A DNA stretch of 64,000 bases, taken from the NCBI GenBank assembly GCA_965248355.1, contig OZ252098.1, positions 3,328,001-3,392,000 on the forward strand. The letters run 5' to 3'. The number at the start of each line of letters is the position of its first letter. Within the stretch, counting starts at the first letter, position 1. Below the pieces are notes generated by a model. That model was given only the letters and a program-made list of their open reading frames with translations, searched no databases and was not told the DNA's origin. The stretch comes from Candidatus Latescibacterota bacterium. GTDB taxonomy: Bacteria > Latescibacterota > UBA2968 > UBA8231. Position numbers and translations under genes: made by a program. Positions 1 through 64,000 of the stretch are shown here, in pieces.

Positions 1-693
1 CCGGAGGATCCGATGGCCCGGTTCATCCAGGGCCGCCAGGGCATCACCTGGGAGCACTCCCGGCTGATCACGGGGCGGTCCCCGCGGGAGCTGGCCGACC
101 TCGGGGTCCGGGTGGGGACCTGCGCCGTGCCGGCGGCCGCCCTCCGGGGCCCGCACGTCTTCGGCCCCGAGGAGGCCCCCCTCGTATCGGCCTGGATCTT
201 CGACAACCGCGGCGGCAGCCTGACGCTGCTGCTGCTGTGGCAGCGGTTGCGCCGGTCCGGCTTCACGCCGAGGCGCACCCTGCACCTGTGCTTCCTCGTG
301 CAGGAGGAGACGGGACTTCTCGGCGCCAAGGGCTGGGTGCGCCGCAACGAGGTGGAGAGCTTCATCGCCGTCGACTCCACGCCCATGCCGCGGGGCACCT
401 CTCTCCAGCTCGACGGGAGACCCGCCGCCTGGTCCCGCGACAGCCGGGTCCACTTCCACCAGGGCCTGATCGCCGAGCTGGACGCGGCCGCCGTCCGCGC
501 CGGCACCGGTCTGCAGTACGCCGTCTACTCGGCCGCCGCATCCGACGCCACCGGCGTGCTCGAGGCCGGCGGCGCCCCCCGCTGCGCCACCATCGGATAC
601 CCGCGCGAGAACTCCCACGGGTACGAGGTCGTGCGCTGGTCGGTCTTCGACAACCTCGAGCGGACCCTCTTCGAGTACGTCTCGGCCCTCTGA
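1..693 (+). CDS. M42-family metallopeptidase (5' part lies outside the window)
   Basis: Motifs FDNRGG, VQEETGLLGA, AVDSTP, ASDA and HGYE are typical of M42 aminopeptidases; the frame is open from the window edge. Confidence 0.75.
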   Translation, partial: PEDPMARFIQGRQGITWEHSRLITGRSPRELADLGVRVGTCAVPAAALRGPHVFGPEEAPLVSAWIFDNRGGSLTLLLLWQRLRRSGFTPRRTLHLCFLVQEETGLLGAKGWVRRNEVESFIAVDSTPMPRGTSLQLDGRPAAWSRDSRVHFHQGLIAELDAAAVRAGTGLQYAVYSAAASDATGVLEAGGAPRCATIGYPRENSHGYEVVRWSVFDNLERTLFEYVSAL

Positions 694-703
694 GGCCGCC
701 GCC

Positions 704-2068
704 TTGGAGCCCACCGCTCTCGAGGGCCGCCGGCTGGCCCTGCTGGGTCTCGGCGTCGAGAACCGGGCCCTGGGCCGCTGGCTGGCCTCCCGGGGACTCG
801 GCTTCTGCGTCTGCGACGCCGATCCCGGGCGCCGCCTCGAAGGGGAGCCGTGGAAGGAGGCGGTCCTGGAGTGGCGGCTGGGGCCGGGCTGCTTCGACCG
901 CCTCGACGACTTCGACCTGCTCTTCCGCTCCCCCGGCATCCCGGTGCGGAGGCCGGAGCTGCAGCGGGCGCGGCGCCTCGGCGGCACCACGCTCAGCAGC
1001 CAGACGGCGCTCTTCCTCGAGCGCTGCCCGGCGCCGGTGATCGGCGTCACCGGGACCAAGGGGAAGGGGACCACGGCCTCCCTCCTGGACTCGATCCTGC
1101 GTCGGACGCCCGGCGTGACCCCCCGCCTGGGGGGCAACATCGGGACTCCGCCCGTCGGTTTCCTCGACGACCTGACCGCCACCGACGTGGTCGTGCTGGA
1201 GCTGTCCAGCTTCCAGTTGCAGGACCTGGATCGAAGCCCTCGCGGGGCCGTGGTCCTCCCCGTGACCCGCGACCACCTCGACTACCACGCCGACCGCCGG
1301 GAGTACGTCGAGGCCAAGGCCGCGATCTGCGCCCACCAGGCCGGCGGCGACTGGGTCGTGTCCAGCGCCGACGACGCCATCGCCGCCGAGCTGGCCTCCA
1401 GGAGCCGGGGACGGGGCCTGGGGTTCCGGGCCGGAGCCCCCCTGGAGGGCGACGGCTGCTGGAGTGAAGGCGGCGAGATCCGCTGGCGGGAGGGTGGCCG
1501 TGCCGAGAAGCTGGCCTCGGTGAGCGATCTCCGACTCCGGGGGCTGCACAACCTTGCAAACGCCTGCGCCGCCGCCGCGGCCTCCCGTCTGTGCGGCGCT
1601 CCCGCGGCTGCCATCGGGCAGGGTCTGAGCGCCTTCGAGGGGCTCCCGCACCGTCTCGAGGAGGTGCGCGAGCGGGGCGGAGTGCTGTTCGTCAACGACT
1701 CACTGGCGACGACGCCGGAGGCGGCGGCGGCGGGCCTGGAGGCCTTCGCCGGCCGCCCGGTGGTCCTCATCGCCGGCGGCGCCTCCAAGGGCGCCTGCTT
1801 CCATGGGCTCGGAGCCGGCATCGCCCGCTCGGCGGCGGCCCTCGTGACGCTGGGAGAGGAGGGCCCCGCCATCGCCGCCGCCGCGCGCGCCGGCGGATTC
1901 GGCGGACCGGTCGCCGGGGACTGCGCGGACATGGCAGCGGCGGTGCAGCGCGCCACGGAGCTGGCGGCGGCCGGCGGCGTCGTGCTGCTGTCGCCGGGGT
2001 GCGCCAGCTTCGGGATGTTCACGGACTACGCGGCCAGGGGAGAAGCCTTCCGATCCGCCGTCGGTTGA
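704..2068 (+). CDS. murD: UDP-N-acetylmuramoyl-L-alanine--D-glutamate ligase
   Basis: GLG start, RSPG, GVTGTKGKGTT P-loop, GGNIG, ELSSFQL, DHLDYH, PHRLE, NDSLATTP, LSPGCASF. TTG start. Confidence 0.93.
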   Translation: MEPTALEGRRLALLGLGVENRALGRWLASRGLGFCVCDADPGRRLEGEPWKEAVLEWRLGPGCFDRLDDFDLLFRSPGIPVRRPELQRARRLGGTTLSSQTALFLERCPAPVIGVTGTKGKGTTASLLDSILRRTPGVTPRLGGNIGTPPVGFLDDLTATDVVVLELSSFQLQDLDRSPRGAVVLPVTRDHLDYHADRREYVEAKAAICAHQAGGDWVVSSADDAIAAELASRSRGRGLGFRAGAPLEGDGCWSEGGEIRWREGGRAEKLASVSDLRLRGLHNLANACAAAAASRLCGAPAAAIGQGLSAFEGLPHRLEEVRERGGVLFVNDSLATTPEAAAAGLEAFAGRPVVLIAGGASKGACFHGLGAGIARSAAALVTLGEEGPAIAAAARAGGFGGPVAGDCADMAAAVQRATELAAAGGVVLLSPGCASFGMFTDYAARGEAFRSAVG

Positions 2069-2118
2069 TGCTCCGCCGTCCCCGACTCCCGCGAGGCCGG
2101 CACCGTTGATCTTTTCCC

Positions 2119-2148
2119 TTGACATTGTGCCGGGATCCCGGATAGGTT
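2119..2148 (+). promoter_or_regulatory. sigma70-type promoter TTGACA-N18-TAGGTT
   Basis: Perfect -35 at 2119-2124 and TAnnnT -10 at 2143-2148 in the intergenic region after murD; direct repeat GCACTCATC x2 at 2164-2182 just downstream. Confidence 0.6.
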
Positions 2149-2214
2149 GACCCGCGTTCCACGGCACTCATCAGCACTCATCGACAAGCACCTGAAGGAG
2201 CTTCCAGAAGCCGG

Positions 2215-2466
2215 ATGATAGTCCGAATCCCACAAGACCTCCTGCGCCCGTCCAGGTCGACGGGCCGGCCCGCGTTTACCGGGACGACCGCCGCGGCCTC
2301 CGCCTCCGGCGACTTCCGGGGCGTATGGGGCCCGGCCGCAGGAGGGATGGGGTTCCACCGGCTCCACGGAAACGAATGCATCCCGATGACCGCCGCCGAC
2401 TCCATGAACGGCACGGTCATCAAGCCCCGTCCGGGGCTTGCAGCGGGAGGAGATCCCGGAGGTTGA
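2215..2466 (+). CDS. possible leader peptide (83 aa; alternative starts at 2347 and 2404)
   Basis: Only compact ORF between the promoter and terminator; GAAGGAG upstream; runs across the predicted switch segments and stops 60 nt before the terminator. No recognisable domain. Confidence 0.3.
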   Translation: MIVRIPQDLLRPSRSTGRPAFTGTTAAASASGDFRGVWGPAAGGMGFHRLHGNECIPMTAADSMNGTVIKPRPGLAAGGDPGG

Positions 2467-2573
2467 ATCGCTGAAGCGACAGCGACTCGAGCCGGAGGGA
2501 TCGGATCCCAACGGCTTACTCGAAGCCGGCTGCAGGCCCCCGCAAGGGGATCGCCTGCAGCCGGTTTTTTTTT
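2385..2573 (+). promoter_or_regulatory. candidate transcription attenuator or riboswitch expression platform
   Basis: 2421-2428 pairs with 2433-2440. Alternatively 2433-2444 pairs with terminator 5' arm 2529-2540 (12 bp, one G-U). The terminator is 2526-2537/2553-2564. Confidence 0.55.
2526..2573 (+). terminator. intrinsic (rho-independent) terminator
   Basis: Perfect 12-bp stem CCGGCTGCAGGC/GCCTGCAGCCGG capped by CCCC-GCAA-GGGG, followed by T9. Confidence 0.85.
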
Positions 2574-2786
2574 GTTGCACCAGGGCGCCGGGCCTCGCGA
2601 TCGGTACGGTACGCGAGGCTCGCGCCGGGAACCCCGTCGACGGACGTGGGTTCGAGGGATCGGCGGCGGTGGCCGAAGCAACGGGCCCACTCACCGCCCG
2701 CCGGTTCCCCCCGCCTGGCGGGTCAACGGCCGCTGGAACAGGAGGCCAGCGTCGTCCCGCCCGAACTCGCGAGAGGAAGGAGACCG

Positions 2787-2969
2787 ATGCACAAGGTCCC
2801 GAGAGAGTGGCTCGAGAGAGCCGCCCGGGTCTACAACAGCAACGCCGAAGCCAGCAAGGCACTGGGCATCGCGGGGGGCACCTTCGGTCGCCTCTGCCGC
2901 CAGTACGGTATCGAGACTCCCTTTGCCCGCCAGCGCAACGCCCGCAGGGCGGCGCGGTCCCGGGCCTAG
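2787..2969 (+). CDS. small (60 aa) Fis-type helix-turn-helix protein
   Basis: Strong RBS GAGGAAGGAG; MHKVPREWLERAARVYNSNAEASKALGIAGGTFGRLCRQYGI fits the Fis/HTH_8 pattern N-x-x-x-A-x-x-LGI-x-x-x-T-x-x-R; basic tail. Confidence 0.7.
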   Translation: MHKVPREWLERAARVYNSNAEASKALGIAGGTFGRLCRQYGIETPFARQRNARRAARSRA

Positions 2970-3127
2970 GGCAAGCACACGCCTCCGGCTGCGGCGGGAG
3001 AAGCCGGAGACGGCTGCCCCGGCAGCCACGGAATCCCTTTCACGGCGCCTGCCGGGCCGACGGCACCGGGCCGGCAGGCGCTGCTCCCGCACTCCCCCGT
3101 CCCCCGGCTGCGTACCTTTTCCGGACC

Positions 3128-5383
3128 ATGACGAGCCATCCTCCCCGTCTGATCGAGACCGCACCCCCCGGGGTCCAGGCCAGGATCCTGGCCGCCATGG
3201 GGGGCCAGGAAGCCCTCATACAGGTCCGGGCCGACATGGAGGCCGGGGGAAGGGACTACGGCCGGCGCTGGCTGGCCGCGTCCTCCGACCGCATCGTCGT
3301 CGCCGACGAGCCCTCGGCCAACGGCGCCCAGTCGATCCCCATGGCCGAGGTGACACGGGTGCGCACCGAGCCCCTCGTCGGCGGCGGGCGGCTCGAGATC
3401 GAGCGCCGTTCGGCCCCGACCGTGGCGATCGCCTACACCCAGTCCATGGGGGAGAAGTTCTCCGAGGCGGCCCGGGGGCTGGAGCAACTGCGCACCGGCG
3501 AGCCCTTCCTGGTCAATCCTCGCCTCGAGCGCCTGAGGTGCGAAAAGTGCTCGCGGCTGCTGCCGGAGCGGGACGGCGTCTGTCCCGCCTGTATCCGGAA
3601 GTGGTCCACCCTCAAGCGCATCGCCGGCTACATGTTCCCGTACCGGGGGAAGGCGGTGGTCCTGGCCATCGCCTCCCTGGTCACCGCGGGCGCCGAGCTG
3701 GTCCCGCCCCTGTTGATCATGCGTCTATGGGACGAGGTCCTGCTGCCGGCCATCAACGACGAGGACGGCGCCGCGGATCCGGAGTCCCTGCTGGGGCTGC
3801 TCGGCTTCCTGGTGCTGGCCATGGTGGGGGTCCGGGTGGTGAGCTGGGCCGCGGAATGGGTCCACGGATGGACCGCCGCCTGGCTCGGCGCCCGGGCGAC
3901 GGCCGACATCCGGGGCGAGCTCTACCGCCGGCTGGAGATGTTGTCGCTGCAGTTCTACGACCGGCGCAAGGTGGGGGCCCTCATGGCGCGGGTCACGCGC
4001 GACACGGGACGGCTCCAGGAGTTCCTCGTCGACGGGCTGCCCTACCTGATCGTCAACGCCCTCCTGATGGTCGGCATCCTGGGGTTCCTGTTCTGGATGA
4101 GCTGGGAGCTGACCCTCTACACGCTGATCCCGGTGCCTTTCATGGTCCTCTGGGGCGCCGTGTTCTGGAAGCGCATGCGCCGGTTCTTCCGGCGCTGGGG
4201 GGAGACCTGGTCGAACCTCACCGACCGCACCTCCGAAGCCCTGACCGGGATCCGCGTGGTCAAGGCCTTCGCCCAGGAGAGCCGCGAGATCGGCGCCTTC
4301 ACGCGCCTGAACCGCAAGATCACCCGGATCGGCGTGCGCACGAGCGTGAACCGCACCGTGTTCTTCGCCACCATCTCTCTCCTCACCAGCTTCGGCGTGG
4401 TCATCGTCTGGTTCTTCGGCGGACGGGAGGTGATCTCCGGCGAGCTGACCATGGGTACGCTGGTGGCCTTCTATTCCTACATCTGGATGGTCTACGGCCC
4501 GCTGGAGTGGTTCGGCCAGGTCAACTCCTGGATGTCGCGCGCCTTCGCCGGCGCCGATCGCGTCTTCGAGGTCATCGACACCGCCCCCGAGGCCTACGAC
4601 GACGCCGGGGCGGTGCGCATGCCGGAGATGGAGGGACGGATCCGGTTCACGGAGGTGACCTTCGGCTACGACAAGAGCAAGCCCGTCCTCAAGGGCATCG
4701 ATCTCGACGTGCGCCCCGGGGAGATGATCGGTCTCGTGGGGCGTTCCGGCGTCGGCAAGACGACGACGGTGAACCTCATCGCCCGGTTCTACGACGTCGA
4801 CCACGGCTCGATCGAGATCGACGGCGTCGACATCCGGCGCATCAACCTGCGCGACCTGCGCCGCCGGATCGGCATCGTCCTGCAGGAGCCGGTCCTGTTC
4901 TCGGGCACCATCGGCGAGAACATCGGCTATGGCAAGCCGGGGGCGAAGTTCGAGGAGATCCTGGCGGCGGCCAGGCTCGCCAACGCCCACAACTTCATCG
5001 TCGCCAAGCCCGACGGGTACGAGACCCAGGTGGGAGAGCAGGGCAACAACCTCTCCGGCGGCGAGCGCCAGCGGGTGGCCATCGCCCGGGCCATGCTGCA
5101 CGACCCGAAGATCCTGATCCTCGACGAGGCGACCTCGTCGGTGGACGTGGAGACGGAGAAGCAGATCCAGCAGGCCATCAACCGCATGGTGGAAGGCCGC
5201 ACGACCTTCGCCATCGCCCACCGGCTGTCGACCCTGAGGGACGCGGAGCGGCTCGTCGTCCTCGACGAGGGGCGGATCGTCGAGGTCGGCACCCACGAGG
5301 AGCTGATGAACCGGCGCGGCCGGTTCCACGACCTGGTGGAGATGCAGCAGGAAGCTTCCAGGATCATCGCGATCGCCGAGTGA
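3128..5383 (+). CDS. ABC exporter (TMD+NBD) with N-terminal extension and CxxC/CxxC zinc ribbon; DUF1854-associated family
   Basis: Walker A GRSGVGKT, LSGGERQR, ILDEATS; TM domain; CEKC..CPAC. Start placed at ATG 3128 by alignment with the paralog. Confidence 0.9.
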   Translation: MTSHPPRLIETAPPGVQARILAAMGGQEALIQVRADMEAGGRDYGRRWLAASSDRIVVADEPSANGAQSIPMAEVTRVRTEPLVGGGRLEIERRSAPTVAIAYTQSMGEKFSEAARGLEQLRTGEPFLVNPRLERLRCEKCSRLLPERDGVCPACIRKWSTLKRIAGYMFPYRGKAVVLAIASLVTAGAELVPPLLIMRLWDEVLLPAINDEDGAADPESLLGLLGFLVLAMVGVRVVSWAAEWVHGWTAAWLGARATADIRGELYRRLEMLSLQFYDRRKVGALMARVTRDTGRLQEFLVDGLPYLIVNALLMVGILGFLFWMSWELTLYTLIPVPFMVLWGAVFWKRMRRFFRRWGETWSNLTDRTSEALTGIRVVKAFAQESREIGAFTRLNRKITRIGVRTSVNRTVFFATISLLTSFGVVIVWFFGGREVISGELTMGTLVAFYSYIWMVYGPLEWFGQVNSWMSRAFAGADRVFEVIDTAPEAYDDAGAVRMPEMEGRIRFTEVTFGYDKSKPVLKGIDLDVRPGEMIGLVGRSGVGKTTTVNLIARFYDVDHGSIEIDGVDIRRINLRDLRRRIGIVLQEPVLFSGTIGENIGYGKPGAKFEEILAAARLANAHNFIVAKPDGYETQVGEQGNNLSGGERQRVAIARAMLHDPKILILDEATSSVDVETEKQIQQAINRMVEGRTTFAIAHRLSTLRDAERLVVLDEGRIVEVGTHEELMNRRGRFHDLVEMQQEASRIIAIAE

Positions 5384-7653
5384 CCGTGGAGAACGTGAAG
5401 ACGACGATGATGGAGGGAGACACGGGCGGACCCTCTCCCTTCCGGGAACCGGCGCCCGCCGCGGTGGACGAGCGCGTCCGCCTCGCCACCGGGAGGGGTG
5501 AGAGGATCTGGGTCCAGGTGGCCACGGACATGTCCGGTGGCGAGCTCTTCGAGGAGGGCTGGCTGGTGATCACCGACCGCCGGGTGCTCCTGGTGCATGG
5601 CAACGGCTCCGGACCCGCGGCGCCGGAGGTCGAGCAGGTGCCCCTCGGCGAGGTGCGCACGGCCCGCGTCGAGGCCCTGGTCGGCGGCGGGCGGCTGGAG
5701 GTGGAGCGCCGGGAGGGGCCGCCCGCCCACGTCTACTTCTCCAACTCCCTGGCCTCGAAGTTCGCCGAGGTCGCCGAAGGCCTCAAGCAGCTGGCCGAGG
5801 GGGAGACGCCGACCCTGGCCACCTCCGTCGACCGCACCCGCTGCGAGCGCTGCGGCCGGGTGCTGCCCGAGAAGGACGGCCTCTGTCCGGCCTGCGTGAA
5901 GAAGCTGGACACGATGAGGCGGCTGCTCCGCTACATGGCGCCCTACAAGGGGCGGGTGGCCCTGCTGTTGGCGATCCTCGTCCTCGAGACCGGGGTCGAT
6001 CTGCTGCCGCCCAAGATCACTCAGTACATCATCGACGACGTGCTCGTGCCGCAGGACAACTACGGCCTGCTGGTGCAGTACGCCCTGGCGCTGCTGGCCA
6101 TCAACCTCTTCGCCTGGGCCGCCTGGATCGTCCGCCGCTGGGTCGGCACCTGGGTCGGCTTCCGGGCCATCGAGGCGATGCGGGCCGACCTCTACCGGGC
6201 CCTGCAGTTCCTGCCCCTCCGGTTCTACGACAAGCGCAAGGTGGGGTCGCTGATCTCGCGCATGTCGAACGACTCCGACCTGGTGGAGATCTACCTGATC
6301 TTCGACATCCCCTACGTGGCCAACAACGCGCTGATGGTCCTCGGGATCCTCGGAATCCTGCTGTGGACCAGCTGGGAGCTGACCCTGTGGGTGATCCTGC
6401 CGATCCCGCCTATTCTGGCGGTCTCGACGGTGATCTGGAAACGCATGGAGTCGGACTGGCGGCGGTTCTCGGCCAAGTGGTCGCGCCTGTCGTCGCATCT
6501 GAACGAGTCGATCCGCGGCATCCGCGTGGTCAAGGCCTTCGCCCAGGAACGCCGCGAGGGAGAGCGCTTCGACCGCCGCAACACCGACCTGCGGGACGTG
6601 AGCATCACCGCCGAGCGCCGCTGGATCGTGTTCTGGATGATCACCAACTTCTTCATGAGTTCCGGCGTGTTCTTCGTCTGGTACTTCGGCGGACGCCAGG
6701 TGGTCTTCAAGGGGCTCTCCCCCGGCGAGCTGATGGCCTTCATCACCTACATATGGATGCTCTACCAGCCCCTCAAGTGGTTCGGAGACTTCTACGGTTT
6801 CATGATGCGCGCCTACGCCGGAGCCGAGCGCATCTTCGAGGTCGTCGACGCCAGACCCGAGCCCTTCGACGATCCCCGGGCCGAGCCGAGGCCGCACCTC
6901 GAAGGGCGCGTCCACCTGCGCGGCGCCACCTTCGGCTACGATCCCGGAAAGCCCGTGCTGCGCGAGGCCGACCTGGAGGTGGAGCCCGGCGAAATGATCG
7001 GCCTCGTGGGCAAGTCCGGCGCCGGCAAGTCGACCCTGATCCACCTCCTGTGCCGGTTCTACGACGTCACCCGGGGCCGCCTGGAGATCGACGGCGTCGA
7101 CATCCGCCGGCTGCGGCTGGAAGACCTGCGCTCCCAGATCGGACTGGTGGCCCAGCAGTCGTTCCTGTTCAACGGCACGGTGGCCGAGAACATCGCCTAC
7201 GGCAAGCCCGGGGCCTCCTTCGAGGAGGTCCTGCGCGCGGCGAGGGCCGCCAACGCCCACGAGTTCATCATCAAGCTGCCCGACGGCTACGACATGGAGG
7301 TGGGCGAGCAGGGCAACAAGCTCTCCGGCGGCGAGCGGCAGCGCATCGCCATCGCCCGGGCGATCCTGCACGACCCCAGGATCCTGATCCTCGACGAGGC
7401 GACCTCCTCCCTGGACACGCCCACGGAGAAGAAGATCCAGGAGGCGATCGCGCGGCTGGTGGAGGGACGCACCACCTTCGCCATCGCCCACCGGCTGTCG
7501 ACGCTGCGCTCCGCGGACCGGGTGGTCGTGCTCGACGCCGGACGCATCGTCGAGACCGGCACCCACGAGGAGCTGATGCAGCGCGAAGGCTACTTCCACA
7601 AGCTCGTGAAGATCCAGCAGGAGACCACGGCCGTCATGGCCGTGAGCGGATGA
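5380..7653 (+). CDS. second paralogous ABC exporter with zinc ribbon (probable heterodimer partner)
   Basis: GKSGAGKST, LSGGERQR, LDEATS; CERC..CPAC; GTGA overlap with the upstream stop. Confidence 0.9.
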   Translation: MTVENVKTTMMEGDTGGPSPFREPAPAAVDERVRLATGRGERIWVQVATDMSGGELFEEGWLVITDRRVLLVHGNGSGPAAPEVEQVPLGEVRTARVEALVGGGRLEVERREGPPAHVYFSNSLASKFAEVAEGLKQLAEGETPTLATSVDRTRCERCGRVLPEKDGLCPACVKKLDTMRRLLRYMAPYKGRVALLLAILVLETGVDLLPPKITQYIIDDVLVPQDNYGLLVQYALALLAINLFAWAAWIVRRWVGTWVGFRAIEAMRADLYRALQFLPLRFYDKRKVGSLISRMSNDSDLVEIYLIFDIPYVANNALMVLGILGILLWTSWELTLWVILPIPPILAVSTVIWKRMESDWRRFSAKWSRLSSHLNESIRGIRVVKAFAQERREGERFDRRNTDLRDVSITAERRWIVFWMITNFFMSSGVFFVWYFGGRQVVFKGLSPGELMAFITYIWMLYQPLKWFGDFYGFMMRAYAGAERIFEVVDARPEPFDDPRAEPRPHLEGRVHLRGATFGYDPGKPVLREADLEVEPGEMIGLVGKSGAGKSTLIHLLCRFYDVTRGRLEIDGVDIRRLRLEDLRSQIGLVAQQSFLFNGTVAENIAYGKPGASFEEVLRAARAANAHEFIIKLPDGYDMEVGEQGNKLSGGERQRIAIARAILHDPRILILDEATSSLDTPTEKKIQEAIARLVEGRTTFAIAHRLSTLRSADRVVVLDAGRIVETGTHEELMQREGYFHKLVKIQQETTAVMAVSG

Positions 7654-8174
7654 CGGCGAAGCCCCAGCCGGCGCCGATCAAGGTGACGCACCCGGAGCAG
7701 GTGGACATGGCCCGGGTGCGGCTGTTCCGGGAGCCACGGTGGATGCTGCGGCTGACCATCGACGGCGACCGGTCGTACACGCGCGTCAAGGTCGTGCGGG
7801 CGGCCCCCTTGTCCCATCCGCGCCGCTACATCTGCCTTCTCGACGAGAAGGACGAGGAGGTGTGCATGATCCCCGATCTCAAGGAGCTGGACGAAGGCAT
7901 GCGCGCCATCCTCGAGGAAGAACTCGACCGGCGCTACCTGACCTCCACGGTGCAGCGCGTGCTCTCCATGCGCAACGAGTTCGGCACCTCGTACTGGGAC
8001 GTGGAGACGAACCGGGGCCGGCGCGAGTTCGTCGTTCAGAACGCCGCCGAGAGCGCCCAGTGGCTGGGAGAGCACCGGCTCATGCTGGTCGACGTGGACG
8101 ACAATCGTTTCGAGATTCCCGACCTCCGCGGGCTCGACAAGAAGAGCCTGAGCCTGGCGGAGATGGTGCTGTGA
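7650..8174 (+). CDS. DUF1854-domain protein
   Basis: RAAPLSHPRRYICL, EEELDRRY, SYWDVETNRG and DVDDNRFEI match the DUF1854 pattern as I recall it; ATGA overlap with the ABC gene. Confidence 0.8.
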   Translation: MTAKPQPAPIKVTHPEQVDMARVRLFREPRWMLRLTIDGDRSYTRVKVVRAAPLSHPRRYICLLDEKDEEVCMIPDLKELDEGMRAILEEELDRRYLTSTVQRVLSMRNEFGTSYWDVETNRGRREFVVQNAAESAQWLGEHRLMLVDVDDNRFEIPDLRGLDKKSLSLAEMVL

Positions 8175-8217
8175 AACCTCGCCCCCCGGACCACCCCGAA
8201 CACAGTGAGAGAGGCCC

Positions 8218-8886
8218 ATGATCCGTACCGACCCCGCCGTCGTCGAAGCCCTGAGCCAGTTCGATTCCCCCACCCTGTTCAACGCCCTGGCGGAGATCTC
8301 CGGCCTGCCGAACGAGGAGTACACGGACCACACGATCCGTTGCCTGCTCCCGGACCTGGGGCCGGCGGTCGGTTACGCCGTCACCGCCGAGGTCACGACC
8401 AACGATCCGGACTCGCCCCAGGTCCCCTGGACCGATTACTACGAGTGGCTGGAAGGTCTCGAGGGACCCATGGTCACCGTCCTTCAGGACGTGGACTCAC
8501 GGCCGGGCCGGGGCGCCTGCATCGGCGACGGCATGGCGGCCCTGCACAAGCGCCTGGGCGTGACCGGCGCCATCGTCAACGGCACCGCCCGCGACCTGCC
8601 CGGGATCCGGCGTTTCGGGTTGCCGGTCTGGGCCTGGGGCGCCGTTCCCGGACACGGGGCCTTCCACCTCGTCCGCTTCGGCGGCTCGGTGACCGCCGGG
8701 CAGCTGCGGATCCAGGCCGGCGACCTGCTGATGGCCGACCTCGACGGTTGCGTGCGCATCCCGGTGAAGGACGCGGAGGAGGTCGTGAGGGCTGCCGGCG
8801 AGGTCCGGGATATGGAAGCCGGGATCCACACCTTCTACAGCTCCCCCGACTTCACGGTGGCGGAGATGAAGAGGCGGAAGGGCTGA
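8218..8886 (+). CDS. RraA/HMG-CHA aldolase-family protein
   Basis: AVGYAVTA, GDGMA, GAIVNGTARD, GDLLMADLDG. Confidence 0.85.
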   Translation: MIRTDPAVVEALSQFDSPTLFNALAEISGLPNEEYTDHTIRCLLPDLGPAVGYAVTAEVTTNDPDSPQVPWTDYYEWLEGLEGPMVTVLQDVDSRPGRGACIGDGMAALHKRLGVTGAIVNGTARDLPGIRRFGLPVWAWGAVPGHGAFHLVRFGGSVTAGQLRIQAGDLLMADLDGCVRIPVKDAEEVVRAAGEVRDMEAGIHTFYSSPDFTVAEMKRRKG

Positions 8887-8941
8887 CCGAAGGCCCCGGG
8901 AAACCTCGGCGGCCGCCCCCGGCCCCTGGGAGCCGCGCCCC

Positions 8942-9703
8942 TTGAACCGATACCATCACGCCAACAGGGATCGCTGGGACCTGGCCTCCGCCGGATGGGC
9001 GGCCATGCATGACCGGCGCGGCACGTGGCGGATCGCCCATGAGCAGCCGGAGAAGGTCTTTCTGGAGCAGGAGTTGGACCTGATCGGTGATGTCGAAGGC
9101 CGGCAGGTCTGCGTTCTGGGCAGCGGCGACAATCTCGCCGTCTTCGCCTTCGCCGGAATGGGCGCGCAGGTGACCTCCGTGGACATCTCCTCCGGCCAGT
9201 TGGCGGTGGCCCGGGACCGCGCCGCCGAGCTGGGCCTCGAGGTCGAGTTCGTGGAGGCGGATGTCACCGACCTCCATGGCCTGGAAAGCGGGCGGTTCGA
9301 TCTCGTCTACACGGCAGACCACGTGGGGGTCTGGGTCTCGGACCTGAGAGGCTTCTACCGCGAGGCGCTCCGCATCCTGCGCCGCAAGGGCCTCTTTCTC
9401 ATCACCGAGTACCATCCCTTCCGACGGATCTGGAAGGACCGGGAGGACCGCCTGGAGCTCATGTGCAGCTACCATCACAGCGGTCCCCACGAGTACGATG
9501 TCGAGAACCTGCTGCAGGAGAATTTGGACGAGGCCCGGCAGTTCGAGTTCCACTGGACGGTCGCCCAGTACCTCAATGCCGTGATCGAGCAGGGCGCCGA
9601 CCTGGTCAGGTTCGACGAGATCGGCGATGAGGCGGAATCGTGGGAGCACGCCCCGCTCGAGGGATTGCCCCGGAAGCTCCTGATCGCGGGCCGGAAGCGC
9701 TGA
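8942..9703 (+). CDS. class I SAM-dependent methyltransferase
   Basis: VCVLGSGDN motif I, VDIS, FDLVYT, EYHPF. TTG start. Confidence 0.85.
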   Translation: MNRYHHANRDRWDLASAGWAAMHDRRGTWRIAHEQPEKVFLEQELDLIGDVEGRQVCVLGSGDNLAVFAFAGMGAQVTSVDISSGQLAVARDRAAELGLEVEFVEADVTDLHGLESGRFDLVYTADHVGVWVSDLRGFYREALRILRRKGLFLITEYHPFRRIWKDREDRLELMCSYHHSGPHEYDVENLLQENLDEARQFEFHWTVAQYLNAVIEQGADLVRFDEIGDEAESWEHAPLEGLPRKLLIAGRKR

Positions 9704-9709
9704 TCGCCC

Positions 9710-10429
9710 ATGGTTGGACGCCCGTGGTTCGAAACCCTCCATGAGAGCCTGTGGCTTCGCCCGGACGAGGGCGGGGAGGAGGAAGCCCATGCCCTCCGTC
9801 GAATCCTGCGGATCCGGAAGGGACAGCGCCTCCTGGATGCTCCCTGCGGCGCCGGACGCATCGCCCACCCCCTGGCGGCGCACGGAGTGAAGGTTGTCGG
9901 CATCGACCTGCGGCCAGCCTTCGTTGCCCGGGCCAAACGGCGGTTCCGCAAAGACGGCCTGCAAGCCGACCTGCGGTGCATGGATCTGCGGTCGCTCGCC
10001 TTCGAGAACGAGTTTCACGGCGTGTGCAACTGGTTCAACAGCTTCGGATATTTCTCGGACGGCGAGAACGCCGACCTGGCGAGACGGTTCGCCCGCGCCT
10101 TGCGCCCCGGGGGACGGCTCCTCATCGACCAGCTGAATCGGGAGCGAATCCTGCGCAACTTCCGTCCCGTGGACGTCAAGCACGGCGTGCGGATCCGGTC
10201 CAGGTGGGACGCGCGGGGACAGCGCCTCATCGGGCAGCGTGTGATCGCCGGAATCGCGGAAGAGGAGAGCCGGTCCTCTCAGCGCCTCTACACGCTCGCG
10301 CAGATGCGCGGCCTCCTCGCCTCGACCGGGCTCGCCGTGGAGTCCGCCTTCGGCTCGTTGAGCCGCGAGCCCTACCATCGAGGCAGCGGCCGCATGATCG
10401 TCGTCGCCCGCAAGAGCCATGGAGGCTGA
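9710..10429 (+). CDS. class I SAM-dependent methyltransferase
   Basis: LLDAPCGAGR, GIDL, FNSFGY, LRPGGRLLID. Confidence 0.88.
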   Translation: MVGRPWFETLHESLWLRPDEGGEEEAHALRRILRIRKGQRLLDAPCGAGRIAHPLAAHGVKVVGIDLRPAFVARAKRRFRKDGLQADLRCMDLRSLAFENEFHGVCNWFNSFGYFSDGENADLARRFARALRPGGRLLIDQLNRERILRNFRPVDVKHGVRIRSRWDARGQRLIGQRVIAGIAEEESRSSQRLYTLAQMRGLLASTGLAVESAFGSLSREPYHRGSGRMIVVARKSHGG

Positions 10430-10431
10430 GG

Positions 10432-11181
10432 ATGCCCGCCCCGACGGAGACACATCTGCGCCATTACCGGGAGGACGGCTGGTGCCTGATCGAGGAGCTG
10501 ATCCCGGCCGACCTGATCGAAGCCGCGCGCCGGCGGACCATGGAGCTGGCCCAGGGTCTGGCCGACTGGCCGGCGAGGCACTTCCAGGTGCTCGATCCGG
10601 GACGGTACAAGTCCGCCGCGGGCCAACCGCTGCCGGGCGGCATCCAGCAGCCGGCCAGCCAGGAGGCCGTCTTCGCCCGGATCGCCGACCATCCGCGCCT
10701 CGTGGAAGTCATGGCCGCCCTGCTGGACGGACCCGTGGAACGCTATACCGACCAGATAGGGGTCAAGCACGCGGAGGTCGCCGAGGAGCAGGGAAGCCGC
10801 AGCTATTTCCACCAGGACTCGTTCTACTGGAAGATCGCCCCCGAGCTGGGCTGCAACTGCTGGATCCCCCTGACGGAAGTCGGGGCCGGAGCCAGCGCCC
10901 TCGCGGTGATGCCGGCCAGCCACCGGGGCTGGCGGCTCGCCGGGCACGAATCGTACTACGACGATCCACCCATGGGCCGGCTGGGCGACGAGGGCTTCCA
11001 GCCATTCAAGCGCCACCGGATTCCCCCGGAGCACGTGGATTCCTCCCGCGAGAGGCTGATCCCCACCCGTCCGGGAGACGGCCTGTTCTTCACCAACTAC
11101 ACCTGGCACCGCAGCGAGCCGAACCGCAGCGGCCGGACCCGCGCCTTCTACGCCATTGCCTACCAGCGCCGCACCCGGTGA
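10432..11181 (+). CDS. phytanoyl-CoA dioxygenase (PhyH) family protein
   Basis: YREDGW, HQD, WIPL and WHRSEPN (Fe/2OG HxD..H motif); RBS GGAGG. Confidence 0.88.
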   Translation: MPAPTETHLRHYREDGWCLIEELIPADLIEAARRRTMELAQGLADWPARHFQVLDPGRYKSAAGQPLPGGIQQPASQEAVFARIADHPRLVEVMAALLDGPVERYTDQIGVKHAEVAEEQGSRSYFHQDSFYWKIAPELGCNCWIPLTEVGAGASALAVMPASHRGWRLAGHESYYDDPPMGRLGDEGFQPFKRHRIPPEHVDSSRERLIPTRPGDGLFFTNYTWHRSEPNRSGRTRAFYAIAYQRRTR

Positions 11182-11243
11182 ATCGAAGCCGGACCGGCCC
11201 CCGCCGGAATCCCCCTGTCCCCTGAACGATCGAGAAATCCAAC

Positions 11244-12119
11244 ATGCCAGATCCCGTTTCCGAGAATCGCCGCCCCTCCGAAGAGTGGGCGGACGTTCGT
11301 TCCCTGCGGATGCGGTACCTCGACTGGGGCGGCGAAGGCGCTCCCGTACTGGCGTTGCACGGGCTGGCCTCCTCCGCCCACTGGTACGACATCCTGGCTC
11401 CCAGCCTTCGTCAACGCTTCCGGATCATCGCCCCCGACCAGCGCGGGCACGGCCGCACGACCCAGGCTCCCGGCGGCTACGACTGGCCGTCGGTCGCCGC
11501 CGACGCCGTGGGGCTGCTGGACGTGCTGGGCATCGAGCAGGCCATCCTCTTCGGACACTCCTGGGGCGGCAATGTGGCCGTCGCCACGGCCGTCCACTTC
11601 CCGGAGCGGGTGCGGGCGCTGGTCCTGATCGACGGCGGATTCGTCGACCCCCGGATGATGCCCGGCGCCACCTGGGAGGACTTCAGCCGCCGGCTGGGGC
11701 CGCGCGATGTATCGGGTACGCGCGCCGAGTTCCTGGCCAGGATCGGCGGCCAGCTCGCCCTCTGCTGGAACAGCGAGGTCGAGCGCATCGTGCAGACCAT
11801 GGTCCATGACCGCGACGGACTGACCCACGACATCCTGCGGCCCGAGAACCAGGCCCAGGTCATACGCGCCATGTGGGACGACCCCGTCTCCGACGCCTGG
11901 CCGCGCCTGAGCTGCCCGACCCTGGCCGTGGCCGCCCGTCCCTCGGCGGAGGACGCCGTCACCGACTTCGACCTCATGCGTGACCGCATGATGGACCTGG
12001 CGCAACGGACCATCCCCGACGGCCGCGTCCACTGGATCCCCGACACGATCCACGACATCGGCTACCACAAGCCGGGAGAGCTGGCCGGCGTCATCGTCAA
12101 ATTCCTGGAGGCGGTGTAA
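11244..12119 (+). CDS. alpha/beta fold hydrolase
   Basis: LHG, DQRGHG, GHSWGG nucleophile elbow, C-terminal His. Confidence 0.88.
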   Translation: MPDPVSENRRPSEEWADVRSLRMRYLDWGGEGAPVLALHGLASSAHWYDILAPSLRQRFRIIAPDQRGHGRTTQAPGGYDWPSVAADAVGLLDVLGIEQAILFGHSWGGNVAVATAVHFPERVRALVLIDGGFVDPRMMPGATWEDFSRRLGPRDVSGTRAEFLARIGGQLALCWNSEVERIVQTMVHDRDGLTHDILRPENQAQVIRAMWDDPVSDAWPRLSCPTLAVAARPSAEDAVTDFDLMRDRMMDLAQRTIPDGRVHWIPDTIHDIGYHKPGELAGVIVKFLEAV

Positions 12120-12150
12120 GCCGCATCGGAGTCCCGGAGATGCGGAGGAT

Positions 12151-12258
12151 CTGCGCATACTGCGGCTGCGGGAGCAGGTCCGGCAGGAGAAGAAGAACGT
12201 GGTGACCCTGCGATCGGAGGCCGAGGTGGAGGGCTTCCTGAACTCCCTGCGAGGATGA
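12151..12258 (+). pseudogene. 3' remnant of a gene, resembling the C-terminus of FlaR/topology-modulation adenylate-kinase-like proteins
   Basis: Start-less frame LRILRLREQVRQEKKNVVTLRSEAEVEGFLNSLRG* with host-like GC3 codons in an intergenic gap. Confidence 0.35.
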
Positions 12259-12285
12259 GGAACCTCGGCGGCGCGGGCTCTCCGG

Positions 12286-13236
12286 TCAGGCCAGGGCAAA
12301 GTCCGGAGGTACGTGCAGGGACCAGACCTCGCTGTCCAGCTCCTCGCCGTAGCCGCCGGCGACCCAGATCCGGTCGCGGAAGACATAGGCCGAGTGCTCG
12401 TGGCGGTTTCCCCAGATCACCCCGGACTTCACCTCCGTCCACTCGGCGCCGTCCCGCGTGTACCAGACGTCGCCGAAGTTGCCGTCCTCCCGGTTCCAGC
12501 CGCCCAGGATCCACATGCACCCCCGGTAGACGACCACGGAGAACCACATGCGCGGCCTCCACGGCGCCGCCTCGGTGACGCAGGTCCAGCGGACGCCGTC
12601 CGCCGAGCACCACACATCGTTGCGGGGGATCGTCCTCGGGCGCCAGGCGCCGCCGCCCATGATCCAGAGCCTGCCGTCGAAGACGGCGGCCTGGGCGTGG
12701 GTGCGCTTCGGCCATTCGGCGCGCCGGGTCTCCAGCCGCCAGCTCTTCCCGTCGTCGGAGGACCAGACATCGTTCTTGAGGGTGTCGGCCGTGTCCTCGT
12801 AGAAGTTCTCGGTGCCGGCCATGATCCACATGCGGTCCCGGAACACGGCGAAGGAGGGCGAGACGCGGGGGCACCAGCGGGCGCTGGCGTTCACGAGGGT
12901 CCAGTCGGCGCCGTCGGTGGAGGACCAGACCTGGTTGCAGTTGGCGTCGCCGGGCATGCGCCGGCCGCCCATGACCCACATGCGGCCGCCGTAGGAGAAG
13001 GTGGCCGGAAGATCTCCGTACTCCCACGGGGCCTCCTCGACCATGCAGGTCCAGTCGGCGCCGTCCGGCGACTTCCACACGTCCCGGGGTCCCGCGGCCG
13101 TGGGCGAGAACCAGCCGCCCAGGATCCACAGGTGGCCGTCGTGGACGAACTCCCCCTGCGAGTCCCGGGCGCGCCATGAAGCCTGCCGGGTGACGCATTC
13201 CCAGTCGGGCCCCGGCCGCGTGCGGTGTTCCGGCAT
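12286..13236 (-). CDS. kelch-repeat beta-propeller protein
   Basis: Six repeats of (L/M)W(I/V)xGG...DVWxSxDGxxW. Confidence 0.85.
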   Translation of the reverse strand: MPEHRTRPGPDWECVTRQASWRARDSQGEFVHDGHLWILGGWFSPTAAGPRDVWKSPDGADWTCMVEEAPWEYGDLPATFSYGGRMWVMGGRRMPGDANCNQVWSSTDGADWTLVNASARWCPRVSPSFAVFRDRMWIMAGTENFYEDTADTLKNDVWSSDDGKSWRLETRRAEWPKRTHAQAAVFDGRLWIMGGGAWRPRTIPRNDVWCSADGVRWTCVTEAAPWRPRMWFSVVVYRGCMWILGGWNREDGNFGDVWYTRDGAEWTEVKSGVIWGNRHEHSAYVFRDRIWVAGGYGEELDSEVWSLHVPPDFALA

Positions 13237-13331
13237 TTTCGGCCTCTCCGTGGCTGATGGCGGGAGGGGCGCCTAGACTTGGAGATTCCCGGACCGAAAG
13301 CAAATCACGCCCTCGCGGAAGCGAATCCCCC

Positions 13332-15464
13332 ATGCGATCCAGAACGACGCTGACCCTCCTCGGTCTCCTCCTCGCCGCCGGCGCTCCGGCCCAGGAGGAC
13401 GGCCTCGTGGCCCACTACCCGTTCGACGAGGGTGAAGGCACGGTGGCCCGCGACGCCAGCGGCCACAGCCTCGACGGAGTCATCCACGGGGCCGAGCACG
13501 TGCAGCTGCCGCGGGGTTACGCCCTGCGGTTCGACGGGCAGGACGACTACGTGGAGATCCCCGACTCGGAGCGGCTGCGGCTCACCAGCGCGGCCACGGT
13601 GAGCTGCTGGGTGAACACGCCCCTCGTCGCCGATCAGGTGCTGCTGTCGAAGAACGGCTGCAGCATCCTGCGGCAGAACTACCGCCTCAGCCTCGGCCGG
13701 AGGAGCGTGATCTTCGGCATGGCCGACTGTCCCGAGCACATGAACGCCACCGGCGCCGGCGTCGGCCAGCAGACCTGGGCCCACGTGGCCGGCACCTTCG
13801 ACGGCGGAGAGATCCGGGTCTACGTGAACGGCGAGCCGTCGGGCAAGCACACCGGCGATCCCTTCGAGTCCGGCACCCTCGAGGCGCCCCTCTACATCGG
13901 GGCCTGCTTCTACGGCACCGGCCTGATCGCTCACTTCACCGGCCAGATTGACGACCTCCGGGTGTACGACCGCGCCCTGTCCGAGGCGGAGATCGCCACC
14001 CAGTACGAGGCCCACAAGGACCTGAGGATCTCGGTGCTGGACCGCATGAAGGCGCAGATCTCACCGGTGTCCGAAGAGGACACCACGCCCCCGGCCCTCG
14101 TGCTCCCCCGGCCGGCGCCGGACTCGATGGTGGACGGGGCGCCCGTCCTTTCGGCCGGGTTCCGCGAGAACGGCTCGGGCATCGATCCCGCCTCGATCCG
14201 GATCCTGCTGGACGGCGAGGACGTCACCTCCCGCGCCGAGATCACCGGTGACGGCTTCCGCTACGCCGCGCGGCAGCCCCTGGCCGACGGCATCCACCAG
14301 GTGGAGGTGACCCTCTCCGACCGGGCGGGCAACGCCGGCAACCGGCTGCGCTGGCGCTTCGGCCTCAACGTGCCTGTCCCGGTGGAGTCGGGCTTCGACG
14401 GGGGGGTCTTCCGCGTCAACGGCGAGCCCTTCTTCCCCGTCGGCATCTACTCCTCCAACGTCTCCCCCTCCAGCCACATGCCCTACCTGGCCCAGGCCGC
14501 CGAAGCCGGCATCAACAGCAAGCTCATCGGCGAAGGCACCAAAATCCTGGACGACCTGCTGCAGGTCGGAATGAAGGGGCTCGTCCAGTTCTACTACACC
14601 TCCCAGGCCCTGGGCGACGGCGACCCCGGCCCCCTCACCGACCTGGTGGAACGGGCCGGGGACCACCCCGCCAACCTGGCCTGGTGGAACGAGTACGCCA
14701 GCGAGAACCACGCGGGGCTGGCGGCCGAGACCTACGAGTTCATCCGCGAAAGGGATCCGGATCACCCCGTCACCTTCCTCCTCAACTGGGGCGGGGCCCT
14801 GGGCGACGCCTACTTCGTCTACGCCTACCCCATCCTCAACCCGCTCCTGCCCGACGACTCGATCACCTCGATGCTAGAGCTGACCCTCGACCCGGCCTTC
14901 GAGTCCGCCGAGCCCGAGGGCAAGCAGGTGTGGTTCATCTCCCAGGCCTTCGACTACCGCCTCGACAGCAACCGCGGCCAGATCGTCACCCTCGAAGGGG
15001 GTTTCCGCCCCAGCCGCGAGGAGATCCGCGCCATGAACTACCTGGCCCTGGCGCGGGGCGTGAAGGCGCTGGTGTTCTACGCGGCCGGGGGCGAGATCCC
15101 CGGCACCGAATACACCAACGACGTGGCGATCTATCCCCGGCAGTGGACGGAGGTCCTCAAGCTCTCCGGCGAGATCCGCTACCTGGCCCCAACCCTCGCC
15201 GCGGGCGCCGCGGTTCAGAGCGTGGAGCTGGAGCAGGAAGGGGAGGCCATCCACTTCACCGAGCGGCTCCACGACGGCGTTCACACCCTGATCGCCGTCA
15301 ACGTCGAGCCGGAACTCGTCCTGGCCACCTGGCGGTTCGACCGGCCCGTGCGACCCCGGGCGATGTTCGAGGACCGCGCGGCGGGGGCGGAGTCCCGCGG
15401 CTTCACCGACCTCTTCCGGCCCCTGGAGGTCCACGTCTACCAGTGGCCGGAGGCGGGGGAATGA
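13332..15464 (+). CDS. secreted LamG + Ig-like + glycoside-hydrolase-like barrel protein
   Basis: Signal peptide; LVAHYPFDEGEG...IDDLRVYDRALS (LamG); DTTPP Ig domain; NGEPFFPVGIY, NEY, PSREEIRAMNYLALARG. Confidence 0.8.
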   Translation: MRSRTTLTLLGLLLAAGAPAQEDGLVAHYPFDEGEGTVARDASGHSLDGVIHGAEHVQLPRGYALRFDGQDDYVEIPDSERLRLTSAATVSCWVNTPLVADQVLLSKNGCSILRQNYRLSLGRRSVIFGMADCPEHMNATGAGVGQQTWAHVAGTFDGGEIRVYVNGEPSGKHTGDPFESGTLEAPLYIGACFYGTGLIAHFTGQIDDLRVYDRALSEAEIATQYEAHKDLRISVLDRMKAQISPVSEEDTTPPALVLPRPAPDSMVDGAPVLSAGFRENGSGIDPASIRILLDGEDVTSRAEITGDGFRYAARQPLADGIHQVEVTLSDRAGNAGNRLRWRFGLNVPVPVESGFDGGVFRVNGEPFFPVGIYSSNVSPSSHMPYLAQAAEAGINSKLIGEGTKILDDLLQVGMKGLVQFYYTSQALGDGDPGPLTDLVERAGDHPANLAWWNEYASENHAGLAAETYEFIRERDPDHPVTFLLNWGGALGDAYFVYAYPILNPLLPDDSITSMLELTLDPAFESAEPEGKQVWFISQAFDYRLDSNRGQIVTLEGGFRPSREEIRAMNYLALARGVKALVFYAAGGEIPGTEYTNDVAIYPRQWTEVLKLSGEIRYLAPTLAAGAAVQSVELEQEGEAIHFTERLHDGVHTLIAVNVEPELVLATWRFDRPVRPRAMFEDRAAGAESRGFTDLFRPLEVHVYQWPEAGE

Positions 15465-15476
15465 CGGGAGCATTCC

Positions 15477-16232
15477 ATGTCACAGGCTGAGTCGACGCCC
15501 CAGGTGGCCATCGTCACCGGCGCCGCCCAGGGGATGGGTGCGCACATCGCCCGGACCCTGACAAAGGACGGCGCAAGCGTCGTGCTGTGTGACTTGAGCC
15601 GCGATCAGGTCGAGCGGACCGCGGCGGAGATCGACCCGGACGGGGGCCGCGCCGTGGGCTGGCGCACCGACGTGACCGACGAATCCGCCGTCGACGAGCT
15701 GGTGGCCGCCACGCTGGCGAGGTTCGGCAAGGTCGACATCCTGGTCAACAACGCCGGCGTCCTGCGCCCGACGAGGATCGAGGAGATCTCGGCGGCGGAG
15801 TGGGACCTGGTGGTGGAGGCCAATCTCAAGGGAACGTTCCTGTGCAGCCGGGCGGTCCTCGGCACGATGAAGGCGAATCGGTACGGACGCATCATCAACA
15901 TGTCGTCCTCCGCCGGCCGCAGCGTCAGCACCCTCGGCGGCGCCCACTACACCGCCGCCAAGGCCGGGGTCCTCGGCTTCACGCGGGCCCTCGCGAAGGA
16001 GATGGCGCCCTACGGCATCACGGCGAACTCGATCTGCCCCGGCCTGATCGACACGGAGATGGTCCGCGCCAACTGCCCTCCCGAGCGGCTGCAGGCCTAC
16101 GAGGACAGCTTTCCCATCGCCCGGCTCGGGACGCCCGGGGAGGTGGCGCGGCTGGTATTGTTCCTGGTGAGGGACGCCCCCTACATCACCGGGGCCGCCT
16201 TCGACATCAACGGCGGCGACTTGATGATTTAG
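15477..16232 (+). CDS. classical SDR oxidoreductase
   Basis: TGAAQGMG, NNAG, YTAAK, PGLIDT. Confidence 0.92.
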   Translation: MSQAESTPQVAIVTGAAQGMGAHIARTLTKDGASVVLCDLSRDQVERTAAEIDPDGGRAVGWRTDVTDESAVDELVAATLARFGKVDILVNNAGVLRPTRIEEISAAEWDLVVEANLKGTFLCSRAVLGTMKANRYGRIINMSSSAGRSVSTLGGAHYTAAKAGVLGFTRALAKEMAPYGITANSICPGLIDTEMVRANCPPERLQAYEDSFPIARLGTPGEVARLVLFLVRDAPYITGAAFDINGGDLMI

Positions 16233-16250
16233 GTCATTCGGGAGAGATCG

Positions 16251-17432
16251 ATGTACGAAACGATGAAGAAGCACCTCAAGGATCAACTGGCGCAGATCGA
16301 GCAGGGCGGACTGTACAAGCGGGAGCGGGTGATCGCCGGACCACAGCAGGCCGTGGTCGACGTGGCCGGCCGCCGCGTGCTGAACATGTGCGCCAACAAC
16401 TACCTGGGGCTGGCCAATCATCCGGAGATCGTCGAGGCGGCCCGGGCTGGTCTCGACGAGTGGGGCTACGGCCTGTCCTCGGTGCGCTTCATCTGCGGCA
16501 CGCAGCCGATCCACCACGAGCTCGAGTCCCGGATCGCGGAGTTCCTCGGCACCGAAGCGGCGATTCTCTACAGCTCCTGCTTCGACGCCAACGGCGGCCT
16601 CTTCGAGACCCTGCTCGGACCTGATGACGCAGTGATCAGCGACGAGCTCAACCACGCCAGCATCATCGACGGCATCCGCCTGTGCAAGGCCCGGCGGATG
16701 CGCTACCGGAACTCCGACCTGCAGGACCTGAAGGCGAAGCTGGTGGAAGCCGCGGACTGCCGGTTCCGCCTCGTCGTCACCGACGGCGTGTTCTCCATGG
16801 ACGGCATCATCGCCGACCTGAAGGGAGTGTGCGACCTGGCGGACGAGCACGGCGCCATGGTGATGATCGACGATTCACACGCCGTGGGCTTCCTGGGCGA
16901 GAACGGGCGCGGGACCCACGAGCTGTGCCAGGTCATGGGTCGCGTGGACATCATTACGGGCACCCTCGGCAAGGCGCTCGGAGGCGCCAGCGGCGGCTAC
17001 ACCAGCGGCCGGCGGGAGATCGTCGAGCTGCTGCGCCAGCGTTCGCGGCCGTACCTGTTCTCGAACACCCTGGCACCGAGCATCGTCAGTGCCTCGCTCA
17101 AGGCTCTCGAGATCATCTCGGCTTCCAGTGAGCCGCGCGACCGGCTGCACGCCAACACGAGGTACTTCAAGGCCGGCATGTCGGCCCGCGGCTTCGAGCT
17201 CAACGGCGGCGATCACCCCATCGTTCCCATCATGCTCGGCGACGCCGTGCTGGCCCAGAAGGTGGCTGCCCGCCTGCTGGAGAAGGGCGTCTTCGCCATC
17301 GGCTTCTTCCATCCCGTGGTCCCCGAGGGCAAGGCGCGCATCCGCACCCAGATCTCCGCGGCGCACACCAGGGAGGATCTGGACTTCGCGGTCCAGGCCT
17401 TTGCCGAAGTCAAGGAGGAGTTCGGGTTCTGA
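16251..17432 (+). CDS. kbl: glycine C-acetyltransferase (2-amino-3-ketobutyrate CoA ligase)
   Basis: [57 protein letters not shown]. Confidence 0.95.
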
Positions 17433-17477
17433 GCGGCGGACCGGTTCGTGAAGGCCAGCGTGTCGTAGGCGAGGCTT

Positions 17478-18563
17478 TCAGTCCGCGACGCCGCCGGCCT
17501 CGGCCAGGCGTCGCCGCTGCCACGGCTGGCGGCCCCCGTAGTAGTCGCCCTCGTCGAAGGAAGGGGCCGCCGTCGGCGATGACCTCCGGCCGAAGACGAC
17601 CAGGTCCACGTACCCGTCACCGGCGCGCAGCCGGTCCCTGAAGCGCGCCTCCTCGGCGAACCCGGCCTCCTCGAGCAGTTGCTTCTGGTCCGTGTCGCAG
17701 TCCGCCGCGTGGACGTGGAGGACCGCGATCCCCAGGGCCTCGGAGCGCTCCACGGCGGCGCCGAGCAGGGCCGCGGAGCGGTTCGCGAAGGCCGGCGCCA
17801 CACGGAAGCTCAGGACGGCCGTGTGTTGCTCGGCGAAGGTGTCCCGCCGCTCGGCCGTGGCCAGACCGACCAGGCGGCCGGCGGCGTTCTCCAAGGCCAG
17901 GCAGACGCCCCGCCCCCCCTCCAGCCGCCGGAAGGTCTTCAGGAAGTGGCTCTCGTAGCGGGTGTCGCGGAAGCACCGGCTAATCCAGTCCTTCACGATC
18001 CATCGCGGCTCGGGGTGGTTGTAGAGGACGGCCGCCCGGGGCAAGTCCGCCCAGGTGGCCTCGCGGACCACGGCCGGACCGCCGCCGCCGAGGTAGTCCC
18101 GGTCGAAGTCCCCGGCCTCCGGCGCGAGGTAGCGCATCCCGTCCCCGACGAAGTAGCGGAACCCGCGGCTCTCGTAGAGCAGGCCGGCATGGGGGTTGGT
18201 CGTGCACAGGTAGAGGGCGAGCCCTCCGGCCCGGGTGAAGTCCTCCACCAGTCGTCCGAGGAGGGCCGAGGCGATCCCCTTCCGCCGGTGCTCCTCCGCC
18301 GTCCGGACGAACTCGACGAGCCCGATCTCCCCGCTGTCGGCGGGGGTCCAGCAACTCATGTAGCCGGCCCGCTCGCCCTCGATCTCTCCGATGTACCAGG
18401 CCGTGCGCAGCCACGGCCGCAGCTTCCCCGCCATCACGTCGGCGGAGACGTCCCGCCACCAGCAGAGATCCTCCCCTCCGCCGGGAAAGGGGGGTTCGCA
18501 CACCCGGATGTCGAGCCTCTCCCCGGTCCCGAGCCGAACGGTCCTGCTCTCGGCCGCGCTCAT
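17478..18563 (-). CDS. tandem GNAT acetyltransferase
   Basis: VRTAEEHRRKGIA motif A, NPHAGLLYESRGF, second GNAT-like domain ending LLEEAGF. Confidence 0.75.
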   Translation of the reverse strand: MSAAESRTVRLGTGERLDIRVCEPPFPGGGEDLCWWRDVSADVMAGKLRPWLRTAWYIGEIEGERAGYMSCWTPADSGEIGLVEFVRTAEEHRRKGIASALLGRLVEDFTRAGGLALYLCTTNPHAGLLYESRGFRYFVGDGMRYLAPEAGDFDRDYLGGGGPAVVREATWADLPRAAVLYNHPEPRWIVKDWISRCFRDTRYESHFLKTFRRLEGGRGVCLALENAAGRLVGLATAERRDTFAEQHTAVLSFRVAPAFANRSAALLGAAVERSEALGIAVLHVHAADCDTDQKQLLEEAGFAEEARFRDRLRAGDGYVDLVVFGRRSSPTAAPSFDEGDYYGGRQPWQRRRLAEAGGVAD

Positions 18564-19780
18564 CAGCTACCTCCTTGGGCGCCGGTCCTCGGGACAGGCC
18601 CGCCGGCAGGGCCCCCTGTCCGGCTCGACAGGGCCCGCCAGATGGAGGCCACCACCGCCCAGTAGATCGCCGCCTGCACGATCCCCGAGCCGGGCAGGAT
18701 CTCGATGTCGTACCCCGGCACCGGCGTCACCGCGTCGCCGAAGGGCCACTTCGGACGGATGACGTGGTCCGACGCCAGCGCCGGTGCCGGCGGATCGTCC
18801 GTGCCGTCGCCGGTGATCACCTCGACGATCCGCGCCCCCGCCCGTCTCGCGGCGGCGTAGGCATCTACCGGCCGCCGGTAGTATCCGAGGAAGAAGAACA
18901 GGTCCCCCGGCCGCAGCTTCTCCTCGAGCTCGGCCACCTGAGGGGACTCCGCCTGCAGCCGGGCCAGGGGCCGCATGTACAGCGGATCGCCCGGCGCTCC
19001 GAGCTGATACATGGGGAAGTGGGAGATCAGGCCCGCGTGAATGCGGCCGCCGGTCTCCAGGACCTCGGCGCAGACCGCACCGACGCGCTCGATCGCCCCC
19101 GCCTCCTCCTCGATCAGGGCGCGCAGGATCGCTCCCATCCGGTCCAGGTAGTCCCCGCCCAGCCGCCCCGGAGGGATGGCCGGCACCTGGTGGGTCTCGT
19201 GAAGGGGCGAATCGGCGAAGCGGGCATTGCGGTCCCTCGCTCCCGGCACCAGCACGCTCTGGTACATGGCGGGCATGCGCCCGGTGCGGGTGAGGGCGGC
19301 CACGATCTCTCCGGTGAGCACCCACAGGAGGAGCAGGTTCTGCAGGGAAGTCAGCGGGTAGGCCCGGCCGCCGAAGGGGGCGGTCGCCGCTTCCGGGAGG
19401 GGCATCGAGCTGTCGAGGAAGAGATGGCCCGGCCGCGGGTCGGCCCCCGGCCAACCGGCGGGACCGATGGCGGCGATCAGTGCGCCAGAGGAGCGCAGTT
19501 GCCGCAGCAACTCCAGCTCCCGCGCCGGCGCGGCGCCGGACCAGCCGAGGATCACCGTGTCCTCCGGCGACAGCACCGTCTCCGGCGTCCACTCCTCGGC
19601 CAGCATCAGCCCCCCGGAGCGGATGAACCCCTCGGAGGTGAAGTCCGGACGGACGCTGGCCAGACACAGCCGTCCGCCCGCCGCAAGACGCGCGGCCACC
19701 CGCCCGGCGGCGTCCGAGACCGCCGGTAGACGCTCTCTCAGGCCCTCCACACCGGCCAGCAGCGTTTCGAGATAGCCCAC
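18563..19780 (-). CDS. hypothetical protein with two SIS-like halves
   Basis: FTSEGFIRSGGL, PGDLFFFLGY, PGSGIVQAAIYW; internally duplicated architecture; translationally coupled to the GNAT gene. Confidence 0.5.
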   Translation of the reverse strand: MGYLETLLAGVEGLRERLPAVSDAAGRVAARLAAGGRLCLASVRPDFTSEGFIRSGGLMLAEEWTPETVLSPEDTVILGWSGAAPARELELLRQLRSSGALIAAIGPAGWPGADPRPGHLFLDSSMPLPEAATAPFGGRAYPLTSLQNLLLLWVLTGEIVAALTRTGRMPAMYQSVLVPGARDRNARFADSPLHETHQVPAIPPGRLGGDYLDRMGAILRALIEEEAGAIERVGAVCAEVLETGGRIHAGLISHFPMYQLGAPGDPLYMRPLARLQAESPQVAELEEKLRPGDLFFFLGYYRRPVDAYAAARRAGARIVEVITGDGTDDPPAPALASDHVIRPKWPFGDAVTPVPGYDIEILPGSGIVQAAIYWAVVASIWRALSSRTGGPAGGPVPRTGAQGGS

Positions 19781-19793
19781 GGGATTGGGGCTG

Positions 19794-21116
19794 TCAGCCC
19801 GCCGCGACCAGCTCCAGGGCCCGGAGGGCCCCCGCCGTCAGGGCCCGGTCCGCGTCGTCGGCCAGCATGCGCCCCTGGTGGCGCGCCCTCGCGTCGAGGA
19901 CCTCGTAGCCGCCGTACGGCACCTCCTCGCTCGTGGGCACGTACCCGATGGCGCCGTTGGCGTAGCCCACGGGCAGGGTGAGGGCGAAGGGCGAGGCCTC
20001 GGCGATGGCCAGCCCGGTCTCGACGAAGATCTCCCCCGGCAGGCCGACGAGGGCCACGTCGTCCAGGGCCAGGGCCTGGATCTCCAGGGGCAAGCCCGAC
20101 GCCACGGTGCCGCTCCGGTGGGCCTCCAGCCGCTCCCTGGCGGCGAAGTAGTGACGGCAGACCCGCCAACTCCTGTGAAACTCGCCCTCGAGCTCGAGAA
20201 AGGCGGGCTCCCACTCCGCCAGCTCGCGCTCGCACTCCTGCAGAGAGGGCATCGGCTCCAGGGGCAGCTCGAAGGCGTGCCGGGCGCAGCGCAGGCGGCC
20301 GCCCCGTCTCATCTCCCCCGCCTGCAGCACCGTTCGCAGCACGGCGCCTCCGGCGCGGGTCCCGTGCACCCCGGCCAGGTCGTAGGAGCCGCGTGGATGT
20401 GGGTTGATATTGCCGGCGCAGCCGTTGAGGAAGAGGGCCGTCTCCCCCGGGCGCTGGTCCTCGATCGTCCGCATGGCGACACCCATCCAGTCGGCGGTGA
20501 AGAGGTAGTTGTCGCTCACCAGGCAGGTCCCGTGGGCGGCGTGCTGCCAGAGCACGACCAGGGGTGTGCCGTCGAGGCGCTCGAACCAGACCACGTCGAC
20601 CCAGGGCGCCACCGGCCCCTCCGGGTTCACGCCGATGCGGGTCGTGCCGTCGGCCTGCCGCTCCCTGCGGTTGACGCCGACCTGCAGCGGGTGCCGGCCC
20701 GTGCCCCAGCGCACGGGCGCCGCGGCGGTGGCCGCCTGCAGGGCGGTGCCGGCCATGAAGTGGCACAGGGCGTCGATGTAGGTGGCGGCCGGCTCCTCCA
20801 GCTCGGAGAAGTGGGAGTACATCAGGGGGCCGCCGTGGGTGTGGGAGAAGGCGAGGAAGACGTTGGCCGCGGGCACACCAGTCGCCCGGTTCACCAACTC
20901 GCGCACACGGGAGACCTGCTCGAAGCGCATGCCGATCAGGTCGCTGGCGATGATCACCGCCCGGGTGGTGCCGTCGTCCAGAAAGAGGGTGTGGGCATTG
21001 AGGTGATCGTGCACGCCCTCGGCGCCGTGGTCGCGGGCGCCGTACCCGCCCATGGGATTCCCGGTGGGCGGCGTGATCCGGGCGCCGCCCGCCCCGGCCA
21101 GCAGCTGTTTCGTCAT
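19794..21116 (-). CDS. neutral/alkaline ceramidase N-terminal-domain family protein
   Basis: ITPP..MGGY, HDHL, SHTHGGP, NRR, HGT, NGCAGNINP, PGEIF, GYANG..GYVPT..YE; RBS AGGAGAGG. Confidence 0.82.
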   Translation of the reverse strand: MTKQLLAGAGGARITPPTGNPMGGYGARDHGAEGVHDHLNAHTLFLDDGTTRAVIIASDLIGMRFEQVSRVRELVNRATGVPAANVFLAFSHTHGGPLMYSHFSELEEPAATYIDALCHFMAGTALQAATAAAPVRWGTGRHPLQVGVNRRERQADGTTRIGVNPEGPVAPWVDVVWFERLDGTPLVVLWQHAAHGTCLVSDNYLFTADWMGVAMRTIEDQRPGETALFLNGCAGNINPHPRGSYDLAGVHGTRAGGAVLRTVLQAGEMRRGGRLRCARHAFELPLEPMPSLQECERELAEWEPAFLELEGEFHRSWRVCRHYFAARERLEAHRSGTVASGLPLEIQALALDDVALVGLPGEIFVETGLAIAEASPFALTLPVGYANGAIGYVPTSEEVPYGGYEVLDARARHQGRMLADDADRALTAGALRALELVAAG

Positions 21117-21233
21117 CTCGCCTCTCCTGGTTGGACGGCCCAAAGATAACCGCCGGCGGGCGGCCCCGTCATCGGCGAGTTGCCCCGCACGCTCACCGGC
21201 CATCCCCCGCTGTCGTGAGATGGCGCGGGGGCC

Positions 21234-23384
21234 CTATGGGGCCGTCGAGAGCCGCTCTATCCCCCCGCCGCAATTGACCAGGTTGGTGTTCGTCACATCG
21301 AGGGTGCTCGCTTCGTAGGCCTGGACGCAACGGAGCCCGTCCTGGATCGTGGCGCCGGAAAGGTCGGCATGGCCCGTCCGGGCCACGCGGATGCCGTACC
21401 AGCTGCCGGGGGAAGCGTCCGACTCAGCCGATGAGCGAAAGGTGATGTCCCCCGCTCCGGCGTCGAGAGCACCCTCGACGATGAGTTCGGAACGGAGGTC
21501 GTCCTCGCCGCCCCGGGTCTCATCCCCAGGGGCGAAGGTCACCGTGCTTCCCGCGGGAAGGGTCAGCTTCATCCCCGGTGGAATCGTTACATCGCCCGTC
21601 ACCGTAACGTGATCATCCCAGGGTTCAATCCGGAACAGCTTGCCCTCCCCGGGAGCAAAGGAGGCGGCAAAGGAAGGAGAAGCGCCATGGCCGGTGAGTT
21701 CGATCTCCTTGCCATAGAGCTCCCTCACGAGGTACGAGTAGGCCGGCCCACTCAGACGAGATGCCTTCAGGTGGATGGTCACTCTCCGCAGATCGGGAGG
21801 CCTGGAGGGCTGGCAGCGGCGGTTGACCACCATCAGGTACCGGGTTCCGTCCCTGTGGGTGAAGGTGCCCAGATGGTAGTCCGACGTATCGGAGAGGGCC
21901 TGGACAAAGGAGGCCGGAGCCCGGCCGGGGAAGACGGCGTCCGAAGTCAGGCCCAACAGGGTATCGTCGTGTTCCTGCAACAACCCGTTGAGGGCTTGAA
22001 CTTCGGACCATTTGGGGGTGACTCTGTAGTATCCGTCCACCAGGCCTTGCAGGTCAGGCCTGCCATCGTCGTTGACATGGCTGGAGTACATGAAGTAGTA
22101 GATGCCCGTCACACCGTGGACCAGGGCCAGATGGACCTGAACCCGGATCTCCTCCGGCGACGGGTCCCGCAAGCCCTGCCGCCAGCCATGGGCCTGAATA
22201 AGGCCCCAAAGGGGTATCCCCGCCCCCATCGCCACCTCCCGGGCGCGACCATACCATGTGACGTAACTGTCGAGGGCACCTCGCAGGCCAGTCTCATACC
22301 CTTCTTCACCGTGCCTCGGCACGGAGAACCCTATGGGGTAGAGGTCAACCAGGAACTCCGAAGGTGAGACGGTGTCCACGAAGTGGCGCATGTATTCCTT
22401 GAGCGTCTGGTTGAAGGCCACAACGCCCGACTTGCCGGTCTGCGCCTTGATGAATCTGTTCACGTAGGCTACGCTCTCGTCCTTTTCCGTCCACCGAGGC
22501 TCGTCGTCCACGTAGAACCGCCACGGCGGATCCACCGTGATGCCGTCGTAGGCGGCCAGATCCGCCTCGATCTGCCGGTCATGGTCTCCCGCGAAGAGTC
22601 TGTGGCCATAGTCGTCGTGGGCCCTGATCTGATCCACCCACAGATCGGCCGCTCCGGTCCAGTCGATCTGGTACCGAACGAGATTCCTCCCCGCAGGTAC
22701 CGCATACCGGATCACGAAGTCCTGATAGGCGTCAGAAGCATGGAATTGCAGCTTCCGCACGCTCCGGGTGCGCAACACGGCGCCATCGGAATGGCGGAGT
22801 ATCCTGAGGGTGGCGATCCTGTCGCTGCCGGTATTGTCGTCCGTCTTCAGACGGAAGACATGTATCCCATAGCGCGCCCGGTTCGCCACGACCTGCCCTC
22901 TGCTGTTCAGTCTCTGCTCCACATAGCGCAGGAAGATGCCGGACCCCTCTGTAGTGGGGGTGTCCAGAATGACTCCGGGGCTGTGTGCGGCCGTATTCGC
23001 ATGCCACGCATCTCCGTCCCGCACTCCCACAGGATGGACGAAGACCTCAGCATCCTCCGCCTCCAGGACCTTGCTCCAATAGCGGCGGCTCTCCGAGCGC
23101 CACCCTGGAGGAACGTTCCAGCTGTACAACTGGACTCTCAGTCCTCGCTGGTGCGCCAGATCCATGAAGACGCCATTGACGGAAGGGTCATTCCTGGCTT
23201 CGATGGCGGAGTGAATCGTGTTGAAGTTTGCTTCGACTACCTGGTCGAGCCGCGCCGCGAACTGGCTCGACTGGTTGTTGAACAGCCCCGGGAACCACGT
23301 CCCGACAGGAAACTCCTGCCCAAGGCTCATCCCCGGGCCAAGAAGCAGGAGGGCGGAAGAGCGCAGAGCCCAGAGGGCGCTCAT
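21234..23384 (-). CDS. secreted glycoside-hydrolase-like barrel protein with C-terminal beta-helix segment
   Basis: Signal peptide; DDEP, DLYP, PSPEEIRVQVHLALVHGVTGIYYF; C-terminal GDVTIPPG..WYGIRV. Confidence 0.6.
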   Translation of the reverse strand: MSALWALRSSALLLLGPGMSLGQEFPVGTWFPGLFNNQSSQFAARLDQVVEANFNTIHSAIEARNDPSVNGVFMDLAHQRGLRVQLYSWNVPPGWRSESRRYWSKVLEAEDAEVFVHPVGVRDGDAWHANTAAHSPGVILDTPTTEGSGIFLRYVEQRLNSRGQVVANRARYGIHVFRLKTDDNTGSDRIATLRILRHSDGAVLRTRSVRKLQFHASDAYQDFVIRYAVPAGRNLVRYQIDWTGAADLWVDQIRAHDDYGHRLFAGDHDRQIEADLAAYDGITVDPPWRFYVDDEPRWTEKDESVAYVNRFIKAQTGKSGVVAFNQTLKEYMRHFVDTVSPSEFLVDLYPIGFSVPRHGEEGYETGLRGALDSYVTWYGRAREVAMGAGIPLWGLIQAHGWRQGLRDPSPEEIRVQVHLALVHGVTGIYYFMYSSHVNDDGRPDLQGLVDGYYRVTPKWSEVQALNGLLQEHDDTLLGLTSDAVFPGRAPASFVQALSDTSDYHLGTFTHRDGTRYLMVVNRRCQPSRPPDLRRVTIHLKASRLSGPAYSYLVRELYGKEIELTGHGASPSFAASFAPGEGKLFRIEPWDDHVTVTGDVTIPPGMKLTLPAGSTVTFAPGDETRGGEDDLRSELIVEGALDAGAGDITFRSSAESDASPGSWYGIRVARTGHADLSGATIQDGLRCVQAYEASTLDVTNTNLVNCGGGIERLSTAP

Positions 23385-24151
23385 TCCAATACTCCATTCA
23401 ATTGATCGTTCTTGATCCGTCCCCAGGCCGCGGGTTTGACCATGGTCGTCATCTGCCCTCCCATGGGGCCCCATGGGACATCGGCATAGCTCGTCCCGTC
23501 CGGCAGATAGTCATGGGAGCCGTCCTGGCTCGTCCTGGCCGTCCACTTGAAGTACCAGTATCCCCTCTCTTCGTCTTCCAGGGCGCTCCCCGGGTTTCCA
23601 AGCGCCGGCCACTGGACGGCTCCTTCCAGCCATTGACCCGAGAGGGCAACCTCCACCTCGGGAATGTCCTCTCCTTCGGTGACGACCCACTGATCGCCAT
23701 CGAGACGACGGTGAATCTCCTTGGTGAGCCCTCCGTCCCGTCCTGCGATTTCGATCCGGTACTCCGGCAGGAAGTGAACCCAGGGAGGCTGCGCCTCGCC
23801 CAGGGTCGTATCGGCCGAGACATCGAAGAACAGCTCCACCGAGGTCCGGGTGGAACCCTGAAAGGGAGCCTCCAGGAACCTGAAGATGAACGCGAACAGG
23901 GCCTGATCCTCGAAGGTGCCCAGTCCATAGCCGTAGGTTATGATGTCTATGGTGCTGTTGGAATCGGGAGCGACGTCGAAGAACTCATCTCCCTCGCCGG
24001 GACCGCCGCCGCCCCAGTCCCGCCAATCTCCATCGACCACGAATGCCGACCTGTCCTGCGCAAGGGCCCCGTTCGCCCCGAATCCGAGGGCGCAGGCCAG
24101 ACCGACGAGCGTTCTCCACACGACTTGCATGGCGGGATTCCTTTCAGGCAT
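23381..24151 (-). CDS. secreted hypothetical protein with C-terminal VKPAAWGRIK motif
   Basis: Signal peptide; VDGDWRDW; overlap with the downstream ATG; start may be 24130. Confidence 0.6.
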   Translation of the reverse strand: MPERNPAMQVVWRTLVGLACALGFGANGALAQDRSAFVVDGDWRDWGGGGPGEGDEFFDVAPDSNSTIDIITYGYGLGTFEDQALFAFIFRFLEAPFQGSTRTSVELFFDVSADTTLGEAQPPWVHFLPEYRIEIAGRDGGLTKEIHRRLDGDQWVVTEGEDIPEVEVALSGQWLEGAVQWPALGNPGSALEDEERGYWYFKWTARTSQDGSHDYLPDGTSYADVPWGPMGGQMTTMVKPAAWGRIKNDQLNGVLE

Positions 24152-24165
24152 CCAGGAAGTGCGGC

Positions 24166-25762
24166 CTACTTGAGGTACATCAGTCTCCGGGTCTGCGCAC
24201 CCCCGGGGTAGTCCAGGCGCGCGAGATAGATCCCCGCGGCCACCGCAAGCCCCCGTCGGTCCCGGCCGTCCCAGGAGACCTCGTAGAGGCCGGCGGCCTG
24301 GACTTCGTCCACCAGCGTACGGACCTGCTGGCCCATGAGATTGTAGATCTCCAGCCGCACCGGACCGGGGCCGGCCAGGCGGTAGGCGATCCGGGTACCG
24401 CCGTTGAAGGGGTTCGGCTGGTTGGGATACAGCTCGTTGTCGGCCCGTTCGTCCGGCGCCGCCGCCTTCGCCGCCGATTCTGGTCCGACCGCCACCGTCC
24501 GCTCATCGCCGCCCAGGGTCAGATTCACGGACTGGCGTATGCCGCGGTTGAGAGGAATGCTGTGCCATCGGCCCACCACCTGGCCGTCGGCCCCGCGGGC
24601 CCGGGCCTGATACAGACCGCTGTGGCCGGGGAACAGGGTCAGCTCCAGCCGTCCGGCCGCGTCGGTCCTGGCGGTCCAGGCGTAGTGGGGGCGGCGACCG
24701 GAGATGCTGCGGGAAAACTCGACGGTCAGACCCTCGACCCGGCCTCCTGTGACCGTGGCCTCCATCTTCATGCGGGATGAAATATCCCACAACAGAACCG
24801 TGTAGTGTCCGCTTCTGCTGCCACTGGCCAGAGTCCTTCCATTGGGGGCCACCGCCACCGAGGAGACCCAGCTCCCGTGCCCCTCGAGGGTGAGGGTGGA
24901 TTCCAGCTGGCCCGTCTCCGCATTCCACAGCCGGATCCCGTCGTCATGGCCGCTGGCCAGGGTTCCTGCATCCACGAAGGCCAGGGACCAGACCCAACTC
25001 GCAAGTCCGTATTTCCCCGGCCCCTTCAAGGTTGACTCGAGCTCTCCGGTCTCCGAGTCCCACAGGCGGATCGTCCCGTCCCAGCCGCCGCTGGCCAGGG
25101 TCCTGCCGTCCGGCGAGAACGCCACCGACTCGATCCAACCCGAATGCCCGTGAAGGGCGGCCCTTTGTTGCCCGCTCGCCACATCCCACAACCGGATGGT
25201 GTAGTCCCCGCCGCCGCTGGCCAGCGTCTTGCCGTCCGGTGAGAACGCCACCGACTCGACCTCCCCCGTATGCCCGTAAAGGATGGTCTCGAGCTGGCCG
25301 GTGTCGACCGCCCACAGGCGGATCGTGTGGTCCCCCACTGCCGCTGGCCAGGGTCTCCCCATCCGGCGAGAACGCCGCCGACCGGACAAACCCCGCGTGC
25401 CCGTCGAGGACGGCCTTGAGCTGGCCGGTGTCGACCTCCCACAACCGGATGGCCCGGCGAGTGCCGGCGGCCAGGGTCCTGCCGTCCGGAGAGAACACCG
25501 CCGGCCGGACAAAGCTGGTATCGAGATGAGACTTCAAGCGGCCGGTGCGCGCATCGTGGATCCAGATTCCCACGCTGCTGGGCACCGCCAACCGGTCGCC
25601 ATGGGGCGAATACGCGATTTCACCAGACAGAACGACTTCACCAAAGCGTTCCTGGATGCCTTTGGGCAAGGGCAGGCGGGTATACTCCCGGGCGAGGCCT
25701 TCCTGAATCGTCACGCCGAGCAGCAGCAAGAAGCTGATCTTAAACACGTGGGGAGATTTCAT
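24166..25762 (-). pseudogene. secreted WD40-repeat protein with FlgD-Ig/T9SS-A-like C-terminal domain; +1 frameshift near 25334
   Basis: Frame 1 from MKSPHVFK to LASGSG; frame 2 continues GDHTIRLW; the G5 run should be G4. Repeats of SVAFSPDGxTLASG; C-terminal PNPFNG...IYLARL. Confidence 0.8.
24770..25510 (-). repeat. intragenic WD40 tandem repeats of about 126 bp
   Basis: Recurring gagaacgcc...ccgac and ccgctggccagggtc units at roughly 42-codon spacing. Confidence 0.75.
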
Positions 25763-26091
25763 CCTAAGGACATACAATACATCATCATCAGTCGGTGCCC
25801 CCTCGCTTCCCTCCTGCAGCCGCTCCACGGCCCACGCTTTTCCCCCGCGCCGATATGTCCCGACCATCCCGAAATCGAGCCGAGGCTAGTCCTCAACACC
25901 CAACTGACTTGCGGACCTACCTCCCGACTTACTAGACTCCTGTGGTCCACACCAACGTAAACCCTCCCTCCCATGCACAAGTCGCCCCAGACCAAGCTAC
26001 TACCCCAGGCCGCGGTATGACGAAGAGACCGGGCACCGCCTCATCGACTTGGTGTCCCAACCGCCCCAAGCCGGCCATGTCACCTGGCCTG

Positions 26092-26709
26092 ATGAGCGCA
26101 GTGACGCCCGGTCCCCGAGTAGCCATCCCCAACGAGCGACTCATCCGCCAAGCGCTCCACGCCAAGTACCTCCGCAACCATCGTTTGCAGCCAGACACCC
26201 TCGTGATCGACGAGTTGGGGCTCGCTCATGCCCGGTCTCGAATCGATATCGCCGTGATCAATCGTTGCCTTCACGGCTACGAGATAAAGAGCGACCTCGA
26301 CACACTTCTGCGACTACCGCAACAACTCAGATTTTACTCCATGACCTGTGAGAAGATGACTTTGGTGGTAGGCGCCAAACACCTTCGGGCCGTCTCAAGT
26401 ATGCTGCCATCCTGGGGAGGTCTCGTGGCCGTCAAAATCGGCCCCCGTGGCGGCATCTCATTCGATCACATTCGCCCGGCGCGGGCGAACCCCAACTTCG
26501 ATTCATTCATGTTTCTCCATCTGCTCTGGCGTGGCGAAGCAGAAGAGGCCCTACGGGCACTGGGCGCGCCGCCCGCCTCGCCTCGTGCCACACGAAGAGA
26601 ACTCTATGCCGCTCTCGTTGAAGCCCTGAGCACGGCCGAGCTAACGACATTGGTCAAACGCGCTATGCGACAGCGCCAAGGTTGGCGAGCTCTTCCACCA
26701 CCAGCGTAA
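26092..26709 (+). CDS. sce7726-family protein (predicted PD-(D/E)xK nuclease fold)
   Basis: IDELGL..SRIDIAVIN..LHGYEIKSDLDTL.RLP.Q, WGG, LLWR.E, RQGWR. Start uncertain (26017-26092). Confidence 0.8.
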   Translation: MSAVTPGPRVAIPNERLIRQALHAKYLRNHRLQPDTLVIDELGLAHARSRIDIAVINRCLHGYEIKSDLDTLLRLPQQLRFYSMTCEKMTLVVGAKHLRAVSSMLPSWGGLVAVKIGPRGGISFDHIRPARANPNFDSFMFLHLLWRGEAEEALRALGAPPASPRATRRELYAALVEALSTAELTTLVKRAMRQRQGWRALPPPA

Positions 26710-27754
26710 TGTGGTGATTGATGGCTACTTTCTTCCACTGGCCCAAATTGCTAGCACTTTGCCTCCTAGCGGCGCAATCACTGATATAGGCATCACCCCA
26801 CGAGTAATCCTGGCCGCGAAAGTCAAATCCCGCATCGAGCACAATCGCTTGGCAATGGGAGTGCATCTGATCCCGATTGTCGCGAAAAGAATCGCCTTTG
26901 CGCGTCCCCCACATATCCTCCCTGGTGTAGATTATTTTGCCCGCCGGCTTGACAATACGCATGTCTTTGGCCTCGAAATTCGGGTGGACTATCGTGTAAT
27001 CGCCATAGACCGGCCTCCGCATGCCGCCGGGCAGTTTCTTGAGCAGGGTTTGGTAGAAGAGCCAATCATGGCGCGGAATCGCATCTGTGCCCTTGGAAAT
27101 ATCCGCTAAAGTCTCGGGGATTGCAGTGCTGACAAGGACAACCTTACGGAAGGCCATGAGGTCGCCTAGCCGTGGCATGTAAGCGATAAGCGCCGTTGCG
27201 AATGAGTCGTAAGGCTCAAAATTCGGGGCCTTTAGATCGATGATCAGATCAATTCCCTTGAGCCCGACCTGCAAGTCCTTTGCCAGCGCAACGACCCTAG
27301 CTTCCGGGCCGTCCGCCATCAGATCTTCGAGGCGAACGAGGATCGCCGAGCCCTGTCTATCATGGGCGACCACGGTACTAACCGCCGCGATCGTAGCAGA
27401 ATCGGCAGCCAGGGGCAGGGCGGGAACCGCCTGCGCATCATGCAGCCTGAGGCCACTGAACACATAGTCGAAAACATGGCTGCCGTCATCCATACGTCCG
27501 TTGGCAATCGCCTCATTGAGCGCTATCCAAGCGGGACGCTGTCCCCACTTCTCTTGATAGCGCGTGATGAAGGGACGCACATGCTCATCGACTGTCCTTT
27601 TCGGCTCCTGCTGTTCGAAGTCGTACTCTACATCGGGGATCGTGATTAATGGCACAATCTGGTCTTTGACCGTTTGCCCGAGCCTCTTTAAGGCTTGGTA
27701 CTCGGCCTGCCGCCAGCGTAGCGCTGGAACATAAGTGTCATCACTCAACTGCAT
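26663..27754 (-). CDS. Beta-family (sce7725-like) protein, predicted TIM barrel
   Basis: YVPALRWRQAEYQAL, IIDL, STAIP, YGDYTIVHP, KIIYT, YSWGDAYI, WKKVAINHHIT; 14-bp overlap with the upstream gene. Confidence 0.8.
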   Translation of the reverse strand: MQLSDDTYVPALRWRQAEYQALKRLGQTVKDQIVPLITIPDVEYDFEQQEPKRTVDEHVRPFITRYQEKWGQRPAWIALNEAIANGRMDDGSHVFDYVFSGLRLHDAQAVPALPLAADSATIAAVSTVVAHDRQGSAILVRLEDLMADGPEARVVALAKDLQVGLKGIDLIIDLKAPNFEPYDSFATALIAYMPRLGDLMAFRKVVLVSTAIPETLADISKGTDAIPRHDWLFYQTLLKKLPGGMRRPVYGDYTIVHPNFEAKDMRIVKPAGKIIYTREDMWGTRKGDSFRDNRDQMHSHCQAIVLDAGFDFRGQDYSWGDAYISDCAARRQSASNLGQWKKVAINHHITLVVEELANLGAVA

Positions 27755-29018
27755 CGTCCGGCTCTTCAAATTGAGGGCCCACCGTGCCTTGACCTACCAG
27801 ATCACTGAGAATGGTGTAGTCGGCGCGCTCTTTCCTGATCCGACCGGCTATGATGCTCGGATCGATCCCTAGCGTCCCGGCGTCGATTTGCACCCCTTCT
27901 TCCGAGAGCGCAAAACGTGACAGGCACTTATCCCAAGCATCGGGGGGTATCAGCGAGTCGAGGGCAAATCGGTCGGCGTCGGCCTCGACCTCGTCGGCCT
28001 CCCGAGTGCCCTCTTCGTCGAAGAAATCGTAGTGCAGGCCGTCAATAAGGTGCAGGAACACATGGCCAAGTTCGTGGAACAGCACAAACCAGAAATTATC
28101 CAGCCGATCATAGCGAAGTGTGAGCCCAATGACGGGCCGTCCAGTTTCACCCATCATAGCTGCCCCATCGAGATAGGTACCTGGCAGATGCTTTTCCGTG
28201 ATTAGAACGATGCCCTTTTTGGCCAGGAGATGACGCGCGCGACGCGGCCCGTCCTCGCGACGGGTCAGAGCTACCAACTTTCCAATCCAGCGATCGTCGA
28301 GTTCGAATTCAGGGATCTCGTGTCGCCTGATGGCCTTGCGCGCCCGATCCAGTACTCGTGCTTGCCAAGCGAGGAGGGCGTATTCGTTGGGGACGGTGCC
28401 GCTATGCATCTTCTTCCGATGGAATGCTGTCGCAAACTGCGGTCCAGCTGCGGTGAGGAAATATTCTCGCACTTTCTTGATCGGATCACCGCCACGCGGC
28501 ACCGTAAACCACTTCCGTTTGATCATGTCTTTGAAGGGAAACTGACGCCAGACCACGTCATCGACAGTTTTCCAAAAGAACACAGAACCGCGCATTTCTT
28601 GATCGGTTTCGAATAGCTCTTCGATGTGGACGCCGAGTAGGCGCGAGACGTCGATCAACTTCGCGAGGCTGGCACCCATATAGTCGGATGCCTCGTAGCG
28701 TTGGATCTGTTGCGGTTTGAGACTGAGTGCTTGCGCAAGATCGGTCTGGCTCATGCCAGAGGCGATGCGGGCCTGAATCAGGATCGAGGGCAAGCTCTCT
28801 AGCGCGAATGATTTAGCGAAGGTAATCTGTCCCGCCTTAAGTAAATCATAGTGGGCAAGCTCGGCTTCGATCTCTTCGATTTGGCTTTTGAGCGCATCAG
28901 TCTCGGCGATTTTCAGCCATTCCTGATCGGTCTCTCGCATTTGGGCGACACTGAGCGCCTCCTTCAGTTTGGTGAGCTCGCCGTTTGAGATGCGGTACTG
29001 CTTGTCGCTATAGATCAT
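27741..29018 (-). CDS. XRE HTH + ImmA/IrrE-family metallo-endopeptidase
   Basis: LIQARIASGMSQTDLAQALSLKPQQIQRYE (HTH); LDGAA; RYDRLDNFWFVLFHELGH (HExxH); EADADRFA. Confidence 0.9.
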   Translation of the reverse strand: MIYSDKQYRISNGELTKLKEALSVAQMRETDQEWLKIAETDALKSQIEEIEAELAHYDLLKAGQITFAKSFALESLPSILIQARIASGMSQTDLAQALSLKPQQIQRYEASDYMGASLAKLIDVSRLLGVHIEELFETDQEMRGSVFFWKTVDDVVWRQFPFKDMIKRKWFTVPRGGDPIKKVREYFLTAAGPQFATAFHRKKMHSGTVPNEYALLAWQARVLDRARKAIRRHEIPEFELDDRWIGKLVALTRREDGPRRARHLLAKKGIVLITEKHLPGTYLDGAAMMGETGRPVIGLTLRYDRLDNFWFVLFHELGHVFLHLIDGLHYDFFDEEGTREADEVEADADRFALDSLIPPDAWDKCLSRFALSEEGVQIDAGTLGIDPSIIAGRIRKERADYTILSDLVGQGTVGPQFEEPDDAVE

Positions 29019-29494
29019 GGCGTCACCTGTGGTTGCAGCATCGGATCGGTAAGCAGTTCGACGACCACAATCCCTTTCTTGTGGCCGCTGGACCGATCCA
29101 CTGGGAAGAACTCGAAAAAACTCTGTCCGACATCGATACAGATCATCGATGACGGGAAGAACTCACCCTGAAACCGCGCTTTCTGGGCGGCCCTCTGATT
29201 ACTGAAGTCGAGAAAAACCGGATCGAGCTTTCTGGAACCGACGCCCGTGGGATCCCAACAGGCATCGAAGTCACGAGGCTTTGGTTTGCCCGTCACATAG
29301 CTGCCATCAAGATATATCCGCAGGCAGCCGGCTGTGAGCAGACTGCGGACTCCGTCTATGAGACCATCGAACAGCGAGCGACGCCATGGGTTGGTCGCAA
29401 ACCTGTCGGCGACGGCGGCAAAGTCAGCGGAGTGCAAGCCTTGAGGCAAGACGGGCCAAGGAGACCCTGGGAGCGTGATCATGGCCGGGATCAT
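29015..29494 (-). CDS. DUF6932-like minimal nucleotidyltransferase (pol-beta fold)
   Basis: LPQGLH, YLDGSYVTGKPKPRDFD (GS...DxD), KKGIV; ATGA overlap with the HTH-ImmA gene. Confidence 0.75.
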   Translation of the reverse strand: MIPAMITLPGSPWPVLPQGLHSADFAAVADRFATNPWRRSLFDGLIDGVRSLLTAGCLRIYLDGSYVTGKPKPRDFDACWDPTGVGSRKLDPVFLDFSNQRAAQKARFQGEFFPSSMICIDVGQSFFEFFPVDRSSGHKKGIVVVELLTDPMLQPQVTP

Positions 29495-29531
29495 ATCTAC
29501 AACAATAATGTTGTAAGCGGGAGGCTGTCAA
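29495..29531 (-). promoter_or_regulatory. leaderless sigma70 promoter TTGACA-N18-TATTGT-N7-ATG with palindromic operator TACAACA-N4-TGTTGTA
   Basis: -35 at 29531-29526 includes the TGA of the MFS gene; -10 at 29507-29502; perfect 7-bp inverted repeat at 29498-29515; no SD. Confidence 0.65.
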
Positions 29532-30748
29532 CCTTCGCCGCCGGCATACTCGAACCGGCGATCCAAGCAGGGCCCCAACACACGGCACATGGGCAGCACG
29601 GCGAGCACGAACCCGGCGATCGCCGCCAGGGCCGTGCTGACGCCCCACAGGTCGCTGACCACGCCGAAGGCGGGGGGCGACATGGCGCCGGCGCCGATCC
29701 CCAGCGTGTAGAACAACCCGTAGGCCCGCGCCTGTCGGTCGCCGTCCACGAAGTCGCCGATCGTCCCGTAGAGGACGGAGGAGGTGCCGTTGAGGGCCAC
29801 CCCCAGCACGGGGAGGACGGCCAGCGCCAGGTCGAGAGGCAGCAGGATGGCGGCTGCGATCAGCGCCGTGGTGGCGGACTCGGTGAGGACCACGGTGCGC
29901 AGGATGCCCACGCGCTCGGCCACGAGGCCGCAGACCAGCTTGCCGGCGGCCCCTCCGGCGAAGACGAGGGCCAGCGCCACGCCCACCATCGGCAACGAGG
30001 CCCCCTTCTCCACCAGCAGGAAGGGCAGGAAGGTGAGGAAGGAGAGGCGGGCGCCGGTGTCGATCATGCCGATGACGGCGAGGAGGGCGAAGCCGCGCCG
30101 GTCGGCGATGCCCCAGCCGCGTCCGGTCTCCTCCCGGGCCCTGGGGGCCGGCTCCGCCCCCGTGGCCGCAGGCCGCCCAGGCAGCAACGCCCCCAAGGCG
30201 ACGGCGCCGCAGATGGCGAACACCCCGTACGCCGCCGCGCTCGTCTGCCATCCGTACGCCGCCGCTCCCGCGGCCACCGCCGCCGGCGCCACCACCTTGC
30301 CGAGGTCGCCCGTGAAGTTGTAGGTGCCCAGCGCCGCCCGCCGCCGCGCCGCCGGATAGGCCCGCGAGATGATGGAGGAGACCAGGGGATGCTGGGTCCC
30401 GCAGCCGGTGCCCGCCACGACGAGGAAGGCCGCGAGGCTGAGGAAGCCGCCCGCCCATCCCAGCAGAACGTAGGCGAGCCCGGCCAGCGCCGTGCCGGCG
30501 GCGAGTACGGCCCGTTCTCCGTAGCGCTCGGCAAGGAGGCCCGCCGGCACCTGGGTCGCCGCCAGCGTGCCCGCCATGACCATCTTCAGGGCCCCCACCT
30601 CGGTGTGGGTCAGGGCGAAGGCGGCCGCCCACCGGGGCAGCAGCACGTAGATGCAGTCGGTGAAGCCGTCGTGGATGGCGTGGGCGAAGCCGCCGGTGAC
30701 CAGGACCTTGCGCCTGGACCGGGCCGGGTCCTGCGGACCGGGTCTCAC
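29528..30748 (-). CDS. MFS transporter (Fsr-like)
   Basis: HAIHDG, GLLAERYGER, QHP, YNFTGDLGK; about 12 TM segments; GTGA coupling. Confidence 0.88.
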   Translation of the reverse strand: MRPGPQDPARSRRKVLVTGGFAHAIHDGFTDCIYVLLPRWAAAFALTHTEVGALKMVMAGTLAATQVPAGLLAERYGERAVLAAGTALAGLAYVLLGWAGGFLSLAAFLVVAGTGCGTQHPLVSSIISRAYPAARRRAALGTYNFTGDLGKVVAPAAVAAGAAAYGWQTSAAAYGVFAICGAVALGALLPGRPAATGAEPAPRAREETGRGWGIADRRGFALLAVIGMIDTGARLSFLTFLPFLLVEKGASLPMVGVALALVFAGGAAGKLVCGLVAERVGILRTVVLTESATTALIAAAILLPLDLALAVLPVLGVALNGTSSVLYGTIGDFVDGDRQARAYGLFYTLGIGAGAMSPPAFGVVSDLWGVSTALAAIAGFVLAVLPMCRVLGPCLDRRFEYAGGEG

Positions 30749-31983
30749 GGCGCCCTCCGGTCCGGCCTCGGTCCGAACCAGGCCACCATGATCAGGCCGC
30801 TCACCGTCCGCGAGGCGCAGGCCAGCCCGAAGACCAGTCCGTAACCGTACTCGAGAATGAGAACGCCGCCGGTCAGGCTGCCGAGGAAGGCCAGCAACTG
30901 GAAGCCGCACACGCGGAAGGCCTGGATGCGGGCCCAGAAACGCCGGGGCAGCATCTGGGTGGTGAAATGCTGGTCGGAGGGGATGTCGATGACCTCACCG
31001 GCGCGCGCCAGCAGGAACATGGGGATGGCCACCGGCAGACTGACGAAGGCGCCCATGATCCCCACGGCTCCGCCGCCGGCCGCCCGGGAGGTCAGGATGG
31101 TCAGGGTCGATCCGAAGCGGCGCACCAGGGCCGGCACGCTGAAGGTGAAGGGCAGGCCCACGAGGTGGCTCAGGAAGAACACGGCGCCGATGGCGACCGG
31201 GCCGATGTGCAGCTGCTCCTCGAAGAACACGTTGAAGAAGGGGTAGGTGAGCCCCATGGAGAAGCCGCGCAGGCCGGCGGTGGCGGCGATGACGGCAAAG
31301 ACGCTCCGCGGACGGTCGGTGTCCTGCTCTTCCTCCGGGCCCGGCTCCCGGAGCGGCGCCGAGGGCCGCCGCGGGATGCGCAGCAGGGGCACCACCGAGA
31401 CCAGGGAGCAGGCGGCCCCGAGGAGCAGGGCATACCGGAAGGGCTCGGGCACGTCGGTGGAGGTGCCGAGGAACCAGCCCATGGCTCCGGGGAGAAAGCC
31501 GCCGGCGAGACTCAGGAGCATGCGGACCACGACCTGAACGGCGGACCAGACGACGATCGCCTCGGCGCGCCGGGACGGATGGGCGTTGTCGGACAGGAAG
31601 GGCACGTGGTTGACCCAGATGAAGGCGTTGGCCACGCCGCCCACGAAGGAGAAGGCCAGCAAGGCGATGGAGGCCGTCGACAGACACAGCCCGAGCTGCG
31701 ACACGGCCAGCAGCAGGCCCGAGGCGATCAGGAAGGGGCGGCGCCCCAGGCGGTCGCTGAGCATGCCCGTGGGCAGGGCCAGCAGGGCCGTGGCCAGCGG
31801 CGCCATGGCCGCCACCTGGCCGATGAAGTCCTCCTGATAGCTCAGGCGCAGCAGGTAGAGATTGTAGAGCAGGAAGTAGAGGGTCATCCCGGCGTTGATG
31901 GAGAACCCGAAGAGGAAGAACGACCGCACGTCGCGGTTGAAGCTCCGCGGCCGGAAGCCGCGCACCGCGGTGCCGAAGCTCAT
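30745..31983 (-). CDS. MFS transporter
   Basis: GMLSDRLGRR motif A; LLYNLYL; about 12 TM segments. Confidence 0.88.
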   Translation of the reverse strand: MSFGTAVRGFRPRSFNRDVRSFFLFGFSINAGMTLYFLLYNLYLLRLSYQEDFIGQVAAMAPLATALLALPTGMLSDRLGRRPFLIASGLLLAVSQLGLCLSTASIALLAFSFVGGVANAFIWVNHVPFLSDNAHPSRRAEAIVVWSAVQVVVRMLLSLAGGFLPGAMGWFLGTSTDVPEPFRYALLLGAACSLVSVVPLLRIPRRPSAPLREPGPEEEQDTDRPRSVFAVIAATAGLRGFSMGLTYPFFNVFFEEQLHIGPVAIGAVFFLSHLVGLPFTFSVPALVRRFGSTLTILTSRAAGGGAVGIMGAFVSLPVAIPMFLLARAGEVIDIPSDQHFTTQMLPRRFWARIQAFRVCGFQLLAFLGSLTGGVLILEYGYGLVFGLACASRTVSGLIMVAWFGPRPDRRAP

Positions 31984-32081
31984 CGGCGCTCACCGCCCCC
32001 CGCCGCAGCGCGCCCACCCGGCGCCCGGCGGTGCGGTCCTCGGGCCCGGTCGGCACAGCCCTGGATCCCGCGTCCCACGGA

Positions 32082-33245
32082 CTAGGGGGAGGCCCCCTGC
32101 CGCCGCCGCTCGAGCAGGTAGTCGGCCACCAGACGAGCGGCCAGGTCATGCCCCTCCGGCGTCCAGTGGCTCTCCTCGTAGTAGAGCCGCCGGTGCCCGG
32201 CCTGTTTCCGGAATCCCTCGGACAGGTCCAGCAGGGGGATGCCGGTCCGGGCCGCCTCGGCGGCCAGCCGGCGGCTGGGCCTGGCCAGGTCGAACTCGCC
32301 GATGAGGCCGAAGAGGTCGCGCTTCATCCGCCAGTTCCCGTCCTCGATCTGCACGATGGACGGCACGTACACCAGGATCAGCTCGGCGCCCGCCCGGGAG
32401 GCGCCGTCCCGGAAGGCCCGCAGGATCTCCCCGGTCAGCCGCCAGTAGCGGTCGATCGCCGGATCGGGACCTGTTCCGTAGAGGACTTCGTAGAAGCGCT
32501 GCCGGGACCCGGCCGGGATCCCGGACCCGGACAGGGACTTGCGAACCAGGGCGTAGACGTGGAGGCGCTCCTTCAGGTGCTTGTCCAGCCTCCCGTGCCA
32601 CGGCCAGGCCCGTGAGCCGTCCCAGAAGCGGCTCCTCCGCACGGGGACGCCGAGCAGGCGCAGCCGGCCCCTCGGATCGACCCGGAAGTGCGGCTTGTAC
32701 CCGCGCTCGGAGCCGATGCCCTTGTCGCTGGCGTTGTTGATCAGGTCGTTGGCGTAGAAGAACAGCAGGACGTGATCGGGCCGGTACTCCTTGCCCCCCT
32801 GCTCGAACAGCAGCAGCTCCTGATCGGTGCCGTACCCCGCCACGCCGAAGTTGATGCCCTCCACCAGGGTGCCGGCCATCTCCGACTGCAGCCGCGCCTC
32901 CAGCCGGCTGCTCACCGCGTCCTCCGCCCGCACCCCCCATCCCTCGACGAAGGAGTCGCCGAAGAGGAGCAGCCTCCAACTGCCGGGCCGCCTGTCGACC
33001 GGGTAGCTCCGGTCCCGCAGCCCCTCGGCGTTGATGCGCATCTCCACCTCGAACTCCGGCCGCCGCATCCATCCCGAGGCGCCGGGGACGTGGTGCCAGC
33101 CCAGCCGGTCGTCGAACCGCCACACGGACGGCTGGCGGGAGACCTGCGGCTTCCACCAGCTCAGCAGCCCTTCGCACAGCAGCAGTCCGGCCGCCAGACC
33201 GGCGACCCCCAGCAGGATCTCCCTGCCCCTCACCCAGCGCCTCAC
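32082..33245 (-). CDS. SGNH/GDSL hydrolase-family protein, membrane anchored
   Basis: GDSFVEG, NFGVAGYGTDQ, ANDL, ESHWTPEGH. Confidence 0.85.
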   Translation of the reverse strand: MRRWVRGREILLGVAGLAAGLLLCEGLLSWWKPQVSRQPSVWRFDDRLGWHHVPGASGWMRRPEFEVEMRINAEGLRDRSYPVDRRPGSWRLLLFGDSFVEGWGVRAEDAVSSRLEARLQSEMAGTLVEGINFGVAGYGTDQELLLFEQGGKEYRPDHVLLFFYANDLINNASDKGIGSERGYKPHFRVDPRGRLRLLGVPVRRSRFWDGSRAWPWHGRLDKHLKERLHVYALVRKSLSGSGIPAGSRQRFYEVLYGTGPDPAIDRYWRLTGEILRAFRDGASRAGAELILVYVPSIVQIEDGNWRMKRDLFGLIGEFDLARPSRRLAAEAARTGIPLLDLSEGFRKQAGHRRLYYEESHWTPEGHDLAARLVADYLLERRRQGASP

Positions 33246-33254
33246 CCCCCCTGC

Positions 33255-34379
33255 CTACTTCAGGGCGAAGACCACGGGATCCAGGCCCTCCACCTCCACC
33301 GTCAGGCTGTTGCGATTGGGAGGGACGTCGAACAGGAGCAGAAGCCAGGTCTTCTCACCGGCGCCGAGGCGCAGTTGCAGGGCGCCCGTGAACTCCGGAT
33401 TCAGCAGCGAGGACCCCTCCCCGGGGGCGCCCGGAAGCCCGAAGGCCTTCAGTTCCTCCGGCCGCTCCAGCGTCTTGCGGCCATTCAGGAGGAGCGCGCT
33501 CGACGTCGTGGCCAGCGTTCCCTCGAAGGTGAGATCCCGACTCCCGGCCGCCTGGTTCTCGAGCTGGACCGTCACCTCCTGGTAGGCCCCGGTCTCCGGC
33601 GCGGGCCCATCGGCCTCGCCGTAGGAGACGGCGGCGGCGTCCCCTCCCTGGAGGAAGGACCAGGCCGAGCCGGAGCCGGCCGGCGCGCGGCCGTCGTAGT
33701 GCACCCACGAGCGCGCTCCGGCGGCGGCGGCGCGGATCCCTGGAGACCCGCGCCGGCGCGCTTCCTCTGCGTACTTGCCGTCGGGGAAGCGCTCCAGGAA
33801 GGCCTGGTAGGCCTCCGGCGTGCCGGCCGAGCGCGCCTCCAGGAAAAGCAGCCGCTCGAGGACGGCCCGGGCCCGGTCCGCGACGGGTCCGTCGGGATTG
33901 CGCTCCAGGAAGGCCTCGTAGTCGGCCGGATCGCGGCTGCGCCCGAGCTCGGCCAGGAGGAAGGGGGCCATGCGCTCCTGCGCGTCGTCGACGAAGCGGC
34001 CTTCGGGGTAGGCCTTGAGGTAGTGCTCGTAGGCCCCCTGCGTGTTCTGCCGCTGGGCCTGGACCCAGTGCATCATCTCCACCGCCTTCCACGCCTCCTC
34101 GGTGTGCTGGCCGTCGGGGTGGAGCTCCAGGAACCCGGTGAAGGCTTCGAGGGTGTTCTCCTTCTGGGCCTGCTTGAAACGCAGGGTCTCCAGCGCCTTC
34201 CGGGCGTCGGCGGCGAACTCGCCCTCCGGGTAGCGCTCCAGGAACTGCTCGTAGCCCTCGGCGCTGCGCTTCATCCTGGCGTCCTGCCAGACCCTCTCCT
34301 CGGACTCGCCGCACGCCAGCAGCACCGCCGCCAGAAGCAGGGGCCACGGTCCCGGCCCGGGGATCTTCGACCTCGTCAT
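33255..34379 (-). CDS. lipoprotein with five alpha-helical repeats of about 31 aa (YxxFLxxYPxGxFA)
   Basis: Lipobox LLAC; repeats YEQFLERYPEG, FTGFLELHPDG, YEHYLKAYPEG, YEAFLERNPDG, YQAFLERFPDG. Confidence 0.75.
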   Translation of the reverse strand: MTRSKIPGPGPWPLLLAAVLLACGESEERVWQDARMKRSAEGYEQFLERYPEGEFAADARKALETLRFKQAQKENTLEAFTGFLELHPDGQHTEEAWKAVEMMHWVQAQRQNTQGAYEHYLKAYPEGRFVDDAQERMAPFLLAELGRSRDPADYEAFLERNPDGPVADRARAVLERLLFLEARSAGTPEAYQAFLERFPDGKYAEEARRRGSPGIRAAAAGARSWVHYDGRAPAGSGSAWSFLQGGDAAAVSYGEADGPAPETGAYQEVTVQLENQAAGSRDLTFEGTLATTSSALLLNGRKTLERPEELKAFGLPGAPGEGSSLLNPEFTGALQLRLGAGEKTWLLLLFDVPPNRNSLTVEVEGLDPVVFALK

Positions 34380-34470
34380 GTTGCGCTCCTCGCCTTCGCT
34401 TCGGTTCCTGGTGTGCGGATTTTCGGACGGCCGCGGGCAAAGGATAGGCCGGCGCGGCTCGATGGACGAA

Positions 34471-35043
34471 CTACCCGGCCATGGCCCGCGGCCACAGCCA
34501 GGCGAAGGTCCCGGCGGTCACCAGGGCGTACAGCAGGGCGTCGAAGAGCTGCTTGACCTGCTGGGACCACGGCAGGCCGAACCACACCGACTCCAGGACG
34601 CGCCCCCAACCGTACAACAGCCAGGCCACGGCCCCGGCCAGTCGGAAGACCTCCATGCACTCCGCTCCGGGGGCCAGGGCGCGGCCGGTCACGTAGGCCA
34701 CGGCGGCCCCGGCGATCAGGAAGTACACGAAGGTCGTCACCATCCTGCCGGCCATGGCCGGGTCTCCGTTGGGCAGCACGGTCATGAAGGCCACCGGGCC
34801 CTCGGCGAACTTCCTCTGGTTCTCCGGCTCCTTCATCGCCTCCCGCGAGGCGATGTTGGGGATGTTGTAGAGTCCGGGCGCCAGGTTCTGCGGCTGCAGC
34901 GCCCCGCGGGCGGCCTCCTCGTCGGGCAGGCCGCGGTAGTCGGACTTGTGGTGGGGCAGCGCCATCCAGACGACGGCGCTGACGATCCAGACCAGGGCTC
35001 CCGACAACAGGATGGGGAGCCAGAGATCGGGCAGGGTTGTCAC
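34471..35043 (-). CDS. conserved hypothetical membrane protein
   Basis: RBS AAGGGAGG + GTG; LWLPILLS..WMALPHHKSD, PGLY, GP, ends WLWP; 4 TM segments. Confidence 0.7.
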   Translation of the reverse strand: MTTLPDLWLPILLSGALVWIVSAVVWMALPHHKSDYRGLPDEEAARGALQPQNLAPGLYNIPNIASREAMKEPENQRKFAEGPVAFMTVLPNGDPAMAGRMVTTFVYFLIAGAAVAYVTGRALAPGAECMEVFRLAGAVAWLLYGWGRVLESVWFGLPWSQQVKQLFDALLYALVTAGTFAWLWPRAMAG

Positions 35044-35047
35044 GGGA

Positions 35048-35980
35048 TCATCCTCCCTTGGCGAGTACGGGTGAAGACACGTCTTTGCATTCCTCCGCGA
35101 GCGGGCCATCCAGCGGCGGCAGTCCGAGGGCGCGCACCGCCCAGGGCAGGGCCGTGCGCAACTGCTTGCGCTGCACCTCGCGCACCCGCGGCGCCGTGGG
35201 GATCTTCGGCAGCCCGGCCCTCTGGGCGAAGTAGCCGCTGATCACCGCGGCCAGGGGGCCCGCGCCGGGCAGGGTCTCCTCCGGCGCCGGACCGCCCTCG
35301 GCATGCAGGCTCGGCGCCCAACCGGCGATGTCCAGGTCCGGGTGGGCGACGACGGCGTGGTTCCAGTCCACCAGCACCGCCCGGCCGTCCCGGAAGCAGA
35401 GGTTGTCGCTGCGCACGTCCAGATGGGCCGGGAACGACCCATCGAGGGCCGCGCCTTCCGAGGCCTCGGCCAGCGCCGGGGCGTTGTCGCGGAGCCATCG
35501 CTCGGTGGCCAGCCCCAGGGACAGGAACGGCGCCGCTTCCTCGGCCACCCGCTGCCAGCCGCCCGTCAGCTCCCGCTCGATCTCGGCCACCGGAGGCAGG
35601 GCGCCAGCGGGATCGACGGCCCGCAGCGCCGCGAGAGCGTCGAGCACCTGGTCGACCCTGCGGTCGTCCCAGGGAGGCGGCCAGAAGCAGCCGCTCAGGT
35701 CTTCCAGGAGCAGCAGCGGCCGCTCGCCGTCGTCCCACCCCCGCAGCCGGGGCATGAAGTCGCCGGCGATGGCGGCGTAGGCCCGGTGCTCGTCGCGCAG
35801 CCACCCCGCCGTCGTCGGATCGACGCCGATCTTGGCGAAGGCCCTGTCGCCGCCCTCCAGCTCCACCACCCAGCGCTCGGCCGGGGTATAGCCCCCGGCG
35901 GCGCGGCGGAAGCCGGTGGGACGCCGGCCGGTGAGGTCGCCCATGCGGGCGATGTCCTCGCTCCGGGGTCCCTCCTTCAA
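35048..35980 (-). CDS. aminoglycoside phosphotransferase (APH)-fold kinase
   Basis: GGYT, AFAK, LLLEDLS, HLDVRSDN, LVDW; start is TTG 35980 (coupled) or ATG 35944. Confidence 0.8.
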   Translation of the reverse strand: MKEGPRSEDIARMGDLTGRRPTGFRRAAGGYTPAERWVVELEGGDRAFAKIGVDPTTAGWLRDEHRAYAAIAGDFMPRLRGWDDGERPLLLLEDLSGCFWPPPWDDRRVDQVLDALAALRAVDPAGALPPVAEIERELTGGWQRVAEEAAPFLSLGLATERWLRDNAPALAEASEGAALDGSFPAHLDVRSDNLCFRDGRAVLVDWNHAVVAHPDLDIAGWAPSLHAEGGPAPEETLPGAGPLAAVISGYFAQRAGLPKIPTAPRVREVQRKQLRTALPWAVRALGLPPLDGPLAEECKDVSSPVLAKGG

Positions 35981-36984
35981 GGGTTCCACACCCGCTCGAA
36001 GAGAGACAGCCAGTTGCCCCCCAGCAGCTTGGTGATCTCCCCGGCGCCGTAGCCCCGGTCGGCCAGCGCGTCGGCCAGATTGGGAAACTCCGCCGGGCTG
36101 TCGATCCCCCTGGGCTGGAAGCTGAGCTCGGTGTACGGCATGGACCCGTCCACGAAGGTGGAGGGGAACTTGGTGCCCTGCTGCGATCCGATGTACCGCC
36201 AGAACTCCGAGGGCTGGTCGTGGGTGGAATCGGTGCCGATGGCCACGTGGTCGATGCCGATGCGCTGCACCATGTCGTCGATGGCGTCGACGAAGTCCTC
36301 CACCGTCGAGTCGAACCCCTTGGGAAGGAAGGGGGCAAAGGAGGTGGCGCCCACGACGCCCCCCTTCTCGGCGACGGCCACGAGGGCCTCTTCCTCCTTG
36401 TTGCGCGGGTGGCCGCAAAGACTGCGGGCGTTGGCGTGGGTGATGGCCACCGGCTGCTCGGAGGTCTCGATCGCCTCCAGCGTCGTCCTCGGGCCCACGT
36501 GGGACAGGTCGATGAGGATGCCCAGGCGGTTCATCTCGCGCACCGCGTCGACGCCGAAGTTGCTCAGACCGGCGTCGTTGCGCTCCCAGCAGCCGCTGCC
36601 GAGCAGGTTGGTCTCGTGGTAGGTCAACTGGATGACCCGCACGCCGAGGGCCAGGAACAGCCCCAGGCGGTCGAGCTCGTTCTCTATGGGCGAGGCGTTC
36701 TGAAAGCCGAGGATGATCCCGGTCCGGCCGAGCTTCTTGGCGGCGAGAATGTCGGCCGTCTCCTTCACCTGCAGGATGTCGTCCCGCTCCCGGAAGCGCC
36801 GCATCCACGCCGACAGGTGGGCCATGGTCTGCACGAAGTTCTCCCACGTGGCCACCGTGGCGTTGATGGCGGTGACGTCACCGGCCCGCAGCCGCTCGAA
36901 GACGGCGTCGCTCTCCCAGTTGCTGACGTTCAGACCGTCGATCACCACCGCCTCGTCGTAGATCCGCCGCGCTTCACTCGACAT
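35977..36984 (-). CDS. membrane dipeptidase (M19) family protein
   Basis: GFQN, QLTYH, IDLSHVG, THAN, HPRNK, GIDHVAIGTD, LGGNW. Confidence 0.88.
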   Translation of the reverse strand: MSSEARRIYDEAVVIDGLNVSNWESDAVFERLRAGDVTAINATVATWENFVQTMAHLSAWMRRFRERDDILQVKETADILAAKKLGRTGIILGFQNASPIENELDRLGLFLALGVRVIQLTYHETNLLGSGCWERNDAGLSNFGVDAVREMNRLGILIDLSHVGPRTTLEAIETSEQPVAITHANARSLCGHPRNKEEEALVAVAEKGGVVGATSFAPFLPKGFDSTVEDFVDAIDDMVQRIGIDHVAIGTDSTHDQPSEFWRYIGSQQGTKFPSTFVDGSMPYTELSFQPRGIDSPAEFPNLADALADRGYGAGEITKLLGGNWLSLFERVWNP

Positions 36985-38126
36985 CACACCGCTCCCTTCT
37001 CGAAACGTCTTCCGATCCTGAACAGGTCCCCGAGGTGGTTCTCCCGGTCCTCGAGGGCGTCGGCGATCACCGGGCCTATGGAGCCGCCGAACTTGAAGCC
37101 GTGGCCGCAGCCGCAGCCGGCGATCAGCACCCGCTGGCACCCCGGGGCCCAGTCGATGACGAAATCCTCGTCCTCCATTTCGGCCATGTTGGTGTAGAGG
37201 CAGGAGCGGCCGCCGACGAGGTCGGCGCCGTCGAGGGCCGGGATGCGCTCGGCCACGAACTCCCGCGCCCACGCGAGAAAGGCCGGTGTCGGCTCGCGGG
37301 GGACATCGACCGCGGCGTCCTCCACCTTGCTGTCCTCGGCCACCTTCACGAACCCCTCGTGCAGCCAGGGGAACCCGTACCAGAGGTTGCCGGGCGACAG
37401 GATCGACCACACGGGGAAACGGCCGCGCTCGAATGGGGCCGGATCCTTGGGGAGGAAAAAGGCCATCTGCTGCCGCGTGATGCGCACCCGGGGCTTCATC
37501 ACCGGCAGCAGCTCCGCCACCCAGGGGCCGGCGGCCACGATCACGCGGTCCCAGTCCCGGGACTGCGAGGCCCACCTCACCCGGGCGCCGGAACCGGTCT
37601 CCTCGACGGCGGCCACCAAGGTGTTCTCCCGGACCTCCACACCTGCGTCCCGGGCGAGGCCGGCGAGGTCGGTCAGCGCCTGGCCGCTGCGCAGGTACCC
37701 GGCCCAGGGGTCGTGGAACAGGCGATCCTCGCCGCTCACGGCGAACTGCGGAAACCGTTCCTCCACCTCCCCGGCCGTCAGCTCGGTCACATCCTTGCCC
37801 AACCGGCTCAGCGTCTCCCAGCCGGCCAGGGCCTCGTGCTCCGGCCCGAAGCCGCGCACGGCGATCAGCTTGCCGGTCTGGAAGTAGATGGACCGGCTGG
37901 TGCGCTCGTGCCACTCCCGCCACTGCGCCGCCGCCCGCGTCACCAGCTCGACGTAGATCTCGTTCGGGTAGTTGGTGCGCCGGATCGCCTTGGAGACGTC
38001 GGTGCTCGACGCCTCCGGGTTGGGGATCCCGCCGCGCTCCACGAGGGTCACCTCGTGACCGCGCCGCCGCAACTCCAGCGCCGCCGCCAGGCCGAAGATC
38101 CCGGCGCCGACGATGCAGACGTTCAT
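36984..38126 (-). CDS. FAD-dependent oxidoreductase (sarcosine/fructosyl-amine oxidase-like)
   Basis: GAGIFG, ASSTDVSKAIR, AAGPW, CLYT, GHGFKF. Confidence 0.85.
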   Translation of the reverse strand: MNVCIVGAGIFGLAAALELRRRGHEVTLVERGGIPNPEASSTDVSKAIRRTNYPNEIYVELVTRAAAQWREWHERTSRSIYFQTGKLIAVRGFGPEHEALAGWETLSRLGKDVTELTAGEVEERFPQFAVSGEDRLFHDPWAGYLRSGQALTDLAGLARDAGVEVRENTLVAAVEETGSGARVRWASQSRDWDRVIVAAGPWVAELLPVMKPRVRITRQQMAFFLPKDPAPFERGRFPVWSILSPGNLWYGFPWLHEGFVKVAEDSKVEDAAVDVPREPTPAFLAWAREFVAERIPALDGADLVGGRSCLYTNMAEMEDEDFVIDWAPGCQRVLIAGCGCGHGFKFGGSIGPVIADALEDRENHLGDLFRIGRRFEKGAV

Positions 38127-38139
38127 GATGGCAGGCCTT

Positions 38140-39414
38140 TCACCGCGGTTTCAGACATCCGTAGAACACGTCGTTGCTGTTGCCGTCCAGGGGACCGGTC
38201 CAACAGGCGTCGATGACTTCGGCGCGGGTGGCGCCGGCGCGGGTCGAGCTGAGGAACAGGTGCCAAAGGGGCCCCACGCCCTCGAGTTTCACCGGCTCGC
38301 TGACGCGGCCCCAGTCGCCGGGATCCCCGGCGGCGTACCACACCGACTCGGCCGCCGAGCGACGGCCCCGGGTAAGCAGGTAGTGGATGCGTCCGTCCGG
38401 GGTCTGGTAGAGGCGGCCGCTGTTGAAGACCCCCAGGCACCAGGCCCGGAAGGGGCCGCCCGGCGGTCCCACGGCGTGGTAGAGGCGCGCGCGGCCCGGA
38501 TCCTGATCCGTGGCCGCCCACACGCTGCGGGCCGGCTGGCGGTTCTCGTAATAGATCAGATGGATCAGCCCCTCGTCGTCGGCGAACAGGTCCTGGTGGT
38601 CGGTGGTGCCGCGCACTCCCGAGTCCTCGTCGAAGGTGTCGCTCACGTCGCTGACCAGCGTGCACCGCCAGTCTCCGGGGGAGCCCGGCAGGTCGGGGTT
38701 GTAGTAGTACCAGGCCTTCAGGACCGGGTAGATGCCCCGGGGTGTCCGCTGCGTGCGGGTGCCGCCCGTGGCCGGATCGGGCAGGGTGATCCGCTGGCTG
38801 GGAAAACGGTCACCGGCGAGAAAGTAGTCGTCGGAGCACAAGGTGTGGGCGGCGCCGTCCTGAAAGAGGACGAACTGGTAACCGCGATCGGTGGGATGCC
38901 GGATCTCTCCCTCGGCGGCCGGGGCGAAGTCCGCGGAGCCGTCGAGGACGTACCAGGCCAGGCGCGGCAGCCCTCCGGAGACCAGCAGGCGGTCGCGGCC
39001 GTCCATGGCGGCGCCGAAGCGGGAATCGGCGCTGACGCGCCGGCGCAACTCCCAGCGATCGAGACGGCCGGGCTCGTCGAAGCGCACGTGCCAGCTGGCG
39101 CACTCGCCGCCGATGACGTGCAGCCGCCGCGACGAGTCGACCAGGAGGTTTCCGCTCTGGGGGACCGGGGGCAGCACGGGGCCCTCCTCCCAGGTCCCGC
39201 CCGGCAACCGCCGGAAGACGCACAGGGTAAGGTCGTCGCGCCAGCTGAGAGCGTGGAGATCGTCGCCGCAGCGGACCAGGTTGGACTGGTTGTAGCCCCA
39301 GCCGCTGGCGCCGCTGCCGCCCGAGAGCCGGTGCCCGGCGGTGTCCGTTATGGCCTCGACGCGCCAGTCGAAGCGCGCCTGGGCGCCGAGACGAACCTCC
39401 GGCCGCTCATCCAT
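38140..39414 (-). CDS. hypothetical protein (beta-rich, possible propeller)
   Basis: 424-aa ORF with host-like codon usage heading the minus-strand operon. Confidence 0.6.
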   Translation of the reverse strand: MDERPEVRLGAQARFDWRVEAITDTAGHRLSGGSGASGWGYNQSNLVRCGDDLHALSWRDDLTLCVFRRLPGGTWEEGPVLPPVPQSGNLLVDSSRRLHVIGGECASWHVRFDEPGRLDRWELRRRVSADSRFGAAMDGRDRLLVSGGLPRLAWYVLDGSADFAPAAEGEIRHPTDRGYQFVLFQDGAAHTLCSDDYFLAGDRFPSQRITLPDPATGGTRTQRTPRGIYPVLKAWYYYNPDLPGSPGDWRCTLVSDVSDTFDEDSGVRGTTDHQDLFADDEGLIHLIYYENRQPARSVWAATDQDPGRARLYHAVGPPGGPFRAWCLGVFNSGRLYQTPDGRIHYLLTRGRRSAAESVWYAAGDPGDWGRVSEPVKLEGVGPLWHLFLSSTRAGATRAEVIDACWTGPLDGNSNDVFYGCLKPR

Positions 39415-39437
39415 GGGGGTTCACGAGGGCAATGGCC

Positions 39438-40612
39438 TAGTGTCCCGTCCGAGAATTAAGAAGAATCAACAAGGGCTGTCCGATGTCGCCGCCACCGTCT
39501 CCCGAGCGCGCTGGATCTTGCGCAGGATGGTCTCGCCGTCGGCCTTCCAGCGGTAGGGTTTGGGGGCCAAGTTCCGCTGCGCCAAGTAGGCTTCGATGTC
39601 GCGCACCAACTCCCCGACGCTGGCAAAGCTGCCGTCCCGAATCACATCCTGCGTCAGCTCGCCGAAGAACCGTTCGACCAAGTTCATCCAGGAGGAACTG
39701 GTGGGGGTGAAATGGACATGGAAGCGCCGATGCCGAGACAACCAATGCTGCACGCTCTCCTCCTTGTGGGGGCCGGCGTTGTCCACGATCAGGTGCAGCG
39801 ACAGGTTCTTGGGCGTCTCGCGGTCGATCTGCTTGAGAAAGCGGAGCCATTCGACGTGGGTATGACGCGCCTCCAGACGCGCGATGAGCTTGCCGTCGAG
39901 GTAGTTGAGCGCGGCGAACAAGGTGATCGTACCGTGGCGCTTGTAATCGTGGGTCCGGGTGCGGATGTCGCCGATCCCCAGCGGCAAGCCCGGCTGGGTC
40001 CGTTCCAGCGCCTGGCACTGGCTCTTCTCGTCACAGCACAGCACCAGCGCGCGCTCGGGGGGATCCAGGTAGAGCCCGATCACGTCCCAGAATTTTTCCT
40101 CGAAGTGCGGGTCCGTGGAGACCTTGAAGGTCTTGGTCAAATGGGGCTTGATGTCGTTGGCCTTCCAGATCCGGTGCACGCTGTCCGGCGACATCCCCGC
40201 CGCCTGGGCCATCGAGCGCACGCTCCAGCGCGTGCGCGGCTTCGGCGGCTGCGTGACCGCGGTGAGGACCTGCTCGACCTTGTCCGCCGGCAAGCTCGCC
40301 GGCCGGCCCCGGCCCTTGGCGTCGTTCAGTCCCGCCAAACCCTCGCGATCAAAGCGTTGCGACCACTTGTTCACACACGCCACACTGGCGCCCAACTCGG
40401 CGGCCACCTGCACCTGCTTGATCCCTTCGGCCCGGCGCAGGACGATGGCCGCGCGCAGGCTGTCGCGCTGGGACGCGGAGGGGGCCCTGACGCGACGCTC
40501 CAACTCCTGTCGCTCGGACGCGGTCAACTCAAGGCGGGACACCGGGCGGGCCATGGCCTGAAGATAAGGCCTTGACTCTGTTTTTACAACTCATTTGTCG
40601 GACGCGACACTA
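39438..40612 (-). mobile_element. IS630-family insertion sequence
   Basis: Inverted ends CTAGTGTCCCGTCCGAGAATTAAG / CTAGTGTCGCGTCCGACAAATGAG (20/24 including the flanking CTA); duplicated TA at 39438-39439 and 40611-40612. Confidence 0.92.
39466..40554 (-). CDS. IS630 transposase
   Basis: N-terminal HTH, RWS, DDE residues CCDEKS, IVDN and NLVERFF; YKRHGT. Confidence 0.95.
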   Translation of the reverse strand: MARPVSRLELTASERQELERRVRAPSASQRDSLRAAIVLRRAEGIKQVQVAAELGASVACVNKWSQRFDREGLAGLNDAKGRGRPASLPADKVEQVLTAVTQPPKPRTRWSVRSMAQAAGMSPDSVHRIWKANDIKPHLTKTFKVSTDPHFEEKFWDVIGLYLDPPERALVLCCDEKSQCQALERTQPGLPLGIGDIRTRTHDYKRHGTITLFAALNYLDGKLIARLEARHTHVEWLRFLKQIDRETPKNLSLHLIVDNAGPHKEESVQHWLSRHRRFHVHFTPTSSSWMNLVERFFGELTQDVIRDGSFASVGELVRDIEAYLAQRNLAPKPYRWKADGETILRKIQRARETVAATSDSPC

Positions 40613-41011
40613 GTAGTCCCCCCGCTCCATGAGAGTCGTGATCCTCTGCGACCCCCCAGTTCTGAGAGTGCCGAGGAATTCGCGTAACGGGATGAGATCT
40701 TCAGACAGGGAGAAATGCATGTCCAGCTCGGCGCTCCGGAAGGCCCTGGCGAAATTACGCACCTTCAATGCGAAGACACGGTCGAAGAGTTTGTCCCGCA
40801 ACAACAGGTCAGCACGCCGCGCGGACAGCACATACCAATCGGCATTCAGAATGCGCGCCAGCGTTTGCTCGTAGACTTCATCACCCTTGTCGACCATGTA
40901 ATTGATGGCCGCGTCCTCAAAGTCTCTACAAGGGCAATCGTCTCGACGAGTGGTGAGCTCAACTGCTCACCGACCGCGGCACCAGTCAGATGAGGTACGC
41001 CTACAATGGAG

Positions 41012-42568
41012 GGGTGTAGCCTTCACTTTACGCAGATTGTCGATAAAAGGGGGACCCCAAGTCCGGGCACGAATGTATCTTTGGGTGTAAGGACTTACGC
41101 CCAAACCCGGAAAGGGGTCCCTGATGGAAGATACGAAGGATTTTCACGCTCGCCTGACAAAGTTCGAGGAAAATGTCCTCCAGTGGGAGCATCGCCTGCA
41201 ATCCCCGGAGGCCGGCCCGGAGGACTTTCGCGAGAGGGTGAGCGAGTTGCGAGATGCTTTGGACGACCTCGGTCGAATCGGTTTCCAACGGCTGGCGCAG
41301 GCGTGCGAGATCGCCGACGACACCGTGGTCCACCACGGTCGGGTCTACCGGTTCAAGCAAGTGGTCCACAAGGAATGGATGACCCTGTGGGGCAAGGTCC
41401 AGGTGCCGCGTCGGCTGTATCAGCCCGATCGGGGCGGCCCCAGCCGGGGGCCCTTGGATGAGCGCTGCGGCATGGTCCACCGATTCATGGTGCCGGCGCT
41501 GGAGCGTTTCACGGCCTTTCTGGGCGCCCGCCTGGTCCCGGCCGAAGTCGAGGCCAGCTTGGCCGAGCTGTTGCCGGCGTCCCCGTCGCGCACCGCCATT
41601 CAGCATCTGTTGACCACCGTCGGTCAGTACGCCGAGGACCACGCCGAGCAACTCGAGCTGGCCTTGCAGGAGGCGGCGCCCCTAAAGACCGAGGGCGACA
41701 CCCTGGTGGTCAGTTGGGACGGCGTCACCGTGCCGCTGCGGGAGCCGGCGCCGAAACGCGGACGGCCCGCCGAACGACCGACGGATCCCGACCCCGACCG
41801 CGCGCCCACCGCCTGGAAGGAGGCCGGGGTAGGGATGGTCGCCACGTATGGGACGCCGCTGGACCCGGCGACGGAAGACCCCCAACGCGTCGATGTGCGC
41901 TACGCCGCGCGCATGCCGGAGCCCAAGATGAAGACCCTGGTCCACGGCTTGGTGGAGGAGACGGCCCGGGCCCTGCAGCGGGGGGAGTATGACCACCGGG
42001 TGGTGTTGGCCGACGGCCAGCGCCAGATCTGGCGCAGCGTGGATCGGCAGCCGGTGTTCGACGGCTTCACCCGGATTCTCGACTTCTATCACGCGGCCCA
42101 CCACCTGTCAAAGGCCGCCGAGCCCCTCTTCGGCAAGCGGTCGTCGAAAGCGGCTCGCTGGTACCGATCCTGGCGGCACAAACTGCGTCATGAGCCCGGG
42201 GCCGTTCAGGGCCTGATCCGCTCCCTGGCCTACCACCGCCGCAACCTTCGTCCCGGCTCCCAACGCCATCGTCAGGTGACCACCGAGCTGGGCTACTTCC
42301 GGAACAACCGGGACAAGATGGACTACGCGCGCTATCGCGCTTCGGGGTTGATCCTCTCCAGTGGTCCCGTGGAGGCCGCCGCCAAGACCCTGGTCGGCCA
42401 TCGACTCAAACGCAGCGGCATGCGCTGGACCCGCCAAGGAGGCCAGCAGATCCTCAATCTACGAGTCCACGTGCAATCCCAACGATGGGAGGCCTTCTGG
42501 AACTGGTACCTCCATCAGACTACACAACAGACCGACAAGACGGCTGCGTAAAACCGAGGCTACACCCC
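41012..42568 (+). mobile_element. ISKra4/ISLre2-like (UPF0236) insertion sequence
   Basis: IRs GGGGTGTAGCCT-N4-TTTACGCAG (21/25); 6-bp direct repeat AATGGA at 41006-41011 and 42569-42574. Confidence 0.9.
41124..42551 (+). CDS. ISKra4-family transposase
   Basis: SWDGV, LADG, LDFYHAAHHL, MDY..YR, SGPVEAAAK, RLKRSGMRW. Confidence 0.9.
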   Translation: MEDTKDFHARLTKFEENVLQWEHRLQSPEAGPEDFRERVSELRDALDDLGRIGFQRLAQACEIADDTVVHHGRVYRFKQVVHKEWMTLWGKVQVPRRLYQPDRGGPSRGPLDERCGMVHRFMVPALERFTAFLGARLVPAEVEASLAELLPASPSRTAIQHLLTTVGQYAEDHAEQLELALQEAAPLKTEGDTLVVSWDGVTVPLREPAPKRGRPAERPTDPDPDRAPTAWKEAGVGMVATYGTPLDPATEDPQRVDVRYAARMPEPKMKTLVHGLVEETARALQRGEYDHRVVLADGQRQIWRSVDRQPVFDGFTRILDFYHAAHHLSKAAEPLFGKRSSKAARWYRSWRHKLRHEPGAVQGLIRSLAYHRRNLRPGSQRHRQVTTELGYFRNNRDKMDYARYRASGLILSSGPVEAAAKTLVGHRLKRSGMRWTRQGGQQILNLRVHVQSQRWEAFWNWYLHQTTQQTDKTAA

Positions 42569-43124
42569 AATGGAGAAGAAGTACGGCAGTTTCTCCTCCT
42601 GCTGTTTGATGAGTGCTCCATTGATCTTGTAGGTCGCCAGGGCGAAACAGTCCTGTGGTTCGAGGCCGACCAACTCGCGAGCTCGCCTGAACTGAGCTCC
42701 ATGGAATTTGATATTGATCCGGTAAATCGGTCTTCCACGTCCGTTGTACAAACGGTAGTCGGTATCGGTCCTGCCCTCCCCAAGTCTCGCAACTCAAACT
42801 CGTCGGATTCCATTTCTGTCTTGTAGATCCGCTCAAAGGCCAATTCGGCACATCGCCCCAGGAGCAATCCGCCGAGCATCTGCGCTGACCTCTGCCGATT
42901 GGCTACAGTTACCTCTCTCAGGCCCACGTGCAGAAGCTCCCTTACGGGGTCCTCCGAGTCGACCGCAGCCTTCACGCTCCTGACAGTTGTCCCGACATGT
43001 CTTGCCGCCTCAGCCGGAGTGGCACCCTCGTTGACCAGGTTCACGGCCTTGAGTACATGAAAGGGCTTGGGCCATTGATGGTTCCCGAACAATGCCTCAA
43101 TTGTCTGGAGAAGTTCGGCGCGAG

Positions 43125-44075
43125 TCACTGCAATTCCATACCAAACCGGAGAGCCGAGTCTTGCAGGTATTCTTCGCAGGAGTCAATGGCCAGCCATCGA
43201 CGAGCAAGAGACTCGGCAACCATCCCCGTTGTATTGCTACCCGAAAATGGATCAAGGACAAGCGCTTCTTCCTCGGTCAGCATCTTGATAAAGAATTCAG
43301 GGAGAGCCGACGGAAAACGAGCCGGGTGCGCTTGTCGTCCCTTCGTTGCACATGTCCTCATATAATCCGAGTTGCTTTCGCTATTCCCTCGTTCAATCAT
43401 ATTGGAGGGAATGGCACCCCTGTTCTCTTTCTGGAACTTGCTTGTTATGTTGTGGCCGCTAGGCCTGCGTTTGGCCTTGTATCCTTTCTTGAACAGTCGC
43501 TTCATGTCATTGCTGTAGGGCACAAGCACTCTGCGATTGTCTGCGGCCGGCCACTCTGTCGGAGAGAGCCACCAAACGTACTCCACCGAGTCCTTTATGC
43601 GAATTCGCCTGACGTTCACCCACTCAGCCGGTGCCGGGAGCTTCGCAGGATTGCTCCAGAAACACTCCTGGGCCAAGTGAAAGCCGACATCTTCGCACAA
43701 GGCGATGAGTAACTTGAAATGGTATAGTGATCGTGTCGGGGTTCCCTTGTTGTAGCTTCCGCCGATGTTCAGGACGAAGCTGCCCTCGGGCTTGAGTATT
43801 CTGTGGATCTCCCTCGCAAATGGAAGAAACCAATCGACATACTCACTCTTCTCCGCGTTGCCGTACTCCTTCTTGAAGTGCAGGGCATAGGGCGGGGATG
43901 TAACGACCAGATCCATGGTGCCGGTGGGAAGTCGTGACATCAACTCTCGAGAGTCACCCAGGAAGGCCGCACCATAGGTCGTCTCGTACATGGGTTCGAC
44001 CCCGGGGAGAAGCTCGCGGGGATGGTCTTTCGAAGGACCAAAGAGCGTTGATTGGGGTGGTGCTGCTGTCGGCAT
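43125..44075 (-). CDS. site-specific DNA methyltransferase, beta class (probably N4-cytosine, PvuII-like)
   Basis: VTSPPY (motif IV) precedes HPARF and [11 protein letters not shown] (motif I); intact ORF; lower GC. Confidence 0.92.
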
Positions 44076-44244
44076 TGTGTCGGATCTCTAATGGGCTGGA
44101 AGGCGGTCGGCCAAGCTTGCCTTGTGCCAACCTAGGAGGGCCCTGTAACCGAGACCAGTTCTTTTTGGGACTCGACCTCGTGATTTGGCCGGTGCCCCCC
44201 GGAACTGCTACGGCCTCTCCCTGAATCAGACATGCCCCGGAGTC

Positions 44245-44904
44245 TCAGCTGTAGGGGGGCATGTGCAGGGCCAGGGCCAGGGAGACCTCGATGTCCGCGA
44301 TCGCCTGCGCCATGGCCTGGCTGATCAGGTCGAGGCCGCGCACCTGGTCGATGCGGGGGGCGATGTGCTCCACCTCGCGGGCGGAGAGGATCTGCTCGAA
44401 GAGGTTGCAGGCATGGGCCAGGCCGATGATCACCACGTCCCGCGGCGTGGGGATCTGGTCGCTGAAGAGGATCTCCATGATCCGCAGCTTGACCTCGCGC
44501 TCGACCCGGTCGTCGATGACCGGGTAGCGCCGCGACCGGAAGACCCACAGGAACCGGTCCTCCTGGCGCTGCAGGATCCCCCGTTCCACCAGGCGGTCCA
44601 GGGGCCCCTGGCGGATCTCGTCGGCGCTGCGCAGGGCGGTGCGCTCCACCCAGAAGCGCGCGTCGTGGGTCTCCGTCGCCTCGGCGACGTCGGCCAGGGT
44701 GGGGTCGAGGAGGCTGTCGCCGAGGGGGCTCGAATCGACCAGCATGAGTTGCTTGAGGTCGGTGTCGATGCGGTTCTCCAGGGCCAGATCCATCAACACC
44801 CCGCCGGCGAGGGCGTAGCGCAACTGCCGGTCAGGTACCCGGGCGAACTTCCCGTCCTCGTCGTCGAGGATGAGCAGCATGAGCTCTTCCGGGAATCTCA
44901 GCAT
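44245..44904 (-). CDS. GPP34 (GOLPH3/VPS74) family protein
   Basis: EELMLLILDD, LAGGVLMDLALENRI, LVERGIL, RRYP. Confidence 0.85.
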   Translation of the reverse strand: MLRFPEELMLLILDDEDGKFARVPDRQLRYALAGGVLMDLALENRIDTDLKQLMLVDSSPLGDSLLDPTLADVAEATETHDARFWVERTALRSADEIRQGPLDRLVERGILQRQEDRFLWVFRSRRYPVIDDRVEREVKLRIMEILFSDQIPTPRDVVIIGLAHACNLFEQILSAREVEHIAPRIDQVRGLDLISQAMAQAIADIEVSLALALHMPPYS

Positions 44905-45017
44905 GGAAGTCGGCCCCTGTCGTTAGGTTAGATTTCGAGTGCTTCCCGTACTCCTGGGACATCGCCAAAGTTGGCGCACCTGCCGGGCAGCGGCAAGGCA
45001 CAAGCGAGGGGTGAGAC

Positions 45018-45841
45018 ATGGCATTCTCCTACTGCCTCAACACCAGCACCATCCGCAGCGAAGGCCTCTCGATCGTGGACGCCATCGACACCGCCGCCGA
45101 CGCCGGCTGGGACGGCATCGAGCCGTGGGTCCAGGAGCTGGACGACTGGGTGGCCGGCGGCGGGACCCTGGGGCAGGTCCGCGCCCGGGCCCGGGAGCGG
45201 AACCTGGGCATCGTCAACCTCATCGGCTTTCCGGAGTGGGCGGTGCCGGAGGACGACCGGCGGCCCGCGGGCTGGAGGAGGCCGCCCGCTGCTTCGAGAT
45301 GGCCCGCGAGCTGGGCTGCCCCCACCTGACCGCCCCGCCCTCCGGGATCCACGACCGCCGGGTGGAGCTGCGCCCCGTGGCCGAGCGCTTCGCCGCCCTC
45401 GTGGACCTGGCCGCCACGTCGGGAGTGACCCCGCTGCTGGAGTTCTGGGGAATCGCGCAGACCCTGGGCACCGCGGGCGAGACCCTGCTGGTGGCCGCGG
45501 AGTGCGGGCGGCCGGGGGTGCGATTGCTGGCCGATGTCTTCCACATGTACAAGGGCAGCGGCCACCACTTCGGATTCGAGCACTTCGGCGGCGGCCGCCT
45601 GGGCCTCGTGCACGTGAACGACTACCCGGCGGCGCCGGCCCGGACCGAGGTGACCGACGCCGACCGGGTCTATCCGGGAGACGGGCTGGCCCCCTGGCCG
45701 CGGATCGTCGCCATGCTGGAGGCCATCGGCTACGACGGCATGCTCTCGCTGGAGCTCTTCAACGAGAGCTACCGCGCCAGGGGTCCGGCGACCGTGGCCC
45801 GCGAGGGCCTGGAGAAGCTGAAACGCTGTGTGGAGGGGTAG
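45018..45841 (+). pseudogene. sugar-phosphate isomerase/epimerase (xylose-isomerase TIM barrel); -1 frameshift near 45263
   Basis: LNTSTIR..GIEPW in frame 1; ARGLEE..LEFWG, DVFH, HVND, DRVYPGDG, SLELF in frame 2; one missing G restores the frame. Confidence 0.8.
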
Positions 45842-45942
45842 GTGGGGCTGGATGGGGCTGACCGGGGGAAGCCACCGGCCGGAGCTTGCCTGTTCTGTAG
45901 AAAATAGCCTCCAGGGCTCTTCGCGTCAAATCAGAAAGATTC

Positions 45943-45974
45943 GTAAGTGTAGTACTTACAAATAGTTATTGACA
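45943..45974 (+). promoter_or_regulatory. AT-rich regulatory patch: GTAAGT-N5-ACTTAC palindrome followed by TTGACA
   Basis: Palindrome 45943-45959; IHF-like CAA-N4-TTA at 45959-45968; -35 at 45969-45974; no good -10 seen. Confidence 0.4.
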
Positions 45975-46026
45975 TTCTTCACTCCTGGCTTCTTCTTCGT
46001 ATTGCCCGCAGAAGGAGGTGCCTGGA

Positions 46027-46800
46027 ATGGCCGATGCCCGTGATTCCTCTTCGTCCGAAGCCGTCCGCGTCGAAGGATCCCTCGTCCGCTCCGGAGACTG
46101 GTCGAAGAGCCTGTCCGAGCTCTCTGCCGACAGCCGGCAGCTCCACCAACTGCTGGCCGGGAAGCGCTTCGACGAGGCCCGCGCCCTCCTCAGGTCCCGG
46201 TCCGCCGAGGAGCAGGCCGCCCTCGTCTCCATCGACGCCGACCCCGAGCAGGTCCTGGCCCTGACCGCCTCCGACCGCCGGGGTCTGCCCGCCTACAGCC
46301 GCGACGTGGTGGACCGGCTGCCGTCCGAGCTGCTCGCCCGGCTCGCCGCCCCCGGCGACCGTCACAGCCGCTACAACCCCGAGATCCTGCGGGCCATGTC
46401 GCCGCAGGTCTTCGACCGCGCCGTCCGGGACGTGCTCGATCCCATCGACAACCCCGACCTGCGCACCCGGGTGGCCTGGGAGTGGCTCGAGGCCGTCGCC
46501 GCCATCGGCGACCCGAACCAGGCGGCCCCGCTGCTGCGCGGCGTCGATCCCGCCGCCCTGGAGGACGCGGTCATGGACCGGCTGACCGACCTCGACCTGG
46601 GAGGCACACTGCCGGGTACCGAGGTCGCCGCCGTCAGCCGCTACCAGGCCCTGACCGAGGGCTTCGCCGGGGACCGGCCCGGGGAGTACGTCGCGGATCC
46701 GGCCACGGCGGAGGTCCTCGATGCCCTGTGGGAGGCGGCGCCCGAGCTGCTGGCGCCGGCGGTCGTCAACGCCACCCGCCGCCTCCACGGCACCGGATGA
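46027..46800 (+). CDS. hypothetical alpha-helical protein
   Basis: RBS AGGAGGT; host codon usage; ATGA overlap with the next gene. Confidence 0.7.
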   Translation: MADARDSSSSEAVRVEGSLVRSGDWSKSLSELSADSRQLHQLLAGKRFDEARALLRSRSAEEQAALVSIDADPEQVLALTASDRRGLPAYSRDVVDRLPSELLARLAAPGDRHSRYNPEILRAMSPQVFDRAVRDVLDPIDNPDLRTRVAWEWLEAVAAIGDPNQAAPLLRGVDPAALEDAVMDRLTDLDLGGTLPGTEVAAVSRYQALTEGFAGDRPGEYVADPATAEVLDALWEAAPELLAPAVVNATRRLHGTG

Positions 46801-47744
46801 CCAGCCTTGCACACCCCGATCTCAACCGCATCGCGGCCGGCACCGACCGCTTCCTGGGGCGGGTCCTGCTCATCGGACGAGAGCACGGCCGGCTGCCCCG
46901 GGGCCTGGAGGACGGACTGATGGCCTTTCTCCGCCTCCACGCCAGCGGCCACGCCCGGCGGTACCGCACCGGCATCGCCATCGACCGGGACTCCCTAGAG
47001 GCCGGCGTGCGGCAGGGCTTCACCTGCCTCGAGGCGGGACTCGAGGGCGCTGCCCGGGGCGACGTGGAGCAGGCCATCGACCAGCTCGCCGTGGCCGACC
47101 TGGAGGATCTGCGGCGGCAGGGCTGGGAACGGATCTGGAACACTCTCGACGAGATGCGCCGGGAATCGGCGGGACATCTGCGCAGCCCCTGGTCGGCGCT
47201 GCAGGACCCGTGGAGGCCGGAGCTCGAACGCTGGACGACGCTGGTCCCGGAGTCCTGGACCGCCACCGACGGCGGCGATTCGCCCGAGCCCGTCGACCCG
47301 GCGGGGGAGTTCGCCCGCTACGTCCACGTGTCGGAGCGGGTGCGTTTCCTCGACAGCCTGCCCGAAGACGCCCTCCGGCCCCTGCTGCGGAAGTGGCATC
47401 CCCCGGCCGACTTCGCGCTGCTCCTGCGGCACCTGGTCGCGGCCCTGGCCCTTGACCGGCTGCGCCTGCCGGTGGCCCGGGCCGGCCTCGAACGCTTCGC
47501 GAGCGCTTGCTTCGAGGGCTCGGCGATGCCCGCCGCGACGCGGGCGAAGGTCCTGCAGCAGCTCGAGGGCCATGTGAAGGCCCAGCCGCCCGACACCACC
47601 CGGGAGCGGCCGACCCTGCCACTCCCCCGGGGGCGGGTCACGGTGCTGAAGGAGACGGTGGGACAGATCGAACTGCTGGAGAAGGCCGATGGGCCTTCCC
47701 GGATCGCCCTGCTGCAGTTGCCGGGCCCTGCGCAGCGGCGCTGA
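46797..47744 (+). CDS. hypothetical alpha-helical protein
   Basis: Coupled start MTSLAHPDL; stops 6 bp from the convergent hydantoinase B gene. Confidence 0.65.
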   Translation: MTSLAHPDLNRIAAGTDRFLGRVLLIGREHGRLPRGLEDGLMAFLRLHASGHARRYRTGIAIDRDSLEAGVRQGFTCLEAGLEGAARGDVEQAIDQLAVADLEDLRRQGWERIWNTLDEMRRESAGHLRSPWSALQDPWRPELERWTTLVPESWTATDGGDSPEPVDPAGEFARYVHVSERVRFLDSLPEDALRPLLRKWHPPADFALLLRHLVAALALDRLRLPVARAGLERFASACFEGSAMPAATRAKVLQQLEGHVKAQPPDTTRERPTLPLPRGRVTVLKETVGQIELLEKADGPSRIALLQLPGPAQRR

Positions 47745-47750
47745 GCCGCC

Positions 47751-49451
47751 TCAGGAGCGCAGCCGCCGCGTCTCCTCCTCCTCCACTTCCCAGCGCTCCA
47801 CGTCCACGGCCACGCCGTACTCCCGCCGGGCCGCCTCCACCGACACCCGGCCCTGGCGCACGTCCTCCAGCACGGCCCGCGGATCCCGCTCGAAGGGCGG
47901 CCCGTAGCCGCCGCCGCCCGGCAGCCGCAGCGTCACCTGCTGCCCGGGCTGCAGCAGGTACTTCCGCTTGGGGTGCAGGGGCGTGCCGTCGGAGAGCACC
48001 ATCTGCCCCACGGCTCCGTCCCCTCCGCCGGCGAAACCGCGGGCGGCGCAGCGGGTGCGGTCGTACATGGGCGAGTGCAGGGCCGGCTCGTCGCTGTCCA
48101 CGGCCAGCACCATCTCCTGCCCCAGCCCGCCGCGAAAGCGCCCGGCTCCCCCGGAGTCGGGGCGCAGCGCCCGTTTGAGCATGAGCGTCGGCGAGACCGA
48201 CTCGATGGCCTCCACCGGCACGCCGCGGATGCCGCTCGGAAAGGCCGTGGCCGAGAGCCCGTCGGCCGTGGGGCGGGCCCCCATGCCGCCGGCGGAAAAG
48301 AAGATGTAGGCGAACAGCCGGCCGCCGCGGTCCCGGCCTTCCAGCTGGGTGTTCCACAGGCCGGCCGAACCGTCGGCGAGGACCCGTCCGGGGACCACCT
48401 GGGACAGGGCTCCGAAGACGGCCTGCGACAGGAAGTGGCCGATCAGGTGGCGGGCGCCCACCGCACAGGGACGGCGGGCGTTGAGGATCGAGCCCTCCGG
48501 CGCGGTCACCGTCACCGGCCGGAAGCTGCCCTCGTTGTTGGGCACGTGGGGGCTGATGGCGCAGGCCAGGGGATAGGTGGTGTAGGCGTGGGTGTAGTTG
48601 TAGACCACGTTGATGCCTCGGTCCACCTGCGGCGAGGTTCCGGCATAGTCGACGCGCAGCCGCCGGCCCTCCACGGTCAGGGCGATGCGGATCGCGAGGG
48701 GTTCGTCGAAGCCGTCGATCTCCACCTCGTCCTTCCAGGTGCCGTCGCCCACCGCCTCGATGGCGTCCCCCGTGGCCTGCTCCGAACGCCCCCTGATCTG
48801 CTCCCCGAGGTCCTCCACGTCCTCGAGGCCGTACTCCTCCATCATCTCCGCCAGCTTGGCGGCGCCCACGTCGTTGCCGGCCTGCTGAGCGTAGAGGTCG
48901 CCAACCACGGCGTCGGGCTCCCGCACGTTGGCCCGCACGATGCGCACCAGGTCGTCGTTGATCCGCCCCTGGCGGAACAGCTTCATGATCGGGATGGCCA
49001 GGCCTTCCTCGAAGACCTCGCGGGCGTCGGCGCCGAGGGTGCGGCCGCCGATGTCCATGGCGTGGCAGGTGTTGGCGAACCAGCCGATCCCCCTTCCGCC
49101 GTGGAAGACGGGGGTGACCACGGTGATGTCGTGGAGGTGCCCCGACACCATCCACGGGTCGTTGGTGAGCAGGCTGTCCCCCGGCTCCAGGGAATCGATG
49201 GGATGGGCCCGCACGAAGTGCCGGACGCCGGTGGCCATGGTGTTGATGTGGCCCGGGGTGCCGGTCACGGCCTGGGCCAGCATGTTCCCCCGGCGGTCGA
49301 AGATCCCGGCCGACAGGTCGCCGGCCTCGCGCACGACGGTGGTGAAGGAGGCGTGCATCAGCGCCGCCGCCTGCTCGTTGACGATCGAGATCAGGCGGTT
49401 CCAAAGGACCTCGAGCAGCACCGGATCCATGGCCGGACGGGAATCGTTCAT
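47751..49451 (-). CDS. hydantoinase B/oxoprolinase family protein
   Basis: MDPVLLEV, NDPW..SGHLHD, EEGL, DSGGAGRFRGGLG, PGGGGYG. Confidence 0.93.
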   Translation of the reverse strand: MNDSRPAMDPVLLEVLWNRLISIVNEQAAALMHASFTTVVREAGDLSAGIFDRRGNMLAQAVTGTPGHINTMATGVRHFVRAHPIDSLEPGDSLLTNDPWMVSGHLHDITVVTPVFHGGRGIGWFANTCHAMDIGGRTLGADAREVFEEGLAIPIMKLFRQGRINDDLVRIVRANVREPDAVVGDLYAQQAGNDVGAAKLAEMMEEYGLEDVEDLGEQIRGRSEQATGDAIEAVGDGTWKDEVEIDGFDEPLAIRIALTVEGRRLRVDYAGTSPQVDRGINVVYNYTHAYTTYPLACAISPHVPNNEGSFRPVTVTAPEGSILNARRPCAVGARHLIGHFLSQAVFGALSQVVPGRVLADGSAGLWNTQLEGRDRGGRLFAYIFFSAGGMGARPTADGLSATAFPSGIRGVPVEAIESVSPTLMLKRALRPDSGGAGRFRGGLGQEMVLAVDSDEPALHSPMYDRTRCAARGFAGGGDGAVGQMVLSDGTPLHPKRKYLLQPGQQVTLRLPGGGGYGPPFERDPRAVLEDVRQGRVSVEAARREYGVAVDVERWEVEEEETRRLRS

Positions 49452-51595
49452 CCCCTCGTTCTCCTGACGATGAGATTGCTCGCGCCATCCACTTCGAGGG
49501 CCCAGCCGGGGGGGACCACCGTGGTCGACTCCGCTTCCTCCACGATCGCCGGACCGGGGGCGCGGAAGCCCGCCGACAGGACGTAGCGGTCGTACACGGG
49601 GGTCTCCCCGGAGTCGTTTCCCGGCCTCTCGAAGCGTACCCGCCGCGCGGGCTTCTCCACCGGGCGGAGTCCTTCGGGCGGGTCCTGGTGCAGCCGGCCC
49701 AGGGCCGGCCGGGGCCCCGACACCGTCGTGCGCCAGTGCATGCACTGCGCGTCGACGCCCTCGCAGGTGCGGCCGTAGAGCCGGATGTACTCCTGGTCGA
49801 AGCCGGCCTGCAGCCGGTCCATGGCGGCCTCGTCCAGCTCCCCGCCACAGACGGGCACGCGGATCTCGTGGCCCTGGCCCACGTAGCGCAGGTCCGCCGT
49901 CCGCTCCACCTGCACCTCCCCCGGGGAGACGCCGGCCTCGGCCACGATGCGGCGCCCCTCGCCTTCCATCTCCTCGAACAGGGCGCGCAGCCGGCCGATG
50001 TCCACCTCCTCGAGGCGGGTCACGTAGCTGCGCGCGAAGTCGAAGCTGATGGGGGCCAGCATCAGGCCGAGGGCGGATCCCACCCCCGCCGCGCCGGGCA
50101 CCACCACGGTGTCGATCCCGAGGCGTTCCGCCACGCCGCAGGCGTGCACCGGCCCGGCGCCGCCCGTGGCCACCATGGCGAAGCCCCGCAGGTCGATTCC
50201 CCGCTCGGCGCCATGGACACGGGCGGCGTTGGCCATGTTCTCGTTGACCAGCTGGTGGATCCCCCGCGCCGCGGCCACCGCATCCTGGCCCAGACGCCCA
50301 GCCAGGGAGAGGACCGCGGTCTCGGCGGCGCAGGCGTCCAGCTCCATGCGCCCTCCCAGGAAGAAACCCGGGTTCAGCAGGCCGAGCACGAGATCGGCGT
50401 CGGTCACCGTCGGCTCGCGTCCCCCCCGTCCGTAGCAGGCCGGCCCGGGTTCGGAGCCGGCGCTCTCGGGCCCCACCTGGGGCAGGCCCAACTCGTTGAT
50501 CCGCGCCAGACTGCCGCCCCCGGCGCCGATCTCGATCATGTCGAGGACGGGCACCAGCAGCGGCAGGCCGCTGCCCTTCTTGAAGCGGTAGACGCGGGCC
50601 ACCTCCGACTCGGTGGTCACCGGAAGCTCGCCGTCCCGGCTCAGACAGGCCTTGGCCGTGGTGCCCCCCATGTCGAAGGCCAGCACCCGCTCGAAGCCCG
50701 ACTGGCGGCCGGCGTGGATCGCCGCCAGGACGCCGCCGCTGGGACCCGACTCGACCAGGCGCACGGGGAATCTCGCCGCCGTGTCGGCGGCGCAGGTGCC
50801 CCCGTTGGAGAGCATGATGTGCAGCGGCGCCTCGATCCCGCAGTCGGCCCGCAGACCTCGCTCGAGGTTGGCCAGGTAGGCCGAGGCCATTGGCTGCACG
50901 TAGGCGTTGGCCACCGCGGTGGAGGTCCGCTCGTACTCGCGCAGCTCCGGGGCCACCTCGTGGGAGAGGGAGAGGGCGATTCCGGGAAGCTCCTCGCGCA
51001 CGATCGCCGCGGCCCGGCGCTCGTGGTCCGGGTTCGCGTAGGAGTGCAGAAAGGCCACCGCCACCGCCTCGACGCCCGCCTCCCGGAGGACGGCGCAGGC
51101 GCGACGCAGGGCCTCCTCGTCGAGGGGCGTCATCACCTGACCGCTGGACTTGAGGCGCTCGGCCACCTCCAACCGGAGCCGGCGCTCGGCGAGGGGCTCG
51201 GGAAGCTGCAGGAACAGATCGTAGATGTCGTACCGGCCCTCGCGGCCGATCTCGAGGACGTCCCGGAACCCCTCGGTGGTCAGCAGTCCGGTGAGCGCCC
51301 CCTTGCGCTCGATCAGGGCGTTGGTGATCAGCGTCGTGCCGTGGATGAGGCGGCCGATCTCCCCGGCCCCCGCACCCCCTTCCAGCAGTTGCCGGATGCC
51401 GCCCAGCACCCCCGCGGACGGGTCCGGATCGGTGGTCAGCACCTTGGCCACGGAGATGCGGCCCGTCCGCTCGTGGCACAGCACGAGGTCGGTGAAGGTC
51501 CCGCCGATGTCGACGGAGAGGATGGTCCGGTCCGCCTGCTCAGGCGCCCCGTCCACGCCGCCTCCCGTGGACCGCCGCTGCGGAGCGATCTCCAA
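49448..51595 (-). CDS. hydantoinase A/oxoprolinase family protein
   Basis: VDIGGTFTD, HGTT, EYERTST, ESGP, DMGGTT, IGAGGGS, PGPACY, YVGQGHE; start 51595 or 51556. Confidence 0.93.
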   Translation of the reverse strand: MEIAPQRRSTGGGVDGAPEQADRTILSVDIGGTFTDLVLCHERTGRISVAKVLTTDPDPSAGVLGGIRQLLEGGAGAGEIGRLIHGTTLITNALIERKGALTGLLTTEGFRDVLEIGREGRYDIYDLFLQLPEPLAERRLRLEVAERLKSSGQVMTPLDEEALRRACAVLREAGVEAVAVAFLHSYANPDHERRAAAIVREELPGIALSLSHEVAPELREYERTSTAVANAYVQPMASAYLANLERGLRADCGIEAPLHIMLSNGGTCAADTAARFPVRLVESGPSGGVLAAIHAGRQSGFERVLAFDMGGTTAKACLSRDGELPVTTESEVARVYRFKKGSGLPLLVPVLDMIEIGAGGGSLARINELGLPQVGPESAGSEPGPACYGRGGREPTVTDADLVLGLLNPGFFLGGRMELDACAAETAVLSLAGRLGQDAVAAARGIHQLVNENMANAARVHGAERGIDLRGFAMVATGGAGPVHACGVAERLGIDTVVVPGAAGVGSALGLMLAPISFDFARSYVTRLEEVDIGRLRALFEEMEGEGRRIVAEAGVSPGEVQVERTADLRYVGQGHEIRVPVCGGELDEAAMDRLQAGFDQEYIRLYGRTCEGVDAQCMHWRTTVSGPRPALGRLHQDPPEGLRPVEKPARRVRFERPGNDSGETPVYDRYVLSAGFRAPGPAIVEEAESTTVVPPGWALEVDGASNLIVRRTRG

Positions 51596-51759
51596 GTCGT
51601 CCTCCCATGGGTTGGTGTGCCCGGGAAGATAGTGGCGCCCCGCCCGCACCACACGGGCTCGTATCGACCGGGTTCGAGCGGGCCTTTACTATAGGAGCCG
51701 CCGCCCGTGACACGCCCCGGCCGCGCCTGATCGCGGCACCCGCCACCCGACTGCGATCC

Positions 51760-53181
51760 ATGGCTTTCCAAGAGCTGAGCATCCTCATCCCCGCGTACAA
51801 CGAGCGCTTCTCGATCCGGGAGATCGTCTCCCAGGTGCTGGCCCAGGAGCTTCCGGGAGGCCTGCAGAGAGAGCTCGTCATCGTCGACGATGGCTCGACG
51901 GACGGCACCCGCGACATCCTTCAGCAGCTCCGGCAAGCTCACCCGGAACTCATCCGGATCCACTTCCACGAGACCAACCAGGGGAAGGGGGCGGCCATCC
52001 GGACCGCCATTGAGTTGGCCACGGGTGACCTGTGCATCATCCAGGACGCCGACCTGGAATACGACCCGGCCGACTATCCCCGGCTCCTTCGGCCGATCCT
52101 GTCCGGAGACGCGGACGTCGTCTACGGCTCCCGGTTCGCCGGCAGCGACTACCGGAGGGTCCTGTTCTTCTGGCACTCCATCGGCAACCAGTTCCTAACC
52201 CTCGTATCGAATGCCTTCACCAACCTCAATCTGACGGACATGGAGACCTGCTACAAGGTCGTCAAGACGAGCCTGCTCAAGTCCATCCCCATCCGCAGCG
52301 ACCGCTTCGGCATCGAGCCCGAGCTCACGGCCAAGCTCGCCAAGCGAGGCTGCCGGATCTACGAGGTCCCCATCTCCTACCGGGGCCGGAGCTACCAGGA
52401 AGGGAAGAAGATCACCTGGCGGGACGGGGTGAAGGCCTTGGCCACCATGGTCCACTACTGGATCGTCGACGATCTCTACGAGGAGCGCTACGGCCACGCC
52501 GTTCTCCATTCCCTCTCCCGCACGCACCGGTTCAACCGCTGGACGGCGGACGTCATCAGGGCCCACGTGGGGGATCGCGTCCTCGAGATCGGGGGGGGCC
52601 TGGGCAATGTCACCCTCCAGCTCATCCCCAAGGACCGCTACGCCGTGACCGACTCGGATGAGCTGCACCTGGAATACCTGGAGAACCGGTTCCGGGGCTA
52701 TCCCTATGTCGACGTACGGCGCGTGGACCTGGAGGAGGAGAGGGACTTCGATCCGCTGAAGGGACGCTTCGATACGGTCGTCTGCCTGAACGTCCTGGAG
52801 CACGTGGAGCGGGCCGACCGGGGTCTGGCCAACATCTTCCACGCCCTCGAGCCGGGGGGAGCCGCCATCCTGCTCGTGCCCCGGGGCCGGTTCCTCATGG
52901 GCTCCCTCGACCGGGCGCTGGGCCACCACCGGCGCTACTCGAAGAAGCTGCTGCGGGAGAGCTGCGAAGAGGCGGGGTTCCAGGTGGAGAGGTTGTTCGA
53001 CTTCAACCGGATCAGCTGCCTGCCGTGGCTCGTCAGCGGCAGGATCCTGAGGAGAAGGCGCTTCGGCCTGATTCAGCTCAAGATCTTCGATTCCCTGGTA
53101 TGGCTGTGGCGGATCCTCGACCGGGCCCTGCCCCTCCCGGGCCTGTCCATCGTCGCCGTGGCCAGGCGGCCGAAGTGCTAG
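51760..53181 (+). CDS. GT2 (DPM-like) glycosyltransferase fused to a class I methyltransferase domain
   Basis: IPAYNE, DDGSTDGT, QDADLEY, DMETCYK; then LEIGGGLG, CLNVLEH, GHHRRY. Confidence 0.9.
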   Translation: MAFQELSILIPAYNERFSIREIVSQVLAQELPGGLQRELVIVDDGSTDGTRDILQQLRQAHPELIRIHFHETNQGKGAAIRTAIELATGDLCIIQDADLEYDPADYPRLLRPILSGDADVVYGSRFAGSDYRRVLFFWHSIGNQFLTLVSNAFTNLNLTDMETCYKVVKTSLLKSIPIRSDRFGIEPELTAKLAKRGCRIYEVPISYRGRSYQEGKKITWRDGVKALATMVHYWIVDDLYEERYGHAVLHSLSRTHRFNRWTADVIRAHVGDRVLEIGGGLGNVTLQLIPKDRYAVTDSDELHLEYLENRFRGYPYVDVRRVDLEEERDFDPLKGRFDTVVCLNVLEHVERADRGLANIFHALEPGGAAILLVPRGRFLMGSLDRALGHHRRYSKKLLRESCEEAGFQVERLFDFNRISCLPWLVSGRILRRRRFGLIQLKIFDSLVWLWRILDRALPLPGLSIVAVARRPKC

Positions 53182-53190
53182 CGCCGCCGA

Positions 53191-54105
53191 TCATGCATGG
53201 CCGGCAAAGACCCCCATGCCCATGAGCGTCTTCACGGTGATGGCAAGGCCCACGAGGATGATGATGGCCGCACTCGCCACGGGCAGGCGCTGAATCCACT
53301 TGCCGTCGCCCGAAAAGCGCTCCATGAGGGGACGCGCTTTGACGATGAGCACGCCCACGGCGATGAGCACCGCCGCCAGCCCGAAGCTGAAGGCCACCAG
53401 GAGCACCAGTCCGAAGGCGATGCGATGCAGGGCCACGGCCCCCAGCAGGATCACCAGGGCCGCCGGACACGGCACGATGCCGCCGGAGATTCCCAGGGCC
53501 AGCAGGCTTCCCAGGGTCACCTTGGAGGGGATCTCGTGGCTGTGGCCATGGTCATGGTCATGATCGCCGTGATGATGATCCCCGTGGTCATGATCCTCGT
53601 GGTGATGGTGATGACCCTGGCCGGGGCCCGTGCCTCTGAGTTGATTGACCAGGAGCCACCCGCCCAGGCCCATGATCAGGAGTCCGGAGGCGGTGCCGAG
53701 CCAGGGGAAGATCTGCTCGGGAAGGATGTACTGGGAGGCGAAGAGGGCCACCAGGCCCAGGAGAATGATGCTGAAGGTATGGGTTATGGTGACCACGCCC
53801 CCGAGGAACATGGCGTTGCCCACGGTGCCGCGGGTTCCCACGAGGTAGGCGGCGACGATGGTCTTGCCGTGGCCGGGCTCCAGGCCGTGGGCGGCGCCGA
53901 GAAAGAGGGCGAGGGCCAGGGCTCCGACGACGAGGCCGGCGCTCAGCTCCTCGGAGCGCAGCATCCTGCTGAGGGCATCCGTGCTGTCGTCGTCGATGCC
54001 CGCGGCGCCGTGGTCCGCGGGGGACCCGGCCTCGACAGTGGTCATGGGGGCAGCAACCAGCAGTGCCGTCAGGAGGATCCGTCGTACGCCCTTGGTCTGG
54101 TTCAT
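53191..54105 (-). CDS. RcnA-like nickel/cobalt efflux (NicO family) transporter
   Basis: [13 protein letters not shown], His-rich loop [25 protein letters not shown]. Confidence 0.88.
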
Positions 54106-54186
54106 GCTCGTCTCCACGGAGATCGCGTCCACAGGTGAGGCGGAGCCACCGCCCTCGGCCCCTATCCACACGGAAGGAAGGGTAAA

Positions 54187-54936
54187 GTGACCGCTGCAAC
54201 CAACCACGTCGACATCGATGCGGTGATCTCCGAGATCGACGACCGTGGCTATCACATCCTCCCGGATGTCATCTCCGCCGAGAAAGCCGATGAGGCCCGC
54301 GCCATTCTCGAAGGGCTCCTGGAGGCGGAGATCGACGACGGCGCCCGGGAGAGAAACCATCAGCGCGTCGGCGGCATCGCGTACAAGGACCCGGTCTTTC
54401 TCGAGCTGATGTGCCATCCGCTCATCCTGTCGCTCTGGAAACGGTACCTCGGGGACGACATCATGTGCGCCTCGTGGACGGCCAATACCATCTACCCGGG
54501 CCACGACGCCGTCGGCTGGCACGTGGACTACCCCTACTGGTCCGTGAAACCCCCCTGGCCCGAGGGCAACTTCGCCGGCCAGACCATGTGGCTCCTCGAC
54601 GACTTCACCGAGGAGAACGGGGGCACCGGGGTCGTCCCCTTCTCGCACCGGAAGGGACACCCGCCCGATGCTCCCACCGACCGCTGGCGCCCTGACGGCG
54701 AGGTCCTCACCGGCTGCCGCGGCTCGGTCGTGGTCGGCCACGGGGCCTGGTGGCACACGTCTAGGCCGAACCGGAGCGACAGGCCGCGGTCCTGCCTTCT
54801 GGGCATGTACCTGATGCCGTGGTTCATCCCCCAGGAGGACATGCGCAGTCAGCTCGCCAGGATCGACAACCCTGCCGACCTGGTGACGCAGCTGCTGTGC
54901 GGCCGCCAGCACACGCCCAGGGTGATCGGGGAGTGA
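54187..54936 (+). CDS. phytanoyl-CoA dioxygenase (PhyH) family protein
   Basis: [27 protein letters not shown] start. Confidence 0.88.
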
Positions 54937-54965
54937 TCCATGGATCCACTGCCAAGGAGCGATTC

Positions 54966-56081
54966 GTGAAGAAGGCGATAGCAGCAGCGGTGCTGGCCTG
55001 TCTACCGGGCTGGATTGACCACGCCCCCGCCGCCGAGCTCACTCCCTACGGGTTTGTCCGCTTCGACGCCGTGTTGGACGACTCGAAGCTGAACCACCAC
55101 CAGTACCCCAACTGGGTGAAGTCGGAGCCACCGGGCGCCGGGAACAACGGCAATCTGACCATGTACCCCCGCCTGACCCGGCTCGGGGCCAGGCTCACCC
55201 CGGTCGAATTGGGAGAGGACAGCGAGATCGGCGGAGTCATCGAGACCGATTTCCAGAACGGCGGCAGCGAATCCCGACAGATTCTGCGCCTGCGGAAGGC
55301 GTACTTCAACCTCAGGAAAGGGGATTGGCACTTCCTGGCCGGTCAGACCTGGGACCTGATCTCTCCCCTGTTCCCGGCGGCCAACAACGACGGCATGATG
55401 TGGAATACCGGCAATCTCGGCGACCGTCATCCCCAGGCGCGGCTCACCTACAAGCCGGGCACCGGCTTTTCCGCGGCCGTCGCCGTCGGCCAGACAGGGG
55501 CGGTGGACAAGAAGGATCTGGACGGAAACGGGGTTCTCGACGGCTCGGAGGCCATGATGCCCTTCGTGCAGACGCGGGTCGGGATTGAGCAGAGAAGGCT
55601 CGAGGCCGGCGCCTGGGCCCATTGGGCGACGGAGGAGACAGCCACCCCGGTGGCCGGCCAATCCAGCTTCACCTCGACGGTGGTGGGCCTGGACTTCTCG
55701 GTATCCCCGGCCGACATGCTGACCATCGAAGGAGAGGGCTGGACCGGCAGCAATCTCTCCGATATCCGCGGCGGCATCGGTCAGGGCATCAACCAGGAGA
55801 CGGGTGAGGAGATCGCCTCCTCCGGGGGCTGGGTCCATGTCATGGTCAAGCCGGCCGAGGGTTGGAAGCTGTACGCCGGAGCGATGATGGACACCCCCGG
55901 TGAGGAGGCGGTGCCCGAAGGCGGGCGCACCAGGAATCAGGCGGTCTACCTCGTGAATCGCTACCGGCCCTGGAAGAGCTTCCAGGCGGCGGTCGAGTAT
56001 GTGAACTGGACGACCGAGTACAAGGACCTGGACGACGGCACGGCCAACCGGGTGGGTCTCCACTTCACCTACGATTTCTGA
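54966..56081 (+). CDS. DcaP-like outer-membrane porin
   Basis: Signal peptide; YGFVRFD, TRLG, IETDF, RLRKAY, LAGQTW, PQAR; terminal YDF. Confidence 0.8.
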
Positions 56082-57426
56082 ATGAGCCAGCCCGAGGATT
56101 CCGGCGAAGTGTGGGTCCTGACGCGCAGGTCGCTGATCCGCCGCGGCCTGGCCGGGCTGCTGGCGGCGCCCTGGATGAGGTGGGGCGCCGGATCCGGGGC
56201 CCCCGGACTGGGCGTGCTGTTCTCGGCGGACCGGTCCGGCGGTGCCGAGCCGTACCACGTGTCAGAGGACGAGATCGTCCTCGGCATGTCGGCCGCCTTT
56301 TCCGGCCCCTCCCGGGGCCTGGGCAGCGAGCTCTACCGCGGAGCCAGGGCCTGCTTCAGCCACGTCAACGAGAATGGAGGCGTGGGCGGGCGCAAGATCG
56401 TCCTCAAGCTCTACGACGACGGATACCAGCCGGATCCGTGTGTTCGAAACACCATGCAGCTCATGCTGGAAGACCGCGTGTTCCTGCTCTTCGGCTACGT
56501 GGGGACGCCTACCGTGACCCGGGTGCTGCCCCTGCTCAAGAAGTTCCAGGACGAGCGGGTCTACCTGTTCTTCCCCTTCACCGGCGCCCAGCCCCAGAGG
56601 GAGCCCCCCTACGGCGACTTCGCCTTCAACCTGCGGGCCTCCTACCGCCAGGAGACGGCCGGCCTCGTGGACAACTTCGTTCAGGCCGGCCGGAGACGCA
56701 TCGCCGTGCTCTACCAGGCCGACGCCTACGGCCGCAGCGGCTGGGCGGGCGTCCGGGCAGCCCTGAGAAAGCACGACGAGCAGATCGTCGCCGAGGCGAC
56801 CTACCGCCGCGGCCAGCGGTTCACGGCCAGCATGAGGCGGCAGGTGGAGATCCTGGCGGCCTCCTCGCCGGACGCCGTGATCTGCATCGGGTCCTATGCC
56901 GCATGCGCCGGCTTTGCCCGCGACGCCGTCGACCTGGGCCTTCGGGTCCCGATCGCCAATCTCTCCTTTCGTGGGCAGCGAGAATCTGCTCAAGCTGCTC
57001 ACCGAGAGCCGGGACGACGCCGAGGCCTATACCCGTCTGCTGGTCAACTCCCAGGTCGTGCCCAGCTACGAGGACACCTCCATTCCCGCCGTGCGGGAAT
57101 ACCGCGAGTTGATGGCCCACTACGATCCCGAGGTCCCCCAGGAGCTCGTCAAGGAGCCCTACAGCCCCTTCCCGCACAGCTTCGTGAGCCTGGAGGGATA
57201 CCTCGACGCCAAGCTGATGACCGAGATCCTGCGGCGACTGGAGGGAACGCCCGACCGGGCGGGGCTCGAGGAGGCCGTGTTCTCGGTGCGGGACTTCGAC
57301 CTCGGGATCGGAGAAAAGGTCTCCTTCGGTCCCACTCGCCGACAGGGACTGCAGAGGGTCTACTACACCGTCGTCGAGGGCGACCGCTTCGTGACCCTGG
57401 AAGACTGGCAAGGGTGGCTATCCTGA
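56082..57426 (+). pseudogene. periplasmic ligand-binding protein (LIVBP-like) with Tat signal; +1 frameshift near 56968
   Basis: TRRSL; LGMSAAFSGP, YDDGYQP, YVGTPT, NLRASY; NLSF|VGSEN continues after removing one T from TTT; SLEGYL. Confidence 0.8.
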
Positions 57427-57427
57427 C

Positions 57428-58168
57428 ATGAAAGTCCAGAGGCTCTTTCAGAAGACCCGCTTCGGCATCTTCGCCCTCTTCGGGCTGATCGTCCTGTCCA
57501 CCTCCGTTCTGTGCATCTACACCGTCGACACCCAGCTGTCGGCGGAGTACGAGACCAACTGCAGGAACATCGCCAAGAGCATCGCCGACTCCAGCGTCGA
57601 CATCCTCCTGAACAGGAACCTGGCGACGCTGCAGTCGCTCATCGACCAGTTCGTCGAGATCCAGGGAATCCGCTACATCTACATCACCAGCGAATCCGGC
57701 GAGTACCTGGCCCATACCTTCGTGCCCGGCATTCCCGAGCAGATCCTCGCCAGCGATCCGTCCAGCACCGAGCCCGTCCAACGAAGCATCCCGGGAATGG
57801 GCGATTTCATGGAAGTGGGCAGCCCCATCCTGGCCGGCGTCGCCGGCACCGTGCACATGGGCATGGACCTGGACATCGTGGCCCTCAAGATCCAGCGGGC
57901 CATCGGCCAGCAGGTGATCCTCATCAGCATCTTCCTCGTCGTCGGAGTCCTGGCCTCGATCTGGTTCGTCAACCTCGCCGCAAAGCCCCTGGGCGCACTG
58001 CTCGCCTACGCCGTGGAGCTGGCCGGCGGCCCGGGGGAGGAAGAGATCTCGAAAGAGGAGCTCCTGGCCCGCGATGACGAAGTGGGAGACCTGGCCCGTC
58101 TCTTCCGCCACGTTTCCGGTTCCTCGGGACCGGAAGAGCCGGGCCCGGCGCCGGAGAGCCCTCGCTAG
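57428..58168 (+). CDS. two-TM sensor-like protein with HAMP domain and no output domain
   Basis: TM - periplasmic domain - TM - KPL...DEVGDLARLF, then a short tail and stop. Confidence 0.75.
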   Translation: MKVQRLFQKTRFGIFALFGLIVLSTSVLCIYTVDTQLSAEYETNCRNIAKSIADSSVDILLNRNLATLQSLIDQFVEIQGIRYIYITSESGEYLAHTFVPGIPEQILASDPSSTEPVQRSIPGMGDFMEVGSPILAGVAGTVHMGMDLDIVALKIQRAIGQQVILISIFLVVGVLASIWFVNLAAKPLGALLAYAVELAGGPGEEEISKEELLARDDEVGDLARLFRHVSGSSGPEEPGPAPESPR

Positions 58169-58183
58169 AGGCGAGGTTCAGCG

Positions 58184-59488
58184 GTGCGCATTCCGCGAAG
58201 CGCCATCGCCTTCTTCTGCACGGTTCTGCAGATCTGCTTCGGCACCGTGTACGCCTGGAGCTTCTTCCAGACGATGCTGGTACGTCAGGGCGGCTGGACC
58301 CATACACAGACAGCCTGGGCCTTCAGCATCGCCATCTTTTCTCTGGGGGTGTCGGCGGCCTGGGCGGGCAACATGCTGCCGCGCCTGGGGCCGAAACGGC
58401 TTGCGCTGGCCGGCAGCCTGATGTTCTCGGGCGGGTACCTCATTGCGGGCGCCGCCCTTCACCTGGACTCCGTAGCGCTCTTCTACCTGGGTTACGGAGT
58501 GGTGGGCGGAGCGGGCATCGGATTGGGATACGTGACGCCGGTGGCCACGGTGGCCAAGTGGTTCCCTGACCGCAAGGGACTGGCCACCGGCATCGTGGTC
58601 ATGGGGTTCGGCGTGGGGGCCTTTCTCCTCAGCAAGGGTCTGGCGCCGTTCCTCATCGTCCGCACGGCCGGAGCCCTGCCCCTGGTCTTCATCTGGCTTG
58701 GGATCCTCTTCGCCTGCATCCTGGTTCCCTGCAGCCTCGCCTTGAGCGATCCCCCCCGGTCCGCATCGTCCGCAGGTGCCCGTTCGGAGGAGGCCATGGG
58801 ATTCGGAGAGCCGGACTCCGCCGGACCCTGCCTTCGCACCACCCAGTTCACCATCATGTGGATCGTCTTCTTCTTCAACATCTCCGCCGGGATCTCCGTG
58901 ATCAGCTTTCAGTCGGAGCTCCTTCAGGAGATCTGGGGCCTGGCCGACGCCACCATCGAGCCCACCACCCTCGCCGAGTACGGCGCAACCCTCATCGCCG
59001 CAAGCTCCATCTGCAACGGCCTGGGGCGTCTCTTCTGGGGATTGCTCTCCGACCGCTTCGGCCGGGTCACCATCTTTCGGGTTCTGCTGGCCAGCCAGAT
59101 GGTCGTCTTCGGGATTCTCATGACCGAGACCAACCCCTTGCTGTTCTCCGTGCTGGTCTGCTATGTCCTGCTCTGCTTCGGGGGAGGCTTCGCCACCATG
59201 CCTCCCTTTGTCCTCGATGTCTTCGGCACGCGAAAGATGTCCACCATCTACGGCGCCGTCCTCACGGCGTGGGCCGCCGCCGGGATCGCCGGTCCGTTGT
59301 ATGTGGGATACCTGAAAGACGTGTACCCCGACCGCGCCGTCATGTACTGCTTCATCATCGGGATCCTCATGCTCGCAGCCGGGTACCTGTTCTCCTACCT
59401 GCTGAACGACGGCCGGATCCGTCTGGGACGGCCGACGACGGAGAGCACTCTGCACCGGTACGGGATTCCGGCGGCGGGCCAAGGATGA
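58184..59488 (+). CDS. OFA (oxalate:formate antiporter) family MFS transporter
   Basis: GTVYAWS, GLGYVTPVA..KWFPDRKGLATG, NGLGRLFWG..SDRFGR, GGGFATMP, IYG. Confidence 0.9.
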   Translation: MRIPRSAIAFFCTVLQICFGTVYAWSFFQTMLVRQGGWTHTQTAWAFSIAIFSLGVSAAWAGNMLPRLGPKRLALAGSLMFSGGYLIAGAALHLDSVALFYLGYGVVGGAGIGLGYVTPVATVAKWFPDRKGLATGIVVMGFGVGAFLLSKGLAPFLIVRTAGALPLVFIWLGILFACILVPCSLALSDPPRSASSAGARSEEAMGFGEPDSAGPCLRTTQFTIMWIVFFFNISAGISVISFQSELLQEIWGLADATIEPTTLAEYGATLIAASSICNGLGRLFWGLLSDRFGRVTIFRVLLASQMVVFGILMTETNPLLFSVLVCYVLLCFGGGFATMPPFVLDVFGTRKMSTIYGAVLTAWAAAGIAGPLYVGYLKDVYPDRAVMYCFIIGILMLAAGYLFSYLLNDGRIRLGRPTTESTLHRYGIPAAGQG

Positions 59489-59551
59489 TGCCGTCGGAAC
59501 GGGGCCGACCCCACCCCCCCCCTTGGCCCCATTGCGGCGGTCTGGAACTCC

Positions 59552-59580
59552 TTGACAGGCCCAGGGTCAGTCCATATAAG
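59552..59580 (+). promoter_or_regulatory. near-consensus sigma70 promoter TTGACA-N17-TATAAG
   Basis: Read directly, 27 nt upstream of the synthase ATG. Confidence 0.75.
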
Positions 59581-59607
59581 AAGCGCCCCTCTCTCAGGTA
59601 GCTGAAG

Positions 59608-60732
59608 ATGGCCGCGTCCTCTTCGAACGGTTTGCGAAGCACCGACCTCGCCTACCAGGAGAAGATCCTTCAGGGCGTATCCCGAACCTTCGCCCTCACC
59701 ATTCCCCAGCTTCCCGATCCGTTGCGCGAAGTGGTGGGCAATGCCTACCTCCTGTGCCGCATCACGGATACCATCGAAGACGAGCCGGCCCTGTCCCCCC
59801 TCCAGAAGCAGGCCTTCTCGGAGCGCTTCGTCGAGATCGTCGCCGGCCGCCAGGACCCGGAGTCCTTCGCGCGCGGCCTCGGCGCCTTGCTGTCGGCCTC
59901 GACCACCGAGAGCGAGCATGACCTGATCGCCAACACCGCCCGGGTCATCCGCGTCACCCGCGGCTTTCGCCCCGCCCAGCAAGGCGCCCTCGAACGCTGT
60001 GTGAGGATCATGTCCCAGGGAATGGCGGAGTTCCAGCAGAACGCGACGCCCGACGGACTCGATGATCTTCCACACCTCGACCGCTACTGCTACCACGTGG
60101 CCGGGGTGGTGGGCGAGATGCTCACCGAGCTGTTCTGCGACTACTCCCCCGAGATTGACGAACGGCGCGAAGATCTGCTCGCCCTTTCCCTCTCCTTCGG
60201 CCAGGGGCTGCAGATGACGAACATCCTCAAGGATGTGTGGGACGACCGCCGCCGCGGCGCCTGCTGGCTGCCGCGGGATGTCTTCCTCGAGGCCGGAGCC
60301 GAGATACGCTCCCTGGCCGCGGGGAGAGACGACCCCGCCTTCATCAACGGGCTCTTCGAGCTCGTGGCCATCGCCCATTGGCACCTCGAGAACGCCCTGC
60401 GCTACATCCTGATCATCCCCACCCGTGAGACCGGCATCCGCCGCCACTGCCTCTGGGCCCTGGGGATGGCCGTGCTTACCTTGCGCCGCATTCAGGCCAC
60501 CCCGTCCTTCAGGGACGGGCAGGAGGTGAAGATCTCCCGTCGCAGCGTGCGCGCGGTCACCCTCGTCACCAGCACCCTCGTGCGCTCGAACCTCGCCCTG
60601 AAGCTCCTTTTCAAGGCGCTCACTCGCGATCTGCCCCGAGCCGCCATGGAAACGCCCTTCGAGCCACCCTCCTCACCTGACCTGAACGGACGCGACAGCC
60701 AGCCTTTGAAGAGTGTCCCGGGCGCCTCCTGA
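59608..60732 (+). CDS. squalene/phytoene synthase family protein (farnesyl-diphosphate farnesyltransferase-like)
   Basis: [41 protein letters not shown]. Confidence 0.9.
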
Positions 60733-60745
60733 AAGGGTACGAACC

Positions 60746-61684
60746 ATGCGAGTCATCCTGGCCCAGCCACGTGGATTCTGTGCCGGCGTTGAACGAGCCA
60801 TCGAGATCGTCGAGGCGGCCCTGGAACAGTACGGCCCGCCGATCTATGTGAGACACGAGATCGTCCACAACCCACGGGTCGTGGAAAACCTGAAGGCGAA
60901 GGGCGTACGCTTCGTGGAGGAGATCGACCAGGTCCCCCGCGGAGCGATCGCCGTCTTCAGCGCCCACGGCGTTTCGAAAAAGGTCGAGGAGGATGCGTCG
61001 ATGCGCGATCTGCGATCCCTCGATGCCACCTGTCCCCTGGTTACGAAAGTGCACAAGGAAGGCCGGCGCTACGCGGCCAGGGGCTACGACATCATCCTCA
61101 TCGGTCACGAGAACCATCCCGAGGTGGAGGGCACGGTAGGACAGATCCCGGGACCGGTCCTCCTGGTCAGCGACGCGAAAGGGGTGGAGGCCCTGGAGGT
61201 GCGCGATCCCGGGAAGGTCGCCTACATCACCCAGACGACCCTGTCCGTGGACGATACGCGGGAGGTGATCTCGGCCCTGCGCCGGCGCTTTCCGAAGATC
61301 GTCGGGCCGGACGTCAAGGACATCTGCTACGCAACCCAGAACCGCCAGGCCGCCGTGCGCGCACTCGCCGCCCGGGTGGACCTCATGCTGGTGGTGGGCG
61401 CACAGAACAGCTCCAACTCCAACCGCCTGTGCGAAGTCAGCAGTGACAGCGGCGTGCCGAGCTATCTGATCGAGGATCCTTCAATGCTCGATCCCGGCTG
61501 GCTGGTGGGGATGGAAAGCATCGGCATCGCCGCCGGGGCCTCAACGCCCGAAGAGCTGGTGCATGAGCTGATCGACAAGTTGCGGGAGCACGCCGACCTG
61601 GAAATCTCGACGATGGACGGCATCGAGGAAAACGTGCGTTTCAGCCTTCCCGATTCCCTGGACCCCGCCCCCGCTTCCGGGTAG
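60746..61684 (+). CDS. ispH: 4-hydroxy-3-methylbut-2-enyl diphosphate reductase
   Basis: [51 protein letters not shown]. Confidence 0.96.
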
Positions 61685-61688
61685 CAAC

Positions 61689-62957
61689 CTACAGGCTCCA
61701 GACCAGGTCCAGATCGACGAAGCTGTCCCGGCGCGTGTCGTAGTGGAGATCCGCTTCGTCGATGCCGAGTAGCTCGATCGCCTCCAGGCGCAGGGACCAG
61801 CGGCCTGAGATCCGCCGGTTCACTTCGACGGCGAGGGTGCGAGTGGCGTGGCCGGCGTCTCCCAGAATGCCGGCGAGAACCTCCGTTCCCTGCATATCGT
61901 TGAAGGCCAGGCGCCCGCCGAGAAAGAGGTCGTTCTCCAGGGTGTTCGGCGAGCGCCTCGGCGTCGCATCGGCGCCCCGTCCATCGTAGTTCCATTCGCC
62001 GAGCAGGCCGAGATCGCCCGTGGAACCAAGCACCGAGTAGAGGGTGTACTCCGAGCCGACAACAACAGCCGTGTAGTCCTCTTCCTGGCCGAGGCGGTTG
62101 CGGGCGCCGGCGCGCTGAATCGCTTCGAGCTTGAACAGCCAGGAGCCGGTGGTCCACTGGGCATCCAGCCCGAACTGCCGGATCTGCTCGTAGTGCTGGA
62201 TCAGGGCCGGCACCCCCCCGGGGTCCACGCCCAGTCGCAGAGAGGGCTCCCGGCTGGTGCCCTCGAACAGGCTCACACCCGCGTCGACGGGGCCCATGCC
62301 GTGGCTGTACCGGGCGGCGAGATCCAGGTGCCGCGCCCGGGCTTCGCTCTCGTACTCGACCTGCTCGTCCTCCACGACAAGGGGGAGACGCAGCCGGCCC
62401 GCCCGTCCGGGAAAGGTGCGGGCGCGGTGCCAGGGCAGGCCGAACAACTCCAGGGCTCCCCAGCCGCCGGACCAGGTGAGATGGATCATGGGCTGGCCCA
62501 GCTTGGCCTCGCCGTCGGGATGCTCCACGAAGTCGACCTGGTTTACGATGTCCACCAGGTGCTGGGATTCCGCGACGCCCCAGAAGACCTGGTCGATGCC
62601 CACGCGCAGCTCCCACTCCCCAGCGCCGACTTCCCCGAACAGCAGGAGTCCCGCCTCGCGCAGATCGGCGTGGGTGCGGCGGGGGTCTGCGGAGTCGTAG
62701 CGAAAGAACGGCGCCAGGGTGAGGCTCCGGCCGTCGGCGTCCGCAAGGGAGAGCCTCGGCGCCGCCACGAACCCGCTCGCATGGCGGCGTTGTCCGTCGT
62801 GGGCCGCACTCTCCGGGAACCAGCGGGTCTCGAGGCTGGAGCGCCCGGAGAACTGGTGATCCATCCAGGTGCCCCCATCGGCCCCGCCGGCAAGGACCGA
62901 TGCCAGGATCCATACCGCTACGGGAGCCGCGCGGTATGGATCGCCTCCAGGCCGCAT
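61689..62957 (-). CDS. probable outer-membrane beta-barrel protein
   Basis: Signal peptide; DLREA, VFWGVAES..LVDIVNQ, KLGQPM; amphipathic strands; follows the LolA-like gene. Confidence 0.7.
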   Translation of the reverse strand: MRPGGDPYRAAPVAVWILASVLAGGADGGTWMDHQFSGRSSLETRWFPESAAHDGQRRHASGFVAAPRLSLADADGRSLTLAPFFRYDSADPRRTHADLREAGLLLFGEVGAGEWELRVGIDQVFWGVAESQHLVDIVNQVDFVEHPDGEAKLGQPMIHLTWSGGWGALELFGLPWHRARTFPGRAGRLRLPLVVEDEQVEYESEARARHLDLAARYSHGMGPVDAGVSLFEGTSREPSLRLGVDPGGVPALIQHYEQIRQFGLDAQWTTGSWLFKLEAIQRAGARNRLGQEEDYTAVVVGSEYTLYSVLGSTGDLGLLGEWNYDGRGADATPRRSPNTLENDLFLGGRLAFNDMQGTEVLAGILGDAGHATRTLAVEVNRRISGRWSLRLEAIELLGIDEADLHYDTRRDSFVDLDLVWSL

Positions 62958-63778
62958 CAGCGGGTACGTCTCAGCCCGGTCCGTGTGAAATCGCGCTCGT
63001 CGAGGTCGGTGGCGAACTGGTACTCCGTCCAGGTCAGGACGGTGCTCTTCCCGGTGAGGTGGTTCTCCATGGTCATCTCGCCAGCGCGCCAGTATCTCCC
63101 AAGGTACTGGTTGTAGTTGGCCAGAGTGAGCGTCTTCAGATGGGCATCCTTGCGGTCGTAGTACTCCACTCTCCAGACGCGAAGCTCATCCTTGTCGCGC
63201 CACACCAACTGCCGGTTGTAGCCGGACTTCCTGTCCACGGGAAACCGTTCGGACACGGTGCAGGTCATCTGGCCGCACGGTTCGTCCCGCAGGTACCGGT
63301 AGGTGTATTTCTCCACCGCCTGGGCGGTCAGATCCTCATAGGCGAACTCACTGCCCATGAAGGAGCCGGACCGGTTGGACGAGCTGATGCGCTTGACACG
63401 TTTCAGGGCCGGCAGGTAGAACCACTGATCGTCTGCGCTCTCCGGGTGAGCATGGATGAGCAAGGCGGTGCCCTGCACGTCCCGCGGCTCATCGAACACG
63501 AAGAGGCTCTTGTCCCCCTCTCCGGCCACCTCCAGAACCCTCACGCGAAGCTGGCGCCGGCTTTCCTGCCCCTGCCTGTTCCGCAGCACCATGGACTGCC
63601 GGGCCGTGAAGTTGCCGAAGCCGACTTCGCGGGAACTCGCATCTTTGGCGATCCTCAGCCCGGTCTCCTCGGGGCTAGCCCCGAGGGAAGGAGCGGGAAT
63701 CGCTGCCAGGAATGCCGCCAGGATAGCGAAGAGCCCGAGATGGCGGGGCACCGGCCCGGCCGGGGGTGCGGGGATCAT
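62957..63778 (-). CDS. outer-membrane lipoprotein-sorting (LolA-like) protein
   Basis: FDEPRDVQGTALL, DDQWFYLPALKRVKRI, SFMGSEFAYED, YYDRK..LKTL. Confidence 0.88.
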   Translation of the reverse strand: MIPAPPAGPVPRHLGLFAILAAFLAAIPAPSLGASPEETGLRIAKDASSREVGFGNFTARQSMVLRNRQGQESRRQLRVRVLEVAGEGDKSLFVFDEPRDVQGTALLIHAHPESADDQWFYLPALKRVKRISSSNRSGSFMGSEFAYEDLTAQAVEKYTYRYLRDEPCGQMTCTVSERFPVDRKSGYNRQLVWRDKDELRVWRVEYYDRKDAHLKTLTLANYNQYLGRYWRAGEMTMENHLTGKSTVLTWTEYQFATDLDERDFTRTGLRRTR

Positions 63779-64000
63779 GGATTCCTCCGGTCGATGGCGA
63801 TGAGCAAGGTCGGCAGGATCAGGAAGTCGGCGGCCAGGGCGAAGAGGATCGTCATGGTGACCAGAAGACCGAGAGCCCAGCTCACCTCGAATCCCGAGGT
63901 GGCGAAGACCAGGAACCCGGCGGACAGTACCGCGGTGGTCGTCCACAAGGCATGGCCCACGGTATGGAAGGCGGAGCGCACCGCCTCGGGTGCCGCCTGG
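63775..64000 (-). CDS. MMPL/RND family transporter, C-terminal fragment
   Basis: VGHALWTTTAVLSAGF...ALAADFLILPTLL; ATGA overlap with the LolA-like gene. Confidence 0.8.
   Translation of the reverse strand, partial: QAAPEAVRSAFHTVGHALWTTTAVLSAGFLVFATSGFEVSWALGLLVTMTILFALAADFLILPTLLIAIDRRNP

Follow-up and report, generated by a model that had tools for sequence, protein, structure and literature searches.

In the trpL leader of Escherichia coli, a translated frame overlaps competing RNA segments that pair as 1:2, 2:3 or 3:4 ahead of an intrinsic terminator; with the stop codon placed between segments 1 and 2, segment 2 is masked by a ribosome that has come to the stop, and without a ribosome the leader is super-attenuated. 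Termination in the E. coli pyrBI leader is decided by the distance between ribosome and polymerase, a form of coupling sensing in which tight coupling leads to read-through, the terminator hairpin being opened by the ribosome itself. The ermK leader of Bacillus combines a short leader peptide with two intrinsic terminators and a drug-specific stall, and macrolide-type arrest leaders (Erm/Msr) carry K/R-x-K/R at the stall site. SecM, MifM and VemP have long frames with export signals and a C-terminal arrest motif, and they act, as does TnaC, via Rho or unmasking of a ribosome-binding site and not through tandem intrinsic terminators. Regulatory nascent chains of this kind are treated in two publications (PMC8450073, PMC8429421). 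In Bacillus subtilis, the bmrB leader of bmrBCD is, according to portions of Reilman et al. 2014 (PMC4191407), a small upstream ORF co-transcribed with a heterodimeric ABC exporter; the same portions describe alternative stem-loops and an intrinsic terminator, a need for leader translation, a response to slowed protein synthesis and an effect of rare leader codons.

Here we describe a leader in a 64-kb window (the whole stretch of 64,000 nucleotides that was analysed) from a Latescibacterota bacterium. Its conserved promoter, long upstream frame and one or two terminators have the look of a switch that senses ribosomes, and they precede a small regulator gene and two ABC exporter genes. A sequence-only reading of this DNA had proposed a leader-ORF attenuator of the bmrB kind before the HTH and ABC genes, a proposal that comparison among relatives supports. 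The sequence features that it listed, including the T9 run at 2565-2573 and the ORF stop at 2466, all lie where it had placed them.

Layout and distribution of the leader

The features, numbered from the first letter of the window, are as follows.

2119..2148, + strand: promoter in a T-rich stretch, with -35 TTGACA (2119-2124), an 18-nt spacer starting TTGT and -10 TAGGTT (2143-2148)
2215..2466, + strand: leader ORF of 83 codons counted from the first in-frame ATG, ending with TGA at 2464-2466 and reading ..VIKPRPG..
2385..2421, + strand: hairpin predicted by folding, GATGACCG (2385-2392) / CGGTCATC (2414-2421), enclosing an internal ATG at 2386
2421..2428, + strand: segment 1, CAAGCCCC, pairing with the 5' half of segment 2; possible anti-antiterminator
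2433..2444, + strand: segment 2, GGGGCTTGCAGC (Gly-Leu-Ala-Ala), putative T2 antiterminator strand and copy of the T2 3' arm
2452..2464, + strand: putative T1 antiterminator strand in the RNAalifold consensus, GATCCCGGAGGTT (Asp-Pro-Gly-Gly plus the first stop base), copy of the T1 3' arm
2468..2485, + strand: post-stop hairpin, TCGCTG (2468-2473), loop, CAGCGA (2480-2485), directly 3' of the stop codon
2492..2514, + strand: T1 hairpin, CCGGAGGGAT / ATCCCAACGG, with two mismatches and its U-tract lost in the window genome
2526..2573, + strand: predicted T2 terminator, stem 2526-2564 followed by T9 at 2565-2573; 5' arm CCGGCTGCAGGC, 3' arm GCCTGCAGCCGG, inner CCCC/GGGG
2574..2786, + strand: spacer between T2 and the HTH-like gene, partly conserved within the genus
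2787..2969, + strand: HTH-like gene, 60 aa, first downstream gene, with a strong Shine-Dalgarno sequence GGAAGGAG
3128-5383 and ~5380-7653 (start not fixed), + strand: two ABC exporter genes (Pfam ABC_membrane, ABC_tran)
7650..8174 (start not fixed), + strand: DUF1854 protein (Pfam PF08909, E = 6e-41)

Comparison among relatives establishes the conserved parts of the element, its kept frame, its pairings and the gene order, which runs from promoter through reading frame, hairpins and terminators to the gene for the 60-aa HTH-like protein and the two ABC exporter genes. A covariance model matched the element in 27 of the 76 genomes of one Latescibacterota family and in none of 56 genomes from the three other families of the class; after inspection of the matches, the full element was retained in 22 genomes of uncultured bacteria from 9 genera of that one family. 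At least 21 loci, all among the loci listed, have the HTH gene 3' of T2 at a distance of 32-295 nt, with an ABC gene next. In the family's largest genus (24 HTH loci examined) the leader has diverged and has two terminators but neither the long frame nor the DPGG end, suggesting that the frame is dispensable to this operon in some lineages. A metagenome scan for GATCCCGGAGGTTRA recovered the element in one (L135) of 80 loci, the remaining matches being due to chance.

Rfam 15 assigned no family, with no match at the gathering score across the 64-kb window and four matches at E = 3-8.8, all far under the cut-offs. ARAGORN detected no tRNA or tmRNA in the window. A structured housekeeping RNA was rejected: RNase P and tmRNA sit elsewhere in the genome, the element is unlike 6S RNA and no 6S match was found anywhere in the genome. 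Folding energies divide the leader into a strongly structured 3' part (2385-2575, z = -7.48, 0 of 200 shuffles as good) and a weakly structured 5' part (2155-2384, z = -1.91, 9 of 200 shuffles as good). In the RNA 5' of the last ~190 nt, neither sequence nor length is conserved between genera, alignment fails and the loci span promoter-to-stop distances of 328 to 573 nt. The riboswitch that the sequence-only reading had entertained thus lacks a candidate aptamer, the 5' RNA being both unconserved and weakly structured.

Transcription is predicted to start near 2155. The promoter layout is kept in 19 of 19 relatives inspected, and it is this conservation on which we base the promoter call, as a simple consensus scan returned no promoters and missed that of the leader. 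The same scan reported a single terminator-like site, elsewhere and on the minus strand, and missed T2; terminators were called from folds and pair counts instead. Between the frame and the genes, an intrinsic terminator is predicted at T2 in the window and at both T1 and T2 in most relatives. Contigs from RNA libraries of two studies lie over the leader, and X1 record 3 (2489-3033) and X2 record 6 (2503-2667) run across T2 into the HTH gene; transcript ends are not readable from such contigs, and RNA libraries may hold DNA. None of the contigs lies on 1900-2191, 5' of the predicted start, where missing cover carries no weight. Contig ends at 2558 and 2573 are possibly assembly breaks at the T-run.

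The gap between T2 and the HTH gene is 216-295 nt in the window's genus and 32-134 nt in other genera. Within 2574..2786, no promoter was recognised by the scan that had also missed the leader promoter. The HTH-like protein shows 53-95% identity across the family, has only weak, sub-cut-off matches in Pfam (HTH_50 and RWP-RK) and falls in a cluster of 10 whose sole named member is a 'hypothetical protein'. Both ABC exporters carry an N-terminal extension of ~200 aa. The best NCBIfam model for their genes is 'cyanophycin metabolism-associated ABC transporter', at 633 and 616 bits against a cut-off of 880, and the DUF1854 protein scores 93 against a cut-off of 150 with 'cyanophycin metabolism-associated DUF1854'. 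As these models (NF052233 / NF052234) score best yet below cut-off, we regard the ABC and DUF1854 genes as relatives, not members, of the families they describe. Such exporters are proposed to move an amino-acid polymer in a section of Price et al. (bioRxiv 10.1101/072470).

The leader frame and its terminator-pairing end

The leader frame is open for 63-173 codons in all full-length relatives, and the other two frames mostly for 0-58 codons (relatives with 45-64% GC). Its stop occupies a single aligned position in the 22 full-length loci (TGA in 19, TAA in 2 and TAG in 1) and is also TGA in the partial locus L045. Gaps in alignable pairs are multiples of three (3,3,3 / 3 / 3,15 / 6,3 / 3,3,60); three pairs at 55-64% identity have gaps that are not, for which alignment noise or compensating frameshifts are possible. 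Substitutions are spread evenly over the three codon positions (12/18/13, 29/26/30 and 37/30/41), suggesting that the frame matters and that most of the peptide does not. GC3 of the leader frame is 0.77, compared with 0.91-0.95 in neighbouring genes. Taken alone, the open frame of the window genome (68% GC) is unremarkable (P(open | shuffle) = 0.41), and another frame is open for 89 codons. A per-locus shuffle test of openness gave P = 0.04-0.48 with analyst-chosen start codons, a bias that led us to use no combined probability.

The Shine-Dalgarno sequence before the first ATG is unconvincing (AAGGAG, 13 nt upstream in the window, with nothing comparable before the first ATG in L027-L029), and an internal in-frame ATG at 2386 would yield 26 aa. 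Two short contigs carry a gene-caller prediction of the 83-aa product. The frame has no Pfam family, and none of the 21 frames compared contains a hydrophobic or export-signal segment (maximum 19-residue hydropathy <1.6). A RiPP precursor or secreted peptide was set aside: the leader part is unconserved, the ABC proteins have no Pfam peptidase domain and the C-terminal conservation is accounted for by RNA pairing. The sequence-only reading had also pointed to a macrolide-type K/R-x-K/R motif, which comparison does not support. KPR is found at the aligned position in 5 of 21 species, namely the window and its four nearest relatives, and is replaced elsewhere by KPH, KHN, KFE and others; 8 of 21 species have a +x+ somewhere among their last 22 residues, at varying places.

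The last 10 codons are conserved at the nucleotide level and are copies of the 3' arms of both downstream terminators. The stretch CCTGCAGC (Pro-Ala-Ala), present in the window genome as CTTGCAGC, pairs with the T2 5' arm, and in the window segment 2 forms 12 pairs, one of them U-G, with GCTGCAGGCCCC (2529-2540). In the window genome, the predicted energy of the duplex that the ORF end forms with the T2 5' arm is -27.7 kcal/mol, a value reached by 0.2% of 500 shuffles and by 2% of 97 other 45-nt windows. Across 18 loci the T2 duplex energies range from -12.6 to -30.3 kcal/mol; the observed energy is reached by at most 3.4% of shuffles in 17 of the 18, and in all of them no more than 5.2% of the other windows from that locus reach it. 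The 2:3 pairing proposed from the window alone is thus conserved among relatives, with seven core pairs kept in 17-18 of 18 sequences, one compensatory change (U-A to C-G) and several G-U changes. In L036, segment 2 and both T2 arms have changed together (CCCGCAGC / GCTGCGGG / CCGCAGCC), and L049 keeps 8 pairs with different letters (CAGCTTGG / CCAAGCTG).

Taken as a whole, the antiterminated structure has 89% of its cells paired, compared with 30-45% when the partners are slid by 1-3 columns, and the covariation score is 0.268 (0.04-0.105 when slid; 0 of 500 shuffles reach 0.268), values that are inflated because the aligned sequences are kin and the alignment was fitted to the model. Codons at the conserved end are rare for a 68% GC genome (GCA 9%, GGA 13%, GAT 12% and GGT 8% of their families), which points to constraint on the nucleotides and not on the peptide.

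In addition to T2, the comparison revealed a second terminator, T1, that the sequence-only reading had missed and whose U-tract is lost in the window genome. In 14 of 18 aligned relatives, T1 has a perfect stem followed by six or more T; 94.4% of its cells are paired and 5 pairs show compensatory changes. In all 16 loci compared, 24-34 nt separate the stop from T1. GATCCC..GGTT (Asp-Pro..Gly) can pair with the T1 5' arm, and helices 2 and 3 of the T1 antiterminator are 92.6% and 91.3% paired. When truncated transcripts are folded, 13 of 16 loci pair the inner 5' arm of T1 with the last 8 codons at P >= 0.6, the test failing in L038, L039 and L042; with a ribosome on the stop, P is 0. The shuffle-control fraction is <=0.09 in those 13 loci. 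Tested as a duplex only, the T1 antiterminator did no better than shuffles (fractions of 0.006-0.46 and 0.012-0.59). The T1 antiterminator appears less well supported than that of T2.

The remaining hairpins differ in how far they are conserved. T2, which is supported by folds, has 91.1% of cells paired and 6 pairs with compensatory changes; the post-stop hairpin has compensatory changes at all 6 pairs and 86% of cells paired across 18 sequences. GATCCC (2452-2457) and GGGATC (2497-2502), which enclose this TCGCTG/CAGCGA hairpin, had been taken for a fold bringing segments 2 and 3 together; this stem appears to be the antiterminator of T1 and not a spacer fold alone, a role that the sequence-only reading had missed. 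The proposed 1:2 hairpin is predicted by folding in the window; with 72% of cells paired across 18 sequences, it is mainly a feature of the window's genus. RNAalifold retained the hairpin at 2385..2421 in 9 close relatives, with some compensatory changes, at the level of the genus only.

Folding of nascent RNA agrees with the antiterminator predicted for T2. In 14 of 16 loci, transcripts that end before the T2 3' arm have the T2 5' arm paired with the end of the ORF (P = 0.59-1.0). Placing a ribosome with its P-site at codons -12 to -3 brings this probability to ~0 in most loci (L036 stays at 0.4-0.7), and pairing returns with the P-site at -1 and 0. In full-length RNA at equilibrium, the terminators form at any ribosome position in most loci, which implies that the switch must be kinetic. 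Equilibrium folding under a ribosome mask is uninformative for a kinetic switch, and truncated-transcript folding was used in its place.

Proposed mechanism and rival explanations

These comparisons make it probable, in our view, that the leader is a ribosome-mediated transcription attenuator gating an operon for the HTH-like protein, two ABC exporters and the DUF1854 protein. A sigma-70-type promoter would start the leader RNA near 2155, almost all of it one frame (2215-2466) in which amino acids may drift but openness and stop position stay fixed. The last ten codons would double as two antiterminator strands, for T2 and T1, and the post-stop hairpin would draw the GATCCC..GGTT strand and the T1 5' arm together. 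If the leading ribosome stood at the last ~12 codons or the stop when polymerase made T1 and T2, it would cover these strands, the terminator hairpins would form and transcription would end in a ~420-nt leader RNA. With the ribosome lagging or absent, both antiterminators would form first and polymerase would read into the operon, so that the long, sequence-free frame would act as a runway converting slowed translation into read-through. In the window genome, where T1 has lost its U-tract, the decision would rest on T2, with the genus-specific 1:2 hairpin possibly helping. We infer, rather than observe, translation of the frame, termination, the direction of the switch and its signal.

As to what is sensed, we tentatively suggest, at somewhat less than an even chance, that the element is a general sensor of translation-transcription coupling, with slowed or absent leader translation switching the exporter operon on. 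Inducers could then include a lack of amino acids or of ribosomes and, in the sponge holobiont, compounds that target the ribosome, and a ribosome-free leader would read through, the opposite of trp-type super-attenuation. If true, coupling sensing would explain a leader frame that is long and sequence-free yet strictly open, and would offer a portable part reporting translation speed.

The same attenuator might instead sense its own nascent chain, the conserved C-terminal peptide P-A-A-[G/W]-x-[D/S]-[P/S]-G-G-stop serving as an arrest sequence that stalls near or at the stop on a specific small molecule or pulling force, as in TnaC/SecM. This is unlikely in our judgement, even though the last nine residues and the stop position are kept across 9 genera while the remaining peptide drifts, and synonymous changes occur among them (GGA to GGC twice, GGT to GGA or GGC, CCC to CCT). 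The penultimate GGA is likewise kept in 18 of 23 loci despite lying in an unpaired internal loop, and segment 2 is predicted to be freed exactly when the ribosome reaches the stop, such that a stall 1-3 codons earlier would flip the outcome. However, the residues that are kept are those encoded by the nucleotides pairing with the terminator arms, and positions -5 and -4 between them vary freely. Retention of rare codons in a high-GC genome argues for nucleotide constraint, several lineages carry non-synonymous changes (D to S/N, P to S, G to K/I/T) and a hydrophobic export-signal segment is seen in 0 of 21 frames. The type of stop codon also varies, which speaks against a release-factor-specific mechanism.

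Other readings would do away with ribosome sensing. It is improbable that promoter, frame and tandem terminators make up a small-protein gene in its own right, with the HTH and ABC genes expressed from a separate promoter and the complementarity of ORF end and terminator incidental. Although the layout, with its promoter, a frame open for 60-157 codons and one or two strong terminators, is that of a complete gene, the gene caller did report the 83-aa product on 2 short contigs and the 216-295 nt between T2 and the HTH gene in the window's genus leave room for a promoter, that gap narrows to 32-34 nt in one genus and to 46-88 nt in another six loci. Even substitutions over codon positions, GC3 far under that of real genes and the lack of a Pfam family also count against such a gene, as do complementarity far above chance and covarying, RNA-library contigs that bridge T2 and the failure to find a promoter-like site after T2 (with a scan that also missed the leader promoter). 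Somewhat less credible still is a metabolite-binding riboswitch or trans-acting small RNA to which the frame is irrelevant. The strong 3' structure (z = -7.48) and the discrete ~420-nt RNA that a terminated leader would release fit this idea, and in other bacteria an attenuator RNA, once liberated, can act in trans (PMC6614838). An RNA-only element, however, leaves the kept frame, the in-frame indels and the fixed stop unexplained; it finds no Rfam match, and the 5' 230 nt are weakly structured, unalignable between genera and variable in length. Finally, we give hardly any credence to the three CTGCAG copies, in segment 2 and both T2 arms, as operators for a DNA-binding protein such as the adjacent HTH. 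The motif is palindromic and occurs three times, all three copies in L036 have changed to the same variant site and a very conserved small HTH-like protein is encoded next door, but the copies differ in L027, L034 and L043, where RNA G-U pairs are kept and the identity of the DNA sites is broken. L049, moreover, keeps complementarity with quite different letters, and the copies lie 300-450 nt 3' of the promoter.

Comparison with known systems

We found no description of the element in Rfam or in full-text literature searches on DUF1854 ABC transporters, leader or arrest-peptide attenuation, bmrB or Latescibacterota in sponges, and it may therefore be the first cis-regulatory element proposed for this uncultured phylum. 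The attenuator reading would tie a DUF1854-type ABC exporter to translation stress; were it wrong, what remains is a well-conserved leader worth an Rfam entry.

The element shares with bmrB an upstream ORF, predicted alternative stem-loops, a predicted intrinsic terminator and ABC exporter genes, and the end of the Latescibacterota frame is also rich in rare codons. It differs in phylum and has no sequence similarity to bmrB. The bmrB terminator is situated within its ORF, whereas in our loci the ORF stop precedes the first of two tandem terminators by 24-34 nt; the frame here has 60-157 codons and a drifting sequence, and an HTH-like gene is placed between leader and exporters. With TnaC, SecM, MifM and VemP the leader has in common a C-terminus conserved beside the stop or arrest point and a variable upstream part, and with the last three a long frame. 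Unlike SecM, MifM and VemP, it has no hydrophobic segment (21 of 21 frames), its conserved residues are explained by RNA pairing and control would act via terminators, the strong Shine-Dalgarno sequence of the next gene being free and 216 nt away.

The logic of competing segments, the overlap with a leader frame and the intrinsic terminator are those of trpL. Unlike in trpL, however, segment 2 lies 19-22 nt ahead of the stop and is predicted to be unmasked when the ribosome stands there; no amino acid is encoded by a run of tandem codons, segment 1 is unconserved beyond the genus and a ribosome-free nascent transcript is predicted to form the antiterminator. Coupling sensing would be shared with pyrBI, whose sign is opposite to that of our model. 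A leader frame followed by two terminators recalls ermK, in which the peptide is short and the stall drug-specific. Neither pyrBI nor ermK has antiterminator strands that copy terminator 3' arms inside the last ten codons. The design proposed here is compact: two tandem terminators, with each antiterminator written into the coding end of an otherwise unconstrained leader frame.

The leader locus and its neighbouring genes

The element occupies a 718-nt gap between murD and a gene for an HTH-like protein, and every sequence element named by the sequence-only reading was found where that reading had placed it.

Features of the locus (window coordinates)
704-2068, murD (TIGR01087, 341 bits, above cut-off)
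2119-2148, leader promoter
2215-2466, leader reading frame, 83 codons
2421-2428, segment 1
2433-2444, segment 2, able to pair with segment 1 (1:2 hairpin) or the T2 5' arm at 2529-2540 (2:3 pairing)
2492-2514, T1, hairpin
2526-2573, T2, terminator
2787-2969, HTH-like gene, 60 aa
3128-5383, ABC exporter gene 1 (Pfam ABC_membrane and ABC_tran)
about 5380-7653, ABC exporter gene 2 (Pfam ABC_membrane and ABC_tran)
ending at 8174, DUF1854 gene (Pfam)
3' of the DUF1854 gene, RraA-like gene

The layout of the leader promoter (a T-rich stretch, TTGACA, TTGT, an 18-nt spacer and a TAnnTT-like -10 box) was conserved in 19 of 19 loci. A simple consensus scan flagged neither this promoter nor the terminator, and the same scan, having missed the leader promoter, found no promoter-like site 3' of T2. 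Among the 21 loci listed, the HTH gene starts 32-295 nt 3' of T2 (the window has 216 nt, L040 and L041 have 32-34 nt, and another six loci have 46-88 nt). RNA-library contigs from two studies (X1 and X2), 95-99% identical to the window, cover 2192-2558 and extend across T2 into the HTH gene (2489-3033 in X1, 2503-2667 in X2), with the caveats that contigs reveal neither transcript ends nor strand and that DNA may be present in such libraries. Between T2 and the HTH gene lies a spacer (2574-2786) whose length of 216-295 nt is confined to the window's genus. It contains genus-conserved blocks, for example CGGTACGG, CCCACTCAC and GGAACAGGAGGCCAGCGTCGTCCCGCC, and may include an additional regulatory element or another promoter. 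Near-identical sequence was also present in runs labelled sponge metagenome.

The top NCBIfam model for both exporters was a cyanophycin metabolism-associated ABC transporter, and the DUF1854 gene matched the DUF1854 partner model of the same set, in each case with a score below the cut-off. Mutant fitness data led Price et al. (bioRxiv 10.1101/072470) to propose that a DUF1854 protein and an ABC protein of this type together export an amino-acid polymer. Each exporter has an N-terminal extension of ~200 aa without a Pfam match (3128-3760 and about 5380-5960), with a CxxC..CxxC pair directly before the first membrane segment; the cyanophycin-associated ABC model also spans this extension (protein positions 30-743). 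Across the family the HTH-like protein shows 53-95% identity. Nearly confined to Latescibacterota-titled records or Gemmatimonadetes-labelled MAGs, it occurs among loci L056-L127 as several paralogues per genome, with as many as 5 loci on a single chromosome record; many of these paralogues have a different gene context that lacks the leader.

Folding and spread of the element

The whole leader (2155-2580) folded with z = -6.16, and its opposite strand scored the same (z = -6.13), as expected for hairpins. The signal was located in the 3' 190 nt (z = -7.48, none of 200 shuffles as good); the 5' 230 nt gave z = -1.91, with 9 of 200 shuffles as good. An Rfam scan of the 64-kb window returned no match at gathering score and four noise matches at E = 3-8.8, so no known family was assigned, and the proposal of a riboswitch was unsupported by every test run. 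ARAGORN found no tRNA or tmRNA in the window. A housekeeping RNA was also considered and rejected, as RNase P RNA and tmRNA are located elsewhere in the genome. The Rfam 6S RNA model had no match in the whole 5.5-Mb single-contig genome (G000), a model that matched just 5 of 14 control genomes.

A BLAST search with 2100-2600 as query had matches in 11 of the 41 related genomes. Four relatives were 80% identical across the entire element, more distant ones retained positions 2382-2537 only, and the gene order murD, element, HTH, ABC was conserved, in some cases with an additional gene between murD and the promoter. In the more distant relatives L006-L008 and L010, a gene of ~800 nt that is missing in the window lies there on the opposite strand, ending near the promoter's T-rich stretch. 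Two covariance models built on the last ~157 positions, R1 (9 sequences) and R2 (18 sequences), matched 25 and 27, respectively, of the 76 genomes of the family, which here comprises the whole order; R2 matched none of the 56 genomes from the class's other three families (0/3, 0/22 and 0/31).

On inspection, the full element was present in 22 genomes of 9 genera (L022-L043, with L026 from the window genome). L049 and L050 are diverged forms, L045/L052 lacks T2, and L051 carries an in-frame stop, its operon being broken. Near the leaders of L027, L030, L038, L045 and L051, the first ABC gene was found as C-terminal fragments only, which suggests deletion or decay of the operon. L044 and L046 were rejected as false positives, each a tRNA followed by a terminator. 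L054, a second copy in one genome (G019), has T1 only and lies directly 5' of an ABC gene. This paralogous short leader (about 1370-1660 of that locus) ends ..MVSMWKNSSA-stop and has the T1 stem GGGAATTTTCCC, with GAAAAATTCC complementary to the T1 5' arm; the exporter gene downstream is 60% identical to the window's, and the HTH gene is absent.

At the 24 loci examined in the family's largest genus, a diverged two-terminator leader that lacks the long frame lies 5' of this HTH gene, so the design has undergone at least one remodelling. These leaders (within L079-L111, about 1180-1500 of each) read GCCGCTTTCCAGCGGC-T6, then GCYGCGGC..GCTGCGGC-T7, and score only 16-22 bits with R2. They lack the DPGG end, and a long reading frame is not consistently present; most carry a 41-codon frame through T1, ending ..D[T/P]AAFQRLF-stop.

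The leader frame and the pairing of its end

The frame that runs into the conserved stop has 63-173 open codons in all full-length loci, extending nearly back to the promoter; in relatives with 45-64% GC the other two frames are mostly open for 0-58 codons. As a second frame is also long (89-111 codons) in the window's genus (67-70% GC), and the probability of the window frame being open given shuffling is 0.41, the window alone is no proof of a kept frame. The stop falls at a single aligned position (of the 22 full-length loci, 19 have TGA, 2 have TAA and 1 has TAG; the partial locus L045 has TGA). Gaps in well-aligned pairs are all multiples of three (3,3,3; 3; 3,15; 6,3; 3,3,60); those in three pairs at 55-64% identity are not. 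Substitutions are spread evenly over codon positions 1, 2 and 3 (with counts such as 12/18/13, 29/26/30 and 37/30/41). Third-position GC is 0.77; the four neighbouring genes, when read in frame, have values of 0.91-0.95. The leader frame has no Pfam family, no hydrophobic segment was found in any of the frames examined, and a gene caller reported the 83-aa product on 2 short contigs only. The macrolide-type K-x-R motif that had been suggested is not conserved (5 of 21 species). Our reading of these sequence patterns is that ribosomes would have to be able to traverse the entire leader and end at a set position, with the product largely irrelevant.

The last 12 codons read ..P-A-A-[G/W/R/T]-x-[D/S/N]-[P/S]-[G/T/K/I]-G-stop, and their conserved residues coincide with nucleotides able to pair downstream; residues between the paired blocks vary. 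CCTGCAGC (P-A-A; CTTGCAGC in the window) is complementary to the T2 5' arm, GCTGCAGG. GATCCC (D-P) pairs with GGGATC and GGTT (the last Gly and the stop T) with AACC/AGCC, jointly spanning the T1 5' arm, and a hairpin starting 1-5 nt 3' of the stop separates the two strands of this T1 antiterminator. Both antiterminator strands in effect copy the 3' arms of the terminators. The conserved codons are rare in the window genome (GCA 9%, GGA 13%, GAT 12% and GGT 8% of their families), which favours a nucleotide constraint over a peptide constraint; a weak point is that the penultimate GGA is conserved though unpaired.

The 2:3 pairing proposed from the window proved to be conserved. Its duplex energies range from -12.6 to -30.3 kcal/mol. 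In 17 of 18 loci no more than 3.4% of 500 dinucleotide shuffles matched the observed energy, with L043 the exception at 9.6%, and in 18 of 18 no more than 5.2% of 97 other same-locus windows did. In an alignment of 18 related sequences fitted to the model of the other, terminated state, 89.0% of cells were paired in the antiterminated structure, compared with 30-45% when partners were slid 1-3 columns, and the covariation score was 0.268 (0.041-0.105 slid; reached by none of 500 shuffles). The relatedness of the sequences and the fit of the alignment to that model weaken these counts. All six pairs of the post-stop hairpin show compensatory changes. Segment 2 and both T2 arms are altered jointly in L036; differences in L027, L034 and L043 preserve G-U pairs; L049 retains 8 pairs with different letters (CAGCTTGG / CCAAGCTG); and T1 in L038 and L054 has GAAAATTCC opposite GGGAATTTTCC, replacing GATCCC / GGGATC. 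A duplex-only test of the T1 antiterminator was not above shuffles.

In the terminated state, 94.4% of cells were paired in T1, 91.1% in T2 and 86.0% in the post-stop hairpin. The 1:2 hairpin (72.4%) held up within the window's genus and not as a family-wide feature. T1 is followed by at least 6 T in 14 of 18 aligned sequences; in the window genome and its nearest relatives it has mismatches and no U-tract.

Predicted ribosome dependence and relation to the bmrB leader

When the ribosome was modelled as a masked 28-nt footprint on the complete leader at equilibrium, the terminators formed almost irrespective of its position, and any switch must therefore be kinetic. We also folded truncated transcripts in which a terminator 5' arm had emerged and its 3' arm had not, numbering the last sense codon 0. 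With no ribosome, the T2 5' arm paired with the frame end at P = 0.59-1.0 in 14 of 16 loci (0.02 in L031, 0.08 in L042). With the P-site at codons -12 to -3 this fell to ~0 in most loci (0.4-0.7 in L036), returning to 0.4-1.0 in most at codons -1 and 0. For the inner T1 5' arm, 13 of 16 loci gave P ≥ 0.6 for pairing with the last eight codons, and P was 0 once a ribosome sat on the stop. When these 27 nt were shuffled, mean P was 0.03-0.36, and in those 13 loci no more than 9% of shuffles attained the observed value; L038, L039 and L042 failed this test. The stop-to-T1 distance is 24-34 nt in all 16 loci.

These foldings suggest that a ribosome positioned within the final ~8 codons or on the stop would arm T1, and that one on codons -12 to -3 would arm T2. 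Given such arming positions, a leading ribosome that reached the frame end in time would cause termination, and both antiterminators would form if it lagged by more than ~13 codons or never loaded. A long, sequence-free frame could in this way integrate any slowing of translation. In the window genome, where T2 is the only full terminator, segment 2 should, by these predictions, stay unmasked when a ribosome sits on the stop. Comparative evidence for the parts of the element is strong; we infer a probable mechanism and a tentative direction of the switch from modelling.

The sequence-only reading had likened the element to the bmrB leader of Bacillus subtilis bmrCD. That leader has a translated small ORF, three alternative stem-loops and an intrinsic terminator, and is induced by antibiotics targeting protein synthesis (PMC4191407). 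It is the closest studied system, and our element probably works like that family. Unlike bmrB, the element has tandem terminators 3' of the stop, both antiterminator strands within the last ten codons, a long frame of unconstrained sequence and a predicted read-through state without a ribosome.
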